From Spirulina sp. (GTDB lineage: Bacteria; Cyanobacteriota; Cyanobacteriia; Phormidesmidales; Phormidesmidaceae), in the NCBI GenBank assembly GCA_044070495.1, contig JBIPSI010000007.1, positions 96,001 through 160,000 of the forward strand: a DNA stretch of 64,000 nucleotides, written 5' to 3'. This document shows, piece after piece, positions 1 to 64,000 of this stretch. The translations under genes were made by a program, and so were the position numbers. The notes below the pieces were generated by a model. It was not told the origin of the DNA. It did no database searches and saw nothing but the letters and a program-made list of their open reading frames with translations. Positions within the stretch are counted from its first letter, which is position 1. Every line of letters starts with the position of its first letter.

Positions 1-2025
1 GTTGCCGTTGCCGAGGTTGGTCACATCGCCGTTAGACAGCACTACGGCGGGGGTGCCATCGCCCCAGTTGATGGTGACCGTAAAGGTATCCCCCAGGTCA
101 GGGTCCGAGAAGATCCCGGTTAGGGTGAAGGTATCCCCTTCGTTGATGGTTGCCACATCCCCTAGGATATTGAGGCCCCTCGGTGGGTCGGGCTGGGGCA
201 CCACGGTGACGTTCACCACAATGGTGTCGAAGCCGCCATTGTTATCCGCCACCTGCACCTCAAAGGTGTCGGTGCCCGCAAAGTCGGGGTTGGGCAGGTA
301 GGAAATAATTTGGTTGCGGCCCGTGGGCGAGGTGGAAACGCTGGCCGTACCGTTGCTGGCCTGGTTGAGAATGTCCCAGGTGAGGGTATCCAGGCGTCCT
401 GGATCGGTGGCATTGAGGGTGAAGGTGGTGGGGCTGTCTTCGTTTACCGAAATCGCCAGCGTTGCCCCCTGGGTAATGGTGGGCGGCACGTTATTGACCA
501 CTACGGCAACGGTGCGCGGGGCTGAGGTGAGGCCGCTGGCATCTTCCACCGTCATGGTGATGGTGTAGGTGGCGTTGTCTTGGTAGGTGTGGCGCAGGTT
601 GGCGAAGGAAAAATTACCGTCGGCATCGGGGCCAGCCAGGTTTGCGCCGCCGATCACATCGCTGGTGCCATCGCCCCAACTAATGGTGACCGTATGCAGA
701 TCGTCGGCATCGGCGTCCCTAAAGCTGCCCGACACCGTAATCTGACCACCCTCGTTAATACTGCTTTGGTTCGTGGTTAGCCCGGTGATGATCGGGGCTT
801 CGTTGACATCCAAAATGTTGACGGTGACCAACTGCTCGTTGCTTAGCCCCCCGGCATCGGTGGCCCGCACCAACAGGTTATAGGCGGTGGCAAAGGTTTC
901 AAAGTTGAGATCGTCCGCATCGTTGACGGTGATCGCCCCCGTGCTGGCGTTAATCAGAAAGGCTCGGTTGCCGTCGTTGTCGTTGTCGGGGTTGCCCGAC
1001 ACCAGCGACCAGGTCAGTCCGGGCTCGTTGGCGGTTACCGTACCCACCGCCACCCCATTGGCCGAGTGCTCGTTAATGTTAAAGACTTGGTTCGGCGTAA
1101 TCTGCGGGGCCGTATTCAGGTTGAGCTGTACCGCCCCCGTGGCCGACCCTACCCCATCCACCGCAAAGTAGTAGGTGGTGCCCGCCACGGCGGTAAAGGT
1201 CACCTGGCTCTTGAGGTTGCTGCCGCTGATGTTGTCGTTAAAAGCCACCTGGTTAAGGCTGTTGACGGAACCGCCCGTATACACCGCCAGCACCGTGTTG
1301 TTGAGGGCGCTGCCGATGGTATCCAACGTAATCAGCCCCGTGGTGGTCGCCGTCCACTGCCACCAGATCGAATTGTTGAGGCTCTCCTGCACGGACTGGT
1401 TCAATCCGCTTACATTGGGGTCGTGGATGGGTTCGCCCAACTGGTGGGTCGCCCCTACGGTGGTTCCGGTGTTGGTGCTGGGCGTCCACACCGTGGCACC
1501 AGCAAAGTTGTCGGTTCCCAGCACCGCTCGGTATTGGGCCGCCAAAGCAGCACCGACCAACAACCGAGGCGAAACCTGCCCCACGGTGGTATCGAGCCGC
1601 CAGTCGCCCCCCAAATCGCCATGGCCCACCAGCCGAGGGGAAGCCGCAACCCCTGCCCCGGTCAAATGGTGGATTCTCGCCAAAAACTCAGCCCCGGCAT
1701 CCCCCGCCGCCACCTGACAACCGTAGAGGTAAATTTGGGGCGAGGAATCGGTGGCGAACCAGTGACCTAGGGCCTCGGTGTAGCGATCCAGGCTGTCCAA
1801 ATCCAGGTGGGTGTTGCCTAGGCTGAGGCGTCCCGGCGCACCGTGGGCCACCACAATCAGGGTATCCGTTGGGTGATGCCCCAGGGCCTCGGTGATCACC
1901 GCCACCCCATCCTCATCGGCCTGGATAACGCGGAGAGAACCCTGGCCGCCTAGCTCATCCATCAAGCGCCAGCATTCATCTACCTGAGAATCGACAACAA
2001 TGAGAGGACTAGGGTAGTTTGCCAT
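1..2025 (-). CDS. Large surface/secreted protein, 5' part (runs off window): DUF4347 domain, then cadherin and PKD/Ig-like repeats
   Basis: Not in the ORF track; translated by hand. ATG at 2025 has an AGGAG RBS and the frame is open to position 1. N-terminus MANYPSPLIVVDSQVD...LIVVAHGAPGRLSLG...IYLYGCQVAAGDAG...GDWRL is DUF4347-like. Cadherin-like LNFET...YNLLVRATDAGGLS...VTVNILDVNEAP and PKD-like VTISWGDGT / VTINWGDGT follow. Confidence 0.85.
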   Translation of the reverse strand, partial: MANYPSPLIVVDSQVDECWRLMDELGGQGSLRVIQADEDGVAVITEALGHHPTDTLIVVAHGAPGRLSLGNTHLDLDSLDRYTEALGHWFATDSSPQIYLYGCQVAAGDAGAEFLARIHHLTGAGVAASPRLVGHGDLGGDWRLDTTVGQVSPRLLVGAALAAQYRAVLGTDNFAGATVWTPSTNTGTTVGATHQLGEPIHDPNVSGLNQSVQESLNNSIWWQWTATTTGLITLDTIGSALNNTVLAVYTGGSVNSLNQVAFNDNISGSNLKSQVTFTAVAGTTYYFAVDGVGSATGAVQLNLNTAPQITPNQVFNINEHSANGVAVGTVTANEPGLTWSLVSGNPDNDNDGNRAFLINASTGAITVNDADDLNFETFATAYNLLVRATDAGGLSNEQLVTVNILDVNEAPIITGLTTNQSSINEGGQITVSGSFRDADADDLHTVTISWGDGTSDVIGGANLAGPDADGNFSFANLRHTYQDNATYTITMTVEDASGLTSAPRTVAVVVNNVPPTITQGATLAISVNEDSPTTFTLNATDPGRLDTLTWDILNQASNGTASVSTSPTGRNQIISYLPNPDFAGTDTFEVQVADNNGGFDTIVVNVTVVPQPDPPRGLNILGDVATINEGDTFTLTGIFSDPDLGDTFTVTINWGDGTPAVVLSNGDVTNLGNGN

Positions 2026-3027
2026 GATCTGACGCTCCTAAACTTTGGGGGATAAATAAATGAGGGGGTGACGGTAGACAAGGGTATTTAGTCAGCAATC
2101 AACATCGCAAAACGAACGCCCTAAATCCACAAACAGCGGGCCGCAGAACATCGGGCATCACCAAGGGCCAACCCACCCTTATCAGCACTCGCCGCAGTGA
2201 ATTAGCACGCCTAAAACTAGGGCTAGGAATCGGGGTCAAGGGGCTAACTCCAGGGGTCATTAGGGAATCATCTTGGGCAAGTTTTCCCGGATCGAGCTTG
2301 GCCCGTCCAAGACTAGGATCATTCATCAGCATTCCCCGATGCTCCACGAAAGTTTCACGGTTAACATATCCGTGCTTTTGTTGATATTTTTTAACGATCT
2401 CTTGTGAATTCTAAAAACGACCCAAGCTCGGCAAAACGAAGCGAGATCGTATCCAGTACGATGCCCCTAACGACCGACCACTGGGAAGCCAGGGTGGCGA
2501 ATGGCGGTGTTTATTTAGACATTGAACCTACCTAACTAGACCCTCAGGTCACCCATGGAGACCCCATCAACGGCAGAGTAGCCGTGGTCTCACTGTTCTA
2601 TCGTTCACTCATTCCCTATCCTAGGAAGCAAACCTAAGAATGGTATAGGAATGGTATAAAAACTTACGAAGAGGAAAATCTGGAGCGAACCGAAAACCCT
2701 AGGGATTGACCGCTAGCAATTAACCCTAGCGACTACAGTGCAGCCCCAAAAAACCTCGGTATCCTTAGACACCTCATCGACTCATTTTAATTGCCCTAAC
2801 TCAGGGCAACTCAGCGCCCTACGTAGGCGCGGATCTCTCGTAAAAATTTATCTCTGGGTTGGGCGAACTCAGCCCAGGCGCGATACGAGGAAAAACCACT
2901 GGGTAGACCATAGCAATAAGGCTAAGAAACAGCCGCTAGCTTGGCCTAAATGATACTGAAGGTCGCGGAGGATGGATCAGTTATTTATGTATCTTTTCTA
3001 TCCCGTGGTGATCGTGGTGGATCCGTC

Positions 3028-3678
3028 CTAGATCGTCGTTAAGGGAGGCGTTAGGGGTTTTTGGGCCTGGATAACCTGGAGGCTCCCTCCAGCGTAGAGG
3101 CGGGACGTAACGGAATGGAAACCCAGGCGATCGAGTTCTTCAGGAATATCGGCCTTGAGCATGGCCCAGGCGGTATGGGTCTCAAACAACCATAGAAACG
3201 TGGCCAACCCCGGCCAATAAATAGGATTGTGGGGCCGGTGAAAGTCCACCACTGCCACTATGCCCCCAGGCCGCAGAACCCGCAAGATTTCTGCAAAGAT
3301 TTGTTGCCGTTGTCCGGGTTCCATCTCATGGAGGGCGGCACTGCTGTGGACAAGGCCAAAGGAATTATCCTCCAAGGGCATCCGTTCGGCCCAGCCCTCC
3401 ACAAATGTAGCCTGGGGCACGTTGCGCCTAGCTCGTTCGATGGATCGCGGAGAGGCATCCAGCCCCGTTACCCGCTGGCTATAGTTCACCAAAAATGCCG
3501 TGGTTTGGCCACTACCGCAGCAGAGATCCAGCACCGGGGTTTCTGGGGTGAGGGTGAGGTTTTGCAGCGATAGGGTACGAAACCGGGTCTCGCCACCCAC
3601 CGAAAGGGCTGCCGTGCGGGAAATGCCATCGTATAACCACTGATGGCGATAGCTGAGGGGACGTAAAAAAGTTGCCAT
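3028..3678 (-). CDS. Class I SAM-dependent methyltransferase (UbiE-like)
   Basis: VLDLCCGSGQT SAM-binding motif; RVLRPGG post-II motif. Confidence 0.85.
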   Translation of the reverse strand: MATFLRPLSYRHQWLYDGISRTAALSVGGETRFRTLSLQNLTLTPETPVLDLCCGSGQTTAFLVNYSQRVTGLDASPRSIERARRNVPQATFVEGWAERMPLEDNSFGLVHSSAALHEMEPGQRQQIFAEILRVLRPGGIVAVVDFHRPHNPIYWPGLATFLWLFETHTAWAMLKADIPEELDRLGFHSVTSRLYAGGSLQVIQAQKPLTPPLTTI

Positions 3679-3954
3679 TTTTCTATTATGACGGAATTAT
3701 TTACCGCCATCCTGGCCGCAGTATCCGCAATAATCACGGGCAACAATGGCCTGAAGCTCTATCTGGCAAGGGTTTTCGGCCCTGTCCCGGCTCTGCTTGC
3801 CCCCACGGCAGGGCACAGTAGAGTAGTATCGGGGGTATGGCAGCGACTTTAACCTACCCATTGCGTCTATTGCGCTGGCGCTCAGGTCTTTTAAAGCGGT
3901 GGCTAGGATGGCCTGAGCACAGCCGTCCCAGGATGTTGTTTATCTGGGAATCCC

Positions 3955-4524
3955 ATGGATAAGTTTGCCCTATATGCCTGCCCAACCGGATCCCTAGCGG
4001 ATCAAATTCAAGCCTTCTTAGACCGCAGCCAAGCCACCTGGGGCACGGAGGCTACCCCCTTGGGCCTGCCCTGCTGCAAGCTGATCGACCCCTTTGAGGA
4101 ACAGGGCCACACCCTGCCCATCTATACCCAAACCCTAGAACGGGCCTACAAACGCGGCATGCGCTCTTGCCCCGATATGGCCCTTCAGGTAGACGGATGG
4201 CAGCAGACCACCGACAGCCTCACCCTCGCCCTTACGGCCCCCTGGTTGCGCCAGGTGATGGTGAACTTTGCCTGCACGGTGAAATCCCCCACCCGCAAAA
4301 TGCCCCTGCGTATTCAAGAACACCTGCGCCTAGTGCTGGCCCAGGGGCAAGGCAAGGCCCAAACCCAGGCCATGGCCCAATTGGCAGAGGAGATGATCGA
4401 TCTCAACCGTCCCAGCCATTGGGAAATGCGGTTTTATCAGCGCACCGCCCGCCAAACCTGGATGGTACGCCAAACCTGGGTCTTGGGCGAAGGACTCCGC
4501 AACGTTGAGGCGCTGGTGGGGTAG
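3955..4524 (+). CDS. Conserved cyanobacterial hypothetical protein, possibly a degenerate 2H-phosphoesterase fold
   Basis: 189-aa ORF starting FALYACPTGSLA, directly abutting the downstream RibD-like gene; fold is a weak inference. Confidence 0.55.
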   Translation: MDKFALYACPTGSLADQIQAFLDRSQATWGTEATPLGLPCCKLIDPFEEQGHTLPIYTQTLERAYKRGMRSCPDMALQVDGWQQTTDSLTLALTAPWLRQVMVNFACTVKSPTRKMPLRIQEHLRLVLAQGQGKAQTQAMAQLAEEMIDLNRPSHWEMRFYQRTARQTWMVRQTWVLGEGLRNVEALVG

Positions 4525-5241
4525 ATGGATCGGCCTTGGATCACCCTGGTGTTGGCCATGAGCCTGGATGGCAAAATTGCCGATACCCAGCGACGGGCGG
4601 CGCGATTTTCTTCCCAGGCCGATCTTGAACACCTGGAGGCCAGGGTAGCGGCGGCGGATGGCGTGCTGTTTGGCGGCGGCACCCTGCGAGCCTACGGCAC
4701 CACCCTCAGCGTCCGCAATCCTGCGCTGATTGAAGCCCGCCGTCAGCGAGGCCAACCCAATCAGCCCATTCACATTGTTTGGTCACCATCGGGGCAACTA
4801 GATCCGCAGTGGCGCTTTTTTCAGCAGCCCATCCCCCGTGGACTGATTACCACCACCGCCGGGGCAAAACCCTGGCAATCGGGGGCGCACTTTGATCGCC
4901 TGTGGGTGATGCCCGATGACCAGATCGCTCCCTGGAATTGGCCAGAACTGCTAGCTCAGTTTCCCGCCCAAGGGCTCCACAGCCTAGCCCTCCTCGGCGG
5001 CGGTTACCTCACCGCCGAACTCCTTCGCCACGGGCTGGTTCATGAGGTTTACATTACCCTCTGCCCCCTACTGCTGGGGGGTGCCACCGCCCCCACCCCC
5101 GTGGATGGCGAGGGGTTTTTGGCCGAAGTCGCCCCCCGCCTTACCCTCTTGGAAAGCCACGTTGTGGGCGACGAAGTGTTTCTGCACTACCTCGTCCAAT
5201 CACCGCCCCACCGGCCCACGGCCCGTCGTACCAGGCCTTGA
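4525..5241 (+). CDS. RibD C-terminal-domain (pyrimidine reductase-like) family protein
   Basis: RPWITLVLAMSLDGKIA, ADGVLFGGGTLR, LLGGGYL, ITLCPLLLGG. Confidence 0.85.
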   Translation: MDRPWITLVLAMSLDGKIADTQRRAARFSSQADLEHLEARVAAADGVLFGGGTLRAYGTTLSVRNPALIEARRQRGQPNQPIHIVWSPSGQLDPQWRFFQQPIPRGLITTTAGAKPWQSGAHFDRLWVMPDDQIAPWNWPELLAQFPAQGLHSLALLGGGYLTAELLRHGLVHEVYITLCPLLLGGATAPTPVDGEGFLAEVAPRLTLLESHVVGDEVFLHYLVQSPPHRPTARRTRP

Positions 5242-5256
5242 TGCTAAGCAAAGTTT

Positions 5257-5312
5257 TGTAATCAACGCTACAGTTTTAGGGCAAGATCCGCAAAAATGTA
5301 GTTGTCGCTACA
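5257..5312 (+). promoter_or_regulatory. Two perfect NtcA boxes (GTA-N8-TAC)
   Basis: TGTA-ATCAACGC-TACA (5257-5272) and TGTA-GTTGTCGC-TACA (5297-5312), 40 bp apart, just upstream of the small ORF at 5331. Confidence 0.8.
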
Positions 5313-5330
5313 GATTGCAGGAGACTTGCC

Positions 5331-5462
5331 ATGCTTCCTCCCAGCTCCAGCCAGAATCGTCGCCAAGTCATCAGCGAACTGCGCCACCAGCTCCGCTACG
5401 CCAGCATTGAAGAACGGTCTCGCATTCGCCAGGAACTGAATTTCTGGATGCAGCACCGCTAA
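5331..5462 (+). CDS. 43-aa Arg/Gln-rich small protein, PirA (Ssr0692)-like candidate
   Basis: AGGAG RBS; MLPPSSSQNRRQVISELRHQLRYASIEERSRIRQELNFWMQHR; dual NtcA sites upstream; below the ORF-track cutoff. Confidence 0.65.
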   Translation: MLPPSSSQNRRQVISELRHQLRYASIEERSRIRQELNFWMQHR

Positions 5463-5651
5463 GGGCCATTTCTCCCATTCCCTAATGGCCTATTCCCTGA
5501 TGGCCTGAGATGATCCTAAGCCCTCCTACTCCTCAATTGGGCTGAGGCAAGGGGATAGCTGTGGTCATCGGCCCATGGGGATAGGCGTTCACCGCCACCC
5601 AAGGTACCCTAAATGGACAGGCGACCTCAGGGGATGGGGGAATTACGAACC

Positions 5652-6059
5652 ATGCAAGGCGAAACCGATCTGAAGACGCTGATCGCAACCATGCGGCCCC
5701 ATCTGCACGGATCGCCCTACGTTTTTTGCACCGTCAACCGGGAGGCCGATGTCGGTCTCCCGGTTTCTCCCGTGGGCACCTTCCAGGAGGAAGAGGGTAT
5801 GACCCTGATCCTGACCCAGCAGCAAGCCTTGGATCAGGGGCTGGCCTTTGAGATGCTGTGGGCCTGTGTCACCCTGACGGTGCATTCCGCGTTGTCTGCG
5901 GTCGGGTTTCTGGCCGCCATCACCACTCGGCTGGCGGAGGCGGGTGTTAGCGTTAACCCCGTTTCCGCCTACTACCACGATCACCTCTTTGTGCCCTGGG
6001 AACGACGGCAGGAGGTCGTCGCTATCCTAGAAGACTTGCAGCAAACCTCTGCCGCCTAG
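5652..6059 (+). CDS. ACT-domain protein (DUF2241/ACT_3-ACT_7 type)
   Basis: MQGETDLKTLIATMRP...FQEEEGMTLI...TLTVHSALSAVGF...SVNPVSAYYHDHLFVP. Confidence 0.85.
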   Translation: MQGETDLKTLIATMRPHLHGSPYVFCTVNREADVGLPVSPVGTFQEEEGMTLILTQQQALDQGLAFEMLWACVTLTVHSALSAVGFLAAITTRLAEAGVSVNPVSAYYHDHLFVPWERRQEVVAILEDLQQTSAA

Positions 6060-6236
6060 GCCAATCCCCAATCCGAATTCCGTACCCCCGCATCTCAACC
6101 CGTCTCATTGTAGGTAGGGGCGAGGTCTCCTCGCCCAGGAGTTGGTGTAGGTCTAACAACTCCGATTCAGGCTATTCCTCGGTGATGTAATGTTTCGTTA
6201 AGCTATGGGAGTAGCGTTGCCGAGCGGCCCTTTTCC

Positions 6237-6716
6237 ATGACCTCTCCCTCCCTAAAGCCAGCCTCTGCGTCCCCCTCGACTGCCCCCACCTGGCGCATTA
6301 ACCTGCTCTACGATGGCCAATGCCCGCTCTGCCTGTGGGAGGTGGAGATGCTGAAACGCAAGGACAAGGGCCGGGGGCTGGTGAAATTTACCGACATTGC
6401 CGAGGACGATTACTCCGCTGCCGAAAATGGTGGGGTAGACTACGCGACCGCCATGGGGCGCATCCATGCGGTGCGGGCCGATGGCACCGTAATCAAGAAT
6501 GTGGAAGTCTTTCGCCAGGTGTACCAAGTGCTGGGGGCTGGCTGGATCTATGCCCCCACCGGCTGGCCCATCCTTGGCCCGGTGGTGGATTGGGTCTATG
6601 GTCTGTGGGCGCGGTGGCGCTTGGCGATCACCGGCAGACCCAGCCTAGAAACCCTACTGGCCGAACGGGAAGCCCGCCTTGCCGCTGGTTGTGGGGATCG
6701 TTGCCGAGCAGAGTAA
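6237..6716 (+). CDS. DCC-family (DUF393) thiol-disulfide oxidoreductase
   Basis: LLYDGQCPLC DxxCxxC motif. Confidence 0.85.
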   Translation: MTSPSLKPASASPSTAPTWRINLLYDGQCPLCLWEVEMLKRKDKGRGLVKFTDIAEDDYSAAENGGVDYATAMGRIHAVRADGTVIKNVEVFRQVYQVLGAGWIYAPTGWPILGPVVDWVYGLWARWRLAITGRPSLETLLAEREARLAAGCGDRCRAE

Positions 6717-6737
6717 CCGCCGACTGGATCGAGGGAG

Positions 6738-6805
6738 AGAAACCCGGTTTCTTCCTTTGGAACGGCCAAATCCCCTAGGTACACCAACGAAGAAACCGGG
6801 TTTCT
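6738..6805. repeat. Inverted pair of AGAAACCCGGTTTCT palindromic repeats
   Basis: AGAAACCCGGTTTCT (6738) and AGAAACCGGGTTTCT (6791); relatives near 48361 and 56791. Confidence 0.7.
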
Positions 6806-6878
6806 GTATCGATGTTCTAGGCCAAGGGGCGCGGAGGGGCAAGGCTCCACCGTTCCCTCAGGCCCATGGAGGATGCCC

Positions 6879-6912
6879 TATAATGAGGACAGACAATGTA
6901 AACAGATGTAAC
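6879..6912 (+). promoter_or_regulatory. TATAAT -10 box followed by an HLR1 (RpaB-type) direct repeat
   Basis: TATAAT at 6879-6884; minus strand of 6895-6912 reads GTTACATC-TG-TTTACATT vs HLR1 (G/T)TTACA(T/A)(T/A)-NN-repeat. Confidence 0.55.
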
Positions 6913-6927
6913 ATTTCTGAGATTCCT

Positions 6928-7590
6928 ATGGCCTCCGTGGATTTAGATCAGATTTCGGCCCAACTGCAAAGCCAAAACTCTAAAGACCGGATGTTGGCCT
7001 TGGCGTCCTTGCGAGATGTGCCAGCAGCCCAGGCGGCCCCGCTGATTCGGCAGGTCTTGGACGACGACAACATGCAAATTCGATCCATGGCGGTGTTTGC
7101 CCTTGGCCTCAAGCCCGATGATCAGGCCTTCGATATTCTCATTAAGCTCGTCACCTCCGACCCCGACTACGGCATTCGCGCCGATGCCGCCGGAGCCTTG
7201 GGCTATTTAGAAGATCCCCGCGCCTTTGAAACCCTGGTGCGAGCCTTCTACGAAGATACCGATTGGCTGGTGCGCTTCAGTGCCGCCGTGGCCCTCGGCA
7301 ACCTAAAAGATCCCCGCGCCCACGATGTCCTCATGCAGGCGCTTCAGAGCGATGAGGTGGTGATACAGCAGGCCGCTATTGCCGCCGTAGGGGAAATTGG
7401 CGATGTAGAGGCCGTAGACGAGATCCTCAAATTCGCCCAGGCCGAAGACTGGCTGGTGCGGCAGCGATTGGCGGAAGCCCTCGGCCATTTGCCCACTCCA
7501 AAAACCGAAGCGGCCCTGCGCTACCTCGAAAAAGACGCCCATTTCCAAGTGGCCGAAGCCGCCCGGATTTCCTTAGCCCGCCTTCAGTAA
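6928..7590 (+). CDS. nblB: HEAT-repeat phycobilin-lyase-like protein NblB
   Basis: Tandem HEAT/PBS-lyase repeats (IRSMAVFALG, DYGIRADAAGALGYLED, DTDWLVRFSAAVALGNL); start chosen at MASVD. Confidence 0.8.
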   Translation: MASVDLDQISAQLQSQNSKDRMLALASLRDVPAAQAAPLIRQVLDDDNMQIRSMAVFALGLKPDDQAFDILIKLVTSDPDYGIRADAAGALGYLEDPRAFETLVRAFYEDTDWLVRFSAAVALGNLKDPRAHDVLMQALQSDEVVIQQAAIAAVGEIGDVEAVDEILKFAQAEDWLVRQRLAEALGHLPTPKTEAALRYLEKDAHFQVAEAARISLARLQ

Positions 7591-7634
7591 CCCAACCCCA
7601 ATTCCGGTGACCGAGGGAGGAGCTAGGGACTTAA

Positions 7635-7795
7635 GAGTAGTCCAATTAGTAAACCATCCAAGCTAGCCCTCATCCCCCAACCCCCTCTCCGTAGGGAGAA
7701 GGGGAGCCGGATTCAGAACCCCTCTCCTGGGGGAGAGGGGCAGGGGTGAGGGTAAATGGTTACGGCCAATGGATAGTTATTTTCATGGAGCACTC
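7635..7795. mobile_element. MITE (family A) with TAA target duplication, carrying CCCTCTCC hairpin cargo
   Basis: Ends GAGTAGTCC...GGAGCACTC flanked by TAA on both sides; inverted homolog at 34393-34575. Confidence 0.7.
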
Positions 7796-7971
7796 TAAAG
7801 TCCTTAGCTCAACGCTGAAATCCTCTAAAGAGGATTGGGGTTCCTGTGGGAACAGGGAACCGTAAGGGAGGCCACGGCTTACCCAGGAGTCTTGACCAAA
7901 TCCGCCCTCAGTCTGCTTCAGCAGACTTTCGCCATCAGCTAGGGAGTGAACTCCCTAGATTTAGCAGCCAT

Positions 7972-8829
7972 TTAGCGGCCATAGTCGGTCTCGTTGTAGA
8001 GAGCCAGGGCGCTGCGCCAGACTAGGTAGCCATTGGCGTTGAGGTGTAGGCCATCGGTCGAGAGATCGGGCCGTAGATAGCCGTCACCATCAACGAACAG
8101 TGGGTAAAGGTCGAGGTATTCCACCCCGGCTTCGGCAGCAATTTGTTTGATTTGGGCATTCACTGCCACGATGCGCTCTGGGGGCAAGGCCAATAGACGG
8201 TCACGGCCTTCCCAGGTAGCGGTGGGGCCACCGTGGGGTAGGATGGACTGCACCACAATTTGGGCCTGGGGATGCTGAGTTTTGAGGGCGTTGACGATGG
8301 CTCTCAGATTGCCAACCAGTTCGGCATCGGATCCGCCCCAGATCAGATCGTTAATGCCGATCATGATGAAGGCGCTTTCCACCGAGTTTTGATCCAGCAG
8401 GGCCAGGCGGTTGAGTAGACCGCTGGAGTTTTCCCCAGAAATGGCCTGGTTCATCCAGGTTCGGCGTCCCGGCAGCAGGCTTTGGGGAAACCAGAGGGTA
8501 ATGGAATCCCCCAGCAGCACCGTTTGGCGGGGCAAATCCGCTAGGGCAGCGGCGGTGGCTTCGGTTTCGAGTAAGGCTACCCACTGTTGATAGTCGAGGG
8601 TGCGACGATCTCCCAGGGTGGGCAGGGGGTGCGGTTGACCTTCGGAGGCAAAGGCATTGGCGGCGGACAAGACACTATCCGCCGGACGATGCACCTGTCG
8701 GAACAGCACCAGCACCGTGAGAAATAGCAGCCCATTCAGCACCAAAGATAGGATTACCCACAGGGGCACCTCCCCCAGCCGTCGTAGGGCTGAGACCAGT
8801 TGGGGATGTAGGGAGGAACGTGACGCCAC
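7972..8829 (-). CDS. GDSL/SGNH hydrolase with N-terminal membrane anchor
   Basis: LLGDSIT, IMIGINDL, DGLHLN blocks. Confidence 0.85.
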   Translation of the reverse strand: MASRSSLHPQLVSALRRLGEVPLWVILSLVLNGLLFLTVLVLFRQVHRPADSVLSAANAFASEGQPHPLPTLGDRRTLDYQQWVALLETEATAAALADLPRQTVLLGDSITLWFPQSLLPGRRTWMNQAISGENSSGLLNRLALLDQNSVESAFIMIGINDLIWGGSDAELVGNLRAIVNALKTQHPQAQIVVQSILPHGGPTATWEGRDRLLALPPERIVAVNAQIKQIAAEAGVEYLDLYPLFVDGDGYLRPDLSTDGLHLNANGYLVWRSALALYNETDYGR

Positions 8830-9187
8830 TGCGCTAGGCTGCCAGAGAGGAAAGCAACAATCTTTGGAGAAGACAGGGCCAAAGGGAGAGTCTCTCCGTG
8901 GCCCAGATTTTAAGCCTAAATCATCATGACTGTGACTGAAACGCTGGGGTTCTTTTCGGTGATAGCTCTAATTCTATATTCCTAATTCTGTGGCCCTAAG
9001 GTTTCCAGGTGGGGGCACCTCTAAACTACCCCCCGCACACTGATCATCGCCCCAAGCCCTGGATGCTATGGCTGGATAACACGGTCTGAAGCGTACGCCA
9101 TGAAGCCTATGGGCCGGGATGATGGGGTCGGTGGCGAGTTATGGAAATTTTCTCTAGATTGGGGCTAGCCGCATTCCCCGTTGCCCC

Positions 9188-9988
9188 ATGACTACTCCCG
9201 CCATCCCTAGACCATCGGTGTTGCAGGATTTGCCCGACGACTTTGCTGACCTCAGGCCGATACTAGAGGCCAACCTGGAACCCTACATCAAGATGACCGA
9301 AACCCAGGTGACTCCGCCCCAGGTTAAGCATCCAGCGGACCCCCTGACACTGTGGCAAAGCAAGCTAGGGGGGAATCCCTATTTCCCAAAACAGGCCACC
9401 TATCCCACCGACCCCAGTACCCAGTTACCCATGGCCCTGTTGGTGCAGATTAACTGTTCCGAGGTACCCACCATTGCCGGATTTGATTTCCCCACCCAGG
9501 GCCTTCTGCAATTCTATGTGGGGGGTGCTCAACTGGCCGAAGCCTACCGTACCAAAAGCGTCCAGGTGCTCTACTTTCCAGAGGTGACCGAGGATATCGA
9601 GGCCCTGATGACGGACTTTAGCTTCATCCCCCTGCGGGAAACCTATCGCGACACCTTTGATGCCGTTTATAGCCTCTCCTTCAGCGTCAGCCAGGATGTG
9701 TTCCTCGATTGGCATCCTCCCGACCTGGAGAACTTCGACCCGGACTTGGTGGCCGACTTCGAGGACTGGATCTACGACTACTACATCGACAACGGCGCAA
9801 ACCACCTAGGCAGCAAGTTGGCGGGCTGGCCCGATCCCCACGGTTCCGTTCCCGGCCATTGGCAGCGATTGTTGTTGGAGGTGGCCAACCTAGGGGGGGT
9901 GAGCGAGTCGGTCTATTTCTTTTTAGAAGACGACAGGCTTCGCGCCCGCGACTTTAGTGCCGTGCGGTTCTATCACGAATGCGACTAA
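9188..9988 (+). CDS. DUF1963 (YwqG) family protein
   Basis: QSKLGGNPYFP, LLVQINCSEVP, FPTQGLLQFY, SKLAGWP, YFF...LRARDFS. Confidence 0.75.
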   Translation: MTTPAIPRPSVLQDLPDDFADLRPILEANLEPYIKMTETQVTPPQVKHPADPLTLWQSKLGGNPYFPKQATYPTDPSTQLPMALLVQINCSEVPTIAGFDFPTQGLLQFYVGGAQLAEAYRTKSVQVLYFPEVTEDIEALMTDFSFIPLRETYRDTFDAVYSLSFSVSQDVFLDWHPPDLENFDPDLVADFEDWIYDYYIDNGANHLGSKLAGWPDPHGSVPGHWQRLLLEVANLGGVSESVYFFLEDDRLRARDFSAVRFYHECD

Positions 9989-10011
9989 ATCCGGCGCGGC
10001 GCGGCGCGGCG

Positions 10012-11103
10012 CTACACATTAAACCGGAACAGCATCACATCGCCCTCCTGCACCACGTACTCTTTACCTTCGCTGCGGACGAGACCCTTGTCCTTGGCGG
10101 CGGCCATGGATCCGTTATCAACAAGATCCTGATAGGCAACGGTTTCGGCCCGAATGAAACCCCGTTCAAAGTCGGTGTGGATGACGCCAGCGGCCTGGGG
10201 GGCCAGCATTCCGGCTTTGATCGTCCAGGCGCGGGTTTCCTTGGGGCCAGTGGTGAAGTAGGTGCGTAGGCCCAGCAGTTCGTAGGTGGCGCGAATCAGG
10301 GTCAGTAGCCCTCCCTCGGTGACGCCCAGGGCATCGAGGAAGTCCCGCCGTTCCTCGTCGTTGAGGTCGATCAGTTCCGATTCTACCTGGGCTGAAATCA
10401 CCACGACTTGTGCCCCCTCCTCGGCGGCGACTTGGCGCACCTGTTCTACCCAGGCATTGCCGCTGGCCAGGTCATCTTCGGAGACATTGGTGGCGTAGAT
10501 AACGGGCTTGCGGGTGAGCAGTCCCAGGGGTTTGATGATGGCCTCGGCCTCTTCGTCCAGTTCCACCTGGCGGGCGGTTTTGCCCTCGTTGAGAACGGGC
10601 AGAATTTTCTCCAGAATAGCTAACTCCGCCTGGGCTTCTTTGTCAGCGCGGGCCAGCTTGCGGACTCGGTCAACCCGACGCTCTAGCTGGGCCAAATCCG
10701 CCAGGGCCAGTTCCAGGTTAATCACCTCCATGTCGCGCACCGGGTCTACGGAACCGGAGACATGGATGATGTCGTCGTCCTCAAAGCAGCGCACCACATG
10801 GACAATGGCATCCACCTCGCGAATGTTGGCCAAAAACTGGTTGCCCAAGCCTTCCCCTTGGCTAGCCCCCTTCACTAGTCCAGCAATGTCCACAAATTCC
10901 ACCCGCGCAGGCACGGTTTCGGCGGAACTGGACAGATCGGCTAGCACCTGAAGCCGAGGGTCGGGCACCGCCACCACTCCCACGTTCGGCTCGATGGTGC
11001 AGAAGGGAAAGTTGGCGGCTTGGGCCTTGGCGTTGGCAACCACGGCATTGAAGAGGGTCGATTTTCCAACGTTGGGCAGGCCCACAATTCCGGCTCGCAG
11101 CAT
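10012..11103 (-). CDS. ychF: Redox-regulated ATPase YchF
   Basis: [50 protein letters not shown]-terminus. Confidence 0.97.
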
Positions 11104-11279
11104 GGTTTAGGTCTTGAGATAAGGGGACAGGACATACCATCATACCCCTTCAGCATAGGGGAAGCCGCCGCCAATGGAGCGGCCTGTCGCAAGACCTGAG
11201 GGTTGCTATACCCTAGGGTTGCTATACCCTTAAGGCGGCAGGGGCCGTAAGACGACGTAGGTAGGGGAGGACGGGTGCG

Positions 11280-11984
11280 ATGGTAAGCGAGGGCTGGCAG
11301 GATCGGTTTAACCAGGTGGCGCAACCCCCACGGGAAGTGGGCTATCTCCAGCCAAGCGCAGCCCCCACGAGCTATCAACGGGTCTTTAGACGGCGATCTT
11401 GGTTCATCGGCCTGGGCCTGGGCCTGGGGCTGCTGCTGTCGGGCTGCGAAACCCTGGGGCTATCGGGATCATCCCCCGATGCCGATACGGAAGCGGGGAA
11501 TCAGTACGTGAGTCGTTCGGTACGGGGGAGTCGGTTAATGAGCCGCACCATGCCCGCCAGTTTGGGGCTGCGACGAGGCTGGCAAATGGCTCCACCCCAA
11601 TCGCTCCACCCCAACGCCGACCTGCAAGCCCACCACCCAGGACAGGGAATCTTTTTGGTGGTGCTGGGGGAAAGCAAGGCCAGCGTGATGCCAGGAACCT
11701 TGGAACAACAGGCCATGCAGTATCTTCAACTGATGCGAATGGGCTTTGACCAAGTGACGAGTCCAGAATCGCGCACGGGGGTAAGCCAGGTCGGCACCTA
11801 CCCAGCAGTGCAGTACGCCCTCCAAGCCAATGTGCGGGGGGAATCGGTGGCCTACCTCCATACCACCGTGGAAATGGGGGAGCACTACTACCAAGTGGTG
11901 ACCTGGACAAAGGCGGATCGCTACTCCTCCAATGCCGACGAAATGCGGGCGGTGGTGCAAGAATTTAGCCCCGATCAGCGTTGA
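11280..11984 (+). CDS. Hypothetical lipoprotein
   Basis: RRR followed by a hydrophobic stretch and LLSGC lipobox; start uncertain. Confidence 0.65.
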   Translation: MVSEGWQDRFNQVAQPPREVGYLQPSAAPTSYQRVFRRRSWFIGLGLGLGLLLSGCETLGLSGSSPDADTEAGNQYVSRSVRGSRLMSRTMPASLGLRRGWQMAPPQSLHPNADLQAHHPGQGIFLVVLGESKASVMPGTLEQQAMQYLQLMRMGFDQVTSPESRTGVSQVGTYPAVQYALQANVRGESVAYLHTTVEMGEHYYQVVTWTKADRYSSNADEMRAVVQEFSPDQR

Positions 11985-11996
11985 GCGTCCTCAGAT

Positions 11997-12024
11997 GAAA
12001 AAGCCCGCCGGGGAACCGACGGGT
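11997..12024 (-). terminator. Intrinsic terminator closing the nitrile hydratase operon
   Basis: GC-rich hairpin GCCCGCCGG-GGAA-CCGACGGGT with an A6 tract on + (U tract on -). Confidence 0.55.
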
Positions 12025-12062
12025 CAATAGCAAAGGATTAGGGGCGATTCGAGAATTAAAGA

Positions 12063-12710
12063 CTACCCTAAAATGGATGCCGAGAGGAAAGCTACACCAA
12101 TGCCTGAGAGAGTAAAACCCGCGAAACGTAGGTTAAGTGGCTTTACCTCACTACTTGCCCCTAGCTGCTTAGCCAACAGATAAGCACTAATAGAGATGAA
12201 CATCTGAATAGCAGAGAAACCTACTAAGTAAGCAATCAATGATGACATTTCTGCCCCAATGACAGCCTCTCCATACGCATAGCCATGGAACATGCCAGCC
12301 ATCGAAGCCAGGAGAATCATGGCTCCCGCAGGCAATGAGTTCTTGGCAGCTAGAAGCAAGCCAAATACCAAAACAGATGAAGCAATAAAGAATTCTGGTG
12401 CAGGCAAGTTAAGGTTAGACAAATGAATCCCTGTACCCAGAAGTGAAGCTAGAACAAACGCCACAGGAATGAACAAGCCTCGATTAAAGATAGCGGCTAG
12501 CAAACCAATGGTGATTACAAAGGCGAGGTGATCAAGACCAATCACTGGATGTCCAACACCAGAGAGAAATCCCTCCATCGCAGTTGTTGGAGAGTCCCCA
12601 CCAAATGGATGGTGAGCCAGGGCTGGGAAACATAGGGTTAACGAGGTAATAGCTACTAGACTGCTGATGATAATCTTCGGTCTCAAGTTAGAAAAAGACT
12701 GGATATGCAT
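12063..12710 (-). CDS. HupE/UreJ family Ni/Co transporter
   Basis: ALAHHPFGG, GFLSGVGHPVIGLDHL, FHGYAYG motifs; multiple TM segments. Confidence 0.9.
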   Translation of the reverse strand: MHIQSFSNLRPKIIISSLVAITSLTLCFPALAHHPFGGDSPTTAMEGFLSGVGHPVIGLDHLAFVITIGLLAAIFNRGLFIPVAFVLASLLGTGIHLSNLNLPAPEFFIASSVLVFGLLLAAKNSLPAGAMILLASMAGMFHGYAYGEAVIGAEMSSLIAYLVGFSAIQMFISISAYLLAKQLGASSEVKPLNLRFAGFTLSGIGVAFLSASILG

Positions 12711-12766
12711 GGTGGGTTAGTCCTAACGGTAGTTCTAGGTTTTACAGAAGTATCAAAAGGTAGCTA

Positions 12767-13156
12767 TCAGATTGCACTAGAGGAAGCATCAGAGAGAATA
12801 GGCTCATCATGGGCACTTGCACAATCTAATAAAGTAGATAACTTTGCCTCTAGCTCTGTCTTATCTACAAGACCTGTATCTATGACAAGCTTTTCTAAAA
12901 CGGTATACCAGCGCTGGTAGTAGTCCCAGGTTGGATCGTCTAGATTATGCTCTGACTCCCACTCATCAATGGTGGAAATTAAATTTTTACGAAAGTCTTC
13001 CCACTCGTAATGCCCTTTTTTAGATAGGGCTATGGCAAGCGCAAAGGCAACCTGTTCCCAACTTCGCTTGAAAGCAAGACTTCCATTCTCTCGAGGAGGA
13101 GATTCTTCACTGCCCATTAAGCTAGAAGCAGCAAAATGTTCAAATCGGGTAAACAT
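12767..13156 (-). CDS. Nitrile hydratase accessory/activator protein (P14K-like)
   Basis: PPRENGSLAFKRSWEQVAFALAIAL...YEWEDFR...YYQRWYTVLEKL; directly after the alpha subunit; start at MFTRF. Confidence 0.85.
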   Translation of the reverse strand: MFTRFEHFAASSLMGSEESPPRENGSLAFKRSWEQVAFALAIALSKKGHYEWEDFRKNLISTIDEWESEHNLDDPTWDYYQRWYTVLEKLVIDTGLVDKTELEAKLSTLLDCASAHDEPILSDASSSAI

Positions 13157-13271
13157 GGGAAATAAACCTTCTCCCTGGCTAAAGTAAAGCTTGTCCAAGC
13201 CCAGCGGCATAGTTTTAGCTAGGGGAAAATTTCAATCCCTAAGCTGGACTTGGAAAAAAGTTCGTAACTTT

Positions 13272-13901
13272 CTAAGGAATAGCTACTGTAGCCACACCCA
13301 TCATGGATTCTGGGGTAACAAGGTTGGCCAAATCATCTTCACTCATATGCTCGGTACCAGCAGGTCGTTCTGGCAGCACCCACCAGCGAATCTGTCCGCT
13401 ACTATCCCAAACTCGAACCTCGATAGAATCATCTAGCTCAAGGCCAAACTCCTTTAGAACCTTGCGAGGCTCACGGGCCGCTCTAGATCTGAAGGTTGGA
13501 TCTTTATACCAGTAGGGAGGTAAACCTAACGTCGGCCAAGGGTAGCAGGAACATAGGGTGCAGATGATCAAGTTATGAACAGACGAGGTATTCTCAGCTA
13601 CTCGCATGTGTTCACCTTCCGCACCAGACATGCCAGTTGTCATGCCCATCGCGTCACAGGCCGCATTGCAATCTTTGATTAAAAGCTCCTTGAACTCCGG
13701 ATCAACCCATGCCTTTGCGACCAATTTAGCCCCGTTAAACGGCCCCATCTTGGACTCGAAATATTCCAGCACCTTATTGACAGTTTCACTACCAATAATG
13801 CCTTTTTCAATCAACAAAGCTTCGAGTGCTCTAACCTTTGCAGCACTTTCTAGCTCACGATTGGGACTATAGTTAAAGATCTCATCACCAGGAATAGACA
13901 T
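13272..13901 (-). CDS. nthA: Nitrile hydratase alpha subunit, cobalt type
   Basis: GAKLVAKAWVDPEFK; metal motif CTLCSCYPWP (Thr/Tyr = Co-type); LGLPPYWYK; REPRKVL. Confidence 0.93.
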   Translation of the reverse strand: MSIPGDEIFNYSPNRELESAAKVRALEALLIEKGIIGSETVNKVLEYFESKMGPFNGAKLVAKAWVDPEFKELLIKDCNAACDAMGMTTGMSGAEGEHMRVAENTSSVHNLIICTLCSCYPWPTLGLPPYWYKDPTFRSRAAREPRKVLKEFGLELDDSIEVRVWDSSGQIRWWVLPERPAGTEHMSEDDLANLVTPESMMGVATVAIP

Positions 13902-13934
13902 CGGTATCTCACCTCACTTCAAAAAATTCTAGGT

Positions 13935-14681
13935 CTAGGCTGCATCGAGATAGATCTCGAAAATGTCGGCGTAAAAAGTAGATCCAGGTTCAGCGAGATC
14001 TTCACCCCAGATTTCCTTAGGATCAAAGCGGACGCTATAGCTGGGCTGGGCTGGGCCTAATCCATCAGAGGGGCCAGGAAAGTAGGCATAGCACCCTTCA
14101 TAAACGAGGTCAATAACTCCGGTCTTACCACGCAAATGCCCTGGCAGTCGAGTATGTTCAACCACTGGCATATCCTTGACCACTACAGTCTCACCTACGG
14201 AGAACTTTGGCTGAATATTGACGTCTCGCTTCGGAGAGTCACCCAGTTCTAAGTACTTGATGACTTGCTCATCAATAGCGGCAATTTCCTTCTGAGGAAG
14301 TGGGAAGGGGTCAACGTTCCCCTCTTTCAGATAAAAACTGATTTTCTGATCCAGTTCTTCTTGGGAAATATACCCTTTCTCAACAAAGAAGCCAGAGATA
14401 CCACCTAACCACTTTTCGTAGTATCGAAATTTGAAGTAGTCGAAGGGGTTCATGGCTTCTGCCCCTCGCCGCAAATCAGCCCAAGTCCAGATATCCTTAA
14501 AGGTTGTAGGAACCTGCTCAATGGGATAATTAGGTAATGCATCCTTGAGGTGAGCACTTAAACCCATCATGGCTGTATGAATGCCGAAGATGCGCTTTTC
14601 CCATTGCTCAACAAATACTTTCTTCTGAAAGTCTACGGGGCCAAGTCCTTCTAGGCTGCCTAGAGAATGCTGTAATTTCAT
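13935..14681 (-). CDS. nthB: Nitrile hydratase beta subunit (divergent N-terminus)
   Basis: EGLGPV...FVEQWEKRIFG, LRRGAEAM...YYEKW, HTRLPGHLRGKTGVI, YSVRF...EIWG, DIFEIYL. Confidence 0.9.
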   Translation of the reverse strand: MKLQHSLGSLEGLGPVDFQKKVFVEQWEKRIFGIHTAMMGLSAHLKDALPNYPIEQVPTTFKDIWTWADLRRGAEAMNPFDYFKFRYYEKWLGGISGFFVEKGYISQEELDQKISFYLKEGNVDPFPLPQKEIAAIDEQVIKYLELGDSPKRDVNIQPKFSVGETVVVKDMPVVEHTRLPGHLRGKTGVIDLVYEGCYAYFPGPSDGLGPAQPSYSVRFDPKEIWGEDLAEPGSTFYADIFEIYLDAA

Positions 14682-14731
14682 AAACTCTTTAGCTCCATTT
14701 CACTGATTTCAAGATTTGAATTGTGCTGATT

Positions 14732-15262
14732 TTAGATGTCCTTAGCGGTTTCCCTAGCCGCCTCAACGACAGCAGGAGTTGTCGTCATCGCTTTGCCCCA
14801 AGCTTCGGAAAGATAGCCAAAGATGTTTCCTAGAATCATGGCTGCAATAGCAATTAAAACTGGGTTATTGGGTAAGGGAGCTGTCACCGATAAGCCTGTC
14901 ACGGCAACAGTACCAACGGTTTGTGAAAAACCCCACACAATGGCAGGAGTAATACCGTGGGTGAAAGGAAGCTTTGAGGCCTGCACCATGCCAGCGCTAC
15001 CAATACCAACACAAATGGCGGCAACGAGGGGACTCGGCCCAATTAGATCAATGGCCAATAAAGAAAGAGCTGCAATGATAATCCCCGTAATATTACAGGA
15101 AACAGATTTAGTAAATCCTCGAACGCCACCCCCAACGATAAAAAAGGAGGCCCAGGCCGTGAAGGTAACCCAAACGGGTACAGGGATGACAGTTGCCGTC
15201 AAAAATACATCTACACCGCCAAGAACACCGATGCTAATACTCAGGGCTTCGGACTGTTTCAT
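14732..15262 (-). CDS. DUF1097 family membrane protein
   Basis: Hydrophobic 176 aa; PVWVTFTAWASFF..GGG, MILGNIFGYLSE. Confidence 0.75.
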   Translation of the reverse strand: MKQSEALSISIGVLGGVDVFLTATVIPVPVWVTFTAWASFFIVGGGVRGFTKSVSCNITGIIIAALSLLAIDLIGPSPLVAAICVGIGSAGMVQASKLPFTHGITPAIVWGFSQTVGTVAVTGLSVTAPLPNNPVLIAIAAMILGNIFGYLSEAWGKAMTTTPAVVEAARETAKDI

Positions 15263-15288
15263 AATAGGCTTGGCTCCGAATTATTTGG

Positions 15289-16245
15289 TCACATTAAGCA
15301 ATCATGAAAACCGCGCCGCAACTCATCTTCATTTAGGTTGCGACCAATAAAGACCAGTTCATTCCGTCGAGTTTCCCCAGGCTGCCAGGGACGACCTGGG
15401 CGACCATCTAGGGTCATATGAACTCCCTGAAAAACAAACCTTCGATCTTCATAGTCCATGTCGAGGATGCCTTTCATCCGAAAAATATCAGCCCCTCGCT
15501 CTTGCACCAGTTGATAAAGCCAGCGGTTGAATTTATCACCATTGACAACCCCACCTTCTTGCATGGCTACTGAGGCAACGGTCTCATCATGCTCGTGGGC
15601 ATCTTCGTCTAGAAACTCTGGATCGACACTGAGAGCATTCTTCAGATCAAAAGCTCCAACTCCTAACACAGAATCTAGGCTAATTTCACAGTTTTGGGTC
15701 TGATGAATTTTGGCGATTACATTCATCTGTCGAATTCTCTGCTCCAGTTCTTCCAGAATTGGGGGAGAGACTAAATCAACTTTGTTTAGTAAAATGACAT
15801 CGGCAAAAGCAATTTGCTCTTGGGCTTCACTGCTATCCCAATGCTCCCAGATATATTTAGCGTCAACAACGGTGACGATGGCATCTAGAAGAAGCCGTGA
15901 TCGCATGACTTCATCCACAAAAAAAGACTGAATGACAGGGGCAGGATCAGCTAGGCCCGTCGTTTCAATCATGAGGTAGTCAAAATCCTCAGAGCGCTCC
16001 ATCAAGCTACTAATGATGCGAATCAAATCACTTCGCACTGTGCAGCAAATGCAGCCATTATTCATTTCAAGAATTTCTTCGTCAGCACCTATCACAAGCT
16101 GGTTATCGATGCCAACTTCGCCAAATTCATTGACAATCACAGCAATTCGCTTGCCGTGCTGTGCAGTAAGAATATAGTTCAGTAATGTGGTCTTGCCTGC
16201 ACCTAGATATCCAGTCAGTACCGTGGTAGGAATCTGATTCTGCAA
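15289..16245 (-). CDS. COG0523/CobW-family G3E GTPase metallochaperone
   Basis: [37 protein letters not shown], CobW_C tail (FRMKG...FQGVH...LVFIGR); TTG start after GAGAGG. Confidence 0.92.
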
Positions 16246-16288
16246 AGATGACAGCCTCTCTTATTTTTTCCTTATTTTGTATAAGAGG

Positions 16289-16330
16289 AAAATAAGGGAG
16301 GATGAAAATGATAACTGTATATTAGGCGAC
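16289..16330 (-). promoter_or_regulatory. Class II NtcA-activated promoter of the nitrile hydratase operon
   Basis: Minus strand reads TGTC-GCCTAATA-TAC, exactly 22 nt, then TATTTT (TAN3T). Confidence 0.65.
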
Positions 16331-16445
16331 ACATTGAGAACTTAAAAACGTTGGTCGATCTACTTATTGATGCTCTATGGCCTAGACATCGCCTTTAGTC
16401 AATGCCCCCAAAATCCCTAAGTAATTGCAACGACAGAGAGGACGA

Positions 16446-16570
16446 TCAATTCTGGTGGACCAGGGTTATCATCCGGCCATGTTGCGAGAGGCCCTTGAAC
16501 CGGACTATCCGCAGCTGATGCGAAAGATTAAGTTCGAGCGGTCGCTGAAGCCTTCAAAAGCCGAAGTTGA
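16446..16570 (+). pseudogene. IS5-family transposase internal fragment
   Basis: ILVDQGYHPAMLREALEPDYPQLMRKIKFERSLKPSKAE resembles the D-x-GY catalytic region of cyanobacterial IS5 transposases (from memory). Confidence 0.6.
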
Positions 16571-16753
16571 GAGACCCCTGCCTCATACCACCACGCATCT
16601 CAATCTATGCTTCGTCAGGCTCATATTCAAATGACTGGCGGCTCCTACCTAGGGATCTCAAATGGGTTCCATAGCTATCTCTGCCTTCTCTGGGGTCTAC
16701 CTGTCGCCCATCTGTGGCCTAATAGAAAGGGACAAAACGCGCAGAAGGAGATC

Positions 16754-17392
16754 GTGGGCGTGAGTAAGCAGTGGCTCGGTGGCCTCAACACAATCGGTAG
16801 AGATGGCCTGCGGCCAAGGCTGGAATCCTGGTGTCGGGGCCTCTGGCAAGGGGTGATGGTTCTGAGCTTGGTCGCTCTATTGTGGATTGGCCTCGGTGGG
16901 CAACCCAGCGCCCAGGCAGGGCTGACCGACGACAATTTCGATGGCAATATCTTTGCCCTCTATGCCGGAAATGGCTCTCTAGTACCGCCCAAGGTCTCCC
17001 TAGAGCAGTCTTTGAAGTACAACAAACCCGCCATTGTTGTGATCTACGTGGACGACAGCAGCGACTGCAAACTGTTCTCCTCCACCATTTCCCAACTGCA
17101 AGCCCCCTACGGTCGGGTGGCCAACTTCATCCCGGTCATGGCCGATGCTATCCCGGTCAAGGCTGAGTATGCCCCTAACGAACCGGGCTACTATTTCAAA
17201 AATGCCGTCCCCCAAACCCTGGTGTTCGATGCAGAGGGCAACCTGCGCTTCAACGAAACGGGAACCGTCAGCTACGAAGCCATTGACGACGTAATGCGAG
17301 AGGTCTTTGACCTGCTACCCCGCACCGAGTCTGTAGAACTGCGCCGCCGCCCCGTCAACGAAGTCAACGTAGAACTCGTCCCCGCCGATTAA
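16754..17392 (+). CDS. Thioredoxin-like thylakoid protein (photosystem I accumulation factor family)
   Basis: DDNFDGNIFALYAGNGSLVPP, YVDDSSDCK, VFDLLPRTESVEL; GTG start after AAGGAG (start uncertain). Confidence 0.75.
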   Translation: MGVSKQWLGGLNTIGRDGLRPRLESWCRGLWQGVMVLSLVALLWIGLGGQPSAQAGLTDDNFDGNIFALYAGNGSLVPPKVSLEQSLKYNKPAIVVIYVDDSSDCKLFSSTISQLQAPYGRVANFIPVMADAIPVKAEYAPNEPGYYFKNAVPQTLVFDAEGNLRFNETGTVSYEAIDDVMREVFDLLPRTESVELRRRPVNEVNVELVPAD

Positions 17393-17415
17393 GCGCTCCA
17401 TCGTAGGGCGCACAA

Positions 17416-17437
17416 CGCCAAGGCGAGACTGCGTCAA
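17416..17437 (+). mobile_element. 22-nt double-hairpin micro-insertion inside a GTAG-type REP
   Basis: CGCC-AA-GGCG A GAC-TGC-GTC AA followed by CG, within GTAGGGCG...GCCCTAC. Confidence 0.45.
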
Positions 17438-17524
17438 CGCGAAGCCATGCCCTACCCAGAGACTTCGCTAGTGTGCCACTAGCCCCGACTCCCAAGGGGC
17501 GGATGGGTCGCGTTTACCTAATCC

Positions 17525-18691
17525 CTAGGCTAACAGGAGCGAGACGCCCAATAATGCCCCTGGGATGATGAAAAACACGCCCAAAATATAGGCCAAGGCC
17601 CACCCTTTATTGTCGGTAGCCATTGTGGCCAGCTTTTGTGAACCTTCGTAGGGAATGCGATATAGAAAGGGCACAAAGAAAATCAAAATGGCGGCCAACA
17701 GGTTAAACAGCAAGTGCACCATGGCAATTTGCAAGGCGGGTAAGGCCGTTGGCCCGCTGACGCTGGTGGCCGCTAGCAGGGATGTCACGGTCGTACCAAT
17801 GTTGGCCCCAATGGTAAAGGGATAGATCTGGGCTAGGGTTAAAACGCCCAACCCAGCCAGAGGCACCATCAAGCTCGTTGTGGTTGAGGACGACTGTACC
17901 AGAATGGTGATGAGAATGCCCGATAACACTCCAGACACTGGCCCCCGGCCAATTGCTGTGTTCATAATTTCCTTGGCTTTTCCCACCATCAAGCGCTTCA
18001 TCACTTTGCCCAGGAAATAAATGGAGAAGAAAATTAACCCCATGCCAATCAGAATCTGCAAGATAGCACTATAGGGTTCGGGGAGAAGAGAACTGGTAAT
18101 ATTGCGAATCAAATCCCTTAGAGGTCGAATTAATGCACCCACAAAATCAAGCTCATCAACACTGAGATCTGAATCGCCAACAAAAAGTCCTGCCAATGGC
18201 TTGCTCAGCCGTTCCAGCAAGCCAAACATCATTTCTAGGGGAAAGAAAATGGCCACAGCAAGCAAATTGAACAAGTCCAGCACTGTGGCAGCAGAAAAGG
18301 CTAGCTTGAACTCATCTTTGTTCTTAATGTGTCCGAGGCTAACCAGGGTATTGGTCACCGAGGTTCCCAAGTTTGCCCCCATGATCATGGGAATAGCAAT
18401 GGTCACGGGTAAGCCACCCGCCACCAGGGAAACGATGATGGAGGTTGTTGTACTAGAGGACTGCACAAGTGCCGTTGAAATAATCCCTACCATCAAGCCT
18501 AGAAAAGGGTTGGTGGCAAAGGTGAATAGATACTCCGCCTCATCGCCAACGGCGGCTCGAAAGCCTCGACTGATGACGCTTACGGCAACGATCAGCAGAT
18601 AAAGAAGAACAAGGACAGAAATCCAACCAATCGTTTGCTGTCGAGGACTAAGGTTTTCTGATTCGTGTTTTGTGAGAGGCTTTGAAGTCAC
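17525..18691 (-). CDS. Na+/phosphate cotransporter (NptA/SLC34-like)
   Basis: Two LVQSSSTTTS and GAN(L/I)GT repeats. Confidence 0.9.
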   Translation of the reverse strand: MTSKPLTKHESENLSPRQQTIGWISVLVLLYLLIVAVSVISRGFRAAVGDEAEYLFTFATNPFLGLMVGIISTALVQSSSTTTSIIVSLVAGGLPVTIAIPMIMGANLGTSVTNTLVSLGHIKNKDEFKLAFSAATVLDLFNLLAVAIFFPLEMMFGLLERLSKPLAGLFVGDSDLSVDELDFVGALIRPLRDLIRNITSSLLPEPYSAILQILIGMGLIFFSIYFLGKVMKRLMVGKAKEIMNTAIGRGPVSGVLSGILITILVQSSSTTTSLMVPLAGLGVLTLAQIYPFTIGANIGTTVTSLLAATSVSGPTALPALQIAMVHLLFNLLAAILIFFVPFLYRIPYEGSQKLATMATDNKGWALAYILGVFFIIPGALLGVSLLLA

Positions 18692-18950
18692 AGTATCAAC
18701 TCCTTAAAATATTTTTAGCCAACAACGTTAAACGTCGCTGACCTAGAACCCAATCAAAAATTTTCATCGAAGCATCAAAAATCAAAGCTATCAGTCAATC
18801 AATGACAGCTCCACTGACCTTCCGAATAACAGTGCTTAATCCCAAAAATCTTGACAATATCTTAGGAGCGGGATTGACTTAAACGAAATAGATTTTTTGG
18901 AAATCTGAGCCTAGAGTACTATCAACTAAAATCCGAGACAACTAGCGAAA

Positions 18951-18980
18951 TAAAATCTGAACTTAATCTATAGTTAACCT
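18951..18980 (+). promoter_or_regulatory. Candidate Pho box (SphR/PhoB): three 8-mers at 11-bp spacing
   Basis: TAAAATCT-gaa-CTTAATCT-ata-GTTAACCT vs cyanobacterial PyTTAAPyPy(T/A); upstream of the Na/Pi transporter but in opposite orientation. Confidence 0.4.
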
Positions 18981-19089
18981 GCGAGATCAGGCCTTTCACT
19001 TAGCAAGTAGAGTGAGTCATTATAGGAAACTGATATGAAAAGTTGGCGAGAAGCTAATGTGACAAAATAGATATTTCACTGCTCGATCA

Positions 19090-19219
19090 CTGGTTGACTG
19101 ACAAAAGATCCTGCGCCGGACGCGGAAACCGCGCCCCTACAAGATTTGGATAATGTAGGGGTCAGGTCTCCTGACCCTTTGGCGGATCTGGGTTCTCGCA
19201 AGTTTTGTCAGTCAACCAG
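19090..19219. mobile_element. 130-bp MITE (family B) with a 9-bp TSD
   Basis: TIR CTGGTTGACTGACAAAA / TTTTGTCAGTCAACCAG; GCTCGATCA duplicated on both sides; interior is an inverted GTAGGGG REP pair. Confidence 0.9.
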
Positions 19220-19379
19220 GCTCGATCATCGGACTTAATCTATGTTTAATGAGTCGTGGGTGCGTTCCAGTCTGCCTCTGGGTGGTGCAATAGTGGAATC
19301 TATCCGACAAAGCCAACAGAATCCAAGGCACAGTATGTTGTCCTTCGGGTCTTCTCTAGTCCACCTAATCGACTGAGCG

Positions 19380-20102
19380 ATGCAGCGGATTATTATCCAG
19401 CCCGACCAAATTCAGGACCATCACCTCACCCTTACCGCCGATCAGCAGCATTACCTCCATCGAGTGCTGCGGCTGGTGGCGGGGGATCGGTTTATGGCCC
19501 TGGATGGTCAAGGTCAACAGTGGGTGGCGACGTTGGGTAAGGATCCTGGATTCGCCCACCTCGCCCCCTTGGCAACGGCTGCCCCTGTTCTGCCAAACGT
19601 CACCCTAGCCATCGCGCTCCCCAAGGGCAGCGGCTTTGACGATGTGGTGCGCCAAACCACCGAGATCGGCGTGGACACCCTACAACCGTTGATTACCCAG
19701 CGCACCCTGCACCAGCCCAACCTCAAAAAGCTGGAACGCTGGCAGCGCATTGCCGCCGAAGCCACCGAACAATGCGAGCGTCCCAACCTGCCGAACCTTC
19801 AGTCACCCATGCCCTGGGCCGACTACCTGCGCCAAGACCTGCCCCCCCAGCGCTGGATCTGCCTTGCCCGTGGAGAATCCCAGCCCTTACTCACCGTCGC
19901 CCAGGCTAGCGATCCCAACCTCGGCACCGTGATCGCCATCGGGCCAGAGGGGGGCTGGACAGAGGCCGAAATCACTGCCGCCCTCGCCGCCGGATTTCAG
20001 CCCGCTTCCCTAGGGCCAACGGTGCTCCGGGCCGTGACTGCCCCCATGGTGGCCCTGGCCCTGGCCCTGGCTGGCCTTGATTCAGGGAATCCGCAGCGGT
20101 AA
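19380..20102 (+). CDS. rsmE: 16S rRNA m3U1498 methyltransferase RsmE
   Basis: HYLHRVLRL, EATEQCER, IAIGPEGGW, LGPTVLRAVTA. Confidence 0.93.
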   Translation: MQRIIIQPDQIQDHHLTLTADQQHYLHRVLRLVAGDRFMALDGQGQQWVATLGKDPGFAHLAPLATAAPVLPNVTLAIALPKGSGFDDVVRQTTEIGVDTLQPLITQRTLHQPNLKKLERWQRIAAEATEQCERPNLPNLQSPMPWADYLRQDLPPQRWICLARGESQPLLTVAQASDPNLGTVIAIGPEGGWTEAEITAALAAGFQPASLGPTVLRAVTAPMVALALALAGLDSGNPQR

Positions 20103-20179
20103 GCCGCCATGCCCTGAGGCCCTAGCGCCTTTAGAATAGAGAGGTCATTTTACGTTGCGTCTAACGCCGTTCTTGCCCT

Positions 20180-20461
20180 ATGCCGCCCCGCTGGCCCCGT
20201 AAACCCACCCGCGAAGATCCCGCCTACCGTCGCCTAGAAGACCGCATCAACTTTGCGGTGCATGTGGCGGCCTTCATTGCCGTCAATTCTGGGCTGTGGT
20301 TTTTCCATACCCTCAACCCCGCCTGGGTAAGCTGGGTGCAGTGGGTTACCCTGGCTTGGCTCCCCGCCCTGGTGGGGCACGGCATCTACATCTTCGCCAT
20401 TGCCGATTATTCGCCCATCCCCCTATCCCCCGTAGAACCCAACGATCCAGGAGAGGTTTAA
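20180..20461 (+). CDS. 2TM-domain small membrane protein
   Basis: MPPRWPRKP...DPAYRRLEDRINFAVHVA..NSGLWFF; two TM helices. Confidence 0.8.
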   Translation: MPPRWPRKPTREDPAYRRLEDRINFAVHVAAFIAVNSGLWFFHTLNPAWVSWVQWVTLAWLPALVGHGIYIFAIADYSPIPLSPVEPNDPGEV

Positions 20462-20463
20462 CC

Positions 20464-20772
20464 ATGGCTAGCGCCGGAAGCAGTCGCGCAATTGAAGCCC
20501 TCGCCGCCGCCATTGGCGATCAAGCCTATATCGATGTGGCCAAGTGGCATCTCTACCTCGGCGATGCCAAACTCCATACGTCCTTAGCCGAACGGATCTA
20601 TCCGCTCATTGATGACGGCACCTTTGATGAATCGGCCCTAATGGATGTCCTGGCTAGCTTTTCCGTCGCCCTGGGGGGAGGCAAGAAAACCGTTTCCCTC
20701 GCCGATCTGATTCCGTCGGGCAGTCAGGCCGATCTACTCCGCGCCATCGAAGACTACCAGCGAGATCGGTAA
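20464..20772 (+). CDS. DUF3181 family protein
   Basis: IEALAAAIGDQAYIDVAKWHLYLGDAKL...VALGGG; GGAGAGG RBS. Confidence 0.8.
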   Translation: MASAGSSRAIEALAAAIGDQAYIDVAKWHLYLGDAKLHTSLAERIYPLIDDGTFDESALMDVLASFSVALGGGKKTVSLADLIPSGSQADLLRAIEDYQRDR

Positions 20773-20821
20773 CGTTACCCCCCATCCACACGCCTACTTC
20801 TATGGATAGGAGAACATTTCC

Positions 20822-21172
20822 ATGCCACTAATCAAGGTGCAAACCTCGGTACCCTCCCCCGATAAGGCCCAAGTGGAGAGCCTGCTGAAGGATCTGTCGG
20901 CCCGCTTGGCCAGCCATTTGGGCAAGCCCGAATCCTACGTGATGACCTCCTTCACCGCCGATGTACCCATGACCTTTGCGGGCACCACCGACCCCGTCTG
21001 CTACATCGAAATCAAAAGCGTCGGCACGATGGGCAGCAAAACCAAAGCCATGAGCCAAGATTTCTGTACCCAGGTGGAAAGCGCCCTTGGCGTACCGAAA
21101 AATCGGGTGTATATCGAATTTGCCGATGCCCCAGGGGCCATGTGGGGCTGGAACGGCGGCACCTTTGGGTAG
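20822..21172 (+). CDS. MIF/phenylpyruvate tautomerase family protein
   Basis: N-terminal catalytic Pro (MPLIKVQT), LGKPESYVM, WGWNGGTF. Confidence 0.9.
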   Translation: MPLIKVQTSVPSPDKAQVESLLKDLSARLASHLGKPESYVMTSFTADVPMTFAGTTDPVCYIEIKSVGTMGSKTKAMSQDFCTQVESALGVPKNRVYIEFADAPGAMWGWNGGTFG

Positions 21173-21199
21173 ATTTATGGTTAACGCAAAGTCCTCGCA

Positions 21200-21293
21200 G
21201 CCCTCACCCTAAATCCCTCTCCCCAAGGGAGAGGGACTTTGAAACAGGTTCTGGCTCCCCTCTCCCACAGGGAGAGGGGCTGGGGGTGAGGGC
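21200..21293. repeat. Free CCCTCTCCC/GGGAGAGGG double-hairpin dispersed repeat
   Basis: GCCCTCACCCTAAATCCCTCTCCC...GGGAGAGGGACTTTGAA...GGGAGAGGGGCTGGGGGTGAGGGC; relatives inside the MITEs at 7635, 34393, 43732 and 50202. Confidence 0.8.
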
Positions 21294-21335
21294 CATACCG
21301 TAGGTTGCCGTGGTTTTGTCATGGACTGAACTGGC

Positions 21336-23918
21336 CTAAAAGGGCACATCCTTATCGGGGTGGGAGGGCTGATGAGCCGCTGCCTTAGAGGGTTTTGGAC
21401 TAGGGCCACCCAGCAGCGCATCGAGGTCGTCGTCAATATCTACCACCTGCCCATTGAAAAACTGGGCAAAGTTCTTCACGGCCCGATCAAAGTCGCTGGC
21501 GATCTCCGGCAGGGGTGGCCTTGTGGGTATGGCGTTGGCCATCGGAGCAGATGGGGCCGAGTTCCCATTGGCAGGTACGGGCGCAGCCACGGGGGCAGCA
21601 GCCGGGATGGAAGTGTTGGTTTCTGCGGTTTGGGACGGGTTGACCACAGGGGCAGGAACCGCATTGGTCGGGGGATGCGGCGGGTAGGGCGGGTAGGGCG
21701 TAGCAGGCGGCTCGGATACCCCCTGCCCCGGTGCCTGGGAAATGTTGGGGGCTGGGGCCTCAGGCTTTGGGTCGGGCAGCACCTCCAGGGAAACCACCAC
21801 TTTTCGATTCAGCACTTTCTGGAAGGCCGCTTCCACATTTTCGACCCTGCCCTGGGCCATCTTAAACAGGGGCCGAGAGCTAATCCCCACCCTGGCCACA
21901 GACCCATCAAAAAAGACTAGGCTACCCTGCTGAAGCATCAACGCACGGGTACCCAGGGGTTCTAAGACCGCAATCACCTGCGCCCACAGATGGGGTAAAT
22001 CGGCATTCGCGACGGTGGCACCCTGGCCATTATTCGGCGGCGGCGGAATATAATCCGATGCGGGTACTGGCGTTGGTTCTGCGGGGCGATCCGCTTGGGG
22101 TTGTGCCGCTGGGGGCCGATCTGGCGTGGACTGATCTGGCGGCGGGGCTGGCGTTGGCGGCGGCGTGAAAGCCGTCGTCGGTGGCGGAGCGCTGGGAGTA
22201 ATGGTTCTCTCCGGTGCGGGGGCGGCAGGTTGAGAAGACACCGCCGGACGAGGAGCCATACCCATAGCGGGACTCGTCGTAACCAAACTGGCTAGGGTCG
22301 ATGGCAACAGCCCTAATAATGTGACCTCTAGCCAAAGGCGCGGCTGGGTGGTGTTTTTCACCTGGGCTTCGGCACTGCGGAGGTGCTGTTGGCCCATCAG
22401 CAACAGGGGGGTATCCAGGGCTTGAACCAAAGTCTGCATGTCAGCCCAGGTGGGGGGCGTGATGGCTACCAAATCCTGACGACCGCCCGCCGTTTTGGCA
22501 ATCAGCAAATCTCGGTAGAACCCGGCCAAATTTTGCAGCACAATCAGCGGCTCTCGGCCCCGATCCATCAATTTACGGGCCTGGTCTAAAACCGTGCTGC
22601 CATCATCGCTGAGGATGGCCTGCACCAGGGCCAGCAAATCCCGCTCTGGCACCGCCCCCACCAAATCCCACACGGCATCGGCGGTGATGGGCGGCTCTAG
22701 CAAACTGAGCTGATCCAGCAAACTCTGGGCATCCCGCAAGCCCCCCTGAGACACCTGGGCCACCAGCCGCAGGGCTTCATCGTTAATGGCAATCTCTTCC
22801 TGAGTGGCGATGTTCCGCAGGTGGAGAATCATCGGCTCTAGGGGAATGCGCCGATAATCAAACCGCTGACAGCGAGAAATGATCGTCGGCAACACCCGCT
22901 GGGGATCGGTTGTGGCCAGCACAAACACCACATTGCTGGGCGGCTCCTCCAGGGTTTTCAGCAGGGCATTGAACGCGGCGGTACTCAACATGTGGCAGTT
23001 GTGCACCAGCAAGCTATTGGCCACAAAGTTGTGGTTGTCTTCCACCTCAATGTCGTAAACCGCCTCAACCCCAGCGGGGCGGACAGATACGACCGTCTCC
23101 AAATTTGTAGCCCATAGCTGGGATTGAGATTTATCGAGCAGCGCTGTAGGACTTTTGGCCGTAGGTGTTGCCCTTAAATTGGTGTCCCCGAACGAAGCGG
23201 CGCGGTCGGTGGTCGGAGCCAACGGCAGGGATGAGGGTGCCGCATCCACAGGCGCAGGGGATAAGATTTGGTGCCCTGCTTGAAGTTCTCCGGCGGCTAT
23301 CCATCCTTCCGTTGTCCTAATCAAATGATTCTCAGTACATCGGATCCGACGATGGGTGGTCTGAATGTCCAAGATGGGACGAACACCTTGGTCTAGCCAG
23401 CGCACCGCCCGCTTAAATTCCCATTGTTGAGATGCTTCGTTGTAGCTGAGTACCTGTTTTCCCTCAATGGTGGGGTCGTCAATCCTCATGGGGCCATCGG
23501 CGGTGAGAACGAGGGAATCTCCGGTCAGGCACTCGTCGATCACGTAAACCTTGTACCGACACTGCACTGGGGCAAACTGGGCGCGTTCGATTAGTTCCCG
23601 GATGTTGTCCACCCCGGTGTTGCTGGCGGCGTCGATTTCAATGAAATCCAGCGCTGAACCGTTGGTGATGGAACGGCAGGTTTCGCAGGTGCCGCAGGGT
23701 TCGGGGGTAGGGTGGTCTTGGTTGATGCAGTTGAGGGATTTGGCCAAAATCCGGGCGCTGGAAGTTTTGCCCGTGCCCCTGGGGCCACAGAACAGGTAGG
23801 CCGGAGCAATCCGTTGCTGGTTGAGGGCGTTGGACAGCGTGGTGGCAATGGCATCTTGGCCCACCAGTTGGTTAAACCGCTGGGGACGATACTTGTGGTG
23901 CAGGGGTTCGTAGGCCAT
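21336..23918 (-). CDS. dnaX: DNA polymerase III subunit gamma/tau, intein-containing
   Basis: HHKYRPQRF, GPRGTGKTS, EIDAASNTGVD, KVYVIDE|C...HN|CHMLSTAAFNALLKTLEEPP, SRCQRF. Confidence 0.96.
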   Translation of the reverse strand: MAYEPLHHKYRPQRFNQLVGQDAIATTLSNALNQQRIAPAYLFCGPRGTGKTSSARILAKSLNCINQDHPTPEPCGTCETCRSITNGSALDFIEIDAASNTGVDNIRELIERAQFAPVQCRYKVYVIDECLTGDSLVLTADGPMRIDDPTIEGKQVLSYNEASQQWEFKRAVRWLDQGVRPILDIQTTHRRIRCTENHLIRTTEGWIAAGELQAGHQILSPAPVDAAPSSLPLAPTTDRAASFGDTNLRATPTAKSPTALLDKSQSQLWATNLETVVSVRPAGVEAVYDIEVEDNHNFVANSLLVHNCHMLSTAAFNALLKTLEEPPSNVVFVLATTDPQRVLPTIISRCQRFDYRRIPLEPMILHLRNIATQEEIAINDEALRLVAQVSQGGLRDAQSLLDQLSLLEPPITADAVWDLVGAVPERDLLALVQAILSDDGSTVLDQARKLMDRGREPLIVLQNLAGFYRDLLIAKTAGGRQDLVAITPPTWADMQTLVQALDTPLLLMGQQHLRSAEAQVKNTTQPRLWLEVTLLGLLPSTLASLVTTSPAMGMAPRPAVSSQPAAPAPERTITPSAPPPTTAFTPPPTPAPPPDQSTPDRPPAAQPQADRPAEPTPVPASDYIPPPPNNGQGATVANADLPHLWAQVIAVLEPLGTRALMLQQGSLVFFDGSVARVGISSRPLFKMAQGRVENVEAAFQKVLNRKVVVSLEVLPDPKPEAPAPNISQAPGQGVSEPPATPYPPYPPHPPTNAVPAPVVNPSQTAETNTSIPAAAPVAAPVPANGNSAPSAPMANAIPTRPPLPEIASDFDRAVKNFAQFFNGQVVDIDDDLDALLGGPSPKPSKAAAHQPSHPDKDVPF
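22998..23531 (-). mobile_element. DnaX mini-intein (178 aa), no in-frame endonuclease
   Basis: Block A CLTGDSLV, block B RCTENHLI, block F VYDIEVEDNHNFVAN, terminal HN followed by a Cys +1 residue. Confidence 0.93.
23131..23304 (-). pseudogene. Out-of-frame 57-aa ORF nested in the intein: truncated CG-domain remnant of a homing endonuclease gene
   Basis: ATG after AGGA/GGAAGG; MDSRRRTSSRAPNLIPCACGCGTLIPAVGSDHRPRRFVRGHQFKGNTYGQKSYSAAR*. Confidence 0.7.
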
Positions 23919-23971
23919 AGCATTAAGATACCCTGCCTACCCAACCTTGGGCCAAGGCCAAGACGTTAGCC

Positions 23972-24472
23972 TTAGGAATCGCTTTGCCAATGCTCTGGAA
24001 ACTCAACAATTAAGGTGTCCATCTCCGCAATGCTACAGCCAGCCGGGACGGGGCAATTGCGGTTTACCTGGGATCGTTGCATCCGGGCTTGGGCCTGGTT
24101 AGCCAACTGTCGCACCTGCTCAACGGCAGCGGAAATTTCCTGCTTTTGTACCTGCTCAGGGGGCGCTTGGGCCGTGGCTGGGGCCAAGGTGGCGGCGGTG
24201 GCGGCGACTGGGGGAACCGTGGGTCTGGGTGACGCTGGCGCTGGGCGAGACTGGCGAGGAATGTAGCCCTGAAAGTAGGCAATGGCCAGCCGTCGAAACA
24301 AGATCTTCAGGTGATCGGGGAGCGATTTCTCGACCTGATCGGGCTTTTCCACAAGATCAACAATTTGCCCCATGGCGTGGGCAATCAGGGTATTATCTTG
24401 GCGGCTGGTGGGGTAAGTATCTTTGAGATCAAGCCAACAGGCTTCAAAAGCCTCAAGTTCGCGTAGCAGCAT
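23972..24472 (-). CDS. Hypothetical protein
   Basis: 166-aa ORF co-oriented upstream of dnaX; no recognised motif. Confidence 0.55.
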   Translation of the reverse strand: MLLRELEAFEACWLDLKDTYPTSRQDNTLIAHAMGQIVDLVEKPDQVEKSLPDHLKILFRRLAIAYFQGYIPRQSRPAPASPRPTVPPVAATAATLAPATAQAPPEQVQKQEISAAVEQVRQLANQAQARMQRSQVNRNCPVPAGCSIAEMDTLIVEFPEHWQSDS

Positions 24473-24652
24473 GGGATCACCTGGGCAGCAGGTAGATGTG
24501 GGCCGTGACGAAACAGGTGCACCCGTCCCATGACCTGAGCGGTTGATGCTGGGGGAGAATGGGGTTCTTAATTATTAATGTGCCCTAAAATGGCCCCCTT
24601 CAGCCCTCCCCTAGCGTGAAGATTTGATGTATTGAGGAGTTGTAACAAATCC

Positions 24653-25138
24653 ATGGCGGTTGTCGAAAAAATCTATACCGATGGAGCCTGTTCCGGCAAT
24701 CCGGGGCCAGGGGGCTGGGGCACCGTGCTCTATTTTGCCGATGGCGGCATCCACGAACTGGGGGGTGGATCGCGCCAAACCACCAACAACCGCATGGAAA
24801 TGCAGGCCGCCATTGCCGGACTAACCTGGCTGCGAGACAGCGGCCAAACCCAGCCCGTCGCCATCTACACCGATAGCGAGTATGTGCTTAAGGGAATTAC
24901 CCAGTGGATCGCCGGATGGAAGCGGCGGGGCTGGGTGAATTCCGCCAAAAAGCCCGTTCTCAACCGCGACCTGTGGGAACAGCTTGACCAAGTCACCACC
25001 GAGGTGAACAAAACCCTGGATAAGCCCTTGCAGTGGGTTTATGTGCGGGGGCATTCAGGCAACGTGGGCAACGAACGCTGCGACACCATTGCCCGTGCCT
25101 TTGCCGCCAACCGCCCCATTGACCTCACGACCCTCTAG
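24653..25138 (+). CDS. rnhA: Ribonuclease HI
   Basis: [43 protein letters not shown]. Confidence 0.96.
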
Positions 25139-25353
25139 GAATCCAGATCTCCCAGCGGGCTATCTATTTTGATGACGTGCGGCGATCTGTCCGAAATGCG
25201 GGGGGACGGGCTTGTATCTAATGCTCCGACGACGTGCACTCCCATCGTCGGGGAGGCCACTGGACGGCGAGGTTTGGCCGGAAACCCACCACCGCTCCCC
25301 TCGACCGATACTATTTATATGTAGAAAAAATTTGATCATTTGCGGGGGCTGCC

Positions 25354-26508
25354 GTGTTGCTATCAAAAGGGTTTGAAGTCGAGATGTACACGGGCACCCC
25401 CAGCGGGAACGTGGTCGGCCTGTCCGACCGCATTGTGGCTAACCTCAACGGCTTTGTGCGCGAACCCGACAGCCGCAATGTGGAATACACCACCCCGCCC
25501 CTCTGCCAGTACGAAAAGCTGCTGTGCGAACTGGTGCGCCCCCGCCATGAATTACGGCAATACCTGCACGGCCTGGGCGACTATACCCTCATTCCCGGCA
25601 GTACTCTTTCCCTTGGGCCAACGGATCGCTTCTTCCGTTCAGACCCCAGCAACCCCTACCACTCCTACATCGAGCAAACCTACGGCACCACCGTCGTCAC
25701 CGCCAGCATTCACATTAATATCGGCATTTCCGACCCCGAACTGCTGATGCGGGCCTGCCGCCTGGTGCGGGTAGAAGCGCCCCTCTACCTAGCCCTCACC
25801 GCTTCCTCCCCCTTCCTGAATGGGGAAGTCACGGGATCCCACTCTAGCCGCTGGCAGGTGTTCCCCAAAACCCCCGCCGATGTGCCCTTGTTTGAGAGCC
25901 ACCTGCACCACATTCGCTGGATGGAGGAGCAACTGGCGGTGGGCACCATGCAAAATGTGCGTCACCTGTGGTCTTCGGTGCGGCCCAATGGCGACCGTCG
26001 CCCCTACAGCCTCAACCGCCTAGAACTGCGAATCTGCGACCTGATTAGCGACCCCATCGCCCTCCTAGCGGTGACCGCGTTGCTAGAGGCCCGTCTGATT
26101 CAGATGATGCAGAACCCCGATCTCGATCCCCTGCTACAGAGCCAGTTTCCCCAGGACAGCCGCAACCACGATCTCGTCCTCCTTAGCGACGCTAACGAAA
26201 TGGCCGTCGCCAAGCACAGCCTGGAGGCCGAGCTGCACCATTGGCAGGATGGTCGGCCCATTTTGGCTAAGGAATGGATCCAAAATCTCTATGATGAGGT
26301 GTGGCCCATCGCCAAGGCCAACGGGATTAGCTGTTTTCTCAGCCCGGTGAAGAAAATTTTGCGGGAAGGCAACGAGGCCCAGCACTGGCTGCGGCAGTAC
26401 GAGGCCGGACAGTCGGTGTCCGCTGTTCTGATGACGGCGATTCAAGCGGTTCAACACCAAGAGGATCAGTTGGCTAAGGATCTCTGTGAACCCTGTGTAG
26501 CGGCGTGA
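25354..26508 (+). CDS. gshA: Glutamate--cysteine ligase, cyanobacterial type
   Basis: LLSKGFEVEMYTG, EPDSRNVEYTT, TASIHINIG, SSPFL, WSSVRPNG, RLELRICD. Confidence 0.92.
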   Translation: MLLSKGFEVEMYTGTPSGNVVGLSDRIVANLNGFVREPDSRNVEYTTPPLCQYEKLLCELVRPRHELRQYLHGLGDYTLIPGSTLSLGPTDRFFRSDPSNPYHSYIEQTYGTTVVTASIHINIGISDPELLMRACRLVRVEAPLYLALTASSPFLNGEVTGSHSSRWQVFPKTPADVPLFESHLHHIRWMEEQLAVGTMQNVRHLWSSVRPNGDRRPYSLNRLELRICDLISDPIALLAVTALLEARLIQMMQNPDLDPLLQSQFPQDSRNHDLVLLSDANEMAVAKHSLEAELHHWQDGRPILAKEWIQNLYDEVWPIAKANGISCFLSPVKKILREGNEAQHWLRQYEAGQSVSAVLMTAIQAVQHQEDQLAKDLCEPCVAA

Positions 26509-26760
26509 TCGACAACGACCTCAGATCTCTCCACAACCCCGCTTGCCTCCGCCATGACCGTCAACGTGGGGCAATTGAATATAGATAACTTTAGGTTATA
26601 GCGGTCATCCTTCTCCGTTATCTGGTGCCATCGGTTCCCAGGTTGCCAGGGCATCCGGCTCAACGGATCAATTTGGCACCGAAAGATTAAACTTTTCTAT
26701 CGGTACTAGACATTGCTCCTGTTTTGTGATTTTAATTTTGACCCTCTGTTCACTGCCGTT

Positions 26761-27231
26761 ATGCCACGCCTCGTTCTTGTAAATCCTCAAATTCCGCCGA
26801 ATACTGGCAACATTGCCCGTACCTGCGCCGCAACCAATACACCGCTTCATCTGGTTGCCCCCCTAGGCTTTGATCTCAGCGACCGCTACCTCAAACGGGC
26901 TGGGTTAGACTACTGGCCCTATGTCAACCTCACCCTCCATGACGACTGGGTCGCCTTTGCCCAGCATCAACAAGCCATCGGCGGGCGAACCATGGCCTTC
27001 TGTACCTCTGGAACCCGTCGCTACACCGACGTTGCCTACCAACCCGATGACTGGCTTCTCTTTGGCAGCGAAACCGAGGGACTGCCTGCCACCGTGCTCC
27101 AACAGTGCACCCAGGTGGTTTCCATTCCGATGAATCGCCGTGCGGTGAGAAGCCTGAACTTGGCCAACAGTGCCGCCATCGGACTCTTTGAGGCCCTGCG
27201 CCAGATTGACTGTTGGCCCGAGGACACCTGA
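26761..27231 (+). CDS. trmL: tRNA (cytidine/uridine-34-2'-O)-methyltransferase TrmL
   Basis: PQIPPNTGNIARTCAA, RAGLDYW, FGSETEGLP, RSLNLANS. Confidence 0.93.
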   Translation: MPRLVLVNPQIPPNTGNIARTCAATNTPLHLVAPLGFDLSDRYLKRAGLDYWPYVNLTLHDDWVAFAQHQQAIGGRTMAFCTSGTRRYTDVAYQPDDWLLFGSETEGLPATVLQQCTQVVSIPMNRRAVRSLNLANSAAIGLFEALRQIDCWPEDT

Positions 27232-27878
27232 GAAGAAGGGCTTCCGTTTCCCCGCTGGAGGATCTCCCCCAGGGGGAGTAAGGGATTGCGCTAGGCAGGA
27301 TTGAGAGATTCTTTCTAAGAAGAAGTCATGCCCGATACAAAATGTTGCCTTCCTAGATAAGAAATTCATATGCTCGATCCCTAGAGCACAAAAAACGGGG
27401 ATCAATTGAGGTTTGGGTACCTTACTTTAGGGTGTAAAAGAGTCGCGAAAAGGCTTGCCATGAAAGGGTTTCAGTCTTTTATTTTTGCAATTGCGCCGCC
27501 CCCTTGCCTCGATTCTCACGCTCCGCGCAGCTAGGGGACGCTCTAGGGGACTACGCTTGCCAAATCGTTTTTTATGAGGTTAAACCTATATGTTGTGTTC
27601 GGGATTCTCCGATTTTCCCATCGGCCTATCCCGTACCCATGAATCAGCCCTAGGCATTGATTTTTGCGTTTACTTGTGTAAACTTGCCTAAGTCTCATAG
27701 CACAGGGTATTCTTACCTAGCTAAGACTGGTTCCGTAAGTTCGCTGTTGTTCTACCGTTTGAGTTCCGCTGTTTGTCTGGTTTCCAGAACCGTAGGTTGA
27801 GGGCCTTTTATTGCCTCTGCAAGCGGTTACAGCGGCAATGTTCAAGACGTCGAGCACTGGTTTACAGGAGGTCGTTCC

Positions 27879-30002
27879 TTGAAGCGTGTATTTAGAAAAC
27901 AGTCCCTAGTCGAAGCTCCTCTCCCAAGTGGGGCGGCTGAGACCATTGGGCTACTGGGAGTCTGCCGCCAGCAGGTTAACGCTCCGGTCAGCATGTTAGG
28001 TTTTGCATTATCGGTGGGGGCTACGGCCTCTGTGGTCTCGATGCCCGGTTTGGCCCTGGCCTCCGAAGGCTCCACGGTTGTGGTGTTGCCCGCTGTCGGT
28101 AGCTCCATGCAAGCCTCGGACACTGCGGCTCCCTTGAGCTTGTCCGCAGCGGGACAGACCGACTTCTATACGGTGAGCGAAGGCGACACCCTATGGCACA
28201 TTGCGGCTCGCCACCAAGCCGATGTCGATGCCATTAAAACCGTTAACGGAATTTCCCAGAACGATGTCCTGCACGAAGGGCAGGTGCTGCGCGTTCCCAC
28301 CGACAGCCTCACGACGACGGCTCCTGTAGGGGCTGTGGGGGGCGAAGACCTCGCCATGACTGACGATACCAGCGCTGTGGCCTTGCTCTCTGTCGATGCC
28401 CTGGAGCAGGGCTGGGTCACCCTAGGGGAAGAGTCTGCGACCCTGGATGACGAAGACCTAGAGGCCGATGCCGACGCCCTCGACGATGAAGCCCTGAGCC
28501 AAGAGGACGACGAAGCGGCTACCACCCTAGCCACGGCGGCTATCGAGTCTCCCTGGTCTGGGTCATCGGTAACGGAAGCCCTGAATCAAGCCCCAGATGT
28601 TTCCCCTGAGGCAGCAGCCACCGAGGAAACGGTGTCCTTGGCCGCAGCCCAGCCAGCCACCGCTGGCGCTGCGTCTAGCGGTTGGCAAGATGCCGCCGTG
28701 GACTTGGCGGCTGTTCCTGCGGATGAGGCATCGGCCCCAGGCCCGGCTCAACTGGCCAACGCCGAAACTGAATCTGAAGCGGTGTCGTCCGCTCAATCAC
28801 CCTCGGCCCTGCCCATGAGCATGGCACTCCACGATCCCAGCCAGCCCGTGGCCCCTCGGACGCTGGTGAAGCCTGAGTCCCGTCCTGTGGAAGCTGATTC
28901 CCAGGTCAGTGCGGCCCAGCCCACCCCAGTTGATTCAGCCGACACCTTGGCGGCTGCGGAAAGCAGCACCCCCGTTACGTCTGCAAGCTCCGCCCGTACC
29001 CGTGAGCAAGTGATCCAAGATCACCTGGCCCGCATCCGCGAATCCAATGGGGCGATGGTGAATCGGGACGAGCTGAATGAGCGTATTCGTCAGGCCCGTC
29101 TAGAGCTAGAGCGCAGCCGCACCGAGACCACCCCCCTCAGTTCTGGTCAGACCGCCCCCGCAGCTAGCCGTCCGATCACCCAAAGTTCGGCTCTGCTAGC
29201 CCGTGAATCGACCTTTGGGGCCGAACCTACGGCATCGGCACCCACCGCTACTACCCCCAACCGCATCGTGAGGGCCAGCGCCACGGAGCCTGTGCTCCCC
29301 AACCTGCCGAATCGGTTAGCTACGTCTGCGGCTACCCCAGCGGTAGAGGTTAATCGGCAAGGATGGACCGTGACCGATGCGGCCACCGAGGCCGAAGCTG
29401 CCCCCACCGAAGTTGCCGTAGCACCCCGGACGGCCCTACCCAACGAATCAGCGGCTGTCATCGACGCTCCAACCCTGGAAAATCGTCAGCTACTGGCGGC
29501 AGCTCCCCTAGGGGCAGAGGCCTATCGTCCCTTCCCCATGGTTGAAACGGGGCAAACGGTTTCCCCAGGTATGCCCATGCTGCCCGGATCCGATAGCTTC
29601 TTGCCTGAAGCTCCTAATCGGTTCAACGGCTATGTTTGGCCCGCCCGAGGCACCTTTACCTCTGGCTATGGCTGGCGCTGGGGCCGGATGCACCGTGGTA
29701 TTGACGTAGCTGGGCCTGTGGGTACGCCCATTGTTGCCGCAGCCAGCGGTGTTGTGGTTCGCTCCGGCTGGAACTCCGGCGGCTACGGCAACCTAGTGGA
29801 TATCCGCCACGCCGATGGTAGTCTCACCCGCTATGCTCACAACAGCCGTTTGCTGGTGCGAGAAGGTCAACAGGTAGCCCAGGGTCAACAAATTGCTGAG
29901 ATGGGCAGCACGGGCCGCAGCACAGGCCCTCACCTTCACTTTGAGATCCACCTCCCTGGCACAGGCACTGTCAACCCTATGGCCTACCTGCCTAGCCGCT
30001 AG
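27879..30002 (+). CDS. LysM + M23 peptidase (NlpD-like) cell-wall protein
   Basis: LysM YTVSEGDTLWHIA; C-terminal M23 MHRGID...YAH...GPHLHFE; TTG start after AGGAGG. Confidence 0.9.
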   Translation: MKRVFRKQSLVEAPLPSGAAETIGLLGVCRQQVNAPVSMLGFALSVGATASVVSMPGLALASEGSTVVVLPAVGSSMQASDTAAPLSLSAAGQTDFYTVSEGDTLWHIAARHQADVDAIKTVNGISQNDVLHEGQVLRVPTDSLTTTAPVGAVGGEDLAMTDDTSAVALLSVDALEQGWVTLGEESATLDDEDLEADADALDDEALSQEDDEAATTLATAAIESPWSGSSVTEALNQAPDVSPEAAATEETVSLAAAQPATAGAASSGWQDAAVDLAAVPADEASAPGPAQLANAETESEAVSSAQSPSALPMSMALHDPSQPVAPRTLVKPESRPVEADSQVSAAQPTPVDSADTLAAAESSTPVTSASSARTREQVIQDHLARIRESNGAMVNRDELNERIRQARLELERSRTETTPLSSGQTAPAASRPITQSSALLARESTFGAEPTASAPTATTPNRIVRASATEPVLPNLPNRLATSAATPAVEVNRQGWTVTDAATEAEAAPTEVAVAPRTALPNESAAVIDAPTLENRQLLAAAPLGAEAYRPFPMVETGQTVSPGMPMLPGSDSFLPEAPNRFNGYVWPARGTFTSGYGWRWGRMHRGIDVAGPVGTPIVAAASGVVVRSGWNSGGYGNLVDIRHADGSLTRYAHNSRLLVREGQQVAQGQQIAEMGSTGRSTGPHLHFEIHLPGTGTVNPMAYLPSR

Positions 30003-30025
30003 ATAGGGGTTCCTTAGGTTCATGG

Positions 30026-30058
30026 ACAGGTTAGCTCTTCTGGGCTAGCCTGTTTTTT
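30026..30058 (+). terminator. Intrinsic terminator
   Basis: ACAGGTTAGCTC-TTCT-GGGCTAGCCTGT then a T tract. Confidence 0.75.
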
Positions 30059-30121
30059 ATGAGGCTTGAATTCTGGGTGTTTGCTCCTAGGGTTTTGCAG
30101 AGCACTGGTGCAAGAATATGA

Positions 30122-30269
30122 CAGCAATTCTCATTTTGGTCAATTGGCCGTTCGCCCTGAGCCTGTCGAAGGGTGAAAAGGCTTGCTCCCTAAGGGAGCC
30201 ACTGCGTGAACGGCAGGTTCAGCCTGAGCGGTATTTTATTCACCAGTCTAGTCATACTGAGAATTGCTG
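30122..30269. mobile_element. 148-bp MITE (family C) with a near-perfect 9-bp TSD
   Basis: TIR CAGCAATTCTCA / TGAGAATTGCTG; flanks AGAATATGA / AGAATATTA; cargo is a CCCTGAGCCTGTCGAAGGG repeat plus a micro-insertion at 30185-30210. Confidence 0.75.
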
Positions 30270-30358
30270 AGAATATTATGTCTAGATCTTTGTGGCGATA
30301 GTTCTGTGATATATTTATTAACCGTGGGTTGAGTTTTATGAATTCAGCGCCATGCTAC

Positions 30359-30430
30359 GGCTCAGTAGCTCAGTGGTAGAGCAGGGGACTCATAAGCCCT
30401 TGGTCGCGTGTTCAAATCACGCCTGAGCCA
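30359..30430 (+). tRNA. tRNA-Met(CAT), probably elongator
   Basis: GGCTCAG/CTGAGCC acceptor stem, D arm AGCTCAGTGGTAGAGC, anticodon loop CTCATAA, TTCAAAT T loop; no encoded CCA. Confidence 0.93.
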
Positions 30431-30638
30431 TTCTTTAACGACAGCTAGTCACCTCAACACCCTTGATTTACTGGTGCTCTTAGGGGGCCGCGTTTTGCTA
30501 ACCCTTACCCATCCTTTCGTAGGCCCTGACTAATCTTGCTGATACTGACTAGCTGAACGGGGAATTTTAGGACGAATTGTAGGCTACCGAATAGCCAAGG
30601 GTAACTGAAGCAGACGAAGGACTCCTGCGGCGGTGTGG

Positions 30639-32003
30639 CTAGACGAGTCGGTTTTCCTCAATACAGTGCCGATACCAGTGAAAGCTGGCTTTGGGGATGC
30701 GTTGCTGGGTGGGGTAGTCTACGTAAACAAGGCCAAAGCGGCGATCATAGCCGTAGGCCCACTCAAAGTTATCGAGAAAACTCCAGAGATAGTAGCCCAG
30801 TAGCGGGTAGCCTTCCTGAATGGCGCGGTGGGCGGATTGCAGGTATTGGCGCAGGTAATGGATGCGGTCGAGGTCGAGCACTTCGCCCTGGGGGGTGAGG
30901 GTATCTTGGGTGGCGCAGCCGTTTTCGGCGATCACCATGGGCAGGTCGGGGCGGTTGAGGGTGTCGCTGATGTGGCGCACGCCCCAGTAGAGGCTATCGG
31001 GTACTAGGTGAAGCCAGGGTATATGCAGGCGGGGATAGCCCTGGGGAAAGGGCAGTACCTCGTAGCCCTGGGGGTGGTCTGCGGCCCGCACGTAGAGGCC
31101 GCTGTAGACGTTGTAGCCCAAGGCATCGAGGGGCTGATGGATAGTAGCGAGATCGTCGGGTTGGATATCGGGGGCCTCTGGGCCGAGGCGCTCTAGCAGG
31201 GCAGGGTGATAGGATCCGGTGAGGGCGGGAAAAATTACGCCGCCATTGGTGCCCACGGTGGCAAAGGCGGCCTGGGCAGCGGCGATGTCGGCGGGGGTGT
31301 CGGTGAGGGGCACCGTGGCCCTGTAGTTGTCTACGAGGGAAACCTGGCAGGGGCGGGGAGAGGCGGCGCGAATCGCTTGGCAGCCGAGGCCATGGGCCAG
31401 CAGGGCATGGTGGGAGGTTTGCCAAACCTCTTTCACGGTATTGACCACGGTGCCGGGGGCCATGGCGGGTACTTGGCCGACGCCGTAGCCGTTGTGGGTG
31501 AAGCACCAGATTTCGTTGAGGGTGGTCCAACGGTTGACCCGATCCCCCAGGTGTTTTACGGCCACGGTGGCGTAGTCTGCAAAGTCTTGGGCCATCTGCC
31601 GACTGCGCCAGGAACCGTAGGCATCCTCTAGGGCCTGGGGGCTATCCCAGTGAAACAGCGTCACCTGGGGGGTGATGTCGTAGCTGAGCAGGGTGTCTAC
31701 CAGCTCGTCGTAAAAGGCTAGTCCCTGGGCGTTCACCTGGCCCCGTCCCTCTGGCAAAAGGCGCGGCCAGGACAGGCTAAAGCGATAGTGGCGCACCCCT
31801 AGTTCTGCCATCAGGGCGATGTCTTCCCGAAACCGGGCCAGGTGATCGCAGGCGATGGCTCCGGTGTCGCCCTTCAAAACTCGGCCTGGGGTTTGGCTGA
31901 AGGTATCCCAAATGCTGATCCCCCGTGCCGCTGCGGCCCCTTCGATTTGGTAGGCGGAGGTGGCGACGCCCCATTGAAAGCCCGATGGAAAGGTGTAGAA
32001 CAT
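30639..32003 (-). CDS. GH1 beta-glucosidase
   Basis: FPSGFQWGVATSAYQIEG, TLFHWD, TLNE acid/base, AENG nucleophile, WSFLDNFEW. Confidence 0.93.
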   Translation of the reverse strand: MFYTFPSGFQWGVATSAYQIEGAAAARGISIWDTFSQTPGRVLKGDTGAIACDHLARFREDIALMAELGVRHYRFSLSWPRLLPEGRGQVNAQGLAFYDELVDTLLSYDITPQVTLFHWDSPQALEDAYGSWRSRQMAQDFADYATVAVKHLGDRVNRWTTLNEIWCFTHNGYGVGQVPAMAPGTVVNTVKEVWQTSHHALLAHGLGCQAIRAASPRPCQVSLVDNYRATVPLTDTPADIAAAQAAFATVGTNGGVIFPALTGSYHPALLERLGPEAPDIQPDDLATIHQPLDALGYNVYSGLYVRAADHPQGYEVLPFPQGYPRLHIPWLHLVPDSLYWGVRHISDTLNRPDLPMVIAENGCATQDTLTPQGEVLDLDRIHYLRQYLQSAHRAIQEGYPLLGYYLWSFLDNFEWAYGYDRRFGLVYVDYPTQQRIPKASFHWYRHCIEENRLV

Positions 32004-32050
32004 GGCGGGAGAAGGGAGAGGGGACACACCGAGGCAGGCTTGAGGGGGGC

Positions 32051-32114
32051 AAGGTGTTGAAGGGGGAAGGTGTTGAAGGGGGAAGGTGCTAAAGGGGGAA
32101 GGTGTTGAAGGGGC
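32051..32114. repeat. Four tandem copies of a 16-bp G-rich unit
   Basis: AAGGTGTTGAAGGGGG x4 (third and fourth copies vary slightly) between the LRAT gene and the GH1 gene. Confidence 0.85.
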
Positions 32115-32120
32115 TGGGCG

Positions 32121-32822
32121 TTATCCTAGGCGGCGTTCGGCGATGTCTCGGTCACGCTGGAGGGACAGTTCTAGGTTTACCAGGTCGCTGAGCTGCTGGG
32201 TGAGGGTTTCGACCTGGCGTTGGGCGGCTAGTTTGCGATGGAGAGCGGCTCTGGCCAGATCCTCACGCTGTTGGGCTAGGGCGCGTTCGGCCACCTGGTG
32301 CCAGGTTTCGATTTCCCGCTGGGCCGCTTGCTGGGTGGTGAGGGTGGATTGGTAGGCGACGGCAATGTCTCCCATGGCTTTCTGGAAGAGGAACAGTGCC
32401 TGTTCTGGGGTTTGGTTTTGGCTGGTGCGTTCGGCCCAGCGCCGGAAGGGGGATCCATTCAGTTGATTACTGTCTAGACCAAAGGTGGCCAGTTGGGTGC
32501 TTTCGCGACGACCCGTTTTGCACCAAGTGGCAAAGTGTTCGCAGTTGTTAAAAAATAGGTCGTACTGGCGTTCCCCGATGCGGCTTTCGGCGCGAGCCAT
32601 GACCACATCGTCGGCATCGGCCATGGCATGGTAGACCGGGTGAATGGGATGCCCCCAGGTAAACGCCTCTAGGCTGGTGCGCTCGACCTGGGCATCATCC
32701 CCCATCTTGCGGTAGTGGATGACGCTGCCATCGCCGCAGTCGATGCCGTGGTGTTGATAGACCCCTTGAATACTCGCCAAGGGACGCATCACATAGATTT
32801 GATCGCTTCTAGCCATGGGCAA
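32121..32822 (-). CDS. LRAT/NC-domain protein with PspA-like coiled-coil tail
   Basis: YQHHGIDCGDGSVIHY, YDLFFNNCEHFATWCKTG; tail WHQVAERALAQQREDLARAALHRK. Confidence 0.85.
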   Translation of the reverse strand: MPMARSDQIYVMRPLASIQGVYQHHGIDCGDGSVIHYRKMGDDAQVERTSLEAFTWGHPIHPVYHAMADADDVVMARAESRIGERQYDLFFNNCEHFATWCKTGRRESTQLATFGLDSNQLNGSPFRRWAERTSQNQTPEQALFLFQKAMGDIAVAYQSTLTTQQAAQREIETWHQVAERALAQQREDLARAALHRKLAAQRQVETLTQQLSDLVNLELSLQRDRDIAERRLG

Positions 32823-32874
32823 CGCGGATGCGAGGACGGAAACTAAGTGAATGACCTGTTAGTCAATGACCGTG

Positions 32875-33315
32875 CTAGTGAATGACCGTGGTTTGGTGGG
32901 GCATGTCATCGGCATCGTCGGCATCGAGGGAGGTGGGAACTGGCGCATCCTCCGAGGCATGGGCCTCGGCCCGTCGCCGATTGCTCAGCAGTTCTTGGAG
33001 GGGATCGCGTTTTTCAGCGGTGGTGTGAATTTGAATATTAGGGCCAGACCGAGCTAGGCGAATAATGATGCCATCCTCAACGGGGATCTCGTCAATCCGC
33101 TTGCCGTCTAGGTAGGTGCCATTGGTGCCTAGGCTCTTCACTCGCCAGCCATGATCGGTACGGTGAATTTCCACATGGTGCCGCGAAACCACCGCACTGT
33201 AGAGGATCACATTGTTATCGCTAGACCGACCTACCCGAATCACCGGCTCTTGGTCAAAGGACCAATGCTGAACCGGGGTTTTATGGAGGGGATGGAGCAA
33301 AGAAAGGGTAATCAC
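32875..33315 (-). CDS. FHA domain protein
   Basis: IRVGRSSDN, VSRHH, GTNGTYLDG. Confidence 0.88.
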   Translation of the reverse strand: MITLSLLHPLHKTPVQHWSFDQEPVIRVGRSSDNNVILYSAVVSRHHVEIHRTDHGWRVKSLGTNGTYLDGKRIDEIPVEDGIIIRLARSGPNIQIHTTAEKRDPLQELLSNRRRAEAHASEDAPVPTSLDADDADDMPHQTTVIH

Positions 33316-33463
33316 ATTAACCGGCTTGAGATCCTAGCTTATAGACACTCATCATAGGGGAGTCTTCAAAACTTCGCTCACTACGATTTTAAGAGAGGCA
33401 ATAAAAGATAGAAAGGTTAACGGCCTGTTCTGCCTATGCTGCCTCCCTAGGGAAACCAACGGG

Positions 33464-34222
33464 TTATGCCACCCGTTGCGCCCCTGGCACGTCCAAATCG
33501 CCAACGGCCTCCGCATCCAGCAACCAGAGGAGGTGCCCCGTGGGGCGCACTAGGCGCACTGGGTAGGCCGCATCCTCCGCCGTGGGTGAAAATACCTGGG
33601 TGAGGGCTGTCTGTTTGCTGGCCCCCGCCGCCACAATCATCACCTGACGGCTGTGGTTGATCAACGGTGCCGTGAAGGTAATTCGGGGTTCACCGTCCTT
33701 GTCTCCCACCGTCACCCAGGCATCCTCCACCGCCAGGGCCGCCGTGTGGGGAAACAGCGAGGCGGTGTGGCCATCGTCGCCCATGCCTAGCCAGATTAGG
33801 TCGAATTGGGGAAAGCCCGCCGAAGCAAGGGGTTGGAGATCGGCAAAAACTGCCTTTAAATCAGCCTCGTAGCGTTGGGCCGACTGGGCCGGATCGCCCT
33901 CGGTGGTGGGGGTTACCCAAACGTGATCCGCCGGAATGGGCACCTGATCCAACCAAGCCCGCTTGGCCATGCCCGCATTGCTGTCGGGATGATCCACAGG
34001 TACGTAGCGCTCATCTCCCCAAAACACGTAGATTTTGTCCCAGGGCAAATCTTGTTGCGCTAATCCTTCATAGATTGGCTTCGGTGTGCTGCCCCCCGCC
34101 AGCGCCAGGGTGCAATAGTCGTGATCGGCAATCGCTTTCTCAATGCAGGCGACGGATCGCTCTAGGGCGTGGCGCACAAGGGCCGTTTTATTCGGCAGAA
34201 CTTCAATGGTTGGTGCAGTCAT
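33464..34222 (-). CDS. pgl: 6-phosphogluconolactonase
   Basis: LAGGSTP, FWGDERYVP..HPDSN, LGMGDDGHTASLFP. Confidence 0.95.
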   Translation of the reverse strand: MTAPTIEVLPNKTALVRHALERSVACIEKAIADHDYCTLALAGGSTPKPIYEGLAQQDLPWDKIYVFWGDERYVPVDHPDSNAGMAKRAWLDQVPIPADHVWVTPTTEGDPAQSAQRYEADLKAVFADLQPLASAGFPQFDLIWLGMGDDGHTASLFPHTAALAVEDAWVTVGDKDGEPRITFTAPLINHSRQVMIVAAGASKQTALTQVFSPTAEDAAYPVRLVRPTGHLLWLLDAEAVGDLDVPGAQRVA

Positions 34223-34392
34223 CGACAACCTACTCCGAAGGGATTCAGACGCATGGAGCCAGGGCCAGCGACCCCGCCACAAAACTGCCCGTAGCCTAGC
34301 CTAACTTTTCCTGCCTTTGGCCAAACTTAAGCCAAATTTAGGGTCACGCTCTGGCCAAAGGGGATGGGATGGCGCTTGTGGCCTCTCTCTTA

Positions 34393-34575
34393 GAATACTC
34401 CGTGGAAATAACTATCCATTTATCGTAGGCATCCGCCCTCACCCCTGCCCCTCTCCCTAGGGAGAGGGGTTCTGAATCCGGCTCCCCTTCTCCTTAGTCC
34501 CCTTCTCCTTAGGGAGAAGGGGTTGGGGGATGAGGGCGAAGCTCGGACGTGGATGCTTTATTGGTTGGATTACGC
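34393..34575. mobile_element. MITE family A copy (inverted relative to 7635)
   Basis: Ends GAATACTCC...GGATTACGC flanked by TTA on both sides; same hairpin cargo with an internal TCCCCTTCTCCTTAG duplication. Confidence 0.7.
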
Positions 34576-34741
34576 TTAGCGGACAGGCTTTGGGATAGCC
34601 CAGGCCGTTTGTGAAAAGATCCCCCTGAATTCCAGAGGATTGAGCCTGCCTGCCCTAGGCTGTATTCAGCGGGCCAGAATCGGGACAGAAGCCTGCCCTA
34701 GGCATCCTGTTGCGCCCCACTACGTTCCGCTCGATGAACCC

Positions 34742-35083
34742 ATGCACGAACTCAGCATCACCCAAACCATTATTGATACCGTGATTGACGCGGCCCAGGG
34801 TGCCCCCGTGCAGCGCATCACCCTAGAAATTGGCGAACTTTCGGCGATTCTGCCCGATTCCATTCAGTTTTGCTTTGAAGCCTGCACCCCCAATACCCCC
34901 CTGGCCGGGGCCGAACTGGAGATTCAGACCGTTCCAGGGCGGGGCCGCTGCCGAGCCTGCGGCCACGAAATGCCTCTGGATATGCCCTACGGCATTTGTG
35001 AGCAATGCGATAGCCTAGCCATCGACATCATTGCCGGACAAGGATTGGTGATTCTTTCTATGGAGACCGTGCCATGTGCGTAA
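34742..35083 (+). CDS. hypA: Hydrogenase maturation nickel metallochaperone HypA
   Basis: MHELSI start, CRAC and CEQC Zn motifs. Confidence 0.95.
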   Translation: MHELSITQTIIDTVIDAAQGAPVQRITLEIGELSAILPDSIQFCFEACTPNTPLAGAELEIQTVPGRGRCRACGHEMPLDMPYGICEQCDSLAIDIIAGQGLVILSMETVPCA

Positions 35084-36006
35084 CCTGCGGCTGTTCCGAC
35101 GGGGCCGAACCCACCTTAACGAACCTGTCCACCGGGGAAACCACCTCCCTGGCCGACCCCAACACCGAACACACCCACCACCTCCCCAACGGCCAAACCC
35201 TCACCCACCGCCACGGCCCACAGGATAGCGCTCCCTATTCCCACGATCATGGTCACAACCACGACCATGGTTACGGTCATGATCATGGTCACGATCACAG
35301 CCAAAATCACACCCACTCCCCATTCCCCACTCCCCACTCCCCACTCCCCACCTCCCTCCACGCCCTAGAAATCAACGTCCTGGCCAAAAACGACCTGATT
35401 GCCGCCCAAAACCGGGGCTGGTTTGAGGGTCGCGACGTGCTGGCCCTGAACCTGGTGAGTTCCCCCGGTGCCGGGAAGACGACGCTATTGACTCAGACCA
35501 TCAACGACCTCAAGGATCGCCTATCGTTTGCGGTGATTGAGGGCGATCAGGCCACCCTCCACGATGCCGAGCGGATTCGGGCGACGGGCTGCGGCGTGGT
35601 GCAGGTAAACACGGGCACGGGCTGTCACCTAGAGGCCGAGATGGTGCGGCGGGGGGTGCAGACCCTAAAGCCTCCGGCCCGTTCGGTGCTGATGATTGAG
35701 AATGTGGGCAACCTGGTGTGTCCGGCTCTATTTGACCTGGGGGAACGGGCCAAGGTGGCGATTCTCTCGGTGACGGAGGGCGACGACAAGCCCCTGAAAT
35801 ATCCCCACATGTTTCGGGCCAGCCAGATTATGCTGCTGAACAAAATCGACCTGCTGCCCTACGTGAATTTTGATGTGGAGCGCTGCATCGCCTATGCCCG
35901 CCAAGTGAACCCCGATATCCAGGTGTTCCCGGTGTCGGCTACCTCCGGGGAAGGGCTGGATCATTGGTATGCGTGGCTGCTCGATCAGGTCAGTACCTTG
36001 GTGTAG
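35074..36006 (+). CDS. hypB: Hydrogenase nickel incorporation GTPase HypB
   Basis: MCVTCGC, His-rich linker, [29 protein letters not shown]. Confidence 0.96.
   Translation: MCVTCGCSDGAEPTLTNLSTGETTSLADPNTEHTHHLPNGQTLTHRHGPQDSAPYSHDHGHNHDHGYGHDHGHDHSQNHTHSPFPTPHSPLPTSLHALEINVLAKNDLIAAQNRGWFEGRDVLALNLVSSPGAGKTTLLTQTINDLKDRLSFAVIEGDQATLHDAERIRATGCGVVQVNTGTGCHLEAEMVRRGVQTLKPPARSVLMIENVGNLVCPALFDLGERAKVAILSVTEGDDKPLKYPHMFRASQIMLLNKIDLLPYVNFDVERCIAYARQVNPDIQVFPVSATSGEGLDHWYAWLLDQVSTLV
35312..35352. repeat. STRR-like heptamer tandem (CCCCA[C/T]T) inside hypB
   Basis: About six heptamers, frame-preserving, encoding HSPFPTPHSPLPT. Confidence 0.75.
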
Positions 36007-37043
36007 TTCAGCCAGCTCTCTTTGACCTGAAAGCCCACGGATTCATAAAGGGTTTTGGCGTGGTTGGGGTTGTCTCGGTCTACGCCAATCAGCGCCGTAT
36101 CAAGTCCAGCTTCCTGAAGCTGCTGCAAACCATAAAGCAACATGGCCCGCCCCAACCCTTGGCGACGATAGCCCCGACGGGTGCCCAAAAGCGCGATACT
36201 GCCCTCTCGGCGTTGGTGGCGGGTATTCTCCTCGTGGGGGATGTGGGCGGCGCAGAACCCGGCTAGGGTGCCATCGTCAGCCACGGCCACCCAGTCTAGA
36301 TCGGGCTGGTAGGTGGGGATTTTGGCGTGGTGCTGATGTTGGGCCACGGTCATGGGGACGAAGTGCCAGTGGTCGATAAACGTATCGTTAAACAGGGCCA
36401 CCCAATCTTCGGCGGAAACGGTATCGGCCCGCTGGATCGCAAAACCGGGGGGCATCTGCGGGTTCTCAAGGGCTAGGCTGAGGGGGCGCTGGAGGGTTTG
36501 GAACCATCGGGTTTTGCGAAAATGGTGGGCCTCGTAGACAGCCTGTTCTTCGGTACGGTTTTGGGCGATGACCACCCGCAGGTGAACAGGAATATGGGGA
36601 TCCGGTCGGGTGGTTTGCACATAATGTTCGGCCCAGTCGAGCAGGGTCGCTTCCAAACCCTGGTGACGATAGTGGGGATGCACCATGATTCCCAAATGGC
36701 TATTCACCACGGGCGGGTAGGTTCCTGGTGTTGGCGATGGATTGTCCTGGGTTTTGGAGTCTGGGGATGGATCCGGGGGGATATCGGTTCTGGGATCGCT
36801 CATCCACAACGTCACCACGCCCACCAGTTGCCCATCCGCTGTTTCCCAATATTGCCGATGCTGCCGACCACCGGGGGGCGGGTGATCCATCCGACGCTGA
36901 AGCTGTTCTAGGGTAGGGGCGTGATCGTTGGGATCAGCCTGCTCACAGGCTTGGTAAAAAGCCACTAGGGCGGGTAAATCGGATTGTCCTTGTTCGGGCC
37001 TAGGGATGAGCAACGGTAGAGCGGTGGTTATCATGGCATCCAC
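35985..37043 (-). CDS. Tandem GNAT acetyltransferase
   Basis: VHPHYRHQGL and LGTRRGYRRQGLGRAML acetyl-CoA motifs; LYESVGF. Confidence 0.85.
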   Translation of the reverse strand: MDAMITTALPLLIPRPEQGQSDLPALVAFYQACEQADPNDHAPTLEQLQRRMDHPPPGGRQHRQYWETADGQLVGVVTLWMSDPRTDIPPDPSPDSKTQDNPSPTPGTYPPVVNSHLGIMVHPHYRHQGLEATLLDWAEHYVQTTRPDPHIPVHLRVVIAQNRTEEQAVYEAHHFRKTRWFQTLQRPLSLALENPQMPPGFAIQRADTVSAEDWVALFNDTFIDHWHFVPMTVAQHQHHAKIPTYQPDLDWVAVADDGTLAGFCAAHIPHEENTRHQRREGSIALLGTRRGYRRQGLGRAMLLYGLQQLQEAGLDTALIGVDRDNPNHAKTLYESVGFQVKESWLNYTKVLT

Positions 37044-37166
37044 CCGACATTCATAATGGGGATCAATTCAGATCGCTACAGCGTCAGACTAGCCATTCCC
37101 GATGTCGTCAAACTTCTTAACTGAGCAGACTGAGCTTGAACCAACCCCTCCCCTTGCCCCTCACCC

Positions 37167-37616
37167 ATGACACCCTCCCCACCACCCCGTATCCGATGGC
37201 TGGCGTATCTGCTGATGGGTGGAGGTGCCCTGATTGGCCTAGGCACTATCGCACCCTTGGGGTTGTTGGCGGTGGCGGTGGCCCAAGATGGCTGGGAAGA
37301 ATGGCAGCGCTGCCGAGGCCATACGGACTTTGACCCAGCGGTGTGGAACGATCCGACCCGTTCCCTAGAACCGCCCTACCTGCGAAGCTGCATGGTGGAC
37401 GATCTGCTGGCCCAGGGTTTACTCCTCCAAAAAACCGAAGCGGAAGTTATCGACCTGTTAGGAACGCCGGAGCCGCCGGAACATGGCTTTAGCGACTATG
37501 ACCTCGTGTTTGTGGTGGGGCCAGAGCGCAGCTTCATCAGCATCGATTACGAATGGCTGCTGCTTAATTTGGATGATCAAGGGCGGGTGCAGGACACGCT
37601 ATTGATGACGGACTGA
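37167..37616 (+). CDS. Hypothetical membrane-anchored protein
   Basis: N-terminal TM; MVDDLL...EVIDLLGTP. Confidence 0.6.
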   Translation: MTPSPPPRIRWLAYLLMGGGALIGLGTIAPLGLLAVAVAQDGWEEWQRCRGHTDFDPAVWNDPTRSLEPPYLRSCMVDDLLAQGLLLQKTEAEVIDLLGTPEPPEHGFSDYDLVFVVGPERSFISIDYEWLLLNLDDQGRVQDTLLMTD

Positions 37617-37693
37617 TGGCTATGACGGGCTAATCATGATCAGGGATAAGCCCCTACGATGATTACTCGTTGTGATAACAGGCTCATTTGTTG

Positions 37694-38557
37694 ATGATTT
37701 ACCTAAAACTGCTGCTCACCATGGCCCTGTGGGGGGGCACCTTTATCGCTGGGCGGCTGGTGGTGCAGGAGATGGGAGCCTTCGCGGCGGCATTCTGTCG
37801 GTTTGCGGTGGCAACGCTGGCCTTGGTGGCGCTGACCTATGCGGTAGAAGGAACGTTACCCCGTCCACCCAAACGCCTTTGGTGGTCGCTTTTGGGGCTG
37901 GGGCTGACGGGCATCTTTGCCTACAATGTCTTCTTCTTTTCGGGTCTCAAGACCGTGGAAGCCGGACGGGCCGCGTTGATCATTGCCCTCAACCCGGTGG
38001 CGATTGCGCTGGGGGCGGCAGTGTTTTTTAAAGATCCCCTTACTCCCCGAAAAGGGCTGGGCATCGGCCTCTCGCTACTGGGGGCGGGGGTGGTGATTAG
38101 TGGCGGCAACCCCTTGGCCCTGGTGCGGGGCGAGGTGGGGCGGGGGGAACTGTTTATCCTCGGCTGCGTGGTGAGCTGGATGAGCTATACCCTGCTGGGC
38201 AAACGGGTGATGCAAGACCTTTCGCCCTTTGCGGCCACCACCTACGCCTGTGGGGCGGGGGCGCTGATGCTGCTGGGGCCAGCCCTAGGGGATGGCCTGC
38301 TCACGGTGCTCCCCACCGCTAGCCCCACCGCCTGGGCCAGTATTCTCTACCTGGGCATTTTAGGATCCGCTGTGGGGTTTAGCTGGTACTACGATGGCTT
38401 GAAACACATTGGCCCAGCCCAGGCGGGGGTGTTCATCAACCTGGTGCCTGTGTTTGCGATTCTGTTGGCGGCGGTGATGCTCAACGAAATCCCCTCGCCC
38501 TCGCTGCTGGTGGGCGGGCTGCTGGTGATTCTGGGGGTAGTCCTCACCAACCGTTAG
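37694..38557 (+). CDS. DMT/EamA family transporter
   Basis: About 10 TM; LWGGTFIAG, FINLVPV. Confidence 0.88.
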   Translation: MIYLKLLLTMALWGGTFIAGRLVVQEMGAFAAAFCRFAVATLALVALTYAVEGTLPRPPKRLWWSLLGLGLTGIFAYNVFFFSGLKTVEAGRAALIIALNPVAIALGAAVFFKDPLTPRKGLGIGLSLLGAGVVISGGNPLALVRGEVGRGELFILGCVVSWMSYTLLGKRVMQDLSPFAATTYACGAGALMLLGPALGDGLLTVLPTASPTAWASILYLGILGSAVGFSWYYDGLKHIGPAQAGVFINLVPVFAILLAAVMLNEIPSPSLLVGGLLVILGVVLTNR

Positions 38558-38621
38558 CGACAAAAGATCCCAGGGTTCTTCAAGAACTTTGTGATCTACT
38601 GAGACTATTCAAAACCACTTA

Positions 38622-38752
38622 GAGGACGTTTGAAAAGCCGAAGCTTGTCCCAAGTTATACCGATGAGGTCAGCCTCAGTCGTCAAAAATCCCGTAGATTT
38701 GAACCGATCTAGCGACCAATCGCACCTGAGGCAACCCTTTTCAAACGCCCTC
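38622..38752. mobile_element. MITE family D (IS5-like ends, 3-bp TWA TSD)
   Basis: GAGGACGTTTGAAAAG...CTTTTCAAACGCCCTC flanked by TTA/TTA; inverted copy at 54737-54858. Confidence 0.8.
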
Positions 38753-39062
38753 TTAGCTCGACTTTATCCAATCAGGCGGCATGGCAGAGTAACTCAGTCC
38801 AGGTGTCGAAGATAGGGTGAACATTGTGGGTGAATTGCCTTACGCGAACTGGCTAGAACGATTTGAGACTAAGGTCTACAGCAGGCTAACGGCATAATGC
38901 AGCGGTTGCAGCAAGGCTTGGGAACCCCAGGGATCAAGGGTCAAACCATGGCCTCAACCGATCATCTCCTGGGGGTTTCGGACTGACAGACAAAACCAAA
39001 GAACCAGTACAATGGCTCGATGCGGAGCCAGCTAACAACCTAGATGACCTAACGGGCCTAGC

Positions 39063-40238
39063 CTAGCGAGAGGCCCGCAACAGCAAGTACAGGCCAATGG
39101 CGAGGCCCAGGAAAGTGGGAATCCAAGCCGCCGCAAAGGGAGACACCAAGCCCACTTCCCCCATGGCATTGGTAATAAAGGACAGCAGGTAGTAGCCAAA
39201 AATAATCACAATGCTGATGCCAAAGCTGGTGGCGCGGCTGGTGCGCTGGGGCAACACCCCAATGGAGGATCCCACCAGCCCAAACACCACACAGACAAAG
39301 GGCAGGGCATATTTTTGATGAATCCGAATTTGCCAGCGGCGAATTTTCTTTTCGTCGCCGCTTTGGCGCACCAGTTCAAGCTGCTGGGTGGCCTCCGCAA
39401 TGTTCATTTCTGTATCGTTTTTGGTGCGGCTAGCCAGGTCTAGGGGAGTGCGGGGCAGTTGCAATGCCTGGGTTTCAAAGGTGACGATGTTGCGGAAGGA
39501 TCCATCGGGGGCCACCACGTAGATGGTGCCGTTGTAGAAGGTCCAAACGTTGTTTTGCACATCCCAGGTGGCGCTCTCGGCACTCACCACTTGGTTCAGC
39601 CCCGCCTGGGAAAAGTCGAGGATGGTGAGCCCGTGCATGGTGGTGCCATCGAATCGGCGGGCATAGAACTGGCGCTTGAGTTCTTGGGCGGCGGGATTAT
39701 CGGCGGCGGGCTGGAATTCTTGGTAAAAAATGTTGCGTTCTTGAAAGGGGGGACGCTCGGAGTTTAGGGCCTGCTCTAGGGTGATAGCGGCTCGATAGTT
39801 GGCGGCAGGGGTGATTAGTTCGTTAAACAAAAACGTCAACCCCGTCACCAGCAAACTCAGCACCACCGCCGGAGCAATAATCCGCCGAATACTGACCCCC
39901 ACCCCTTGCAGGGCAATCAGTTCGCTGTCGCTGGAGAAGCGGCTGTAGGTCATCATCGTGGCCAGCAGGGTAGACATGGGAAAGGCCAGCACGATGAATT
40001 CTGGCAGCTTGAGCAGAAAAATTTGGGCCGCTAGGGTGATGGAAAGACCCGACTCGGTGATGCGGCGAATCAGCTCAAATAAGGCCCCAATGGAAATGCC
40101 GATGGAGGAAAACGCCCCCACCCCAAACAAAAACGGCAGGGTTAGTTCCTTGGCAATGTATCGATCCATGATGGCGATGCGGGGCCACCAGGATCGAGGT
40201 TGAGAAAATTGCCGAGAGGGGGAAGAAGCCGTTGCCAT
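39063..40238 (-). CDS. LptF/LptG (YjgP/YjgQ) LPS export permease
   Basis: IMDRYIAKEL, SSDSELIAL..GVS, KYALPF; operon with lptA and lptB. Confidence 0.9.
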   Translation of the reverse strand: MATASSPSRQFSQPRSWWPRIAIMDRYIAKELTLPFLFGVGAFSSIGISIGALFELIRRITESGLSITLAAQIFLLKLPEFIVLAFPMSTLLATMMTYSRFSSDSELIALQGVGVSIRRIIAPAVVLSLLVTGLTFLFNELITPAANYRAAITLEQALNSERPPFQERNIFYQEFQPAADNPAAQELKRQFYARRFDGTTMHGLTILDFSQAGLNQVVSAESATWDVQNNVWTFYNGTIYVVAPDGSFRNIVTFETQALQLPRTPLDLASRTKNDTEMNIAEATQQLELVRQSGDEKKIRRWQIRIHQKYALPFVCVVFGLVGSSIGVLPQRTSRATSFGISIVIIFGYYLLSFITNAMGEVGLVSPFAAAWIPTFLGLAIGLYLLLRASR

Positions 40239-40297
40239 AGCGCCAAAGGAAAGGACATCAACACAGAGAAAGGCTAGGAATTGAAGCTACCCCCAGC

Positions 40298-41026
40298 CTA
40301 AAGGGAGAAATCGTTGCCGAGGTAATGCTCGCGCACAAGGGGATTTTGGTAGAGGTCGTCGGCACTGCCAGCGGCCAAAATTTGCCCGTCACTCATGATG
40401 TAGGCTCGGTCGATAATGCGCAGGGTTTCGCGCACATTGTGGTCGGTAATCAGAATGCCCATGTCCCGATCCCGTAGCTTGGCCACAATGGTCTGAATTT
40501 CCGCCACGGCGATGGGATCGACCCCGGCAAAGGGTTCATCGAGGAACAGAAACTTTGGCCCATCCGTCCCCGATGCCAGGGAACGGGCCAGTTCCGTCCG
40601 CCGCCGTTCGCCACCAGAGACCTGAATCCCCAGGGTATTCGCCACCTTTTCTAGCCGGAATTCCTTCAGCAGACGATGCAGACGCTCCTCGTGTTCCTCC
40701 AAGGGTACGCGGGTTTGTTGCAGCACCAACCGGATATTATCCGCCACCGACAGATTGCGGAAAATGCTGGCCTCCTGGGCGAGGTAGCCAATGCCCAGCC
40801 TCGCCCGCTGGTGCATGGGCAGGTCGGTAATGTCAATCTGGTCGAGACAAACCCGTCCTTGATCGGGACGTTCTAGGCCCGTGGCCATGTAGAAAGTCGT
40901 GGTTTTCCCGGCTCCATTCGGCCCCAGCAGGCCAACAATCTCCCCTTGGGCTACCGACAGGCTCACCCGGTTTACCACCTGGCGCTTGCCGTAAATTTTT
41001 TGTACGTTGTCCAAAACAATTTTCAA
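40298..41026 (-). CDS. lptB: LPS export ABC ATPase LptB
   Basis: GPNGAGKTT, SGGERRRTE, LDEPFAGVDP, ITDHNVRETL, YLG. Confidence 0.95.
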   Translation of the reverse strand: MKIVLDNVQKIYGKRQVVNRVSLSVAQGEIVGLLGPNGAGKTTTFYMATGLERPDQGRVCLDQIDITDLPMHQRARLGIGYLAQEASIFRNLSVADNIRLVLQQTRVPLEEHEERLHRLLKEFRLEKVANTLGIQVSGGERRRTELARSLASGTDGPKFLFLDEPFAGVDPIAVAEIQTIVAKLRDRDMGILITDHNVRETLRIIDRAYIMSDGQILAAGSADDLYQNPLVREHYLGNDFSL

Positions 41027-41114
41027 GGGAGCCTAGGCAGATAAAGAGCAGATAGCGCTTGAAAAATTGTATCAAAGCCCGCTGGCCATCGGCGGCGGTG
41101 GCCAGCGAACCAGC

Positions 41115-41675
41115 CTAGCGCCCTAGGGGTTGGCTACGTGGGACAGGGGTGGATGGGGCGGGGAAGGAATCGCGGTCGGAATTTTCGCGGTCGGAACTTT
41201 GCGTAGCGGGGCCAACCTCTAAAACGGCGGGTGGGGTTGGCGGGGCTACCCGATTCGGGCCAGCGGGGGCTGGGCTAGACTGGGCTGCCGGTAGCTGATA
41301 GATGGTTTCCACCTGTTCACTAGGGCGGGGAGCCGCCACAAAACGCCCTTCATCGATCAGGTAGGTGACCACCTCGGCCCGCAGGGTGTTGCCCTGCTGG
41401 TCCACAAACACATTGCCGCTGAGGACAATCCGCCGCTCATTGCTGTAGTAGTCGGCCTGGGCGGAGGTCGCCCGAATTTGCTGGGCAGGGTAGTCAATCT
41501 GCACATTACCCCGGGCGGTGATGATACCCGTGTTGGTATTGGCCTCCTGGATGTCGGAGCGCAGGGTGATGGTGTCTTGGGCTTGGGCCACGGTCGCCCA
41601 GGGACGCACGCCCCCTAGGGAGAGAACCCCAGCCAAGGGCAGAATGAACCACCGCCGCTTCAGGATATGCCTCAT
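41115..41675 (-). CDS. LptA/OstA family protein
   Basis: Signal peptide, TLRSDIQEAN...ARGNVQI...IVLSGNV; start at MRHIL. Confidence 0.85.
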   Translation of the reverse strand: MRHILKRRWFILPLAGVLSLGGVRPWATVAQAQDTITLRSDIQEANTNTGIITARGNVQIDYPAQQIRATSAQADYYSNERRIVLSGNVFVDQQGNTLRAEVVTYLIDEGRFVAAPRPSEQVETIYQLPAAQSSPAPAGPNRVAPPTPPAVLEVGPATQSSDRENSDRDSFPAPSTPVPRSQPLGR

Positions 41676-42116
41676 TGCTACAACCTGATCTCCTGACGTT
41701 CTATATCTGACAACGTAATCTGACAACGTAATTTGATACCGCAAGCCAATCCCACCATGGGAAACCCCATCCCATCGGATTAGGCGATAGGGCAACTTGA
41801 GCGTAGGCCGCATTGTCGCCTCAATCTTAGCTTAGCCGGGGGCTTCCTTCGTTAGATCCACCCAAGTTCCAGAGGATCATCTGGTCTAGGGGCCTGCCTG
41901 TTGGGCGATGCTGCAACGTAAAACCAAAGTAAAAAACCCTAAAATCCTACTAAGATTTCAGGGTTTCTAAATTACACACGCTATCAGCTTGCCAAGATGA
42001 GATCACGATCCTGCAACAAAGCCTCGAATACTCGAAAGAACCCACACTAAATAAGCTTAGAGAATGATCCGTAGCTGTGTTCTCTAGAGGGCTAATGCGC
42101 TGGAGGATAGGTTAGG

Positions 42117-42248
42117 CTACCTTCTAGGCTCTTTTACAGGAATGGGGATGAGTTCTGGCTCCTGTTGAACGTCTGGCCCAAGCAGTGCATCGATGATGCC
42201 GTCAATCCACTCACGCAGCTTTTCGAGAGCCTTTTCGATGTAATCCAT
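42117..42248 (-). CDS. 43-aa small protein
   Basis: AAGGAG RBS; MDYIEKALEKLREWIDGIIDALLGPDVQQEPELIPIPVKEPRR; amphipathic helix and Pro-rich tail; below the ORF-track cutoff. Confidence 0.7.
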   Translation of the reverse strand: MDYIEKALEKLREWIDGIIDALLGPDVQQEPELIPIPVKEPRR

Positions 42249-42382
42249 TAGGGCCTAACTCCTTACTGGAATGCGATGGTCAGGTGTGCCGCTTCTCAAA
42301 GCTCACCATAGCACGACCTTCCGCCCCGCAATTTATACATAAACCTATCATAACCAAATGACGTAAATGATCAAGGAAATTG

Positions 42383-43633
42383 TCACAGGAGATGACGACG
42401 GAGTAGGTCGAGGGCGGTGCAGGCGCTGAGGTGACGCACCCAGTCGCGACCTCGGAAGGCGGCAAACTCGTACCTTTTGCTGATCACCTCGCCCGTCGGG
42501 AACGCTAGCCCAATATAAACGAGGCCAACGGGTTTGGTGTCGGTGCCACCGCCAGGGCCAGCAATTCCGGTAATGCTCAAGGCCCAGTCGGTTTGTAGGG
42601 CAGATTTAGCGCCCAGGGCCATCTGTTCAGCCACGATGGCACTCACGGCTCCCTCGGTTTCTAGCACCGTGGGATCGACCTGGAGCAGGTTGGTTTTAAT
42701 GCGATTGTCGTAGGCGATGATGCCGCCCCAGAAGTAGGCGGAACTGCCTGCTACGGTGGTGAGCATGTGCCCTAGACCGCCCCCGGTGCAGGATTCTGCG
42801 ACCGCCAAGGTTTGCTGCTTTTGCTGGAGAAAATCCCCCACCACCGAGGCCAGAGAATCGCCATCGACCCCGTAGCAGTCGTCGCCCAACAGAGCGCGAA
42901 TGCCCTGCTCGACGGGGTGAATCAGGGCCACGGCTTCGGCGATGGTGGGTGCTTTGGCGGAAATGCGCAGTTTGGCTTCGCCGTGGCTGGCGTAGGGGGC
43001 CACGGTGGGGTTGCTGAGGTTGAGGTAGTCGCTCACCCGTTCGGCCATGCCCGATTCACTGATGCCCCAACAGCGCACCATGCGGCTCACGATGGTGTCT
43101 TGCACCCAGCCGTGGTTTTTCAGGTAGGGCACGGAGGTCTCTTGCCACATGGCCTTCATTTCGCTGGGCACGCCGGGGAAGGTCATGATCAGCAGCCCCG
43201 GTCGGGGTTCCCAGATCACGCCTGGGGCGGTGCCGGTGCGGTTGGGCAACACGTCGGCCCCCGCTGGCAACAGGGCCTGCTTGCGGTTGCTGGGAGTCAT
43301 CACGCGGCCCCGGCTGACAAACTTGGCCTCGATATCGGCCACAATTTCGGGACGTTCCACCAGGGGCGTGCCAAAAAAGTCCGCCAGGGTCTCGATGGTC
43401 AAATCATCAGGCGTGGGGCCAAGGCCACCCGTAAATAGGATGAGGTTCGACCGTTCGCAGGCCATCGCCACCACCTGCTGAATTCGGGCCGGATTGTCGC
43501 CCACCACGGTTTGAAAAAAGTGGGCAATACCCAGCCCCGCTAGCTCCTGGGCCAAATATTGGGCGTTGCTGTTGAGAATATCCCCCAGCAGCAGCTCGGT
43601 GCCCACACAAATTAACTCGGCGCTTTTGCCCAT
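42383..43633 (-). CDS. cinA: Competence/damage-inducible protein CinA
   Basis: VGTELLLG, TGGLGPTPDD, PGVPSEM, AVAESCTGG, SITGIAGPGG. Confidence 0.93.
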   Translation of the reverse strand: MGKSAELICVGTELLLGDILNSNAQYLAQELAGLGIAHFFQTVVGDNPARIQQVVAMACERSNLILFTGGLGPTPDDLTIETLADFFGTPLVERPEIVADIEAKFVSRGRVMTPSNRKQALLPAGADVLPNRTGTAPGVIWEPRPGLLIMTFPGVPSEMKAMWQETSVPYLKNHGWVQDTIVSRMVRCWGISESGMAERVSDYLNLSNPTVAPYASHGEAKLRISAKAPTIAEAVALIHPVEQGIRALLGDDCYGVDGDSLASVVGDFLQQKQQTLAVAESCTGGGLGHMLTTVAGSSAYFWGGIIAYDNRIKTNLLQVDPTVLETEGAVSAIVAEQMALGAKSALQTDWALSITGIAGPGGGTDTKPVGLVYIGLAFPTGEVISKRYEFAAFRGRDWVRHLSACTALDLLRRHLL

Positions 43634-43731
43634 GGCTAAATCCAACGTCCTTGGCCGTTTATAGAGGTGAATGTTGAGGATGAACCTTTATTGTGCGGCG
43701 GCGGCGGCCCGGTGTCATCTCTATCAATGGG

Positions 43732-43905
43732 CTGGTTGACTGACACAAGTTTATGGCCCACCCTGCGGGAAGCAAGCTACACCCCCAACCCCTCTCCCAG
43801 AGGGCGAGGGGAGCCGATCCAGTTTTCCAGTTCCCTCTCCCCGTGGGAGAGGGCTAGGGTGAGGGCTTTCGAGGATCTGGCTAGCAAGTTTTGTCAGTCA
43901 ACCAG
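43732..43905. mobile_element. 174-bp MITE family B shell with different (CCCTCTCCC hairpin) cargo
   Basis: Same CTGGTTGACTGACA / TGTCAGTCAACCAG TIRs; flanks ATCAATGGG / ATCAACGGG. Confidence 0.85.
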
Positions 43906-43966
43906 ATCAACGGGTTTCGCGACTGGGGTTAGGACTGGGTTCGCAACTAGAGTGAGGATTTTAGAG

Positions 43967-45172
43967 CTAGAGATAGCCCATGGGATTGACCGGGTTGCCG
44001 TTTTGGCGCACTTCAAAATGCAGGTGCGGCCCCGTGGAGAGGCCCGTGGATCCGATGGCGGCAATAGCTTGGCCCTGCTGCACCGCTTGCCCTTCCTGCA
44101 CAAACAGACGGCTACAGTGGGCATAGAGGGTGGTGAGGCCACCGCCGTGGTCGATGATCACCGCTTGGCCATAGCCGCCGTACCAGCCGGAGAAAATCAC
44201 CTGGCCCGAATCGGCGGCATAGATGGTGGTGCCCTGGGGGGCGGCAAAGTCTACGCCGCCATGGAAGCGGCTGTAGCCCAGGATGGGATGAACCCGGTTG
44301 CCAAAGCCGCTAGAAATCCGGGCATTGGACGGAAATACAAACCGTCCTGTCCCCCGCACCGCGCCGGATTGGGTGGCGAGTTTTTGGCGAATCAGGTTGG
44401 CAATTTGATCGGATTCCCTGGCCAGTTGGGCCTCCGCCGCCTCCAGGGCCGACTGGCGTTCCTGCAGGCGGGTGATCAGTTGTTTCTCTTCGCTGGCCTC
44501 GGCTTCGTACATTTGTTTTTGGGAGAGCAACTGTTGCCGCAGCAGGGCTACCTGATTTTTCTGATCCTCCACAACGGCCTTTTGCTGTTGGATGGCATCG
44601 GCCTTCACCTTGAGGTCTTGCAACACCTGCCGATCCGCCCCGTAGACCCGCTTGAGTTGATATTGTCGGTCGAGGAATTCGTTGAAATCTTGGCTTTGCA
44701 GCAGCACCGCCCAGCCCTCGCTGCCCTGCTGTCGCTGGAGGAACTGAAGACGGGCCACGGTGGCGGTGCGCACGTTTTCGTAGTCGGCCTCCGCCTGTTG
44801 TAGATCGGCCTCTAGCTGCTGTAATTCTTGCTCGGCCTTGGCGAGCCGATATTCCGTTTCGGTGATTTGGTTGGCGGTGTAGACAATGCTGCGCTCTAGG
44901 GTTTCTAGGTTGGCCTCCGAGGTAGTTTGGCGACCCTCCAGTTCGGTCTGCTGCTGCTGAAGCTGTTGCCGCTGTTGTTCTAGGGTTCTTTGCTGTTGCT
45001 CTAAATCCTGCACCGACTGGGCGATCAAGACGGGCGGATGCTCCATTGGCCCCTGGGCCATGCCTGGATCCAGCCTCCCCAGCCCCAGCCAAAGAACGGC
45101 ACAGGCCAGTCCCAGACCCCACCAGCGCAGGACGGAGGATAATCTTTGTGGACGCTTACCTCGTTGGGTCAT
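43967..45172 (-). CDS. EnvC-like coiled-coil + M23 murein hydrolase activator/peptidase
   Basis: Long coiled coil, then FHGGVDF...LYAH...GPHLHFEVR. Confidence 0.9.
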   Translation of the reverse strand: MTQRGKRPQRLSSVLRWWGLGLACAVLWLGLGRLDPGMAQGPMEHPPVLIAQSVQDLEQQQRTLEQQRQQLQQQQTELEGRQTTSEANLETLERSIVYTANQITETEYRLAKAEQELQQLEADLQQAEADYENVRTATVARLQFLQRQQGSEGWAVLLQSQDFNEFLDRQYQLKRVYGADRQVLQDLKVKADAIQQQKAVVEDQKNQVALLRQQLLSQKQMYEAEASEEKQLITRLQERQSALEAAEAQLARESDQIANLIRQKLATQSGAVRGTGRFVFPSNARISSGFGNRVHPILGYSRFHGGVDFAAPQGTTIYAADSGQVIFSGWYGGYGQAVIIDHGGGLTTLYAHCSRLFVQEGQAVQQGQAIAAIGSTGLSTGPHLHFEVRQNGNPVNPMGYL

Positions 45173-45193
45173 CCTCGGTTTCACCGTTGTTGC

Positions 45194-45817
45194 CTATCCA
45201 AACCCTAGGGCGATTAAGGCCACCAGGCCGAAGCCAAAAATAGCGGCCCCAGCCAATCGATTTAACCAGATCAATCGCGATGGGGTGAGGTAGGGTCTAA
45301 AAAACGTAACGCCCCAACTGAGGCACACCCACCACAGAGCCGACCCCAAAAACACCCCCAGCACTAGCGCCAGCGCCCCACCCTGTCCTGGGCCAGCGGA
45401 CACCAGCCCCAGCCCCGCAAAAATGGCAAAAAACGACAAAATGGTAGCAGGGTTCGTCAGGGTGAGCAAAAAGGTAGATCCGTAGGCCCCTAGCAAACCC
45501 CGTCCGGTGAGGGGGGCGGCCTCGGTGGCGGGGGTGGATCGGGCCGTGGCCCAACCCAAATAACAGAGAAACAGCCCCCCCAAAAGCTGGAGCACCTGCG
45601 CCTGATTGATTAGCCGATCCGACACCGCCGTTAGCCCAAATCCGGCAATGGCCCCATAGAGACCATCCGCCGTGGCTGCCCCCAGCCCCGTGGCCAGACC
45701 AATCCAGCGCCCCTGGGCGAGGGAACGGCGAATGCACAGCAACCCAATTGGCCCCACGGGCGCGGCAATCGCCAACCCCATCCCCATCCCCTTTAGCACT
45801 GTCATCCATCCGGTCAT
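45194..45817 (-). CDS. LysE family translocator
   Basis: IAAPVGPIGLL, GLGAATAD, LTLTNP. Confidence 0.9.
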   Translation of the reverse strand: MTGWMTVLKGMGMGLAIAAPVGPIGLLCIRRSLAQGRWIGLATGLGAATADGLYGAIAGFGLTAVSDRLINQAQVLQLLGGLFLCYLGWATARSTPATEAAPLTGRGLLGAYGSTFLLTLTNPATILSFFAIFAGLGLVSAGPGQGGALALVLGVFLGSALWWVCLSWGVTFFRPYLTPSRLIWLNRLAGAAIFGFGLVALIALGFG

Positions 45818-45864
45818 TCTGCCCTCTTCTTAAAGTCTGTTCTGTTAGTTGTTAGCCTGCGCCC

Positions 45865-46476
45865 ATGCATACTCTGCTCATCCATGGTTTGGCCCGTACC
45901 TCGTTCTCCCTGGCGTTCCTAGAACGTCGTCTGCGTCGCGCCGGACACCACACCGAAACCTTTAACTATTTCGCCTTTGCCGAAGACTTTGATGCCATTG
46001 CCCAGCGATTAAACCACACCCTGCAAGCCCTGGCCCACCGTGGCCCCTATGGTGTGGTGGGTCATTCCCTCGGTGGCGTGCTCACCCGTGCCGCCCTGGG
46101 CTTAGAATCGGTGGCCGAACTGCCGCACCATGTGGTGATGCTAGGCACCCCCAACCAGCCCCCCCGATTGGCCCCCCTAGCCTGGAACCTGTTGCCCTTT
46201 CAATGGTTTACAGGGCAATGTGGCCGCAACCTTACCTGCCAGCAGTTCTATGCCAGTTTGCCAGCGCTAACCAGCCCCTACACCATCGTGGCGGGGACGG
46301 GTGGCCCCACTGGCCCCCTCAGCCCCTTCGGCGAAGACATCAATGACGGCATCGTCGCCCTGTCAGAAACCTACATGACCCCCCACGACACCATCGTGCA
46401 GGTGCCCGCTTGGCACACGTTTATGATGAACCATCCCCAGGTGCAAGAGGTTGTCCTAAACGCCCTAGCTGACTGA
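45865..46476 (+). CDS. Alpha/beta-hydrolase (lipase/esterase-like)
   Basis: LIHGL, VGHSLGG nucleophile elbow, LGTPN, NDGIV, HTFMM. Confidence 0.85.
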   Translation: MHTLLIHGLARTSFSLAFLERRLRRAGHHTETFNYFAFAEDFDAIAQRLNHTLQALAHRGPYGVVGHSLGGVLTRAALGLESVAELPHHVVMLGTPNQPPRLAPLAWNLLPFQWFTGQCGRNLTCQQFYASLPALTSPYTIVAGTGGPTGPLSPFGEDINDGIVALSETYMTPHDTIVQVPAWHTFMMNHPQVQEVVLNALAD

Positions 46477-46497
46477 TGACGGCATGATGTGGCTTAA

Positions 46498-46992
46498 TTA
46501 CAGCCCTGGTGGATTATTCAAAATCTGAAGAAGCTTGCTGAAAAATCTTTCAGGATTTTTGTGTATGTGATTTTGAGCGTATTCGATCACGGCATGATCC
46601 TTGTGCCCTCCAGCTTTCTCTACATCATGCCAATACATCTCTAGCTCACGATGATCACAAAAATCATAGGTAAAAATATCGACATCTTCATGGATTCCAG
46701 TGATTTCAAACTCCACGATCTTCCAGTCTTCGGCCATTTCCTCTAAATAGCTATCAGGATGCAAGCCTTGAGCATCCACATAAATAGCTTGATTCTTTTT
46801 ATGGCTATACACCCCTGCCATGCAGTGAATGCACACCCAATCGAAATCTTTGTCATGGGTTCGAGTGCCTATCGCTGTGGCTAATTGCAGATCGCAATGA
46901 GGATAGATATTCTGTATTTCTTGGCAAACTGCATAGGCAAAATTAAAACATTGTCCATTTAAGAAATCTGGCATTTGTGTTTTGCTGAACAA
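46498..46992 (-). CDS. AT-rich orphan protein with a possible transglutaminase/papain-like Cys-His-Asp triad
   Basis: NGQCFNFAYA...CIHC...YVDAQG; visibly lower GC than neighbours; start uncertain. Confidence 0.5.
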   Translation of the reverse strand: MFSKTQMPDFLNGQCFNFAYAVCQEIQNIYPHCDLQLATAIGTRTHDKDFDWVCIHCMAGVYSHKKNQAIYVDAQGLHPDSYLEEMAEDWKIVEFEITGIHEDVDIFTYDFCDHRELEMYWHDVEKAGGHKDHAVIEYAQNHIHKNPERFFSKLLQILNNPPGL

Positions 46993-47087
46993 ATGAAATC
47001 AAATCGACTACACAAACCGCCGCCCCCCCGCTGGGCAATCTGCCACAATGGAGAGCGACGCCACCGCCCGACCCAGGAGAGCCGTTC

Positions 47088-47525
47088 ATGACCATCGACA
47101 CCGCCGTCACTCGGCACCACCAACAGATCCTCACCCTCCGCAGCCAGGGCAAAGCGCTCCTGCGGTTTACGTCCCAGGTGCAGGAAGTGGTGCGGGCATC
47201 GGGGGTAACGACAGGGCTGTGTACGGTGTTTTTGCGCCACACCTCCGCCAGCTTGATCATTCAAGAAAACGCCGACCCAGACGTGCTGGCGGATTTGGAA
47301 ACCTTCCTCTCGCGGCTGGTGCCGGAGGGCAACCACTATCGCCACAGCACCGAAGGCCCCGACGACATGCCCGCCCACATTCGCACCGTGCTTACCCACA
47401 CCTCAGAGACCATCCCCATCGTGCAGGGGCGGCTGGCCCTAGGCACTTGGCAGGGGCTCTACCTGTGGGAGCACCGGGCGCGGGGTTCGGCCCGTGAGGT
47501 GGTGGTGCATGTGACGGGCTACTAG
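47088..47525 (+). CDS. YjbQ/UPF0047 family protein
   Basis: HTSASLIIQENADPDV, EGPDDMPAHIR, LGTWQG. Confidence 0.92.
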   Translation: MTIDTAVTRHHQQILTLRSQGKALLRFTSQVQEVVRASGVTTGLCTVFLRHTSASLIIQENADPDVLADLETFLSRLVPEGNHYRHSTEGPDDMPAHIRTVLTHTSETIPIVQGRLALGTWQGLYLWEHRARGSAREVVVHVTGY

Positions 47526-47585
47526 GCTGGAGGATAAACCGTACTGCGTTGGCCACCGTTAGATAACGTTAGGCCTGAGAAACCG

Positions 47586-48145
47586 TCAATCCTCTGGGCT
47601 GTTGGCCCCTTCATTCGATTCTTGATCCAACACCTGCTGATACTCCTCAAGCTGCGCCAGGGCCAGGGCTATTGCTTGTCGGTGGTCGTCGGTGGGGTCG
47701 AGTTGATACCGGATTTGCGCCGCAAGGCATCGTACTTGGAGTCGATCTCGTCGAGTTTCTCGTTCACGCGCCTCTGCCTCTCTTTCCGCTGCTTCGCGAT
47801 CTCGTCGAGCCTCGCGTTCTCTTGCTTCAGCCTCGCGTTCTCTTGCTTCAGCCAGGCGGTTTGTTTCTCGTTCGCGAAGCGTGTCTTTAGACAATTTCGA
47901 CGGTTCCACTCAACGCCGAAATTAACCAATGTAGCCAGGAGGGCTGCCACGGTGAATCGGTTACTCCAGAGTCGGGGGTTGGCGATAAATCCGAGGAGGG
48001 GGAAATCTTGGACATCGTAGAACCGCAGAAAGGCAATGGCGAGGGTGAGCACGGCCAGGGTGGTGGCAGGCAGCAGCGATAGAAAATTCAGCCAAACTTG
48101 GGGGTTGAATAGTCCCATTTTAGCGGAGGTGTTTTGCTGCCCCAT
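47586..48145 (-). pseudogene. Membrane + coiled-coil protein gene frameshifted by a 23-nt insertion
   Basis: Two overlapping track ORFs join into ...FGVEWNRRN-RETNRLAEARE... when 47871-47893 is removed. Confidence 0.7.
47871..47893 (-). mobile_element. 23-nt double-hairpin micro-insertion
   Basis: TGTC-TAAA-GACA CGC-TTC-GCG AA, inserted immediately before a CG. Confidence 0.6.
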
Positions 48146-48242
48146 TGTACTCACCCCACAGAACCGCGTTTTGGGGCCTGGGTCGCCTGTAATGTGGATG
48201 GGGGCGTACCTAGAGGTTGGGGGACTACCGACCAAAGTTAGC

Positions 48243-48320
48243 GATCCCCCTAAATCCCCCTTAAAAAGGGGGACTTTGAAGCGGACTCAGACCCCCCTTT
48301 TTAAGGGGGGCAGGGGGGAT
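48243..48320. repeat. CCCCCTT/AAGGGGG double-hairpin dispersed repeat
   Basis: CCCTAAATCCCCCTTAAAAAGGGGGACTTTGAA...CCCCCCTTTTTAAGGGGGG. Confidence 0.75.
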
Positions 48321-48408
48321 ACCCCAACCGTGGCATATGCCCTCGTGGGTGGGCTAACCCAGAAACCGGGTTTTTCGTCATACTGTAGCGAGGCTCTAGA
48401 CTAGGGCT

Positions 48409-49398
48409 GTGACTACCGATCCTAGAAATAACGCTTCTGTGACTTCCGACTCCTTCGATTCCTTTGACCCGCTGAGTTTTAGCACCATCCCCACGCCGCC
48501 GGAGGGGTTCAAATCGGGCTTTGTGGGCATTGTGGGGCGGCCCAATGTGGGCAAATCGACCCTGATGAACGCCCTGGTGGGACAAAAGGTGGCGATTACC
48601 TCCCCCACGGCGCAAACCACCCGCAACCGTCTGCGGGGCATTCTGTCTAACGACCAGGCCCAAATTATTTTTGTGGACACCCCCGGCATCCACAAGCCCC
48701 ACCATGAGTTAGGCAAAATTCTGGTCAAAAACGCCCGCATGGCCATCGATGCCGTGGATGCCACCCTGTTTGTGGTGGATGGCAGCGTGGCGGCGGGCCG
48801 GGGAGATGAGTTTGTCGCTTCCCTACTGGCCCCCAGTGCGGTGCCCGTGATTTTGGGCCTCAATAAAATCGACCAGCAGCCCGCCGAAGAGGCCGAAGCC
48901 ATCGATGCCAGCTACCAGGCCATGGCCGATACCCACGGTTGGCCCCTGGTGAAGTTTTCCGCCCTCCACGAGCAGCAGCTCGATACCCTGCTGCAAACCC
49001 TGATCGAACGCCTCGACCCTGGCCCCTACTACTACCCCCCCGACCTGGTGACCGACCAGCCAGAGCGGTTCATCATGGGCGAACTGATCCGCGAACAAAT
49101 TCTGCTCCACACCCGCGAAGAGGTGCCCCACTCTGTCGCCATCGCCATCGACCGAGTGGAGGAGGACACCACCATCACCCGCATCCTCGCCACCATCCAC
49201 GTCGAGCGCGACTCCCAAAAGGGCATTTTGATTGGCAAGCGGGGCAGTATGCTGAAAACCATCGGCTCCGAGGCCCGCCAGCAAATCCAAAAGCTGGTGA
49301 TGGGACAGGTTTACCTAGAACTGTTCGTCAAAGTGGTGCCCAAGTGGCGACAATCCCGCAGCCGCCTGGAAGACTTTGGCTATCGCGTGGAGGAGTAG
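48409..49398 (+). CDS. era: GTPase Era
   Basis: GRPNVGKST, QTTR, DTPG, NKID, KH domain VERDSQKGILIG. Confidence 0.96.
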   Translation: MTTDPRNNASVTSDSFDSFDPLSFSTIPTPPEGFKSGFVGIVGRPNVGKSTLMNALVGQKVAITSPTAQTTRNRLRGILSNDQAQIIFVDTPGIHKPHHELGKILVKNARMAIDAVDATLFVVDGSVAAGRGDEFVASLLAPSAVPVILGLNKIDQQPAEEAEAIDASYQAMADTHGWPLVKFSALHEQQLDTLLQTLIERLDPGPYYYPPDLVTDQPERFIMGELIREQILLHTREEVPHSVAIAIDRVEEDTTITRILATIHVERDSQKGILIGKRGSMLKTIGSEARQQIQKLVMGQVYLELFVKVVPKWRQSRSRLEDFGYRVEE

Positions 49399-49401
49399 CC
49401 C

Positions 49402-50139
49402 ATGGTGCCCCCCGCCCCGCCGCCCCCGGCTCTGCTCACCCAGGTGGCGCGACTATTTCCAGAGGCGCTGTTCTATGCCCCCACCCAGCAGCGCCAGATT
49501 GCCCTCACCATCGACGACATCCCCACACCGGGCGACCAAGACGACGCCTCCACCCGCCTCATCCTCGCCGCCCTAGAGAGCTATAACCGCACCGCCAAAC
49601 ACCCTGTGCGGGCCACCTTTTTTGTGATTACTGACCACCTCAATCCGGGCAGCACCATCCTGACCGACATCCTGGCGGCGGGCCACGAAATCGCCAACCA
49701 CGGCACCACCGACACCACCCCAGCCATCCTCCAACCCGCCGAGTTTGAACGCCACTTCCGCGAAGCCCACGACCTGATCACCGACACCACCCAGCAGCCG
49801 ATCCGCTGGTACCGCCCTGGGCGCGGCTTCTATAACCGGGCCATGGTGGAACACCTGAAGCTCACTCCAGGCTACGAATCCCTCGTCGCCCTCGCCTCCA
49901 TGGTGCCCTTCGACACCTTCCAGCCCCTCAGCACCCCTACCCTCAACAAATGGTACCTATCGCGGTTCATCTTTCCGGGAGCGATTTTTGTCATGCACGG
50001 CGGGTCGATGGAACGCTGTCTGCAAACCGCCCAAGCCCTACCGCCCCTGCTCAAACTCATGGAACGCCAGGGCTACCAAGTCGGCACCCTCTCCGCCCTC
50101 TACGACAACCTCGTCGCCGAGTCGCCTCCATCCCAGTGA
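49402..50139 (+). CDS. Polysaccharide deacetylase family protein
   Basis: IALTIDD, ATFF, GHEIANH, WYRPG, GAIFVMH. Confidence 0.85.
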   Translation: MVPPAPPPPALLTQVARLFPEALFYAPTQQRQIALTIDDIPTPGDQDDASTRLILAALESYNRTAKHPVRATFFVITDHLNPGSTILTDILAAGHEIANHGTTDTTPAILQPAEFERHFREAHDLITDTTQQPIRWYRPGRGFYNRAMVEHLKLTPGYESLVALASMVPFDTFQPLSTPTLNKWYLSRFIFPGAIFVMHGGSMERCLQTAQALPPLLKLMERQGYQVGTLSALYDNLVAESPPSQ

Positions 50140-50201
50140 CGCAACATGGCTCAGTCTTCTGCCCCTAGCCCTGTCCTTAAAAGCATAGAAAAACTCAGTT
50201 A

Positions 50202-50381
50202 ACCTGAGTTCGGGATAAAACAAACGCTGCAATCTTGGGAAACCTGCTTCCAGCTTGCACCTCAGCCCTCACCCTAAATCCCTCTCCCTACGGGAGAGGG
50301 ACTTTGAACCTTCTAGCTCCCCTCTCCTCCCTGGGAGAGGGGCTGGGGGTGAGGGCCACTATGTTTAACCCGAACTGAGGT
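50202..50381. mobile_element. 180-bp MITE (family E), TA-flanked, with CCCTCTCCC hairpin cargo
   Basis: TIR ACCTGAGTTCGGGATAAA / TTTAACCCGAACTGAGGT with TA on both sides. Confidence 0.7.
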
Positions 50382-50480
50382 TAAGTTAACTATTAATGTT
50401 TCGTTAGATATGGCTATTTTTGGAGGCAGGTAGCGGTTGAATGAGACTAACCACCTACGCCATTCCCATGGGCTATCTCT

Positions 50481-51638
50481 ATGAAACCTAAATTGCTGCT
50501 GATGGCCATGGTGTTGCTGCTGACAGCGTGCGATGGCTTAGAGGCAAGGCAAGGGGCAGATTCCCCTGTTGCAGAGGCAGGAGAGAAGGGTACCCTCTCA
50601 ACGCCCGAATCTAGCGGCCACAGTGCGATCCGCAACGATCCGGAGTCTACCCAGATCGATCAGTGGATGGCGCAGGATGAACCTGGCCCCGGCGGGGTGG
50701 TGATGGTGGTTCAGTCTGGCGAGATTGTTCATCAACAGGGCTATGGGCTGGCCGATGTGGATCAGGGCATTCCCATCACCCCAGAGACCCGGTTCCATCT
50801 CGGCTCCGTGGGTAAGCAGTTTACCGCCATGGGCGTGTTGATGCTGGTGGATCAAGGACAAGTGGCCTTGGATGACCCGATCAGCGCCCACATTCCTGAG
50901 TTGGATTGGATGGATGAGGGGGTGACGGTGCGCCGCCTGCTGCACCATACCTCTGGCGTGATGGGATACGACGATAGCGACGACATCTATGATGCGCTGC
51001 TGAACTCGTCTTCCACCCCTGGCAACGAGGATGTGGTGACGGCCATCTCGCAATTCCAAGAGATGTTGTTTGATCCGGGCGAGGAGTTCCATTACAGCAA
51101 CACGGGCTACGACCTGCTAGGCCTGCTGATTGAGCGTATCTCCGGCCAAACCTATGGCCAATTTATGGAGGACTCCATCTTTGCGCCCCTAGGCATGAGA
51201 AATACCTTTGCCCTGCCCAGCGACGAGCGTTTTGGCCCATCGGTGGCCCAGAGCTATGACGCAGATGGCCCCTACGAACCGGATATTTTGGACAACGTGA
51301 ATGGCTCCGGCAGCCTCTATTCCACCCTGGGCGACCTGTATCTATACAATCAGGCCTGGTCTACCGAAACCCTAGTGAGTCAGGACTTGCTGGCGGAGAT
51401 GGTGACGTCAGGAACCCTGCGCAATGGCGAGGAAACCGACTATGGCTTTGGGGTTGAGGTCTATACCTACGGTGACTATGACTATGTGGCCCATCAAGGG
51501 GCTTGGCTGGGTTTTGACAGCTACTATCTACGTTTTCCTGAGGAAAGCCTGACTATCGTGGTGCTGCTCAACCTAGACTATGCCGAGCAGGATGCGGAAA
51601 CGATGGCGTTTGCGATTGCCGATTTGTATTTACCCTAA
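50481..51638 (+). CDS. Beta-lactamase-family serine hydrolase lipoprotein
   Basis: LLLTAC lipobox, SVGK (SxxK), LLHHTSG, YSN, HQG. Confidence 0.88.
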   Translation: MKPKLLLMAMVLLLTACDGLEARQGADSPVAEAGEKGTLSTPESSGHSAIRNDPESTQIDQWMAQDEPGPGGVVMVVQSGEIVHQQGYGLADVDQGIPITPETRFHLGSVGKQFTAMGVLMLVDQGQVALDDPISAHIPELDWMDEGVTVRRLLHHTSGVMGYDDSDDIYDALLNSSSTPGNEDVVTAISQFQEMLFDPGEEFHYSNTGYDLLGLLIERISGQTYGQFMEDSIFAPLGMRNTFALPSDERFGPSVAQSYDADGPYEPDILDNVNGSGSLYSTLGDLYLYNQAWSTETLVSQDLLAEMVTSGTLRNGEETDYGFGVEVYTYGDYDYVAHQGAWLGFDSYYLRFPEESLTIVVLLNLDYAEQDAETMAFAIADLYLP

Positions 51639-51699
51639 GAGGATACAGCCGCTCCAGCCTCGACTTCGGGGGCAGCGCCTCCTTACCCAGGGGAGCAGG

Positions 51700-52107
51700 T
51701 TAGTCGCCCTGGGTGGGGGATTCGCGCATAGTGACCGTCCCCGTATCCACGGCTTGGCCATCGCGGGAGAGGGTGCAGGTATCGCTACCGTTGGGGATAA
51801 ACAACTCCCACTGATTCTCGCCCAGAACATTGCTGTAGGTGTGGCCTTCGGGGTTGGGTTCTCGCTTTACCTCGGTGTTGAGAAAGACGACACGATCTGC
51901 GCGGTAATAGAGCCGCATAGTGAGCGGGCTACCCGATTCAGGATCGCCGGGATAGTAGATGTTAATGGCGTAGGCATCACCGTCGCAGTAGGCAATGCTG
52001 AAATCGGCCTGGGCAGGGCGTTCTATTAGGCTCAGGCTAGCCAAGGTGCCAGCGGCCACGGCAATGCCTAGGGAAACAGGTTTTAACCAAGATTTGAGGG
52101 ACAGCAT
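51700..52107 (-). CDS. Hypothetical secreted protein
   Basis: Signal peptide ending PAQA; GGAG RBS. Confidence 0.65.
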   Translation of the reverse strand: MLSLKSWLKPVSLGIAVAAGTLASLSLIERPAQADFSIAYCDGDAYAINIYYPGDPESGSPLTMRLYYRADRVVFLNTEVKREPNPEGHTYSNVLGENQWELFIPNGSDTCTLSRDGQAVDTGTVTMRESPTQGD

Positions 52108-52125
52108 ATCATCTCCAAAATAATA

Positions 52126-52274
52126 TATAGCGGTTCTCGGTTCAGTGAGGTACAGCTTTTGGGGCTTCAGATCCCCCCAGGTTCTATCTGTAGTCGGTTC
52201 ATCTTGTACCCCCCTTATTAAGGGGGGATGGGGGGATCTTCACGGTGCACCTCATTCTAGGGAAATTCGCTATA
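52126..52274. mobile_element. Degenerate TA-flanked MITE (family F) with CCCCCCTT/AAGGGGGG cargo
   Basis: TATAGCGGTTCTC...GGAAATTCGCTATA imperfect TIRs. Confidence 0.5.
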
Positions 52275-52499
52275 GATGTTTCAAATGTGAGCATTAAACC
52301 AGATCCCAGGGGTCTAGTTCTAATCAGGCACGTCTTGAGAGAAACCCCACGGCAAACTCCTGGGATCTTTGGTAACCACGGACTTGACCCTTAAGGGCAC
52401 ATGAACCGACCGTTAATGGTGTTGAAAATCGCACCACCGAGGATGCCCTTTCGCCGTCCGTAGGGGTGGCTGGCTGCGATTACAGGTGAATGCTGGGCA

Positions 52500-52757
52500 G
52501 TGTCCACCCTACTTGAGGAAAAACTTGATTTCGATGACTCCTTTGAAAGCTTACTAGATCGATTAGCCGTAATGAAGGTCGATTTTATCCCGATTAACAT
52601 TGCTCATCTAGAAGCCTATATCAACTTACCTGTTCTGTCCGATCACCGAGATCCCTTTGATAGAATTCTGATTTCTCAAGCGACGAGACATAATCTAAAT
52701 TTAGTGAGTGCAGATACAGCCTTTGATGCCTATCCTATTCGGCGGGTATGGGAATGA
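52500..52757 (+). pseudogene. 5'-truncated PIN-domain (VapC) toxin
   Basis: C-terminal HRDPFDRILISQA...LVSAD..F..Y; N-terminal LLDT motif absent; a REP-like GTAGGGGTGG...CCACCCTAC sits at the break. Confidence 0.7.
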
Positions 52758-52919
52758 GTAACGTAGGGTAGATTCGCAAAGTAATGCACCAATCTTACCC
52801 AGCAGGACATTCGCTGGAGGTGGGTGGTGCATGGCGGCAAAATTGGTGCTTGCCACATGGGCAAAAAAAGTTGGTGCCGCGAATGTACCCTACAGTTTTG
52901 GGGGGGTTCCACGGCGATT

Positions 52920-53948
52920 TCAACAAATGCGAGGCAGTTGATCGCCCACCAGACGATCCAAAATGCGATCACTACCAAAGGCAGTTTTGAGCAGCACAAA
53001 CCCCACGGGGTCAGCCACTACTTCACCGATGATGTGGCTATCGGTTCCGGCGGGGTGGGCACGCATGGCGGCAAGAACGGCCTGGGCCTGATCCGGGGGC
53101 ACAACGACGACAAGTTTGCCTTCGTTGGCGAGGTACAGCGGGTCAAGACCCAGTAGTTCGCAAAGTCCCTGAACGGCGGGCCGCACGGGCAGGGCGCTTT
53201 CCTGCAAACGAAGGCCCACCTGGGAGCTAACGGCAAATTCATTCAAGACTGTAGCCAGCCCGCCGCGAGTGGCATCGCGCATGGCCCGCACCTGGGGGCA
53301 GACCTTCAGAATCTCGGAGACCAGACCATTCAGGGGTTGGCAGTCGCTTTCGATGGGGCTTTCTAGGGCTAGATCCGCCCGCGCTACGGTAATCGCTGCC
53401 CCGTGGTCGCCTAGGAACCCATTCACCAGCACGATGTCCCCCGGCTGTAGCCGATCCGCTGAGGGAGCAATTCCCTCCGGCACCCGCCCCACCCCAGCGG
53501 TGTTGATAAACAGCTTGTCGGCGCTGCCCCTGGGCACCACCTTAGTGTCTCCGGTAACGATCTTCACCCCCGCCGCCGCCGCCGCCTGGGCCATACTTTC
53601 CACCACCCGCCGCAGGGTGTCTATAGGCAACCCTTCTTCCAGAATGAAACCACAGGTGAGGTAGAGGGGGGTTGCGCCTCCCACGGCCAGGTCGTTGACG
53701 GTGCCGTTGACGGCCAAGGCTCCAATGTCGCTGCCGGGGAAAAAGAGCGGATCCACCACGTAGGAATCTGTGGTTAAGGCCAGCCGTCCCCCCGGCCAAT
53801 CCATCACCGCCTGGTCGTTCAGGGGAGCTAGCAGAGCATTGTCAAACCGCCGCACAAACACCTCGGCCACCAAATCGGCCATGGCCTTGCCGCCGCTGCC
53901 GTGGGCCAGGGTAATGCAAGTTTCCCGCTGTGTTTTTGCCAAACCCAT
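52920..53948 (-). CDS. hypE: Hydrogenase maturation carbamoyl dehydratase HypE
   Basis: ITLAHGSGG, TTDSYVVDPLFFPG, MRDATRGG, ANEG, terminal PRIC. Confidence 0.96.
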   Translation of the reverse strand: MGLAKTQRETCITLAHGSGGKAMADLVAEVFVRRFDNALLAPLNDQAVMDWPGGRLALTTDSYVVDPLFFPGSDIGALAVNGTVNDLAVGGATPLYLTCGFILEEGLPIDTLRRVVESMAQAAAAAGVKIVTGDTKVVPRGSADKLFINTAGVGRVPEGIAPSADRLQPGDIVLVNGFLGDHGAAITVARADLALESPIESDCQPLNGLVSEILKVCPQVRAMRDATRGGLATVLNEFAVSSQVGLRLQESALPVRPAVQGLCELLGLDPLYLANEGKLVVVVPPDQAQAVLAAMRAHPAGTDSHIIGEVVADPVGFVLLKTAFGSDRILDRLVGDQLPRIC

Positions 53949-54161
53949 CTAGCCCCAATCCGTACGACGTAAGTTTTAGCATGGCAAGCTGTTTGCCGCT
54001 ATCGGCCAATTCCTGGGCGTTTCTTAAGATTTTTCGGCCCCTTGCCGGTCTGGCAAACGCACGGCGGTGTTCCCCTACCCGCAATTGAATCCCTTGGGCG
54101 CATGGCGATGCGCCCCTACGGCATGGGGGATAATGCTGGTGTCTGTGTTTGCCCTTGGTTT

Positions 54162-54707
54162 ATGAACCTACCCACCTGGATTACCGTGTCGCGCCTGCTG
54201 GGGGTGCCGTTGATTTTGATGTTGCTCATCCAGCCCACCCCCTACGAACGGTGGATTGCGGCGGGGATTTTTTTGCTGGCGGCGGGAACAGACTGGCTGG
54301 ATGGCTACCTAGCCCGCAAGCTGGATCAGGTGACGGAGTTGGGGAAATTTCTCGACCCGCTGGTAGATAAGCTGCTGGTATTGGCTCCGCTGCTGGTGTT
54401 GGTGGAACTCAATCAGGTGCCCGCCTGGGGGGTGTTTTTAATTGTGGCCCGCGAAATCACCATTGCCGGATGGCGGGTAAATCCAGCAATGCAGAGCGGT
54501 GGGGTGCCGGGGGCCAACCTCTGGGGCAAAGCCAAAACCGTGGTGCAGATTGCCGCAATTACGGCCCTAATTGCGCCCCTACCGGAGGCGTTTGTGCTGC
54601 CGAGCCAGATCCTCTTTTGGCTAGCGGTGGCCCTCACCTTGGTGTCGGGTCTGTTATATCTACTGCCTGCCCTGCGTGCTCCCAACGATGGCCTAGACAC
54701 GCCGTGA
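54162..54707 (+). CDS. pgsA: CDP-diacylglycerol--glycerol-3-phosphate 3-phosphatidyltransferase
   Basis: MNLPTWITVSR, TDWLDGYLAR...GKFLDPLVDK, GKAKT. Confidence 0.94.
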   Translation: MNLPTWITVSRLLGVPLILMLLIQPTPYERWIAAGIFLLAAGTDWLDGYLARKLDQVTELGKFLDPLVDKLLVLAPLLVLVELNQVPAWGVFLIVAREITIAGWRVNPAMQSGGVPGANLWGKAKTVVQIAAITALIAPLPEAFVLPSQILFWLAVALTLVSGLLYLLPALRAPNDGLDTP

Positions 54708-54736
54708 TCTTTGTAGGCAGGTACCCTTTCATCTAA

Positions 54737-54858
54737 GAGGGCGTTTTGCTTCAGGTGCGGTTGGTCGCTAGATCGGTGCAAATCTACGGGATTTTTGACG
54801 ACTGAGGCTGACCTCATCGGTATAACTTGGGACACGCTTCAGCCTTTCAAACATCCTC
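54737..54858. mobile_element. MITE family D copy (inverted)
   Basis: Reverse complement of 38622-38752 with a small deletion; TAA/TAA flanks. Confidence 0.8.
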
Positions 54859-54973
54859 TAAACGGGCTTTGGCTCCGACATTCCGCAGGTTGACCAATAA
54901 TTTTCGACTTTTATTGGTATAACAGCCAAACAAATTTTTAGCTGGTTAAAAATGAAAGCAGAGTGAATAATCG

Positions 54974-55103
54974 CTGGTTGACTGACAAAACTTGCGAGAA
55001 CCCAGATCCGCCAAGAGGTCAGGAGACCTGACCCCTACATTATCCAAATCTTGTAGGGGCGCGGTTTCCGCGTCCGACGCAGGATCTTTTGTCAGTCAAC
55101 CAG
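54974..55103. mobile_element. 130-bp MITE family B copy (inverted relative to 19090)
   Basis: Same TIRs and interior; perfect 9-bp TSD GAATAATCG. Confidence 0.9.
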
Positions 55104-55136
55104 GAATAATCGTGTTTCGAGAATCCCATCCTACTG

Positions 55137-55319
55137 ATGAAAATTAATATAGAAATTGACGAATCTCTCATGGCCGATGCCCTGCAAGCCACTGGCCTAA
55201 CCGCAACCGATCAGGTCATTGAGCTAGCCCTAACCCTACTCATTCAAATGAAGCGCCAAGAAGACATCAGAGCTTTTCGTGGCAAGCTCTTCTGGGATGG
55301 CGGTCTGACAGCAGGCTAG
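55137..55319 (+). CDS. VapB-type (DUF2191-like) antitoxin, orphan
   Basis: MKINIEIDESLMADALQATGL...VIELAL..L...FRGKL.W; no toxin downstream. Confidence 0.7.
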   Translation: MKINIEIDESLMADALQATGLTATDQVIELALTLLIQMKRQEDIRAFRGKLFWDGGLTAG

Positions 55320-55379
55320 TACATTGGGTGGGGCAAAGACCCAGTGCTACAGTAATGCAAGCCTTTGATCGACACCGCC

Positions 55380-56783
55380 ATGGCATTTTCCATTGATGAC
55401 GCGACAGCCCGTTTAGATGAACTTTGCGCCACCTGGGGCAAGCGGGTAGATTATCTGGCGATTCGCCTCGAACAGTCGGAGGGTACGGATATCTTTTTGC
55501 GGGGCGGCACCATCGAAACCCTGAGCGAGGGCATGGCCATCGGGGGCCATGTTCGGGCCTGCTACAAGGGCGGTTGGGGCTTTGCCAGCTTTAATGATTT
55601 AGCCGAATTGGCCACCCAGGTGGAGGAAGCGGTGGCGGCGGCGCGACTGGTGGGGCAAGACGAAACCCTGCTGGCTCCCATTGATCCGGTGCAGGTGGTG
55701 CAGCGCCTCCCCCTCGCGGGCACCGACCCGCGCCATATTCCCCTAGTTCACAAGAAAGATCTCTGCCGTCACTATGCGGATCTGCTGCAAAGCATTGACG
55801 ACCGCATCACCACCTCCTCCGTGCGCTATAGCGACACCACTCAGCGCGTGCTGCTGGTCACCTCCGAGGGTAGCCACATTGATCAGTCTTGGTCGGATAT
55901 GGAGATGCGCTTTGCCGCCACCGCCCGCGATGCCGACAGGGTGCAGACAGGGCGAGAAACCACGGGTTCCCGCCGCGCCTACGAGGATCTAGAGGGGTTG
56001 GATCAACAGGTGATGGACTCCGCCCGGCGTGCGATTGCCGCCCTGGATCTGCCCACCGTGCGCGGATCCGCCTACGAAGTAGTGATCGACCCGATTTTGA
56101 CCGGGCTGTTTGTCCACGAAGCCTTTGGCCACCTCTCCGAGGCCGACATGGCCTACGAAAACCCTGACCTCCTGGAGGCCATGAGCATGGGCCGCCGCTT
56201 TGGCCCAGAGGCGCTGCAAATCTTTGATGGGGCCGCTCCCCAGGGCCATCGAGGCAGCTATTTCTACGACGACGAAGGCACCCCCGCCACCACCACCCAA
56301 CTGATCCAAGATGGCGTGCTGGTGGGGCGGCTGCATTCCCGCGAAACCGCAGGCAAGCTAGGGGAAGCTCCTACCGGAAACGCCCGCTGCCTGAACTACC
56401 ACTACTCACCCCTAGTGCGGATGACCAACACCTGGATTGAGCGCGGCACCACCCCCGTCAACGATCTCTTTGCCGACATCAAGGAAGGGGTCTACGCCCG
56501 CAACTGGCTGGAGGGCATGACCAACGGCGAAATGTTCACCTTCACCGCCGGAGAAGCCTGGATGATTCGCAACGGCGAACTGGCGGAACCCGTGCGGGAT
56601 GTCACCCTGTCGGGCAACGTGTTTCGCACCCTGGCCGACATTGTGGCCATCGGCGACGATTTCTACTGGGACGAGTCGGGCGGCTGCGGCAAGGGAGGCC
56701 AAAACGGCTTGCCTGTAGGCTGCGGTGGCCCCAGTCTGCGGATTAAAAACGTCGTTGTGGGCGGCGAAGCTGAAGATTGGTAG
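55380..56783 (+). CDS. tldD: TldD family metalloprotease
   Basis: HEAFGHLSE (HExxGH), YDDEG, GNAR, RMTNT, GCGKGGQ. Confidence 0.9.
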   Translation: MAFSIDDATARLDELCATWGKRVDYLAIRLEQSEGTDIFLRGGTIETLSEGMAIGGHVRACYKGGWGFASFNDLAELATQVEEAVAAARLVGQDETLLAPIDPVQVVQRLPLAGTDPRHIPLVHKKDLCRHYADLLQSIDDRITTSSVRYSDTTQRVLLVTSEGSHIDQSWSDMEMRFAATARDADRVQTGRETTGSRRAYEDLEGLDQQVMDSARRAIAALDLPTVRGSAYEVVIDPILTGLFVHEAFGHLSEADMAYENPDLLEAMSMGRRFGPEALQIFDGAAPQGHRGSYFYDDEGTPATTTQLIQDGVLVGRLHSRETAGKLGEAPTGNARCLNYHYSPLVRMTNTWIERGTTPVNDLFADIKEGVYARNWLEGMTNGEMFTFTAGEAWMIRNGELAEPVRDVTLSGNVFRTLADIVAIGDDFYWDESGGCGKGGQNGLPVGCGGPSLRIKNVVVGGEAEDW

Positions 56784-56790
56784 GCACCCA

Positions 56791-56821
56791 GCCCCCCGGT
56801 TTCTTCAAGAAACCGGGGGGC
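56791..56821. terminator. Perfect hairpin between convergent tldD and the deaminase gene
   Basis: GCCCCCCGGTTTCTT-C-AAGAAACCGGGGGGC; same core as the 6738 repeats. Confidence 0.6.
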
Positions 56822-56836
56822 TCTCTAACGAGTGAC

Positions 56837-57931
56837 CTAGGACAGGGCTAGGGCTTCAGTGGCTAGGGTTCTGGCGTTCTCTGGTTCGAGGTCAGGATCA
56901 AAGTCCATGGCACCGTTGCCAACCTGGAGCATATCCGTCAGCAGGGCGCTGGGGGGATGGTGGTGAGGCCAGGCAAAGGCATGGCGGAAGGAGGCTTCTT
57001 GGCAGGCCTGGAGGGCATCAAAGCCGATTACATCGTGGGTGAGCAGGTTTTCGTACTCAAAGGGTAGGCGGACGTTGTGCAGTCCGGCGTTGTCGGTGCA
57101 GATGGCGATGTCTACCCCGGCCTCGAAGCAGCGGTCAAACACGGTGCGGAGTTGGTGAATGCTCTCCAATGTCCCCGTTTTCAGGTAGGTGGTGGGGCAC
57201 ACCTCTAGGCATTGCCCCCGCGCCGCCAGTTCCGGCAAGAGTTCGGGATGGTGCAGGGGGATTTGAATGCCGTGGCCGATGCGCATTAGGTAGGGCAGCA
57301 GTTGGGGGTGGCATCCAGCGGAGGTTTCGTAGAGGTGTCCGGTGGTCTTGAGGCCCAACTGTTGGGCACGTTGATAGAGCTGAATAAACTCCTCCATGCG
57401 CTCCACGTACTGGGCATCGCCCCCGGCCACATCCACCGCACAGACGTATTCGGGATACTGGGCCGCCAGTTCCACAATCGCCCGATTCACCTCCGGAGGC
57501 AGGTTGGAGTGCATGCAGAGAATCTGCCGAGTCACGATGGGATATTCCACCTGCTGGCTGGCGCGGCCCACAATTTCAATCACGTTGGCCATGGCCTCGA
57601 TGCGCTGGTTTTGGGGCAGATGTTCTGGGGTGCGCAGGTAGGGGGTATAGCGCAGTTCTAAGTAGGCCAGATTTTCAAAGATGTAGGCTCCCCGAATCAG
57701 GCGATAGATGAAGTAGGGCAGGGCTTCCTGGGTTTGCACACTTTCCACCAGGGTGTGCAGTTCTAGGTATTCCGCCAGGGTGTTGCGGGGCTGGGTATAG
57801 AACTGTTCAAAGGCGGCGTAGTCGGCAAACTGGCTGGATAGATCGGGCCGATTGCGCTGAAAGTAGCGCCAGAGGATACGGGGCACCACGGATCCGCCTA
57901 GGTGGCGGTGCAGTTCGGCATAGAGACTCAT
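56837..57931 (-). CDS. Adenosine deaminase family amidohydrolase
   Basis: AELHRHLGGS, YLELRYTP, GHLYE, RIGHG, LEVCPT, ICTDN. Confidence 0.88.
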   Translation of the reverse strand: MSLYAELHRHLGGSVVPRILWRYFQRNRPDLSSQFADYAAFEQFYTQPRNTLAEYLELHTLVESVQTQEALPYFIYRLIRGAYIFENLAYLELRYTPYLRTPEHLPQNQRIEAMANVIEIVGRASQQVEYPIVTRQILCMHSNLPPEVNRAIVELAAQYPEYVCAVDVAGGDAQYVERMEEFIQLYQRAQQLGLKTTGHLYETSAGCHPQLLPYLMRIGHGIQIPLHHPELLPELAARGQCLEVCPTTYLKTGTLESIHQLRTVFDRCFEAGVDIAICTDNAGLHNVRLPFEYENLLTHDVIGFDALQACQEASFRHAFAWPHHHPPSALLTDMLQVGNGAMDFDPDLEPENARTLATEALALS

Positions 57932-58301
57932 GGGAGGCAATCCTTAATTTAATGGAAAAAACAAAATGGTGAAAATCACGGGTAGATAAAACAAAGTCAT
58001 CAGGTGTGCCAAAACACCCTGACAACGGAAACAGCCATTCAGTGAAGATCGCTTTCGTGACGCAAGGCCTAGAACCGGGCTCCGATCAATGCCGCTTAGC
58101 CCATGCCGTCCACTGAAATCCCTCAACCAAGGGAATCCTATATAGGACGAAATCAGAATGCTCTCCATCTACCGAAGCTAGGACATCCCAGACCTCGGTG
58201 GGCATCGATCAGCACAACACCTTGTATGTAACGAAAAACGTTAGGAAAATTATGGTTCTATCTGTTCTATCGCAAATTTCACAGATTGGCCATATATTCC
58301 A

Positions 58302-59429
58302 CTATTCCAACGACAAATCTTTCAACACCTGGGTCTCCAACGATGATTCCAAGCCTGAAAGATAGGCCACCACGGCCTCGGCAATTTGGCGATTGCCCTC
58401 GGTGGATAGGACGCCTTCCTGGCGAGGTGGGTGGAGGGGTTCTGTTAAAAAGGCCCAGTCCCCTCGGAAAAATTCGTCTGGGATTAAGACCTGATGCCAG
58501 CTATGGTCTTGCAGGCCGTTGACCAACACTGGCCCCTCGGCAAAGTCGTCGCGGGTGATGGTGATAACAGGCACGCCTAGGCGACAGGCTTCGGAGAAGG
58601 TGCTAAATCCCGGCTTCGAGACCATGCGGCCACAGAGGGGCATCACATCCACCGGGCGATATCCCTGGCGCGGTACCGGGCGCAGGTTCGGCAGCGGGGG
58701 GATCGCCTGGTCGAAGGTGAGAAACTGCCAGTCGGGGAAACGGCAAAGCTGGTCGTAGGGGATAGCCTGGAGGCCCAGGCCGCCAAAGGTAAGCAAGACG
58801 GTTTGTTCTGGGGGCGTTTGGATGTCTAGTTGCTCCCGCAGTTCCGCCACCGAGTAGCGGGGGTTGCCCCCGGTCAATCCGGCATCCTCAGTCCTTGGGA
58901 AGGCCCCCATAGATTCGTGGAAGGGCAGGCGAAAGAGGCGATCACACTGGCTAAAGCAGGACTCAATCCAGGCGACGGCGTCGGCAAACTCGTCCCCAAA
59001 GGCGCGGTAGATAAAATCCCAGCCAAAGTTACTCATCATCCAGCAGGGCACCCCCGCCGCGTGGGCCAGGGGCACCGCCAGGGGCGGAATATCCGCCAGC
59101 ACCAAATCGACCCCTCGCTGCTTTAGGTAGGTGGACTCTTCGGCCACGATGCCCTGTTCTTGGGCACGAATGTGATCGAGTTTGGCCAGGGTAGCGGGCA
59201 AATCCATGGTCAAACTATCCGCCTGAATCACGCCAATATCCAGCGCCACCGGACGATACTCGTACTCCACGGGCAAATACTCATCCAGCAACCACTTGGG
59301 AGCCGTGGTCGCCAGAATCAGGTCAACCTCCGGGGCCAACATCTTTACCGTGGCCGCCACCGACGACGCCCGTGTGGCATGGCCGAAGCCGTGGTTAGTA
59401 ATTGCAACGTAGAGGGTGGGAGCCGCCAT
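58302..59429 (-). CDS. GT-B glycosyltransferase-like protein
   Basis: AITNHGFGHATR, LADIPPL, SNFGWD, SKPGFSTFSEA. Confidence 0.8.
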   Translation of the reverse strand: MAAPTLYVAITNHGFGHATRASSVAATVKMLAPEVDLILATTAPKWLLDEYLPVEYEYRPVALDIGVIQADSLTMDLPATLAKLDHIRAQEQGIVAEESTYLKQRGVDLVLADIPPLAVPLAHAAGVPCWMMSNFGWDFIYRAFGDEFADAVAWIESCFSQCDRLFRLPFHESMGAFPRTEDAGLTGGNPRYSVAELREQLDIQTPPEQTVLLTFGGLGLQAIPYDQLCRFPDWQFLTFDQAIPPLPNLRPVPRQGYRPVDVMPLCGRMVSKPGFSTFSEACRLGVPVITITRDDFAEGPVLVNGLQDHSWHQVLIPDEFFRGDWAFLTEPLHPPRQEGVLSTEGNRQIAEAVVAYLSGLESSLETQVLKDLSLE

Positions 59430-59544
59430 GGGGAATCTCGCTAAAACACGGGATAGGGTGGAGACGAAACTGCGTCATGGCTCTATGGCTTGCCCCCTGG
59501 TGTCCATGGAGGTTTGGCGAGGTCATGACGCTGGATGATTCGGA

Positions 59545-60519
59545 TTATTCAGGGTCGATCTGAACCTGAACAAGACCAGCCTCGGTGATGGGCTGCTGCC
59601 AAATGCCAGTACTCGGGGCCAGGGAGATCAGGTCTTCGATATTTTGGCGCATGGTTTGGCAGATGGCATCGAGGGGCAGATCGTTGGGATCATTGCCAAA
59701 GGGATTTTCGATTTCAATGCCAATGGCCTCAATGCCAAACACCGCAAAGCTAATTAGCCCCACCAAAAAGGGGGTGCCCCAACCGACGGAATCCACCATT
59801 TGAAAGGGCAGGGCCAAGCAATACAACATCAGCAGTTGTTTCAGATGGATGGAATAGGCTAGGGGGATCGGGGTTTTGAGAATACGCTCACAGCCGCCCA
59901 GGGTATCGACCAGACCATCGAGGGCCTTGAGGCAGGCCGCGAGTTGGTAGGGATGGAGCTTGTGCTGAGCCTGTTGAGTCTGGAGATAATCGGCAATCCA
60001 AAAGGCAATTTCCAGGGGCGGATTGTTCATGGTCTGGAGTTTTGCGAACTGTTTATCGGAGATCAGTCCGGTTAATTCAGAATTGGGATGTTCGCCGCGC
60101 AGATGCAGTTTTAGGGCAATGGCAAAGGCAGGCAAGAGGCGAATGGCGGTGATCTTAGCCTCGTGGTCGGCGGGGTATTTTTCTTGAATGGCCACCCACA
60201 TTTGGCGAGCTAGGTTGCGGGTGAGGTTCACCACATTGCCCCACAGCTTGCGCCCCTCCCAAAACCGCTCGTAGGAGGTGTTGGTGCGAAACACCAGCAG
60301 CAAACCCAACACCAGACTGGGCACTAGGGAACCCAAAATCGGCGACGATACCGTCCAGCCCCGCCGATGCAGCAGATAGATCAAGAAGGCAAATAACCCA
60401 CACAACAAGGTGCGCGGCAGCACCGCCGGAATCACCGACCCCTGTACGCTAAACAAATCCCGAAACCAGGGACGTTCATGGCAGTGCGGCCCACGGCCCC
60501 TAGAAAAAAGCTTGATCAC
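59545..60519 (-). CDS. Bestrophin family ion channel
   Basis: LLLVFRTNTSYERFWEGRKLWG, CERILKTPIP, IENPFG.DPNDL. Confidence 0.92.
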   Translation of the reverse strand: MIKLFSRGRGPHCHERPWFRDLFSVQGSVIPAVLPRTLLCGLFAFLIYLLHRRGWTVSSPILGSLVPSLVLGLLLVFRTNTSYERFWEGRKLWGNVVNLTRNLARQMWVAIQEKYPADHEAKITAIRLLPAFAIALKLHLRGEHPNSELTGLISDKQFAKLQTMNNPPLEIAFWIADYLQTQQAQHKLHPYQLAACLKALDGLVDTLGGCERILKTPIPLAYSIHLKQLLMLYCLALPFQMVDSVGWGTPFLVGLISFAVFGIEAIGIEIENPFGNDPNDLPLDAICQTMRQNIEDLISLAPSTGIWQQPITEAGLVQVQIDPE

Positions 60520-60782
60520 CTACGGTTCCCCGCGCGTTTTGGTTCAACCTGGGGTCAGCGGACGACGCCTCAGGCCATTGCTCTGTCTAGTCTAAGGCGG
60601 CACCTCAATCAACGGCAGTAAACAAACGGCCAGCCCTATCCTTATTCCTATCCTGATTTAGGGCGACCACCCAGCCGAGGATGTCCTAGGTTCTGCAAAA
60701 CTCAACAAAACCCTAAGCCTGCTTGGGCAGGTAAGGCAAACCAGCTTAAGATTGAAGGGCAAATTTTGAAGGCATCCCGTAG

Positions 60783-61832
60783 TTGACTGCGCCTGTGGTT
60801 TCCCCTGTGGTTCCTCCCAAACCCTCTCACTCTTCGGCGGCGATGGCTCCGTTGCGCCCTAGGGCTCGCCTCGCCCAAGGGTTGCTGTCGCCCCAGCGGG
60901 CCTACCTGTGGGGGCTGGGCCTAGGCAGCTTTGCCCTAGGCTTGGTGAATGGAGCGCTGGTGATTTCCACGGGCATTGGGGTGCTGGCCTATCGGCAACT
61001 GGCGCAGTTGTCCCCGGATCAGCAGCAAGCCCTGCGGCGACGGATTCAGGCGGCGGTGCCCTTGCCCCGTTCTCTGGGTCAGCAGGCCCTTGTGCTCAGC
61101 CTCATGCTGGGGGCTAGCACCTACACCGTCACGGCCCTCTGGCAAAGCACCCACTCTCTGCTGATGGCCCTTGTGCTCACCGGGCAAACGGCCTTGACCT
61201 TTTTTGTGGTGGTGGCCCTGCTGCGCTCCCCCGCCGACAAAGCCACCGATCCCCATCCCACCAAACGGGCCGATGGTGTTCTGGGGGCGACAAATCCTAC
61301 CAACTCAGCCATGGGCGGACTCACCACCGGCCAAACCCTAGAGGTGCCCGTTGTCCCCGCCCCCGCCCCAAACCCACCGCGCATCCCTACGGAGGCCGAG
61401 CGTTTTGATCAAGCCCTGGCCCACCTCACCCAGGCCGATCCCCTCCAGCGGTTGATTGCTGTACGCCAACTGGTGCGTCTCGTCCACCAGGCCCCCGTGG
61501 AAACGGCCTATATTGCTGAGGCGCAGGTATCCATGCAGTCCCATCTAATCGACTGTTTCCACATCCTGCTGGCCCACGAACCGGAACCCATCGTGCGTTC
61601 CGCCGTCCGGGAAGGCTTAGCGATCCTCCGCCAGCCGCCGCCCCAGGAGAATGCCCTGCCCGCTGGATCCAAACCCCTGCCCGATTTGGCCCTACCCGAA
61701 CCCGATCCCTGGGCCGATCCGCTGCCCACCCCCGCCCGTGAGACTACTCCCTCGCCCGCTGCCGTGGCCACGGATCCACCACCCCGATCCTCGCCACGGC
61801 GCACCGTTGACTATATTGAACTAGAGATTTGA
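60783..61832 (+). CDS. Hypothetical membrane protein with a C-terminal HEAT/ARM-like segment
   Basis: N-terminal TM helices; LTQADPLQRLIAVRQL...EPEPIVRSA; start uncertain. Confidence 0.6.
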   Translation: MTAPVVSPVVPPKPSHSSAAMAPLRPRARLAQGLLSPQRAYLWGLGLGSFALGLVNGALVISTGIGVLAYRQLAQLSPDQQQALRRRIQAAVPLPRSLGQQALVLSLMLGASTYTVTALWQSTHSLLMALVLTGQTALTFFVVVALLRSPADKATDPHPTKRADGVLGATNPTNSAMGGLTTGQTLEVPVVPAPAPNPPRIPTEAERFDQALAHLTQADPLQRLIAVRQLVRLVHQAPVETAYIAEAQVSMQSHLIDCFHILLAHEPEPIVRSAVREGLAILRQPPPQENALPAGSKPLPDLALPEPDPWADPLPTPARETTPSPAAVATDPPPRSSPRRTVDYIELEI

Positions 61833-61841
61833 GGCTTTCCT

Positions 61842-62564
61842 ATGGATCGGTTTACCGTTGAGGTGATTTCCCAAACCGCTAACCCTCAGCAGACCATGTA
61901 TGCCGCGATGCATCAGGACTATGCCGAGGGGTTTGTGGCCCACGAACGGGACAAATGGCCCAGCGAAGAGCGCTGCGGCGACATTCTCGTCACCAACCTG
62001 CTCAAGGGTGGACGCGGCCATTACGGCCCCCTCGAACACCCCCAAATTGTCTTTAACGTCGGCTGGTTTCCCCACAGCACCATGCAGCAAATCAGGACTC
62101 ATCGCGTGGGCGTGAGCTTTGATGTGCAGAGTTTCCGCTATACCGGACAACGCATTTTAGATGTGGTAGACGGCAAGCGCGATGTGGAAGAAGTTTTCTA
62201 TCTGCGGCCCCTAGGGTTTTATAGCGACCGTCAGGGTAAAAAGTACGAATACACTGCCGAGGCCCGCCAGCAGGATATGGAATGGTGTTTAGAGGCCAGT
62301 CGTCGCTATAAGCAACGCATTGAACAGGGCTTTGCGGAGGAACATGCGCGGGGGCTCATTCCCTTTGATATTCGTCAACATTGGGTGATGTCGGCCAATG
62401 TGCGTTCGGTGATGCACCTGTTGGATTTGCGCTGGAAAGCCGATGCCCAGCTAGAGGCCCAAAAGCTGTGTGAGGAAATTTGGCCCCATTTCCAGGCTTG
62501 GGTTCCGGCCATTGCGGCCTGGTACGAAGAAAACCGTCTGAAAAAGGCTAGGTTATCGCCCTAG
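61842..62564 (+). CDS. thyX: FAD-dependent thymidylate synthase
   Basis: GHYGPLEH, QIRTHRVGVSFDVQSFRY, EEHARG, DLRWKADAQLE. Confidence 0.93.
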   Translation: MDRFTVEVISQTANPQQTMYAAMHQDYAEGFVAHERDKWPSEERCGDILVTNLLKGGRGHYGPLEHPQIVFNVGWFPHSTMQQIRTHRVGVSFDVQSFRYTGQRILDVVDGKRDVEEVFYLRPLGFYSDRQGKKYEYTAEARQQDMEWCLEASRRYKQRIEQGFAEEHARGLIPFDIRQHWVMSANVRSVMHLLDLRWKADAQLEAQKLCEEIWPHFQAWVPAIAAWYEENRLKKARLSP

Positions 62565-62566
62565 GG

Positions 62567-64000
62567 CTAGGTTGTGGATATCGGGGCAGTTGCTAGGGGG
62601 CAAGATGGGTGCAGCCAGGCTTCTGCTTCCTCTGCCGGGAGAGGTTTGGCAAACCAATAGCCCTGGCCGTACTGGCAGCGGAGTTGTTTGAGGTAGTCCA
62701 CATGGGCTTGGGTTTCCACTCCTTCGGCCACCACATCGAGCTTAAGGCTGGTGGCCATGGCGATAATGGCTCCCACAATTTGGCTGCTCTCAGGCCGCCG
62801 GTGCAGGTTCATGATGAAGGAACGGTCGATTTTGAGCGTCCGCATCGGGTACTGATGAATGTAGCTGAGGGAGGAATAGCCGGTACCAAAATCGTCAAGG
62901 CTGAGGCCAAACCCCAGTTGGCTAAGGGTTTGCAGGGTGCGGTGGGTGATGTCGCTCTTGTCCATCAGGGCCGACTCGGTTACCTCTAGTTTGATCTGGT
63001 GGGGCTGGAGACCATTGGCCTGGATCGTCTGGGTCACCTGATCGACTAGGTCGGGGCGGGTGAAGTGGCGGGTGGATAGATTGAGACTCAGAAAAATCGG
63101 CGGCATCCGGGGGATACCACGTTGCCACTGGGCCAGTTGTTGGCAGGCGATGGCCATCACCTGGTCATCGATGGCGAGGATAAGGCCCATCTCTTCAGCC
63201 ACCGGGATAAAGTAATCCGGCGGAACGAGCCCTTTGGTGGGGTGTTGCCAGCGTACCAGCACCTCAAACCCCGCCAGGGTCATGGTGTCTAGGTGAATAA
63301 TGGGCTGATAGTAGACGACGAGTTCATGGCGGCTACAGGCATTGCGGAGATCCGTTTCCAGTTCCAGGCGCTCAATGGCTCGCTGCTGCATACTGGTGTC
63401 GTAGAGGGCAAACTGGGATCGGCCTTGCTGCTTGGCGCGATACATGGCAATTTCCGCATCCCGCAGCATGTCCTGGGCTTGGTAGTAGAGCACCATCGAC
63501 CCCTGCCCTTGCAGGGTAATGCCAAGGCTAACCGATACCGTTAGGCTATGATCCCCCAGGACAAAGGGGTGCTGCATAGTACGACAAATGGCATCCGCCA
63601 GTTGGGTAATGTCTACCAGCCGCGTGACGCCATTCACCTGCACCGCAAACTCATCCCCGCCCAACCGCGCCACAAAGTCCTCAGAACGGAGGCAAGTGCG
63701 TAGGCGAGTGGCGACCTCAATCAGCAGTTGGTCGCCAACGCCATGCCCCATGCAGTCGTTGATTTGCTTAAAGTTGTCGATATCGATCATCAGCACCGCC
63801 AGGGCAGGATAGGATCCCGTCGCGGCGGTTTGTAGGGATCGATCCAGATGGCTGAAAAAGAGTGCTCGGTTGGGTAGCCCTGTCAGCGTATCGTGGGAGG
63901 TGCGGTAGGCCAGTTGGGCCTCGGTGGTCTTGAGGTCGGTGATATCCATCAACACCCCGTCCAGGCAACGCCGCTGGTTGTCCCGACTCACCTGCCCCTG
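62567..64000 (-). CDS. GGDEF-EAL c-di-GMP signalling protein, 3' part (5' end beyond window)
   Basis: PAC tail DITDLK, HDTLTGLPNR, RLGGDEF, FEVLVRWQHP, LDDFGTGYSSL, AEGVET. Confidence 0.93.
   Translation of the reverse strand, partial: QGQVSRDNQRRCLDGVLMDITDLKTTEAQLAYRTSHDTLTGLPNRALFFSHLDRSLQTAATGSYPALAVLMIDIDNFKQINDCMGHGVGDQLLIEVATRLRTCLRSEDFVARLGGDEFAVQVNGVTRLVDITQLADAICRTMQHPFVLGDHSLTVSVSLGITLQGQGSMVLYYQAQDMLRDAEIAMYRAKQQGRSQFALYDTSMQQRAIERLELETDLRNACSRHELVVYYQPIIHLDTMTLAGFEVLVRWQHPTKGLVPPDYFIPVAEEMGLILAIDDQVMAIACQQLAQWQRGIPRMPPIFLSLNLSTRHFTRPDLVDQVTQTIQANGLQPHQIKLEVTESALMDKSDITHRTLQTLSQLGFGLSLDDFGTGYSSLSYIHQYPMRTLKIDRSFIMNLHRRPESSQIVGAIIAMATSLKLDVVAEGVETQAHVDYLKQLRCQYGQGYWFAKPLPAEEAEAWLHPSCPLATAPISTT

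Follow-up and report, generated by a model that had tools for sequence, protein, structure and literature searches.

A probable nitrogen-scavenging operon for a cobalt-type nitrile hydratase on an inserted low-GC island in Spirulina sp.

In the window (the whole 64,000-nt stretch of Spirulina sp. DNA analysed here), the locus at 12063-16245 is probably an operon complete in itself, acquired by horizontal insertion, that encodes a cobalt-type nitrile hydratase (NHase) of a distinct, widely distributed subfamily and serves nitrogen scavenging under NtcA. This reading draws on the gene identities, the island status, the clade-wide gene linkage, and the conserved NtcA-type sites. The enzyme type is already known, and the six-gene combination is without an earlier description. 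The cyanobacterium would thus have gained a compact cobalt-enzyme unit that converts nitriles to amides, equipped with its own cobalt-supply genes and apparently switched on when nitrogen is scarce.

ORF inspection revealed six co-oriented genes on the minus strand, all intact and separated by gaps of only 26 to 61 nt, confirming the tight packing described in the first-pass annotation. From the promoter, they encode the COG0523 GTPase, DUF1097, NHase beta, NHase alpha, the accessory protein, and HupE/UreJ, and a hairpin followed by a T-run at 12023-12004 ends the operon, as had been proposed. No amidase, regulator, or aldoxime dehydratase was detected within the six-gene block by ORFs and profile matches, so the earlier description of a block without these genes holds for the block itself. 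The features are as follows:

12004..12023, minus strand: intrinsic-terminator-like hairpin with T-run, 8 pairs (7 G-C), 40 nt past the HupE stop
12063..12710, minus strand: HupE/UreJ permease (PF04955, 136 bits)
12767..13210, minus strand: NHase accessory protein of the self-subunit-swapping chaperone type (TIGR03889, 71.1 bits, cut-off 46)
13272..13901, minus strand: cobalt-type NHase alpha with CTLCSCY (TIGR01323, 289.5 bits, cut-off 249.85)
13935..14681, minus strand: NHase beta of a distinct subfamily (TIGR03888, 213.7 bits, cut-off 152.2; tree)
14732..15262, minus strand: DUF1097 membrane protein (PF06496, 100 bits)
15289..16245, minus strand: COG0523 (CobW/YjiA-like) G3E GTPase with a GCICC motif (PF02492, 203 bits; PF07683, 88 bits)
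16289..16294, minus strand: -10-like box TATTTT, 22 nt after the NtcA-like site
16317..16330, minus strand: putative NtcA-like site GTCGCCTAATATAC (GTC-N8-TAC), preceded by T and followed by A, from sequence, with the geometry also found in loci L007-L010
12082..16784, no strand: extent of the inserted low-GC module, from contig divergence points, adjacent flanks in genomes G264 and G346, and GC

The alpha, beta, and accessory proteins all exceeded their NCBIfam equivalog cut-offs and, judged by sequence, the enzyme is a true cobalt-type NHase of a distinct subfamily. Alpha matched the solved cobalt NHases with E values of 5e-76 to 1e-66. Beta, a single full-length, unsplit chain of 248 aa, reached only 1.5e-26 against the best solved chain, its first ~67 residues barely aligning, and 5e-154 to 1e-88 against members of its own clade, while its arginine and tyrosine/tryptophan (YY..W) positions align with those of 2DPP_B. 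The beta tree and the remoteness of the solved structures point to a distinct NHase subfamily. In the accessory ORF, the TIGR03889 match spans residues 47-120, and the corresponding ORFs of relatives comprise 121-129 aa; translation may in fact begin downstream of 13210.

The solved cobalt NHases (Bacillus smithii 1V29, Bacillus sp. RAPc8 2DPP, and Pseudonocardia thermophila 1IRE) share with the operon the alpha motif CTLCSCY, the two-subunit alpha/beta composition, the beta-alpha-accessory order, and the aligned beta residues, but differ in that the operon's beta is remote, no amidase lies nearby, and DUF1097 and COG0523 are added. The L-NHase cluster of Rhodococcus rhodochrous J1 reportedly contains nhlBAE, the cobalt permease NhlF, and an amidase. 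Both loci would place a cobalt NHase alongside a small chaperone-type accessory protein and an importer dedicated to cobalt, but the importer in the operon is HupE/UreJ rather than NiCoT, amidase and local regulator are lacking, and a G3E GTPase, DUF1097, and putative NtcA-type control are added. Self-subunit swapping in NHase (PMC2770081, excerpt) and the linkage of NiCoT permeases to cobalt NHase (PMC7689651, excerpt) have been described. Fe-type NHases with the Nha3/P47K activator likewise have a CxCC COG0523 GTPase beside the NHase subunits, and, according to the available excerpts, Nha3 is found clustered with Fe-type enzymes exclusively (PMC2770081, PMC9164220, PMC11672702); in contrast, the operon enzyme is of the cobalt type (CTLCSCY, not CSLCSCT) and keeps the cobalt-type accessory protein. 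Classical Oxd-NHase-amidase operons, e.g., that of Pseudomonas sp. UW4 (PMC3596284, excerpt), also contain an NHase alpha/beta pair, but here no amidase is linked, and no Oxd was found in the Spirulina genome by a search that had no positive control.

The gene linkage was surveyed across the best 80 related loci, from cyanobacteria, mycobacteria, Pseudomonas, and others. The accessory protein occurred in 75 of them and DUF1097, a co-occurrence raised in the first-pass annotation, lay directly upstream of beta in 64. An amidase-signature gene, another neighbour of interest in that annotation, was present beside only 4 of the 80 loci (within the available DNA, up to 8 kb on each side), supporting the missing linked amidase as a property of the whole clade.

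With regard to cobalt supply, the GTPase, which reached no NCBIfam equivalog cut-off, would serve as a cobalt metallochaperone, and the HupE/UreJ permease as a Co2+ importer. The COG0523 gene was present in 29 of the best 80 loci and absent from all 50 actinobacterial loci among them, indicating that the subfamily can do without the GTPase; in the published view, as far as the excerpts go, cobalt-type NHase needs no COG0523 (PMC9164220, PMC11672702). The HupE position was occupied by HupE in 13 loci, CbtA in 15, CbiM in 5, and NicO in 4, such that at least 37 of the 80 loci carried a Co/Ni transporter of these kinds.

The DUF1097 protein was predicted to have six helices plus a C-terminal helix (AF2 model, pLDDT 92), and its alignment contained 27 invariant columns. 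Among 401 cyanobacterial genomes, DUF1097 was found in three, each time beside NHase alpha. No clear structural relative was found (best Foldseek E-value 0.18), and the best VIA Z of 9.7, to ALMT1 (rmsd 6.0 over 166 residues, 7% identity), falls within helical-bundle noise; a role as a nitrile or amide channel is therefore only a guess. The uptake function suggested earlier for the module is speculative, its sole footing being this unexplained membrane protein.

The AT-richer composition noted earlier was evident across the block, with a GC of 0.43-0.49 versus 0.56-0.62 in the flanks. The block core had a GC of 0.460 compared with 0.567 for the genome; among 5039 windows of 4.2 kb across the genome, only 2.1% were as low. 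The genes flanking the block, a 234-aa gene and a slr1796 homologue, are adjacent to each other in G264 and G346, the two genomes of this family that were examined. Moreover, contigs of relatives from three runs (91-99% alike; assembled from RNA libraries that possibly included DNA) stopped matching exactly at 12082 and 16784. GC, flank adjacency, and contig breaks support the earlier reading, that of an island of foreign appearance bearing the cobalt NHase operon.

The NtcA-type promoter proposed in the first-pass annotation was retained in part: the site is NtcA-like and its geometry is conserved in the subclade, but no exact GTAN8TAC was found upstream of the operon, the site deviating from canonical GTA-N8-TAC at one position (C in place of A). 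TGT-N10-ACA followed 22-23 nt later by TAN3T was present upstream in 5/5 loci of the subclade (the window plus L007-L010), where the surrounding upstream DNA no longer aligns, yet site and spacing are kept. Counting both strands of the 5.3-Mb Spirulina genome, TGTN10ACA with a -10 box turns up 28 times in all, corresponding to 0.0012 expected per 450 nt and making the operon's site far rarer than chance. These relaxed sites include those of urtA, a glutamine-type ABC transporter, modA, and both Nit1C promoters, and both amt genes of the genome have perfect NtcA sites. Of the 14 cyanobacterial relatives, 8 had a perfect GTAN8TAC within 450 nt upstream (p 7e-6, naive binomial) and 11 had a site of either the strict or the relaxed kind; the 65 non-cyanobacterial loci showed one strict and no relaxed site. 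According to excerpts of published studies, NHase was induced in N-limited Arthrospira sp. PCC 8005 together with fmdA and other nitrogen-scavenging genes (PMC4509649), and nitrile use in marine Synechococcus was linked with N stress (PMC13753778). The Arthrospira NHase (nthA1/nthB2), like the present one a cyanobacterial NHase rare in its phylum, is absent from the tree, and the PMC4509649 excerpt makes no mention of DUF1097, COG0523, or an NtcA site. Together, the sites and the published N-limitation data support the earlier nitrogen-scavenging reading, with the operon likely under nitrogen control via the putative NtcA-type site.

In the proposed scheme, nitrogen scarcity would lead NtcA to activate the promoter at about 16330-16289, HupE would bring in Co2+, and the COG0523 GTPase, together with the accessory (self-subunit-swapping) protein, would hand cobalt to alpha. 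Once mature, the alpha/beta enzyme would hydrate a small nitrile to the amide, and DUF1097, the six-helix partner of the enzyme across phyla, would most likely provide a membrane passage for the incoming nitrile or for the amide. Ammonium would finally be released by an unlinked amidase; an AmiF-type formamidase ranks first among the candidates, ahead of three amidase-signature enzymes. All four are encoded elsewhere in the genome (AmiF scoring 580.8 bits, cut-off 406), and the earlier argument that the amide cannot be hydrolysed consequently fails genome-wide. Upstream of the formamidase gene no NtcA-type site could be located, nor a convincing one before any other amidase gene of this genome.

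The AmiF match also fits an unlikely alternative in which HCN or a spontaneous cyanohydrin is converted to formamide or a hydroxy-amide and split by unlinked AmiF/FmdA, combining detoxification with nitrogen gain. The joint rise of NHase and fmdA in N-limited Arthrospira is consistent with this route. So are the Nit1C genes that the Spirulina genome retains, which are linked to cyanide and N starvation and carry NtcA-type sites. AmiF or FmdA was present in 4/6 NHase-bearing cyanobacterial genomes versus 33/395 without NHase (Fisher p 8e-4, uncorrected for kinship), a bias that also favours the formamidase of the main scheme. However, this enrichment is confounded by lineage, with AmiF present in the NHase-less G346 of the same family and FmdA also in G101, of the genus of G288; G174 and G023 carry NHase without formamidase, AmiF has no NtcA-like site upstream, and many NHases are inhibited by HCN. 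Hydration of N-cyano compounds, as suggested in the first-pass annotation (cyanamide to urea, cyanoguanidine to guanylurea), would require no amidase and feed urease directly. Urease is encoded in the genome, urtA has an NtcA-type site, 76/80 clade loci lack a linked amidase, and sulfoxaflor has a cyanamide group that alpha/beta NHases convert by hydration into a urea derivative (PMC13243292, excerpt). Such specialization appears quite improbable, however, as amidases and formamidase are available elsewhere in the genome, no sequence feature is tied to either substrate, and no urease, urea-carboxylase, or guanylurea-hydrolase gene was found among flanking families recurring in at least 3 of the 80 loci (55/93 recurring clusters annotated; 412 single ORFs left unannotated). 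In the Prochlorococcus locus L011, the operon has a divergent guanidine-I riboswitch as its neighbour, but the gene behind the riboswitch is an unknown, unrelated ORF on the opposite strand.

Compared with nitrogen scavenging under NtcA, it is rather unlikely that the operon encodes an ordinary broad-range aliphatic/aromatic NHase for detoxification or carbon use on a passenger island, with a fortuitous or weak NtcA-like site. Alpha does align nearly full length with solved Bacillus-type broad-range cobalt NHases (E 5e-76), the site is imperfect, and mycobacterial and Pseudomonas relatives have AraC/DJ-1-type regulators instead (32/80 loci); against this stand the retention of site and spacing throughout the subclade, the contrast between cyanobacterial (11/14) and non-cyanobacterial (1/65) loci, and the genome-wide rarity of a motif that otherwise marks nitrogen genes. 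That the operon encodes a thiocyanate hydrolase or some other NHase-fold enzyme, be it a toyocamycin-type NHase with three subunits or a RiPP leader protein, is highly improbable: alpha also matched NHLP leader models and the thiocyanate hydrolase gamma model, but the latter at 187.6 bits, under the cut-off of 291.45, whereas the nitrile_alph model exceeded its own, and beta is unsplit and alpha full length with its metal motif.

The six genes that the first-pass annotation had grouped as one co-oriented block were recovered where it had placed them, all intact and all on the minus strand, with spacings of 26–61 nt between genes. Each of the six identities was backed by Pfam and NCBIfam models, as follows:

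15289–16245, minus strand: COG0523 GTPase (PF02492 and PF07683)
14732–15262, minus strand: DUF1097 protein (Pfam/NCBIfam)
13935–14681, minus strand: nitrile hydratase (NHase) beta subunit (TIGR03888)
13272–13901, minus strand: NHase alpha subunit with CTLCSCY (TIGR01323, PF02979)
12767–13210, minus strand: accessory protein of the self-subunit-swapping chaperone type (TIGR03889)
12063–12710, minus strand: HupE/UreJ protein (PF04955)

The terminator anticipated at the operon end was also present, as an 8-pair hairpin followed by a T-run (12023–12004). Judged from the sequence, these genes are a real cobalt nitrile hydratase operon, which is very probably functional. A search of window positions 11500–19500 against Rfam returned no family at E <= 1, and no riboswitch reached the Rfam gathering scores in the long leaders of L007–L010, the four loci from other genomes that share a subclade with the window.

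The alpha subunit scored 289.5 bits against TIGR01323 (cut-off 249.85) and 286 bits against PF02979, and its translation carries CTLCSCY, the Co-type motif, rather than the Fe-type CSLCSCT, following the NHase metal-motif rule in the available sections of PMC2667541 and PMC2770081. The beta subunit is full length (TIGR03888, 213.7 bits; cut-off 152.2), with conserved arginines that align with 2DPP_B, and the accessory gene downstream of alpha reached 71.1 bits against TIGR03889 (cut-off 46). Likeness to known enzymes was judged by score against solved chains. Alpha resembled the solved Bacillus-type Co-NHases (E 5e-76) and is a standard cobalt-type subunit, whereas the best match of beta to solved NHase chains was only E 1.5e-26, with the first ~67 residues barely aligning. 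Beta has an insertion of ~20 residues (about residues 40–67), which may shape the substrate channel. Thiocyanate hydrolase was considered as another identity and rejected, as the TIGR03887 gamma model gave 187.6 bits, below its cut-off of 291.45, and beta is one unsplit chain of 248 aa.

A search of species-representative genomes with beta, whose relatives in other genomes show 56–91% identity, recovered 214 relatives, the best 80 of which were analysed. In the beta tree, whose rows include no biochemically characterised NHase, the window fell in a seven-row group (SH-aLRT 99) together with an uncultured bin and five rows titled cyanobacteria (Leptolyngbya sp. PCC 6406, which is locus L008 and culturable, Nodosilinea, Laspinema, a Prochlorococcus single-cell genome, and a marine MAG). 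The Pleurocapsales, a second group of cyanobacteria, clustered with gamma-proteobacteria, and 50 rows were mycobacteria or other actinobacteria. Full-length NHase alpha was present in only 6 of 401 cyanobacterial species genomes, plus one broken copy. Among the best 80 of the 214 relatives, alpha lay beside beta in all 80 loci, the accessory protein was found in 75, DUF1097 stood immediately upstream of beta in 64, and COG0523 was found in 29 (none of the 50 actinobacterial loci); an AraC/DJ-1-type regulator occurred in 32 (mycobacteria and Pseudomonas). The Pfam annotation of the flanks covered the 55 largest of 93 ORF clusters recurring in at least two loci, with 412 single ORFs left out. 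The NHase belongs to a subfamily that spans phyla, has not been described before, and is marked by DUF1097, with COG0523 as a further mark in some members.

Amidases were sought in the 80 loci with eight seeds (four amidase-signature, one AmiF, one nitrilase, and two FmdA), and amidase-like ORFs were detected in 5 of them, namely four amidase-signature ORFs, all from a single mycobacterial subgroup, and a CN-hydrolase at a distance of 5 kb. The window block contains no amidase, in agreement with the first-pass annotation, and thus departs from the classical operon with an amidase in the same locus; given the 5 of 80 loci, this absence is a trait of the subfamily and not peculiar to the window locus. 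The aldoxime dehydratase profile PF13816 had no match in the window's own genome, and control genomes likewise gave none. In nine loci of the sister group formed by Pleurocapsales and gamma-proteobacteria (including L016:7000–7944 and L015:4187–5143), an FGE-sulfatase/PvdO-like gene occupied the DUF1097 slot, with a conceivable role in cysteine oxidation at the NHase metal site. In addition, the closest relatives held a second NHase (L008:1–1273, L009:109–1758, and L014:10840–11826) whose beta is divided between one ORF for the N half and another for the C half, reminiscent of three-subunit NHases. In L007, L008, and L009, an ABC transporter of the SsuA/NMT1 family and a divergently oriented AsnC regulator separated this NHase from the DUF1097 operon; both the split-beta NHase and the transporter–regulator pair were absent from the window.

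The block is AT-richer than its flanks, as had been noticed from the sequence alone, with a GC content of 0.43–0.49 compared with 0.56–0.62 alongside. Its overall GC was 0.460, while the 5.3-Mb genome as a whole has 0.567; a value as low was seen in just 2.1% of 5039 genome windows (4.2 kb each). In the window, the block separates a gene of 234 aa (11280–11984) from an slr1796-type thylakoid factor (~16910–17392), whose homologues are neighbours, with ~170–190 bp between them, in both same-family genomes examined (G264 and G346); G264 carries an NHase operon too, on a different contig. Moreover, assembled contigs of relatives (~91–99% alike; three public runs) matched positions 12082–16784 and diverged beyond both ends, and the module extent was therefore taken as 12082–16784. 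The RNA material consisted of one metatranscriptome library, represented by assembled contigs of relatives only, and speaks to neither transcription nor regulation. The operon is horizontally inserted. Of the marks of a genomic island, deviant composition and absence at the same site in kin were both found; no mobility gene was found around the block, and no direct, inverted, or terminal repeats flanked the module. The ORF at 16425–16634 (plus strand) was considered as a transposase remnant or tail, which found no support, since searches of NCBIfam and Pfam up to E 10 gave it no match, the surrounding 531 nt were single-copy in the genome, and flanking repeats were lacking. Nearby, the 261-aa ORF at 16607–17392 (slr1796-type photosystem I accumulation factor) matched its family only from residue 102, and its true start probably lies well downstream of 16607. 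Just past this homologue, a second low-GC stretch (17525–19250; 0.41–0.49), which includes a Na/Pi-cotransporter-family gene (17525–18691, minus strand), may be another acquired segment.

With respect to cobalt supply, the HupE/UreJ protein matched PF04955 with 136.4 bits (cut-off 23). HupE/UreJ proteins have been linked to cyanobacterial cobalt uptake (PMC4284471), and cobalt permeases adjoining Co-NHases are already known (PMC7689651), both as far as the available text of these papers goes. Among the best 80 of the 214 relatives, HupE was detected in 13 loci, CbtA in 15, CbiM in 5, and NicO in 4, and this interchange fits a putative cobalt requirement common to the subfamily. The COG0523 protein matched PF02492 and PF07683 and carries GCICC in its translation, sharing the CxCC motif of the Nha3-type activator (COG0523 subfamily 2), and reached no NCBIfam equivalog cut-off. 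According to the sections available of Haas et al. (PMC2770081), the NHase-linked COG0523 subfamily clusters exclusively with Fe-type enzymes, whereas the NHase partner here is Co-type, and two recent reviews (PMC9164220, PMC11672702), in their accessible parts, describe Co-type NHase as independent of a GTPase chaperone. The window's Co-type NHase comes with both the accessory protein and the GCICC-bearing COG0523, a natural pairing contrary to current reviews that bears on the allocation of scarce cobalt. Prediction of an alpha–COG0523 complex gave a score of 0.00, which is no answer and counts neither way.

Of 401 cyanobacterial species genomes, 3 contained DUF1097, each time adjoining NHase alpha. 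Members of the family include genes from E. coli whose role is not known, and the linkage to NHase offers a testable function for it. Across 32 aligned sequences from five phyla, 27 columns were invariant, with W, N, S, and G/P positions within predicted helices among them, and the AlphaFold model (pLDDT 92) consisted of six long helices and a short one at the C-terminus. Foldseek retrieved nothing from the PDB at E <= 0.001 (best E 0.18), and in the ESM Atlas DUF1097 appeared in one unnamed cluster only, at 0.86. The best VIA-align match was to the ALMT1 anion channel, in its membrane domain (Z 9.7, rmsd 6.0, 166 residues, 7% identity), and was rejected as a relative because unrelated helical bundles are expected to give values in this range. 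We infer, solely from gene linkage and the membrane nature of the protein, that it serves either the nitrile or the amide as a channel or carrier. A literature search found no paper naming both DUF1097 and nitrile hydratase.

An NtcA-type promoter had also been proposed for the operon. The exact GTAN8TAC is absent upstream; what is present is a GT-N10-AC core with a TAN3T -10 box about 22 nt after it, both kept in orthologous loci. The NtcA-like site reads T/GTCGCCTAATATAC/A, corresponding to GTCN8TAC, and lies 71 nt before the start codon, with a TATTTT box 22 nt after it. TGT-10 bases-ACA followed by TAN3T at 22–23 nt was present in all five loci of the subclade (the window and L007–L010), and beyond the site only L010 of the four still aligns with the window. 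Across both strands of the 5.3-Mb genome, this TGTN10ACA plus -10 pattern occurred at 28 sites, and the genes behind them, besides the NHase operon, included urtA, a glutamine-type ABC transporter, modA, and both divergent Nit1C promoters; both amt genes had perfect GTAN8TAC boxes. Among 14 cyanobacterial relatives, 8 had a perfect box in the 450 nt upstream (background 0.09 per window; naive binomial p 7e-6, with kin not independent), and 11 had a perfect or relaxed NtcA-type site. The 65 non-cyanobacterial loci yielded a strict site in 1 and a relaxed one in 0, a weak control because most are GC-rich. Furthermore, in the available text of PMC4509649, NHase genes of N-limited Arthrospira sp. 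PCC 8005 rise together with fmdA, urease, and cyanase, and in that of PMC13753778, the use of nitriles follows N stress in proteomes of marine Synechococcus; both data sets agree in kind with nitrogen control. Overall, these promoter patterns make it fairly probable that NtcA controls the NHase operon. The Prochlorococcus locus L011 has three perfect GTAN8TAC boxes in ~260 nt. It also harbors a guanidine-I riboswitch (7037–7132, minus strand; 75.5 bits, cut-off 63) preceding an unknown 200-aa ORF divergent from the DUF1097–NHase operon, the shared intergenic region being the one that holds the boxes, and it is flanked by ZnuABC-like genes and by a second COG0523, which is the longer one.

As for the fate of the amide, the window's own genome encodes GatA and three other amidase-signature proteins, an AmiF-type formamidase (580.8 bits; cut-off 406), and urease; FmdA was not found in it, and no convincing NtcA-type site preceded its amidases. 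AmiF or FmdA was present in 4 of 6 cyanobacterial genomes with an intact NHase versus 33 of 395 others (Fisher p 8e-4), an enrichment that is a lead only because NHase-free kin of two carriers also have the formamidase.

The fold and chemistry of NHases are well known, and the enzymes are used industrially; their natural role is poorly understood. A subfamily without an amidase, with a kept membrane partner and with NtcA-type promoters in cyanobacteria, offers a handle on this role as nitrogen scavenging from small nitriles. The scavenging suggested by the first-pass annotation is supported; the specific substrates it named are not, and nothing in the loci points to cyanamide, which is chemically possible as a substrate because the N-cyano group of sulfoxaflor is among the groups that NHases hydrate (PMC13243292, in the text available). 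One joint reading, which we regard as tentative and on balance doubtful, would make DUF1097 and the NHase an obligate membrane-channel/enzyme pair from cyanobacteria to mycobacteria, with a COG0523 cobalt chaperone recruited in about one third of members and, in cyanobacteria, NtcA wiring for scavenging a small natural nitrile (HCN or a cyanohydrin, cyanamide, or a short aliphatic nitrile). If true, this reading would give DUF1097 its first function and overturn the statement that Co-type NHases mature without a G3E GTPase.

The window's own genome also encodes a Nit6803-type nitrilase adjoining a radical-SAM gene of the Nit1C set and, together with the NHase operon, therefore harbors two separate nitrile-hydrolysing systems. 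Nit1C-type nitrogen-starvation genes were located at L109 (G000:C18:31600–34200) and L099 (G000:C61:7300–11100) of this genome. The homologues of MSMEG_0569 and MSMEG_0572/Sll0783 have divergent NtcA-like sites, and the Nit6803 nitrilase and the MSMEG_0568 radical-SAM gene lie on another contig than these homologues.
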